From an uncultured archaeon (GTDB lineage Archaea; Iainarchaeota; Iainarchaeia; Iainarchaeales; 0-14-0-20-30-16): 7,476 nt of DNA. The position numbers and the translations under genes are program-made. Below the pieces are notes generated by a model, which did no database searches, had not been told where the DNA came from, and was given only the letters and a program-made list of their open reading frames with translations. Each line of letters opens with the position of its first letter. The first letter of the stretch is position 1. Below, piece by piece: positions 1 through 7,476 of this stretch. The DNA lies in the NCBI GenBank assembly GCA_964595665.1, contig CAZQQS010000024.1, forward strand, positions 1 to 7,476. The letters are read 5' to 3'.

Positions 1-60
1 TATTTGTTTTAAGATCCATAAATATAATATGCGCCTACCAAAAGGGGGGTGTTTTCGGGG

Positions 61-81
61 GGGTAATTGTCCAATGCGAAA
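61..81. repeat. 21-nt motif GGGTAATTGTCCAATGCGAAA, copy 1 of 2
   Basis: Direct comparison gives 19/21 identity to 6422-6442 (GGGTACTTGTCCGATGCGAAA) in the same orientation. It has 9 G/C positions in a very AT-rich background. Confidence 0.6.
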
Positions 82-103
82 TAGAAGAATACAAGATACA
101 CCT

Positions 104-234
104 AAAAGTTAAAAAGAGAAGAAATAGGTTAAAGATATTTTGAATAGTTTGAAGTTAATTTTCTTTCTGATGTTTTATTTCTGTAGATTAAACAAGAGGA
201 GAGAAAGATTATGAGGTAGTTTTCTGTGGTTTTT
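104..234 (+). repeat. 131-nt direct repeat, copy A (possible paralogous ncRNA gene or island-boundary repeat)
   Basis: Aligns with 4574-4704. The first 57 nt are identical except one T/A change (137 vs 4607). A 12-vs-9-nt variable patch follows. Identical blocks of 28, 22 and 11 nt come next, separated by a 3-nt (CTA) indel and a 1-nt indel. Both copies end in GTGG+T5-6. The last 2 nt overlap the stop codon of the 233-1267 ORF. Confidence 0.85.
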
Positions 235-1267
235 AATTATAATTAATAACTTTCTGTAGTAATTTCTTTGTTTCTTCATTATCTATGAAATCCATTAGAT
301 TAAACTGTTCATAGAATCTATCCATAGAATCATCAAATCTTTCTTTGATTTCGTTTATTTCAAAGACAGTGTTTGTAGATAATTCTTCTAAGTTTAGGTT
401 GTTTTCAATATAATATTGTTTCATGTCGTTTATACAATTGTGAATGGCGATATAATCCCAGAAAGCACTGTATGCCTCTACAAACAAATTTTGTAGTTTG
501 TAATCTTTGTTTTTATTATACATTTTTGTGAAATATATTACAAAATCATAAAAACTATTTATTATATTATAATTGTCTTTAAAGTAAGGTCTTAATTTAG
601 TTAATGTTCTAATATTCTTTTCTACGAAATTAAAATCTTTTGCATATATCTTTTCTAATATTTCATCGGCTAATTTATATAATGGATTTTCATCGTGTTG
701 TTCTTTCTTTAATGTTTTTGCAGATTTAAGTTCTGATTTTGATGCAATATTATCATTAATTATTGTATATATATCTGATAATTTATCTTGATAATAATTT
801 AAATTTACTTTATTTGAATAATCATTATCTGGATTATAAGCTAAGGGAGTAATTTGTCCATATTTATACCACATTACTGGAAGGCCTAATCCCAATTTAT
901 TATTTATTTTTACAACAATTTTTTGCATTTGAACTTTTCCGGGTTTTTGTTGAATTGTAGATAATAAATAATTTTCAACTATTGAAAATAAATTATAGAT
1001 TCTATCTTTATGTTCTTGTATAAGTTTAAAATTAAAATAAGTATCACTAATTTGATCTTGTCTGAGATTTAGAAATGCCTCTGATAGTGAATAATATTTT
1101 TCATCAGAAATCATTTGTTTTACAACAACTCCGTCATCAACTAAATTCAAGATTATTCTATTGACTGTTTCTTTTGGAATTTTTTGTCTCTCTGAAATTA
1201 ATTCTATTGTTGATTTAGAATTTTGAGTTAAATCTAAAACGATTTTACTAAAATTACCTACGCCCAT
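233..1267 (-). CDS. Winged-helix (MarR/ArsR-like) N-terminal domain protein with a large uncharacterised C-terminal region; possible Panacea/DUF4065-like middle segment
   Basis: 344-aa ORF. Residues about 15-60 (STIELISERQKIPKETVNRIILNLVDDGVVVKQ) have a typical wHTH pattern. KVQMQKIVV...MWYKYGQITPLAY loosely resembles the remembered Panacea pattern KLQKLLY...W.hGPVvPsvY. The rest is unrecognised. Confidence 0.6.
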   Translation of the reverse strand: MGVGNFSKIVLDLTQNSKSTIELISERQKIPKETVNRIILNLVDDGVVVKQMISDEKYYSLSEAFLNLRQDQISDTYFNFKLIQEHKDRIYNLFSIVENYLLSTIQQKPGKVQMQKIVVKINNKLGLGLPVMWYKYGQITPLAYNPDNDYSNKVNLNYYQDKLSDIYTIINDNIASKSELKSAKTLKKEQHDENPLYKLADEILEKIYAKDFNFVEKNIRTLTKLRPYFKDNYNIINSFYDFVIYFTKMYNKNKDYKLQNLFVEAYSAFWDYIAIHNCINDMKQYYIENNLNLEELSTNTVFEINEIKERFDDSMDRFYEQFNLMDFIDNEETKKLLQKVINYN

Positions 1268-1366
1268 TTTTTCCCCTTTTATGTTTAAATTTAAGTTTAA
1301 GTGTAATACACTATTAATATTATGTCCTAACTTATATATAAAGGTTTTTGTTAATTTTCCAAACTT

Positions 1367-1384
1367 TACGTGGTTTTACACGTA
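1367..1384. promoter_or_regulatory. Inverted repeat TACGTG-N6-CACGTA in the divergent intergenic region (candidate operator)
   Basis: Perfect 6-bp arms (1367-1372 and 1379-1384), relatively GC-rich. It lies between the minus-directed and plus-directed TATA-like boxes of the wHTH and PIN genes. Confidence 0.35.
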
Positions 1385-1396
1385 TCTTAACATCCA

Positions 1397-1414
1397 CCGA
1401 AAAGTATATATATA
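1397..1414 (+). promoter_or_regulatory. Archaeal-type BRE/TATA (CCGAAAAG TATATATATA) for the PIN gene
   Basis: The TATA starts 46 nt upstream of ATG 1451. The 4823 gene has nearly the same architecture (GCGAAAA TATATACT, 42 nt upstream). Confidence 0.45.
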
Positions 1415-1450
1415 AGTTAAGCACTATTATACATACAAACCTAAATATTA

Positions 1451-2026
1451 ATGGTGGTCAATATCGATGAAGAAAAACAGCAAGTGCTTGATTATTTAGC
1501 GACGGGGTCTCAAATTGTCATGGATACTAATATGTACATCTATTATTACGAATATCAAATGAATATAGTTCCACAAAAACAATGCCAAGACAAAATAACT
1601 AAAGAATCTGTTATTATCATATTTAATTACTTTATAAAAAACAAGATCCCTATTTGTCTGCCTAAGATTATTTATGATGAAGTTAGAAAAGTTATGTCCA
1701 GAAAAAGGGCCGAAGCACTAGAAAAAGGCAAGGATCTATATCAATATAATGAAGACATACTTTATTGGGGATTAACACTGTGTAAGGATTTAGACGAAGA
1801 CTTTGAATCAAAAAACCGAAAACTTGCAAATGATATATTTTTTGATCAATCAAATGACTTTTTAATATACATTTACTGCAAAGAAAAAAATAAAGAAATG
1901 ATAATTACTGAAAACACAGATGATTTTGATGAATGTGAAATACGGTATGATGCACAAATTAATAAAAATCAAACAAAAATTAAAATTTTAAGTATCGCAC
2001 AATGCGCAGATATAATTAATTCGTAA
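1451..2026 (+). CDS. PIN-domain-like nuclease (VapC-like fold)
   Basis: 191-aa ORF. The acidic residues are spaced as in PIN domains: IVMDTNMYIYY (D25), IYDEV, SNDFLIYIY, and a C-terminal IITENTDDFDE that resembles the T-x-D-x-DF signature. Confidence 0.6.
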   Translation: MVVNIDEEKQQVLDYLATGSQIVMDTNMYIYYYEYQMNIVPQKQCQDKITKESVIIIFNYFIKNKIPICLPKIIYDEVRKVMSRKRAEALEKGKDLYQYNEDILYWGLTLCKDLDEDFESKNRKLANDIFFDQSNDFLIYIYCKEKNKEMIITENTDDFDECEIRYDAQINKNQTKIKILSIAQCADIINS

Positions 2027-2039
2027 AGAAGGCGAAATA

Positions 2040-2213
2040 ATGGGTGCGAAAGCAATAATTTTAGGGATTTTTGCAGTATTAATTGCATTAACTTTTGTTT
2101 TTTATTTTATAAACTCCGGAGATCCAAATATGCGTTCAGCAGGATGGACCGTATTAGGGGGGTTTATAGTTGCAGGAATTATAGGGACAGTAATTGCAGT
2201 TGCAAGAAGATGA
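2040..2213 (+). CDS. Small (57 aa) two-transmembrane-helix peptide, not in the supplied ORF track
   Basis: My translation is MGAKAIILGIFAVLIALTFVFYFINSGDPNMRSAGWTVLGGFIVAGIIGTVIAVARR*. There are two hydrophobic helices separated by a polar loop, and an RR C-terminus. The ATG is 13 nt after the PIN stop and is preceded by GAAGG. Local GC is higher than in the surrounding non-coding DNA. Confidence 0.55.
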   Translation: MGAKAIILGIFAVLIALTFVFYFINSGDPNMRSAGWTVLGGFIVAGIIGTVIAVARR

Positions 2214-2230
2214 TTATTCAATAATCATCT
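2208..2230. terminator. Perfect palindrome AGATGATTATT-C-AATAATCATCT followed by T6; candidate bidirectional terminator
   Basis: The 11-nt arms are exactly complementary. The hairpin contains the stop codons of both convergent ORFs (TGA 2211-2213 and TAA complement 2214-2216). A T-run lies at 2232-2237. Confidence 0.5.
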
Positions 2231-2600
2231 CTTTTTTCCCATCTTTAATTCCATTAAAGATGAGATTATACTCATTTCCAGTTAATTCTACAAGGTTTTG
2301 GTATTTATTGTCTTCCTTAAGTAAAGTAAACTTATCTTGTAATTGCTTAGCAATTAATCCTTTTTGAGATAATAATACTTGTTTTAATTTAACTTGATAA
2401 GGATATTTCTTTTTCCAATTATTAAATTCATCATTAACTAGTTTTTCTGCTTCAAATATTCCAAAGACTATTCCTTGTCCGTAATAAATTATTATATCTC
2501 CAGGAGTTATTAAATCTCTTTCATCTTCAGACATAAAACCACAATACTCTTTGGTTTTCATGTAAGATTCCCAAGAGTGGTTGATTAGGTAGTGTTTCAT
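2214..2600 (-). CDS. EVE/PUA-like (ASCH-superfamily, archaeal UPF0310-like) small protein
   Basis: 128-aa ORF. KHYLINHSWESY...GF...ITPGDIIIYYGQGIVFGIFEAE...YPYQVKLK matches the remembered EVE pattern (YWL..s..nW....g.wG....l..vkpGD.v.fY....ivGi.ev...w...v.v). The start is 2 nt after the upstream gene's stop. Confidence 0.5.
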   Translation of the reverse strand: MKHYLINHSWESYMKTKEYCGFMSEDERDLITPGDIIIYYGQGIVFGIFEAEKLVNDEFNNWKKKYPYQVKLKQVLLSQKGLIAKQLQDKFTLLKEDNKYQNLVELTGNEYNLIFNGIKDGKKEMIIE

Positions 2601-2602
2601 AT

Positions 2603-3853
2603 TTATTCTCTTTTTATTTCTTTCAATCTCTTCAAGAATATAGTCTGATAAGACTCACTAACTTTTAAAATCCATTTAAAATATTCTGGCCATTTGTCTT
2701 CTTTTTCCATATCTGCAGAAATTTGGTCACTAATTATTGCTCCTTTAAGTTCTGGTTTATCATCCCATTTTAAAGATTTGCCGTATTCTTTTTCAATAGC
2801 CTCTTTATCTTCATATATTGAATTGTATGCTTCTTTATTGAAAAAATATAAATCTGCAGCGATGATGTTTTTCTTACGATTAATTTTTATCGCAATTCCT
2901 GCATTTGAGTTGCCTATTGCTATTGAATAATATGAGGGAGTTGTTGGCTGTGCTCTACCCAATCTTAATTTACTATTTTGTTCTTTTGCATAAATAATAA
3001 ATTGATTAATAAATTCAATATTTTGTAATGCTGTAGTTGATAATTCTTTACTGTACATTGTATTCCTAATAACTTTGGCCCAATCGTTAGGTTTAGATAT
3101 AATTTGAAATTTTGGGGCGCAAGGACTATCTCCAATTTGCCAAAGTTCTATTTTAATTAAAAAGAAGTTTATATTTTCACTACTGTGTTCATTTAACCAA
3201 TCTATTGCTCTTTGATGTTCTTCTCTTATATCTTTTACTACCCAAATTATTATTTCTGCGTCATATCCTGAAGCGTAAGTAACTATTTTTCCTAAATGGT
3301 CATGATCTGTTGTTTCAAGTTGATTTTCAATAATTATTATTTTTCCTTTAGTAGATAATACTTTCTTAATGAAATTATCCTTTCCATTAAAATAAATGCC
3401 ATCTCCTTCTTGGTCTATAGTTTTCTTTTTGGTTTTTTTGTTAATATAAATAAATCTTTTAATTAGTCCTTTTTTTACTCCAAGACCTGTTTTCTTAAAG
3501 AATATTGTTTGTGTAGTAAACCCTAGTGTTGATTTTTTTGTTTCTTTTAGATATGCTATCATAGATTCAATTAGAAGCTTTCCGTAGTTTTTTCCTTTTT
3601 CAATAGCAATTACGCTACAAATTCCAAATATCTTGTATTTTTTGTTTAGATAGTTTATAGTTATTGGTTGTAGAACAAGAAAAGCTTTTATTTTTGATTT
3701 TTTCTTTACAAACATAACAACAGAACTAAGAGGATAGTCTTTTTTCCAGTTTTTTGTTGCTGTTTTTCCAAAATTAGTAATTCTGCCTCTATTCATTAGA
3801 GTCATTTCTTTTGTAGATAAATCTTTTAGTTTTTTATGTTCTGTAGTTATCAT
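2603..3853 (-). CDS. Fusion protein: N-terminal GNAT acetyltransferase + PD-(D/E)xK-nuclease remnant + DUF4268-like C-terminal domain
   Basis: 416-aa ORF. GNAT motif A is ICSVIAIEKGKNYGKLLIESMIAYL, followed by FFKKTGLG. A K-rich linker follows (INKKTKKKT). Next comes IIIIENQLETTDHDHLGKIVTYASGYDAEIIIWVV...AIDWLNE...NFFLIKIELWQIGDSPCAPKF...KPNDW, the conserved core I recall from nuclease-DUF4268 proteins. The tail is DUF4268-like (LKWDD...KGAIIS...DKWPEYFKW). Confidence 0.6.
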   Translation of the reverse strand: MITTEHKKLKDLSTKEMTLMNRGRITNFGKTATKNWKKDYPLSSVVMFVKKKSKIKAFLVLQPITINYLNKKYKIFGICSVIAIEKGKNYGKLLIESMIAYLKETKKSTLGFTTQTIFFKKTGLGVKKGLIKRFIYINKKTKKKTIDQEGDGIYFNGKDNFIKKVLSTKGKIIIIENQLETTDHDHLGKIVTYASGYDAEIIIWVVKDIREEHQRAIDWLNEHSSENINFFLIKIELWQIGDSPCAPKFQIISKPNDWAKVIRNTMYSKELSTTALQNIEFINQFIIYAKEQNSKLRLGRAQPTTPSYYSIAIGNSNAGIAIKINRKKNIIAADLYFFNKEAYNSIYEDKEAIEKEYGKSLKWDDKPELKGAIISDQISADMEKEDKWPEYFKWILKVSESYQTIFLKRLKEIKRE

Positions 3854-3866
3854 AATATCTTATGTT

Positions 3867-4370
3867 TTAAATCTTTTTCATAATCTTTGTCATAAACTTG
3901 CTTTTAAGTTTTTGATATAGATGCCCGTCATCTTTACAATGTTTAACTGCGTTTTTCTTAATTAGTATATATTCATCACAATCGGCTTTATTATTTATTA
4001 AATAATCTCTAAATTTAACTCTTTTATCAAAAGTCTTTTGACTTGTAGTAAGATGGATATGTATGAATCGTTCTCCATTTTTAGATTTATATTTCTTTAG
4101 TAGAAATACTCTTTCTTCATCATCATGTCTGCTTCTTAATTCATATTTGTGTTTAACAAGTAAATTTATTACTGGATTTAATTGTGATTTTTTTATTTTT
4201 ATAATAATATCAATAACCCCTTTGCCTCCAAGGCCTGGAACAGCAGTACTGCCAAAATGTTCTATTTTTGGGTTATATTTTTTTAGAACTGGAATTAATT
4301 TCTTTAATTCCAAAGAATATTGTTTTTTATAGTTTGGATTATATTCTTCAAATTTATATTTGCTTGCCAT
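3867..4370 (-). CDS. grpB: GrpB-family (UPF0157) nucleotidyltransferase-fold protein
   Basis: 167-aa ORF. IEHFGSTAVPGLGGKGVIDIII matches the GrpB signature (iEHiGSTsVPGl.aKpiIDI). It also has FIHIHL and FRDYLINNKADCDEYILIKK (FRDyL..hp....eY..lK). Confidence 0.75.
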   Translation of the reverse strand: MASKYKFEEYNPNYKKQYSLELKKLIPVLKKYNPKIEHFGSTAVPGLGGKGVIDIIIKIKKSQLNPVINLLVKHKYELRSRHDDEERVFLLKKYKSKNGERFIHIHLTTSQKTFDKRVKFRDYLINNKADCDEYILIKKNAVKHCKDDGHLYQKLKSKFMTKIMKKI

Positions 4371-4391
4371 ATTAAATATTATTATACATAA

Positions 4392-4401
4392 TATTTAAAT
4401 A
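4392..4401 (-). promoter_or_regulatory. TATA-like box TATTTAAATA for the GrpB operon
   Basis: Palindromic A/T box about 31 nt upstream of ATG 4370 on the minus strand. This is consistent with a leaderless or short-leader archaeal transcript. Confidence 0.35.
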
Positions 4402-4573
4402 CTTACTAAAAGTTATTAATTACCGGTTTTATGTTTTAAGTTAATTGGTTTTTTTGGAAAAATATAGAGTATTTTTTTGGTTTTTTGGTTATTTACAGAT
4501 AGATATAAGATATAATTAATATGAAAGTTTAGATTTTAGATAATTAACAAAACAGAGACTCCTCCCCCAAAAG

Positions 4574-4704
4574 AAAAGTTAAAAAGAGAAGAAATAGGTT
4601 AAAGATAATTTGAATAGTTTGAAGTTAATTATTTGGTAGTTTTATTTCTGTAGATTAAACAAGAGGACTAGAGAAAGATTATGAGGTAGTTTCTGTGGTT
4701 TTTT
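4574..4704 (+). repeat. 131-nt direct repeat, copy B
   Basis: See copy A (104-234). It lies in the divergent intergenic region between grpB (-) and the 4823 gene (+), upstream of that gene's own BRE/TATA. Confidence 0.85.
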
Positions 4705-4773
4705 GTAAAAACTCAACTTTTTCTCCAAAATTGCCAATTTCACAAAATTTGAGGGTTTTTTATTTGTTTTGTT

Positions 4774-4788
4774 GCGAAAATATATACT
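4774..4788 (+). promoter_or_regulatory. Archaeal-type BRE/TATA (GCGAAAA TATATACT) for the candidate nuclease gene
   Basis: 42 nt upstream of ATG 4823. It is nearly the same element as the one upstream of the PIN gene. Confidence 0.45.
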
Positions 4789-4822
4789 TAAAATAGATTC
4801 CTAAAAAAATTTGTGAAAATAA

Positions 4823-5395
4823 ATGAAAATTAAAGACGTAAAAACTGCATTTAAAGTTGCAGATGTTGTATTAGATAAAGAACATGAAAAACGCAAAATA
4901 AAATTTGTATTTCTCACAGAAATAATTGATGAGCACAATACTAAAATTAATAATAATATTTTAACCGATAATTCTGGAAGAATTTATATAATTGTATCTA
5001 ATGGGATAATAAAAAAAATTGGCGGCTCCCAATCTAAAGGTGGAATAAAATCTACTATGTCTTTTTATCAAGGGGGAATGCAAGGCGGACCAAGTATAAG
5101 AACTTATGGAGTACATATTTTAATAAAAGAAGAACTAGAACAAAATAATAACGTTGAAATTTATATGATTACTTCTGAAAAAACCATGATGAAAGTAAAA
5201 GGACTTTTTGATGAAAAAGAAATAGAAGTTGCTGCATTTAAAGACATGGAAGACCGATGTAAAACTGATTATAAAAATGTTGAAGGAAAGTATCCACCTT
5301 GGAATTTCCAAGAAAATGGTGAAATTTGGCGTGCTGATATTTTAAGAGGCCACAACCTACATGACAAACAAAGAAAAAGTTTGCAGTATAATTAA
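4823..5395 (+). CDS. Candidate type II restriction endonuclease with a GIY-YIG-like motif
   Basis: 190-aa ORF, convergent with a Dam-class methyltransferase and overlapping it by 4 nt. GRIYIIVSNGIIKKIGG (res 52-68) resembles GIY-x10-YIG with Lys replacing the second Tyr. I recall this variant from R.Hpy188I but cannot verify it here. SIRTYGVH lies downstream. No PD-(D/E)xK motif is evident. Confidence 0.45.
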   Translation: MKIKDVKTAFKVADVVLDKEHEKRKIKFVFLTEIIDEHNTKINNNILTDNSGRIYIIVSNGIIKKIGGSQSKGGIKSTMSFYQGGMQGGPSIRTYGVHILIKEELEQNNNVEIYMITSEKTMMKVKGLFDEKEIEVAAFKDMEDRCKTDYKNVEGKYPPWNFQENGEIWRADILRGHNLHDKQRKSLQYN

Positions 5396-6375
5396 ATTCT
5401 AGGTGGACAATAAATTACTATTTCGTGAGATCCTTTTATGTGATCTGCACCTTTTTCTATCCTATTTTTCCCTATTCTAGTTTCTCCTTGACCCATAGTA
5501 TATTGCCATGTAGGAAAACTTAATTTATATTCTTTATACCATTCTCTAATTGTTGGGCAGTCATTATAAGATACAATAAAGCCGCCTTTATGATTTTTAA
5601 GTAATTCTCTAAGTTTTTCGTGTTTAAATCCATTGTGATGTATTGGTATATTCCTCATAGGATATATCCCTTTAAACATTTTTGATCCTTCTCCAATATA
5701 ATATGGAGGATCGCAATAAAAGAAATCGTTAGGATATTTCTTGAAAACCTCTTCGAAATCCCCACACTCTACTTTTAGATTTTTTGGTTTGAAATCTCTA
5801 ACTTTTTCAATTGTGTGATTATATTTTTTATTATCTAAATAAATTTTAGATGTCCAACCTAAAAAACCGGGGCCATAGGACAAATTAAAATTAAAATAAT
5901 AGTATACTGCTAATGTTAATGAATCTAATTTTGTTTTTCCTTCCCAGTGTGCCTTCAATTTCAATCTAATATCAGTATATGTTTTTTCATCAGGATTTAT
6001 TTCTTTTAATCTATCATAAAGTTGTTTTGGTTTTTCTATTTGAAATTTCCAATAATTAACTAATATATCAAATATATCATAACCAATAACTTCTAAATCC
6101 AAATATTTACTTGCAGCAATTTCTACTGAACCTCCGCCAAAAAAAGGAGAAATTAATCTCGTAGTTGTGTTTGGTAATAATTCAATAATATACCCAACAG
6201 CTAAACTTTTGCCTCCTGCATATCTTATTGGAGATACTGGCACTCTCTTATAATAATTCATACTTTTTGGATTTTTACTTCTAATACTATCCAAAAAGTT
6301 TCTTTTCTTTATCTCAAATTCATTATTTTTATTTTTAAAAAGTAATTTTTGAGAATCATTTATTTTTGCAGCCAT
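5392..6375 (-). CDS. N6-adenine DNA methyltransferase, D12/Dam class (alpha group)
   Basis: 327-aa ORF. It has RYAGGKS (Dam-family N-terminal motif), FFGGGSVE (motif I, FxGxG) and FYCDPPYY (motif IV, DPPY, encoded at 5701-5712). Motif I precedes motif IV, which is the alpha-group order. Confidence 0.85.
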   Translation of the reverse strand: MAAKINDSQKLLFKNKNNEFEIKKRNFLDSIRSKNPKSMNYYKRVPVSPIRYAGGKSLAVGYIIELLPNTTTRLISPFFGGGSVEIAASKYLDLEVIGYDIFDILVNYWKFQIEKPKQLYDRLKEINPDEKTYTDIRLKLKAHWEGKTKLDSLTLAVYYYFNFNLSYGPGFLGWTSKIYLDNKKYNHTIEKVRDFKPKNLKVECGDFEEVFKKYPNDFFYCDPPYYIGEGSKMFKGIYPMRNIPIHHNGFKHEKLRELLKNHKGGFIVSYNDCPTIREWYKEYKLSFPTWQYTMGQGETRIGKNRIEKGADHIKGSHEIVIYCPPRI

Positions 6376-6403
6376 ATTATATCAATAAGATTGTGTTTTA
6401 ACT

Positions 6404-6415
6404 AATTTAAAAAGC
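6404..6415 (-). promoter_or_regulatory. TATA-like box (CTTTTTAAATTA on the minus strand) for the methyltransferase gene
   Basis: About 30-40 nt upstream of ATG 6375. There is no SD-like sequence, so the transcript is probably short-leader or leaderless. Confidence 0.35.
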
Positions 6416-6421
6416 TTTCTA

Positions 6422-6442
6422 GGGTACTTGTCCGATGCGAAA
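6422..6442. repeat. 21-nt motif GGGTACTTGTCCGATGCGAAA, copy 2 of 2
   Basis: 19/21 identity to 61-81. It lies between the Nudix stop (6445) and the methyltransferase TATA box. Confidence 0.6.
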
Positions 6443-6444
6443 AT

Positions 6445-6837
6445 TTATCTTTTTAATTCATTTACTACTTGTACATCTGCGGGTGCAAATTTATAATTAT
6501 CAATTTCAGCAAGATTTATCCATTTTATTTGTTCGTGTGAATTAACTTTTATTTCTCCTTTAAAAGAATCTACTAAAAAAACCATTAATTCAATTTCAAC
6601 ATCTGAGGTTATATAATTTGAAATACAAAATAAATTACCGACGTTTGCCTCTATATTTAATTCTTCAAATAACTCTCTTTTTAAGCAACCTTCCGGGGTT
6701 TCATTAAGTTCTATCTTCCCCCCTGGAAATTCCCACAATAATGAAAAAAAGTCTTCTTTTTTTCTTTGAGTAATCAGTATTTTCCCCTCTTTTTTAATTA
6801 TACCTGCGATTACTAGTATTTTTTTCAAAATTCTCAC
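6445..6837 (-). CDS. Nudix hydrolase, MutT/NudG-like
   Basis: 130-aa ORF. LWEFPGGKIELNETPEGCLKRELFEELN fits the Nudix box Gx5Ex7REUxEExGU, with the last G replaced by N. The ORF starts at GTG (CAC at 6835-6837), 6 nt after the upstream Nudix stop. Confidence 0.8.
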   Translation of the reverse strand: MRILKKILVIAGIIKKEGKILITQRKKEDFFSLLWEFPGGKIELNETPEGCLKRELFEELNIEANVGNLFCISNYITSDVEIELMVFLVDSFKGEIKVNSHEQIKWINLAEIDNYKFAPADVQVVNELKR

Positions 6838-6843
6838 AATATT

Positions 6844-7356
6844 TTACTTAATGTTATCAATAAAATGTTTTATTGCTTCTCTAAAGGTTGGTGCAAAGTC
6901 TTCTGGGTTTTTGTTTATCTCTTCTTTTATTTCGTCTAAACTGAAATCTTTGAAGTATTGAATCTCTTCAGGATTTGGTTTTAATATGTTTGGATTTATT
7001 TCATCTTTAGTGGTATATACTTTGAAAAAACTTTTATATTCTGGAGTATCATAAAAGAAAGAACAAACTTCTTGAAGTTCTAGTTGTGTTCCTACTTCTT
7101 CAATACTTTCTCTTATTGCACCATCTAGATAAGATTCATTTGCAAGAATCTTCCCTCCAATACAACAAATCCAAGTATTTGGAAATGGTTGTTGCGTTTT
7201 TGACCTTTTTGAGAGAATAAATCTATTGTTTGCAGTTCTTGGGATTACTAAAGAACATTTATGAAAAAACATTCTTGTTTTAAGTTCTGATTTTGGATGA
7301 ACAGCTATAATATTTCCATTAATGTCTAGCTCTTCAATAAATTCTTCAGAAATCAT
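6844..7356 (-). CDS. Nudix hydrolase (second, divergent paralogue)
   Basis: 170-aa ORF. GGKILANESYLDGAIRESIEEVG fits the Nudix box exactly (G-x5-E-x7-RE-x2-EE-x-G). Confidence 0.8.
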   Translation of the reverse strand: MISEEFIEELDINGNIIAVHPKSELKTRMFFHKCSLVIPRTANNRFILSKRSKTQQPFPNTWICCIGGKILANESYLDGAIRESIEEVGTQLELQEVCSFFYDTPEYKSFFKVYTTKDEINPNILKPNPEEIQYFKDFSLDEIKEEINKNPEDFAPTFREAIKHFIDNIK

Positions 7357-7385
7357 TTCTATTCAATAAAATTTTAGTCTAAAAC

Positions 7386-7396
7386 TCTTTAAAAAC
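7386..7396 (-). promoter_or_regulatory. TATA-like box (GTTTTTAAAGAG on the minus strand) for the Nudix operon
   Basis: About 30-40 nt upstream of ATG 7356. It is the same TTTTTAAA type as the box upstream of the methyltransferase. Confidence 0.35.
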
Positions 7397-7476
7397 ATGC
7401 CCTTTGCCATAGAAGAAAGAGGTTTTCTTAACCAAAAAGGATTTGAAAAGATTATATATTATATTATAGGAATTAT
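7397..7476 (+). CDS. Possible 5' end of a gene running off the window (MPFAIEERGFLNQKGFEKIIYYIIGI...)
   Basis: The frame is open from ATG 7397 to the window edge, 26 codons by my translation. It is divergent from the Nudix operon. An A/T-rich box (AATAAAATTTTAG) lies about 25-30 nt upstream. It is too short to assess. Confidence 0.25.
   Translation, partial: MPFAIEERGFLNQKGFEKIIYYIIGI

What the first reader, a model, noticed from the sequence alone, without database searches (positions are those of the whole stretch)
104..4704. Two 131-nt direct repeats bracket a ~4.3-kb accessory module lacking any integrase
Copies at 104-234 and 4574-4704 are near-identical apart from one substitution, a 9-12-nt variable patch, a 3-nt indel and a 1-nt indel. 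They flank exactly the six accessory genes (wHTH, PIN, TM peptide, EVE, GNAT fusion, GrpB). Each copy ends in GTGG plus T5-6, an archaeal oligo-T terminator-like end. Each is preceded by an A/T box about 25-35 nt upstream of its left edge (GCGAAATAGAAGAATA for A, TTTTAGATAATTA for B). A ~130-nt paralogous ncRNA is therefore one option. The element is purine-rich and contains an internal echo (GGTAGTTT..TCTGTRG occurs twice in copy B). Other options are recombination scars or boundary repeats that allow cassette exchange or excision by homologous recombination. The length and central divergence are atypical for a simple att core.
Basis: seen in the sequence. Interest (0 to 1): 0.7.

Follow-up and report, generated by a model that had tools for sequence, protein, structure and literature searches.

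The report
Repeat-bounded gene cassette in a Woesearchaeon
Two real, imperfect 131-base direct repeats bracket a 4.3-kb block of defence-type genes in a tiny-celled (DPANN) archaeon, and related contigs suggest the block was inserted by recombination at this repeat, but no recombinase, no RNA structure and no proof of mobility was found.

Summary
Copies at 104-234 and 4574-4704 share 123 of 135 aligned columns, lie 4470 nt apart, and lose homology sharply at both edges. They enclose exactly six ORFs and no recombinase. The window is a whole 7.5-kb MAG contig of a Woesearchaeota-like archaeon.

The repeat is not a known RNA: no Rfam or tRNA hit, folding no better than shuffles, no covariation. 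It is not a common dispersed repeat. It is built from iterated TTTCTGTRG / GGTAGTTT sub-motifs. A diverged copy abuts the stop codon of the wHTH homologue in L017.

In L008, L009 and L018 the two promoter modules flanking the window's block lie next to each other, with neither block nor repeat between them. In L010/L011 the block's two outer ends (wHTH 3' end and GrpB promoter) are joined through a repeat remnant, which is a circular permutation.

Best reading (about 0.45): attL/attR-like junction repeats of an integrase-less, circularly permutable cassette that inserted into a divergent promoter spacer in a variable restriction-modification/defence region.

Rivals are local duplication, a small unstructured RNA, and a wHTH-binding iteron site. 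Interest is moderate.

The parts
104..234 (+). Repeat copy A (131 nt). Its 3' end (GTGGTTTTT) overlaps the stop codon of the minus-strand wHTH gene by 2 nt.
   Evidence: A diverged homologue sits in the same position relative to the wHTH homologue in L017.
4574..4704 (+). Repeat copy B (131 nt). It lies in the divergent spacer between the GrpB operon (minus strand) and the endonuclease gene orf190 (plus strand). Its T-run runs into motif 2.
   Evidence: Its last 32 nt plus motif 2 are independently assembled in L001.
161..171 (+). Non-homologous patch of copy A (TTCTTTCTGAT). The counterpart in B is 4631-4638 (ATTTGGTA), which together with the nucleotides flanking it echoes B's own 3' end (ATTATTTGGTAGTTT versus ATTATGAGGTAGTTT).
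   Evidence: (family D5).
178..259 (+). Iterated sub-motif TTTCTGTRG at 178, 221 and 251. The last one lies inside the wHTH C-terminal codons (LQK). Copy B has it at 4645 and 4690. GGTAGTTT is at 215, 4635 and 4685.
   Evidence: 5 and 3 matches; expected 0.18 and 0.16. The same clustering is seen in L017 and L010.
233..1267 (-). wHTH protein (344 aa): an N-terminal winged helix plus an all-helical C-terminal domain of unknown function. It forms a conserved divergent pair with the PIN-like gene.
1451..2026 (+). PIN-like protein (191 aa), the conserved divergent partner of wHTH.
   Evidence: weak PIN hits; co-occurrence in L012-17, L020-21.
2040..2213 (+). 57-aa predicted membrane peptide. Its stop codon directly abuts the stop codon of the next, convergent gene.
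2214..2600 (-). 128-aa protein.
   Evidence: no Pfam hit; weak PRK00809, E 0.002.
2603..3853 (-). 416-aa fusion protein. The C-terminal part is DUF4268 / PADLOC candidate defence protein PDC-S11. The N-terminal part is at best a weak GNAT.
   Evidence: (3.7e-78).
3867..4370 (-). GrpB-family protein (167 aa), first gene of the minus-strand GrpB-fusion-128aa operon.
   Evidence: 7e-31.
4371..4573 (.). Spacer between the GrpB start codon and copy B. Only its GrpB-proximal 41 nt (the promoter) are conserved in L010.
40..103 (.). Left flank. It holds the G-run variant of a conserved promoter module, motif 1 (TTTTCGGGGGGGTAATTGTCCAATGCGAAA), followed by 21 nt. In relatives this module is directly followed by motif 2.
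4698..4797 (+). Right flank. It holds motif 2 (TTTTTGTAAAAACTCAAC..AAATTGCCAATTTCACAAAATTTGAGGGTTTTTT) followed by the BRE/TATA-like GCGAAAATATATAC of orf190.
4823..6375 (.). Context outside the module: a Type II restriction-modification pair. orf190 is an endonuclease on the plus strand; the D12/Dam-class methyltransferase is on the minus strand.
   Evidence: 1.6e-119; phrog_1111, 2.3e-14.

Best explanation
The two copies are junction repeats (attL/attR-like) of a ~4.47-kb gene block: wHTH, PIN-like, TM peptide, 128-aa protein, PDC-S11 fusion, GrpB.

The block sits inside the spacer of a divergent promoter region, motif 1 | motif 2. This lies next to a restriction-modification pair in a variable defence region of a Woesearchaeota-like genome.

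The repeated unit is a non-coding module made of iterated TAGTTT(T)CTGTRG sub-repeats. Its native place is the 3' flank of the wHTH gene.

Inferred mechanism: recombination between two pre-existing, already diverged copies of this module inserted the block. One copy lay on a circular or tandem form of the block, between the GrpB promoter and the wHTH stop codon. The other lay at the chromosomal spacer. The recombination was either homologous or carried out by a recombinase encoded elsewhere. The same repeats would allow the block's loss or exchange.

Shown:
- The repeats and their sharp edges.
- The lack of any recombinase in the block.
- Adjacency of the two flanks in relatives.
- A permuted junction in a related contig.
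- Conservation of the copy A-wHTH linkage.

Inferred:
- The circular intermediate.
- The pre-existing chromosomal copy.
- The recombination route.
For: 1. The repeats are direct and far beyond chance, and homology ends abruptly at both edges.

2. L009 shows syntenic context: NUDIX, methyltransferase, convergent gene, motif 2, motif 1. There motif 1 and motif 2 lie within a few tens of nt of each other. L008 and L018 (8604-8700) show the same adjacency. In the window 4.6 kb (about 85-4699) separates them.

3. In L010/L011, window 4295-4411 (GrpB 5' end plus promoter, 86% identity) and window 226-639 (GTGGTTTT plus wHTH 3' end, 87.5%) are only 351 nt apart and face outward relative to the window. 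Between them is a same-orientation remnant of the element's 3' ~45 nt. This is the junction expected of a circle or tandem array.

4. In L017 (wHTH 63% aa identity) a diverged element abuts the wHTH stop codon. It is preceded by the same G-run motif 1 variant.

5. The element is rare. A 20-mer common to both copies is absent from 185,579 GTDB species genomes. In JGI metagenomes it gave only a chance hit. Two other patterns drawn from the element had no hit in IMG/VR. An HMM of the element finds nothing else in ~150 kb of related loci.

6. A and B differ by four events, whereas independently assembled pieces of the block are 99.5-100% identical to the window. This fits copies of different origin.

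7. Base composition of the block equals that of the flanks, so the donor was of the same lineage.
Against: - No integrase or other recombinase is present in the block. The only DNA-binding protein has a plain wHTH fold.
- No relative with exactly one repeat copy between motif 1 and motif 2 was found. The 'empty' sites have none, and they come from distant relatives (NUDIX about 80% aa identity).
- Motif 1 and motif 2 are general promoter modules. They are adjacent in only 3 of 6 motif 2 instances outside the window, so the empty-site inference rests mainly on L009 synteny.
- The L010 junction holds only a partial element plus 289 nt of unrelated DNA, and its wHTH gene is frameshifted and mosaic. 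L010 and L011 appear to come from the same read set (L010's record name gives run ERR1193289; identical sequence over their overlap, different assemblers).
- No independent contig spans either repeat completely.
- At 131 nt and 91% identity, the repeats are unlike known archaeal att sites (8-69 bp; PMC6563490).
- Four mutational events could also have accumulated in place after a local duplication.
Confidence: 0.45

Rival explanations
1. Local rearrangement without any mobile stage. A tandem duplication of a block in L010-like order (wHTH, element, GrpB...) was trimmed by deletions, or a copy of the wHTH 3' flank was duplicated. This left two passive copies of the flank that have since diverged in place. 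The repeats would then be scars with no present function.
For: - The element's only well-conserved part is the 60 nt next to the highly conserved wHTH 3' end. Conservation decays with distance from the gene.
- Only four mutational events separate A and B, three of them indel- or slippage-like events in a sub-repeat-rich sequence.
- There is no recombinase.
- Composition is identical to the flanks.
Against: - It requires two precise deletions ending exactly at the element's edges.
- It does not explain why motif 1 and motif 2 are adjacent in three relatives, one of them syntenic.
- It does not explain why the left edge of homology is as sharp as the right one.
Confidence: 0.2
2. Two paralogous genes for a small, largely unstructured, purine-rich RNA of about 130-155 nt. 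Each would be transcribed from an upstream BRE/TATA-like box and stopped at the oligo-T run. The block between them would be incidental, or the RNA gene would double as the recombination target, as tRNA genes do.
For: - Ends are discrete. The 5' 10-mer AAAGTTAAAA and the 3' GTGGTTTT are both retained in L017.
- T5-6 lies at the 3' end of the + strand.
- GCGAAA-TAGAAGAATA lies 22 nt before copy A. It corresponds to the BRE/TATA-like right end of motif 1, which in L004 sits at leaderless distance before a gene.
- GAAAG-TTTAGATT and TTTTAGATAATTAA lie 30-50 nt before copy B.
Against: - No Rfam family matches, even at E <= 10.
- The minimum free energy is no better than shuffles (z +1.22 and -0.71).
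- The RNAalifold consensus is -3.65 kcal/mol with a covariation penalty.
- The 5' half is at chance-level identity in L017 (52% versus 48% for shuffles) and is lost in L010.
- TATA-like strings are ubiquitous at 25% GC, and the upstream flanks of A and B are unrelated.
- wHTH-PIN loci in L012-16 and L020-22 lack the element.
Confidence: 0.15
3. A cis-acting DNA site: an iteron- or centromere-like array of TAGTTT(T)CTGTRG repeats bound by the adjacent wHTH protein. It could serve regulation, partition or replication of a small plasmid-like element, and is present once per unit. This reading is compatible with the best explanation and would name the module's function.
For: - TTTCTGTRG is confined to the elements and the wHTH 3' end in the window, L017 and L010, spaced about 30-50 nt apart.
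- GTGGTTTT also occurs inside a palindrome (ACGTGGTTTTACACGT, 1367-1382) in the wHTH-PIN divergent promoter.
- The best structural match of the wHTH domain is AspA, the pNOB8 centromere-binding protein (E 4e-3, 31-33% identity over 64 residues).
Against: - The AspA match covers only a generic winged helix.
- There is no ParA/ParB or Rep protein in the block.
- No wHTH homologue was found in PLSDB, INPHARED or IMG/VR.
- The promoter palindrome is not conserved in L012 or L017.
- Most wHTH loci lack the element.
Confidence: 0.12
4. Assembly chimera. The contig joins a chromosome and a separate replicon, or two strains, through a shared repeat, so the bracketing arrangement does not exist in any one molecule.
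For: - No independent contig spans a whole copy. L001 stops 32 nt inside B.
- L003 (same sample as L001) carries the wHTH-PIN-TM stretch with a different left flank.
Against: - The copies differ at four places, and the longest shared exact run is 34 nt. An assembler using k >= 55 would therefore not confuse them.
- Each of the four junction types has some independent support: B-motif 2 in L001, element-wHTH in L017, GrpB promoter-element in L010, and motif 1 followed by the element in L017.
- L003 itself may be a k=31 switch to a paralogous wHTH 3' end, because 5 of its 6 mismatches lie in the last 64 nt.
Confidence: 0.05

Closest known systems
attL/attR direct repeats of archaeal integrated mobile elements (SSV/pRN-type elements, 'cryptic integrated elements'; Krupovic et al. 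2019, PMC6563490)
   Same: Direct repeats bracket a small block of accessory and defence genes at an intergenic site. Relatives have the flanks joined. A permuted (circle-like) junction exists in a related contig.
   Different: - The repeats are 131 nt and only 91% identical, against 8-69 bp exact cores.
- No integrase, which by definition is the most conserved gene of such elements.
- No tRNA or gene 3' end as target.
- The empty sites seen here carry no copy of the repeat.
Genomic islets gained or lost by homologous recombination between dispersed direct repeats (general RecA/RadA-dependent deletion or integration; own knowledge)
   Same: Long imperfect direct repeats, no dedicated recombinase, a variable defence neighbourhood, and mosaic breakpoints near the repeats (L003, L010).
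   Different: Only two copies are known and the longest perfect identity is 34 nt. No population evidence for gain or loss was obtainable here.
Plasmid iterons / centromere-like repeat arrays bound by a wHTH protein (e.g. AspA-centromere of pNOB8, PDB 5k5q)
   Same: Short direct sub-repeats lie next to the gene of a winged-helix protein whose best structural match is AspA.
   Different: The match is generic. There is no partition ATPase or Rep protein, the array lies 3' of the gene, and binding is untested.
Integron gene cassettes with attC sites (also reported in Archaea; own knowledge)
   Same: Recombination sites of about 60-140 nt bound promoter-less or accessory gene cassettes in variable arrays.
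   Different: attC sites are imperfect inverted repeats that fold into hairpins, and each normally bounds one ORF next to an IntI integrase. Here there is no hairpin, six ORFs on both strands, and no IntI.

Membership tests
Integrase-mediated integrated element (attL/attR) | Direct repeats flanking the element | tested here: met
Integrase-mediated integrated element (attL/attR) | Tyrosine/serine recombinase or other integrase encoded in the element | tested here: not met
   No such domain in any of the 10 ORFs searched with Pfam, nor in the 6-8 of them also searched with NCBIfam, PADLOC or PHROGs. The wHTH model shows no recombinase fold.
Integrase-mediated integrated element (attL/attR) | Empty site in relatives carrying one att copy | tested here: inconclusive
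   The flanks are adjacent in L008, L009 and L018, but with zero copies of the repeat, and these are distant relatives.
Integrase-mediated integrated element (attL/attR) | Circular/excised junction joining the element's two ends through one att | tested here: inconclusive
   L010/L011 join the wHTH 3' end and the GrpB promoter through a partial element plus 289 nt of extra DNA. Whether that molecule is circular is unknown.
Integrase-mediated integrated element (attL/attR) | Short exact core, usually in a tRNA gene or gene 3' end | tested here: not met
   The repeats are 131 nt with four differences. No tRNA was found. The site is intergenic. Published archaeal att lengths are 8-69 bp.
Known structured ncRNA family (Rfam 15) | Covariance-model match or a conserved, covarying secondary structure | tested here: not met
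   no match; z +1.2 / -0.7; -3.65 kcal/mol, covariation term +2.78.
Archaeal sRNA gene (generic) | Own promoter, discrete transcript, oligo-T terminator | not testable with these tools
   TATA-like boxes and T5-6 runs are present, but no expression data are available.
Integron cassette / attC | Imperfect inverted repeat forming a hairpin, single-ORF cassettes, IntI nearby | tested here: not met
MITE / IS / composite transposon | Terminal inverted repeats, target-site duplication, transposase | tested here: not met
   By eye, the element's ends are not inverted copies of each other and no TSD flanks the copies or the insert. No transposase was found.
Diversity-generating retroelement (TR/VR pair; common in DPANN, own knowledge) | Reverse transcriptase, VR inside a coding region, adenine-specific mismatches | tested here: not met
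   No RT was found. Both copies are non-coding. The differences are a patch and indels.
Assembly artefact (k-mer terminal overlap) | Identical repeats at contig ends equal to the assembler's k | tested here: not met
   The copies are internal and non-identical.

The most novel reading that the evidence does not exclude
A previously undescribed kind of small, integrase-less mobile cassette of DPANN archaea. It would be a ~4.5-kb circularly permuting unit that carries defence and toxin genes. It would move between conserved promoter-module junctions by means of its own ~130-nt iteron-like module (TAGTTTTCTGTRG repeats). That module would be recognised by the cassette's AspA-like wHTH protein or by an unknown host recombination function.
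Probability: 0.1. Interest if true: 0.75.

Novelty: new variant of a known kind. Interest (0 to 1): 0.4.

Why it matters
Mobile elements and the routes of gene flow in DPANN archaea are almost unknown, because the organisms are uncultured and their genomes are fragmentary. Suppose the block really moves by recombination at a long non-coding module without its own integrase. That would show how defence and toxin cassettes are shuffled in these reduced genomes. It would also give a sequence handle (the element plus the conserved promoter modules motif 1 and motif 2) for finding variable 'slots' in other MAGs. If it is only a local duplication scar, it is an ordinary feature of a variable defence region.

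Tried and rejected
**RNA tests (all negative)**
- Rfam at E <= 10 on the window and on the L017 element region, and Rfam gathering threshold on 10 loci: nothing relevant.
- ARAGORN: no tRNA or tmRNA.
- Single-sequence folds of both strands and both copies: not better than shuffles.
- RNAalifold: no support.
- The GC-richer 188-nt stretch of L017: fold not significant.

**Collection scans**
- An exact 20-mer from the element had 0 hits in GTDB genomes.
- In JGI metagenomes it gave 1 hit, a chance match inside a coding region of L002.
- Three IMG/VR scans with element or wHTH-derived patterns gave nothing.
- Two scans with motif 1 or motif 2 patterns gave only chance hits in unrelated, GC-richer contigs L023 and L024.
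- The wHTH protein has no match in PLSDB or INPHARED.

**Alternatives considered and dropped**
- Small-ORF reading. Minus-strand ORFs 175-279 and 4642-4743 share KLPHNLSL(V)LLFNLQK but have no common start. The apparent peptides across motif 1 and motif 2 are in different frames in different loci. Rejected.
- C/D-box sRNA. The CUGAUG in A's patch is absent from B. Rejected.
- Cas12a-like repeat. The TTTCTGTAGAT resemblance lacks the stem. Rejected.
- DGR, integron attC, MITE: see the membership tests.
- Circular contig. The ends do not overlap, and the motif 1 orientation relative to NUDIX170 is wrong for closure.
- Extension of the repeat into the upstream TATA-like boxes: not significant.
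- TIRs on the 289-nt insert of L010: none.
- The bacterial promoter/terminator scan is uninformative for an archaeon.

**Exhausted resources**
The source genome's other contigs could therefore not be examined.

Full report
**What the window is**

The window is a complete 7476-nt contig of an NCBI metagenome-assembled genome. Its NUDIX protein (6844-7356) has 79-80% identical relatives in a Candidatus Woesearchaeota MAG (L008) and an unclassified archaeal MAG (L009). The host is therefore a DPANN archaeon with about 25% G+C.

- Copies at 104-234 and 4574-4704 are direct and 4470 nt apart.
- They consist of a 57-nt block (56/57 identical), a non-homologous patch (11 nt versus 8 nt), a 29-nt identical block, a CTA indel, a 21-nt block, a single-T indel, and GTGG plus T5 or T6.
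- 123 of 135 aligned columns are identical.
- The longest exact run is 34 nt, against at most 18 nt in shuffled windows.
- Homology ends abruptly on both sides. The 60-nt flanks are no more alike than shuffles (p = 0.89 and 0.97).
- The element is made of sub-repeats. TTTCTGTRG occurs five times in the window, all in or beside the copies (expected 0.18). GGTAGTTT occurs three times (expected 0.16).

**The enclosed genes**

| ORF | Evidence |
|---|---|
| wHTH, 344 aa | Weak Pfam TrmB/HTH_24. AlphaFold model pLDDT 71. Only the N-terminal winged helix matches solved structures, best AspA of pNOB8 (E 4e-3) |
| PIN-like, 191 aa | Weak PIN hits |
| Membrane peptide, 57 aa | ORF only |
| 128-aa protein | 'EVE' label could not be confirmed |
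| Fusion protein, 416 aa | C-terminal two-thirds are DUF4268 / PADLOC candidate defence protein PDC-S11 (3.7e-78) |
| GrpB | 7e-31 |

Nothing resembles an integrase, transposase or Rep protein. To the right lies a Type II restriction-modification pair: a phrog_1111 endonuclease and a D12 methyltransferase.

**The element as an RNA**

- No Rfam family matches, even at E <= 10, and there is no tRNA.
- Neither strand of either copy folds better than shuffles.
- The consensus fold of A, B and the L017 homologue is -3.65 kcal/mol with a covariation penalty.
- Between the window and L017 the element is 62% identical: 70-73% in the 3' 60 nt, and 52% in the 5' half against 48% for shuffles. The adjacent gene is 73% identical, and 89% in its last 150 nt. 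The element therefore evolves faster than its neighbour.
- Points in favour remain. Ends are discrete (AAAGTTAAAA and GTGGTTTT are both kept in L017). There is an oligo-T tail. BRE/TATA-like boxes lie upstream. The box before copy A is the right-hand end of a conserved promoter module, and in L004 that end stands at leaderless distance from a gene.
- Without expression data this stays a minority reading.

**Distribution of the element**

- A 20-mer common to both copies is absent from one genome of each of 185,579 species. Its single hit in JGI metagenomes is a chance match.
- Two other patterns drawn from the element have no hit in IMG/VR.
- An HMM of the element finds only A, B, one copy in L017, and a weak partial copy in L010/L011 among the fetched related loci.
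- It is not a common dispersed repeat.

**Comparative anatomy**

1. *L017.* Its wHTH protein is 63% identical. A diverged element abuts the wHTH stop codon exactly as copy A does. It is preceded, after 170 nt, by the same G-run variant of a module I call motif 1.

2. *Motif 1.* The sequence is TATA - TTTC[TG]AGGGTA[GC] or a G-run - CTGTCCARTG - CGAAA/T-rich. It is a conserved promoter module found before many genes, including the window's own methyltransferase at 6400-6445.

3. *Motif 2.* This is window 4698-4790. It recurs upstream of other genes in L004, L008, L009 and L018.

4. *Adjacent flanks.* In L008, L009 and one L018 site, motif 1 and motif 2 lie within a few tens of nt of each other. 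L009 is syntenic with the window: NUDIX, C5 methyltransferase, convergent gene, motif 2, motif 1. In the window they are separated by about 4.6 kb (85-4699). That stretch is 21 nt, copy A, the six genes, a 203-nt spacer, and copy B. The block is thus an insertion into a divergent promoter spacer, and the 'empty' sites hold no copy of the repeat.

5. *Permuted junction.* In L010/L011, window 4295-4411 (GrpB 5' end and promoter, 86% identity) and window 226-639 (GTGGTTTT plus wHTH 3' end, 87.5% identity) are only 351 nt apart. They are arranged outward relative to the window.
   - Between them is a same-orientation remnant of the element's 3' ~45 nt.
   - Then come 289 unrelated nt bounded by CTGTGGTTT and CAGTGGTTT.
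   - This is the junction expected from a circular or tandem form of the block.
   - Caveats: the L010 wHTH gene is mosaic and frameshifted, and L010 and L011 appear to be two assemblies of the same data.

6. *The wHTH-PIN module.* wHTH and the PIN-like gene form a conserved divergent pair in all loci. Most of them (L012-16, L020-22) lack the element.

7. *L003.* It comes from the same sample as L001. It carries window 237-2256 at 99.7% identity, but with a GNAT gene instead of copy A on the left. Five of its six mismatches lie in the last 64 nt. It is therefore either a recombinant strain or a k=31 switch to a paralogous wHTH 3' end.

**Synthesis**

The most economical account is that the element is natively the 3' flank of the wHTH gene. 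On this account the six-gene block exists or existed as a circle or tandem unit with one element between the GrpB promoter and the wHTH stop. Recombination between that copy and a second, already diverged copy in the chromosomal spacer then produced the present direct repeats, which could also mediate loss. I give this about 0.45.

Weak points:
- There is no recombinase.
- No one-copy empty site was found.
- The element in L010 is only partial.
- The repeats are much longer and less exact than known archaeal att sites (8-69 bp; PMC6563490).

Rivals:
- A local duplication with in-place divergence (0.2).
- An unstructured small RNA gene (0.15).
- A wHTH-binding iteron array (0.12). This is compatible with the main model.
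- An assembly chimera (0.05). This is unlikely because the copies differ at four places and share at most 34 exact nt, and because each junction type has some independent support.

**Verdict**

This is a real, non-chance feature, best filed as a new variant of a known kind: a genomic islet bounded by att-like direct repeats, here unusually long, imperfect and without an integrase. Interest is moderate (0.4). It would rise if read-level evidence showed excision or a circular form, because DPANN mobile elements are barely known.

Noticed in passing
window 40-84 and 6400-6445; L004 3950-3990 and 6575-6653; L008 2350-2400; L009 7360-7400 and 9414-9480; L017 1620-1665; L018 8670-8720: Motif 1 is a conserved ~45-nt promoter module: TATA, then TTTC[TG]AGGGTA[GC] or a G-run variant (GTCATTTTCGGGGGGGTA), then CTGTCCARTG, then CGAAA/T-rich. 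It precedes many unrelated genes in these Woesearchaeota contigs. It looks bidirectional, with BRE/TATA-like ends on both sides.
   Followed up: partly
window 4698-4790; L008 2282-2340; L009 9322-9413; L018 7661-7771 and 8604-8669; L004 12434-12523 and 12641-12693: Motif 2 recurs upstream of endonuclease-like and other genes. Its core is the 6-1-6 palindrome AAATTGNCAATTT, which appears as AAATTAGTAATTT (a symmetric change) in one L004 copy. It may be an operator or controller-protein box of restriction-modification cassettes.
   Followed up: partly
window 233-2026; L012 9208-11032; L017 3-1366; L020/L021: The wHTH (344 aa) and PIN-like genes form a conserved divergent pair across all homologous loci, like a toxin-antitoxin or defence module. 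The wHTH family has only about 9 clusters among 5.8 billion proteins. L020 carries two paralogues.
   Followed up: partly
window 2603-3853 (-): Residues 168-412 of the 416-aa protein match the PADLOC candidate defence family PDC-S11 (3.7e-78), DUF4268 and phrog_27742. The N-terminal 167 residues are only marginally GNAT-like (E 0.16).
   Followed up: partly
window 4823-6375: orf190 (phrog_1111 endonuclease, 2.3e-14) and the D12 methyltransferase converge and overlap by 4 nt, as expected for a Type II restriction-modification pair. Relatives carry different restriction-modification systems at the same place beside NUDIX170 (L004: D12 plus N6_N4 methyltransferases; L009: C5 methyltransferase).
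   Followed up: partly
window 1367-1382: The palindrome ACGTGGTTTTACACGT in the wHTH-PIN divergent promoter shares GTGGTTTT with the 3' end of the repeat. The corresponding position in L017 reads ATGTAGATTTTCAT, which resembles that locus's own element sub-repeat.
   Followed up: partly
L017 1478-1640 (-) and L004 12530-12640 (-): GC-richer stretches of 110-170 nt are inserted between the conserved intergenic modules (motif 1 and the element in L017; two motif 2 copies in L004). There is no Rfam hit and folding is not significant. Their origin is unknown.
   Followed up: partly
window 2211-2216: The stop codon of the 57-aa membrane-peptide gene (+) directly abuts the stop codon of the convergent 128-aa gene (-) with no spacer. 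The Logan contig L003 ends 43 nt beyond this point. It may be a module boundary inside the block.
   Followed up: no
window 175-279 (-) and 4642-4743 (-): Minus-strand micro-ORFs over both copies share the hydrophobic peptide KLPHNLSL(V)LLFNLQK, and the CTA indel is in frame. They have no common start codon, so I judged them non-genic.
   Followed up: yes
L011 1-17: The contig starts with an Illumina adapter remnant (GTGTGCTCTTCCGATCT). L010 and L011 are identical over their overlap, including the junction region, and look like two assemblies of the same reads.
   Followed up: no

Follow-up and report, generated by a model that had tools for sequence, protein, structure and literature searches.

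A recent GNAT/DUF4268 gene chimera at a probable seam between two unrelated modules in a defense island of a DPANN archaeon

Three closely packed genes of an uncultured Iainarchaeota archaeon raise the question of whether a nucleotidyltransferase (NTase)-fold protein, an acetyltransferase fused to part of a nuclease, and an EVE-like reader form an undescribed, dedicated system. The window, i.e., the whole stretch of DNA that was analyzed, comprises 7,476 nt. On its minus strand, ORFs for a 167-aa GrpB protein (positions 3867 to 4370), a 416-aa GNAT/DUF4268 protein (2603 to 3853) and a 128-aa EVE-like protein (2214 to 2600) are separated by gaps of 13 nt and 2 nt, as a previous inspection of the letters without database searches (the sequence-only reading) had claimed. 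In line with that reading, a motif scan of positions 2214 to 4800 returned one minus-strand match to TTTAWATA, the TATA-like box TTTAAATA at 4392 to 4399 (positions −29 to −22 relative to the GrpB start codon). Across the window, the motif shows no enrichment, with 5 occurrences versus 8 expected. Judged by its position, the box is a putative promoter element; its spacing to the ATG fits a leaderless archaeal transcript, and the GrpB gene, the 416-aa ORF and the 128-aa gene may be cotranscribed.

At the other end of the array, a palindrome with 11-nt arms lies at 2208 to 2230 (no strand assigned) and covers two stop codons, those of the 128-aa gene and a convergent 57-aa ORF. Its hairpin has a dG of −12.7 kcal/mol (z of −3.6), and none of 200 shuffled sequences folded as well. 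It had been read as a perfect palindromic terminator. The palindrome is indeed perfect (100% complementary arms), but since no U-tract follows it and since it is absent from homologous loci, which served as the conservation test, the terminator role is unproven. A scan with sigma-70 and intrinsic-terminator models gave results at chance level; these models are bacterial and uninformative for an archaeon.

The 416-aa ORF can be shown to be a chimera of recent origin, combining two genes that are conserved independently of each other. Its residues 1 to 169 (3348 to 3853, minus strand) are homologous to free-standing GNATs of 177 to 189 aa, and its residues 170 to 416 are 100% identical to residues 66 to 312 of an intact, 312-aa DUF4268 protein (P0001). 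The latter part starts with a NucS-like PD-(D/E)xK nuclease remnant of a PDC-S11-type gene (3092 to 3346, minus strand; residues 66 to 150 of P0001) and ends with the DUF4268 domain and the stop codon (2603 to 3037, minus strand). Among the matches listed, all DUF4268 homologues are ~310 aa long and unfused, and they cover at most 63% of the 416-aa ORF. The rearrangement junction was located by blastn breakpoints at 3330 to 3350 (minus strand), and the breakpoint 3347/3348 falls in the shared GGAAAAATAAT (GK[IV]II at the protein level). When the DNAs were placed side by side, intact GNATs read STKGKVII... and intact DUF4268 genes read ENTGKIII... at this site; the microhomology AAA GGA AAA ATA ATA ATT encodes K-G-K-I-I-I. 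The reading frame is open across the joint, with 416 intact codons in the window. A search of the window showed that the missing 65 nuclease residues are not encoded elsewhere in it.

Such a structure could arise in the assembler, by mis-joining of GNAT and DUF4268 sequences at a short repeat. The joint indeed lies in low-complexity, A/T-rich microhomology, and a sister sample contains an intact DUF4268 gene with different upstream sequence. However, the identical junction is present in L005, a Logan assembly made independently from another sequencing run, which is 99.5% identical to the window and differs from it by 8 SNPs and one indel. Furthermore, the shared stretch is shorter than ~20 nt and thus presumably shorter than the usual k-mers of such assemblers. 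We therefore regard an assembly artefact as extremely improbable.

The fusion junction was detected only in the window contig and in L005. It is carried by two populations whose GrpB-GNAT parts are 0.8% divergent, and thus the fusion was not instantly lethal or purged. L005 has one additional A in a run within the GNAT part (A8 instead of A7 at 3533 to 3539, minus strand), by which the chimera is frameshifted to a 119-aa product. The affected site is a homopolymer, and the frameshift may stem from an error of the assembly. In the sister contig L001, an intact nuclease gene is followed by the same 128-aa gene as in the window. All differences between the DUF4268 part and L001 are synonymous, a pattern that either persisting constraint or a very recent origin could account for. 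For the gene that precedes the intact nuclease in L001, none of the loci retrieved contained a match, and the ancestral arrangement could not be traced.

Profile searches and models agreed with the two domain names given to the second half of the chimera. DUF4268 was recognized by PF14088 at residues 280 to 407 with a score above the gathering cutoff (E of 2.9e-13; 50.5 bits versus 27). The term nuclease remnant was also apt: the intact family combines a NucS/EndoMS-like PD-(D/E)xK domain with DUF4268, and the window ORF lacks its first 65 residues. In the model of an intact relative, the former domain resembles NucS/EndoMS (2vld and 5gke), and DUF4268 is a complete, independent domain with a YbjN/secretion-chaperone-like fold, matching ExsC/YbjN/AmyR. 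The PADLOC model PDC-S11 (~315 positions) matched P0001 end to end (profile positions 5 to 314; E of 7e-110), whereas it matched the chimera at positions 67 to 314 only (E of 4e-78), so that the end-to-end test failed for the latter. Residues D57 and E61, which are invariant in 35 relatives of the PDC-S11-type nuclease, are in the missing part. The remnant keeps E72, N73, Q74, E76, H80, H82 and K85, but without helix 1, strands 1 and 2 of the modelled core, and D57/E61 it did not pass as a complete PD-(D/E)xK core.

Since the removed 65 residues include the two invariant acidic residues, the nuclease in the chimera is predicted to be dead. The parent nuclease was probably of the modification-dependent MdgA kind; MdgA has the architecture nuclease plus DUF4268, and its E77A mutant has been described. 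PDC-S11 is a candidate single-gene phage defense. The chimera resembles it in residues 170 to 416, which match the PDC-S11 models, and in its defense-island setting, as relatives adjoin Type I restriction-modification (R-M) or Type II-like enzymes; one Type I R-M operon has a homologue with 57% identity at its tail. It differs in having a GNAT in place of the first 65 residues and is presumably an inactive derivative.

The upstream gene leads to a different set of relatives. The 167-aa protein was matched by PF04229 over residues 8 to 166 (E of 7e-31; 108 bits versus a gathering cutoff of 25.5) and by PDB entry 2nrk (E of 8e-12), and FGSTAVPGLGGKGVIDI contains a G-S...D motif of the NTase type. 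This confirmed the GrpB NTase-fold assignment. To our knowledge, the GrpB family has no established function. GrpB of the window is 84.5% identical to GrpB of locus L025, where it lies directly upstream of an intact GNAT, and 41% identical to the GrpB domain of P0216, which is a GrpB::GNAT fusion (PF04229; E of 9e-32).

The GNAT part of the window ORF had no Pfam GNAT match at E of ≤0.1. Support for this assignment came through its family of ~180-aa proteins, members of which pass PF00583 (P0135, 26.7 bits; P0206, 26.9 bits; P0212, 37.7 bits; cutoff, 20.7) and the profile of which matches GCN5 (E of 1e-3) and other acetyltransferases in the PDB. Compared with the family, the window GNAT is ~10 residues short at its end, and a C-terminal H-W is among the residues lost. 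In all of the 150 best of 342 profile matches, obtained from 1.84 billion representatives, the GNAT is at the C terminus, without any C-terminal extension. Moreover, the window GNAT departs from the family at three conserved positions (F47M, G89N and P139K). One of them, G89, which 23 of 25 relatives share, belongs to the acetyl-coenzyme A pyrophosphate-binding motif (Q/R-x-x-G-x-G/A), which reads K-G-K-G-Y-G in the family and K-G-K-N-Y-G in the window.

Relatives of the window GNAT are fused to GrpB, to a Pol-beta-type NTase, to an AAA_33 P-loop kinase or to a second GNAT. Solid NTase fusions are limited to P0206 (Pol-beta) and P0216 (GrpB). The N-terminal domain of L041-type fusions was tentatively assigned as an NTase on the basis of weak NTP_transf_5 matches of P0203 and P0205 and of the G-S...D-I-D motif; it had no PDB match by sequence. 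An N-terminal extension in L031, which by eye had seemed HEPN-like, found no support in Pfam, and this reading was dropped. Direct adjacency of GrpB and GNAT was observed in 1 of the 34 GNAT loci with enough upstream sequence, in addition to the one fusion protein. Together, these sequence relationships support the view that GrpB and the ~180-aa GNAT are a functionally linked enzyme pair.

Bifunctional group-transfer enzymes that modify antibiotics exist, for example, ANT/AAC and AAC/APH fusions. The window GNAT family resembles them in its recurrent fusion or adjacency to an NTase-fold domain, a P-loop kinase or a second GNAT. In contrast, the window proteins have no sequence relation to characterized resistance enzymes in NCBIfam and the PDB, and the host is a DPANN archaeon. 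We infer that GrpB and GNAT are group-transfer enzymes (nucleotidylyl and acetyl) with a common substrate of the small-molecule or xenobiotic type, the choice of substrate being wholly conjectural. A small-molecule modification cassette had been offered as an alternative for all three genes; given the fusions to GrpB, NTases, a kinase and GNAT, it gains support for the GrpB-GNAT pair only. The window GrpB also matches the GrpB part of PRK03333, a GrpB domain fused to dephospho-CoA kinase, but it stands alone and is partnered by GNAT instead of CoaE.

The 128-aa protein had no match in Pfam, the EVE HMM PF01878 included, and gave weak matches to UPF0310 profiles (NCBIfam PRK00809, E of 2e-3; PH1033, E of 0.024; MJECL36). 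Its AF2 model (pLDDT of 87.8) was compared by Foldseek. The model matched MJECL36 (2p5d; E of 1.4e-6; TM of 0.69) as well as 6yex, 1zce, 2gbs, YTH and THYN1, all with a probability of 1.0; the structural matches include the EVE domain of VcaM4I and Atu2648. Thus, the EVE-like assignment holds at the level of the fold, with EVE and YTH structures being the closest. Residues W10, W62, Y19, Y39, Y66, F46 and F49 are invariant in the family. According to the model, the protein is a stand-alone, EVE/YTH-like candidate reader of modified bases from the PUA superfamily.

Relatives of this reader were found only in Iainarchaeota-type MAGs, and thus the family was observed in DPANN archaea only. In 13 of its 16 contexts, the gene accompanies a Type I R-M operon, with the reader of the relatives being located at the operon tail, and in one context a DpnI-like nuclease gene is directly downstream. 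Stand-alone EVE proteins beside archaeal Type I R-M have already been described (Bell et al. 2020, PMC7641849), and the 128-aa family agrees with them in its small PUA-like EVE/YTH fold and its contexts. It differs in that its sequence is too divergent for the Pfam EVE model and in that the window gene follows a PDC-S11 remnant. The window contains no hsd gene, so the adjacency to Type I R-M fails here. No ASCH partner was found in the window or in the reader contexts.

Could the chimera nevertheless be a newborn functional protein? In such a case, GNAT would have captured DUF4268, for which recognition of modified DNA is proposed. With the EVE-like reader as its partner and GrpB as an auxiliary NTase, it would then acetylate or mark modified nucleic acid in the manner of GNAT-EVE and PIN-GNAT-EVE proteins. 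The latter are known from predicted toxin-antitoxin or defense modules (PMC7641849), and in the window, likewise in a defense context, 2.5 kb suffice to encompass a GNAT, the EVE-like domain and a PIN-like protein of weak support. Furthermore, the open frame, the complete DUF4268 domain that models independently, and the presence in two populations are in line with function. However, the window genes are separate and show no conserved linkage, and the partners of this GNAT family are GrpB, NTases and a kinase; in 50 GNAT loci and 16 reader contexts, GNAT and reader families are never neighbors. The fusion is confined to near-identical strains, and its L005 copy is frameshifted. In the chimera, the free C-terminal H-W that is constant in the GNAT family is lost, a single beta-strand (GKIIII) must serve both half-domains, and the half-nuclease is unlikely to fold. 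Finally, the GNAT deviates at the three conserved positions. We consider a functional fusion improbable; if true, it would be an architecture caught at birth, marking or disarming modified viral nucleic acid.

The survey of gene neighborhoods answered whether the trio is a unit. The search for the trio covered 50 GNAT loci, 16 reader contexts and over 3,700 DUF4268 homologues and returned no instance other than those of the window and L005. None of the 50 GNAT loci contained a DUF4268 or 128-aa gene, and GrpB, GNAT and DUF4268 were absent from all 16 distinct reader contexts (loci L006 to L023). The tight spacing, the single upstream TATA-like box and the defense-type neighbors (matches to a Type II methyltransferase and PDC-S11) would suit a dedicated defense or toxin system of NTase, GNAT-nuclease and EVE reader. 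Against it stand the lack of synteny beyond contigs that are at least 99.5% identical, the origin of the middle gene as a recent chimera and the incomplete nuclease active site. A dedicated three-gene system is therefore very improbable, and the corresponding proposal of the sequence-only reading was not borne out. The trio is a strain-specific splice of an enzyme pair onto a broken nuclease gene and its reader neighbor, the result of ordinary defense-island shuffling, and thus not a new three-gene system.

The suggested defense-island setting is supported. The R-M pair proposed for one flank is only half supported: the Dam-like methyltransferase is a solid call, but its 190-aa neighbor had no family match. 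The supposed PIN nuclease on the other side gave a weak match below the cutoff (PIN_12; E of 0.009).

Two direct repeats of ~135 nt (plus strand) are present, copy A at 104 to 237, directly after the stop codon of a 344-aa winged-helix (wHTH) gene, and copy B at 4574 to 4706, ~200 nt upstream of GrpB. Since they bracket 4.3 kb with exactly six genes, from the wHTH gene to GrpB, and since a related copy directly follows the intact GNAT in L025, the block could be a mobile or integrated cassette with the three genes as cargo and the repeats as att-like ends. However, no integrase, transposase or viral-contig match was found in its support, and the repeat itself matched no tRNA, Rfam family, structured RNA or viral att site among those tested. 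Moreover, the genes that follow the reader (for a small membrane protein, the PIN-like protein and the wHTH protein) are in synteny with L006, where Type I R-M is upstream instead. We consider a cassette possible but unlikely; it is compatible with a seam between two modules and does not replace that explanation.

We hold it probable that the three-gene stretch is such a seam, where a rearrangement joined two unrelated modules in a variable defense island of a low-GC DPANN archaeon and left the chimera as a by-product. Module 1 would be GrpB with the ~180-aa GNAT, and module 2 a PDC-S11-type single-gene defense nuclease followed by the stand-alone EVE-like reader. A microhomology-mediated deletion or illegitimate recombination would have joined GNAT codon 169 in frame to nuclease codon 66, removing the C-terminal strand of GNAT and the first 65 residues of the nuclease. 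The chimera would be young and is probably decaying, and the EVE-like gene may now be read from the putative GrpB promoter.

In summary, the eye-catching combination of NTase, GNAT-nuclease and EVE reader is an accident of shuffling, and a false lead is removed. The locus provides a dated case of putatively microhomology-mediated, in-frame gene fusion in DPANN archaea, and intact and fused alleles coexist in nature, a natural experiment on the birth or decay of domain architectures. Rosetta-stone evidence ties the GrpB family, which has no function assigned, to one particular family of GNATs and provides a testable partner for GrpB; GrpB and GNAT may make up a two-enzyme module of DPANN archaea that has not been described before. 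Furthermore, in DPANN genomes the divergent, Pfam-invisible EVE-like family is a marker of loci for Type I R-M and other nucleases. It extends the published association of EVE proteins with Type I R-M and could help to flag defense islands in these genomes, which are poorly annotated.

By ORF scan, the minus strand encodes a GrpB protein (167 aa; 3867-4370), a 416-aa protein (2603-3853), and an EVE-like 128-aa protein (2214-2600), with gaps of 13 nt and 2 nt between the genes and one TATA-like box, TTTAAATA, upstream (4392-4399, minus strand; -29 to -22 relative to the GrpB ATG). This agrees with the tight layout recognized in the sequence-only reading. The box is the sole TTTAWATA on the minus strand across the three genes, and its spacing would be compatible with a leaderless archaeal promoter; in the window (G+C, ~27%), the motif is not enriched (5 observed versus 8 expected). 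The trio indeed ends at a perfect palindrome (2208-2230; arms of 11 nt), in which both the 128-aa gene and a convergent ORF for a 57-aa two-helix membrane-like protein (2040-2213, plus strand) have their stop codons; the hairpin it can form has a dG of -12.7 kcal/mol (z, -3.6). However, its designation as a terminator is unproven, since no U-tract follows and homologous loci lack the palindrome.

The middle gene proved to be composite. Pfam placed DUF4268 at residues 280-407, and among more than 3,700 homologues, the best 120 are all ~310 aa long and span just 57-63% of the ORF. The top match, the intact 312-aa DUF4268 protein P0001, aligns its residues 66-312 to ORF residues 170-416 with 100% identity (247 aa). 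In PADLOC, P0001 matches the candidate single-gene defence system PDC-S11 end to end (E, 7e-110), and the 416-aa ORF reaches profile positions 67-314 only. The P0001 model (pLDDT, 87.3) has two domains: a predicted N-terminal PD-(D/E)xK domain nearest to NucS/EndoMS (2vld, 5gke) and a C-terminal DUF4268 domain with a probable YbjN/secretion-chaperone-like fold. In 35 relatives, D57, E61, E72, N73, Q74, E76, H80, H82, and K85 are invariant. The 416-aa ORF lacks P0001 residues 1-65 and with them helix 1, strands 1-2, D57, and E61; the missing 65 residues are encoded nowhere else in the window.

Residues 1-169 belong to a separate family of free-standing proteins of 177-189 aa, several of which pass PF00583 (GNAT); their C-terminus reads ...STK(G/S)K(V)II-P-x-x-H-W. 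Only the last ~10 residues, including the terminal strand, are absent from the window copy. Three positions conserved in the family differ in it (F47M, P139K, and G89N, the last in the acetyl-CoA loop), which hints at relaxed constraint. When 1.84 billion representative proteins were searched with the family profile, the GNAT domain was C-terminal, with no C-terminal fusion or extension, in the best 150 of 342 matches. Judged from these alignments, the 416-aa ORF is a recent chimera of two families. The domains proposed earlier for the fusion (GNAT, a nuclease remnant, and DUF4268) were supported. The fusion is restricted to strains at least 99.5% identical, one of them frameshifted. An internal ATG (3061-3059; Met265) lies in the disordered linker just ahead of DUF4268, and from the equivalent ATG in the related contig L005 (1266-1721), gene calling yields a 151-aa product with DUF4268 only. 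A stand-alone DUF4268 domain could still be made from this start.

The near-identical contig L001 (Logan, SRR11845627), which carries an intact nuclease gene, matches the window at 99.5% DNA identity between 3347 and 2509; beyond 3347, its upstream sequence is unrelated. At the joint, intact GNAT genes read ...TCT ACT AAA GGG AAA GTA ATT ATA... and intact nuclease genes ...AAC ACA GGA AAA ATA ATT ATT ATT GAA...; the joint thus falls inside a patch common to both parent families, a 10-17-nt microhomology encoding (T)-K/T-G-K-[IV]-I-I. The simplest reading would be an in-frame microhomology-mediated deletion or illegitimate recombination. L005 (SRR27710297), from another run and another assembler, aligns collinearly with 1,785 nt of the window (4322-2539) and has the same joint, with 8 SNPs and 1 indel. 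This argues strongly against an assembly artefact, which we regard as a very improbable account of the joint. The indel (A8 for A7 at 3533-3539) causes a frameshift that reduces the chimera product to 119 aa. All eight SNPs are in the GrpB-GNAT part (3348-4322; five nonsynonymous, three synonymous), whereas the nuclease and reader part, ~810 nt long, has none (by our own calculation, P ~0.008 for such a division). Furthermore, the four L001 differences are all synonymous and within 67 nt of the joint (3281-3335), followed by 770 identical bases (2509-3280). This clustering suggests ongoing recombination or gene conversion among strains, homogenizing the right-hand segment.

The assignment of GrpB, an NTase-fold protein, is solid by profile comparison (PF04229, E 7e-31; PDB 2nrk, E 8e-12). 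Among 50 metagenome GNAT loci, GrpB is directly upstream of GNAT in L025 only, where an 84.5%-identical GrpB precedes an intact 179-aa GNAT and then unrelated genes; in L073, a 41%-identical GrpB lies 2.3 kb from a GNAT fragment. The few long GNAT-family members carry the added domain N-terminally in every case. In P0216, this domain is GrpB (PF04229, E 9e-32) and shares 41% identity with the GrpB of the window (E, 4e-36). Others are a Pol-beta-type nucleotidyltransferase (P0206), an NTP_transf_5-like domain with a G-S...D-I-D motif (P0203, P0205, and L041/L043 proteins; weak matches), an AAA_33 P-loop kinase (P0316), and a second GNAT (P0212 and L050). An unassigned 145-aa domain also recurs (the long set includes L031). 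Genes paired in one lineage and fused in another classically indicate a functional link, and partners of this kind (nucleotidyltransferase, kinase, and acetyltransferase) are seen in bifunctional enzymes that transfer groups onto small molecules, e.g., aminoglycosides. GrpB and GNAT therefore appear to be in a real, Rosetta-stone type of relation. Because of this partner set, the alternative of a small-molecule modification cassette gains support for GrpB and GNAT, with a substrate suggested by analogy, but not for the third gene; NCBIfam and PDB profile searches gave no resistance-enzyme family match.

The 128-aa protein has no Pfam match. Its AlphaFold model (28 homologues in the input; pLDDT, 87.8; pTM, 0.81) matches EVE/YTH-type PUA-like domains, namely those of MJECL36 (E, 1.4e-6; TM, 0.69), VcaM4I (a modification-dependent endonuclease, matched in its EVE domain), Atu2648, Rpa0253, THYN1, and many YTH proteins. 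Together with weak profile matches to PRK00809 and PH1033/MJECL36 (UPF0310), the model supports the earlier EVE-like call at fold level. The family was found in DPANN archaea only (Iainarchaeota, 'Ca. Forterrea', and uncultured archaea). A Type I R-M operon is present in 13 of its 16 distinct contexts (L006, L007, L008-10, L011, L012, L013, L015, L016, L017, L019, L020, L021, and L022), the gene usually lying directly 3' of hsdR or beside hsdM/S. The same association has been published for stand-alone archaeal EVE proteins (PMC7641849). In L011, downstream of hsdM-S-R, a 144-aa DpnI-like (m6A-dependent) nuclease (6384-6818) directly follows the reader homologue, an arrangement reminiscent of a modification-dependent restriction enzyme in split form. 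The reader homologue of L018 is directly preceded by a 423-aa protein (666-1937) whose QueC-like region could point to 7-deazaguanine-type DNA modification.

None of the 16 contexts contains GrpB, this GNAT, or DUF4268, and none of the 50 GNAT loci has a DUF4268 or 128-aa gene nearby. A dedicated three-gene system, for which the tight spacing would speak, thus found no counterpart in either survey, and we give it hardly any credence. PDC-S11 relatives, too, occur in islands of this type, where they follow hsdR (L075) or a ~280-300-aa protein, by eye a candidate restriction enzyme (L002 and L074). Nuclease-then-reader adjacency occurs in L001 and L005 only and is absent from L074 (65% identity).

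Downstream of the reader, the membrane protein, a PIN-like protein (1451-2026, plus strand), and a 344-aa winged-helix protein (233-1267, minus strand) form a block shared with L006 (10424-12214), where the counterparts are a membrane protein of 89 aa, a protein of 181 aa with 33% identity over 54 aa, and a wHTH protein with 33% identity. The neighbour previously called a PIN nuclease is a weak match (PIN_12, E 0.009). In L006, Type I R-M occupies the place upstream of the reader, which therefore behaves as a variable defence-island slot. Of the R-M pair proposed beside the trio, the Dam-like Type II methyltransferase (5392-6375, minus strand; PADLOC MTase_II, E 1.6e-119) was confirmed; the convergent 190-aa ORF (4823-5395, plus strand; 4-nt overlap) matched nothing in Pfam, NCBIfam, PADLOC, or PDB and may be, though unproven, the cognate restriction enzyme. 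Two tandem minus-strand NUDIX hydrolase genes follow (6445-6837 and 6844-7356), one MutT-like (TIGR00586, 104.5 bits versus a cutoff of 97.9) and one resembling methanogen-type Nudix or YfcD. A ~135-nt direct repeat (104-237 and 4574-4706; blocks of 88-100% identity) encloses 4.3 kb with all six genes from wHTH to GrpB, and a related copy is found 3' of the intact GNAT in L025 (1213-1277). The repeat matches no tRNA, Rfam family, or viral sequence, and its RNA fold does not beat shuffled sequences; candidate roles are the edge of a cassette, an att-like site, or a substrate for recombination. Just outside the first copy, near the left end of this 27%-GC contig, lies an unusually G-rich stretch, AAAAGGGGGGTGTTTTCGGGGGGG (40-65).

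In summary, two modules were joined by an in-frame rearrangement that left the nuclease part without invariant core elements and the GNAT without its terminal strand. A newborn functional fusion, analogous to GNAT-EVE, would fit the preserved frame; with these losses and the frameshifted strain, we consider it unlikely. The PDC-S11 nuclease would be inactive after loss of its core elements, and the one strand GKIIII would be unable to complete both half-domains. The EVE-like gene would normally provide a nuclease next to it with an accessory reader and would now be transcribed from the GrpB promoter. We favor, with good confidence, a mosaic or relic origin of the trio. Its parts are all of known kinds (GrpB, GNAT, PDC-S11/DUF4268, and a stand-alone EVE protein near restriction systems), and it is not real as a system. 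Modestly new are a documented natural fusion and decay event, the probable Rosetta-stone link between GrpB and GNAT, and a divergent EVE-like family of DPANN archaea.
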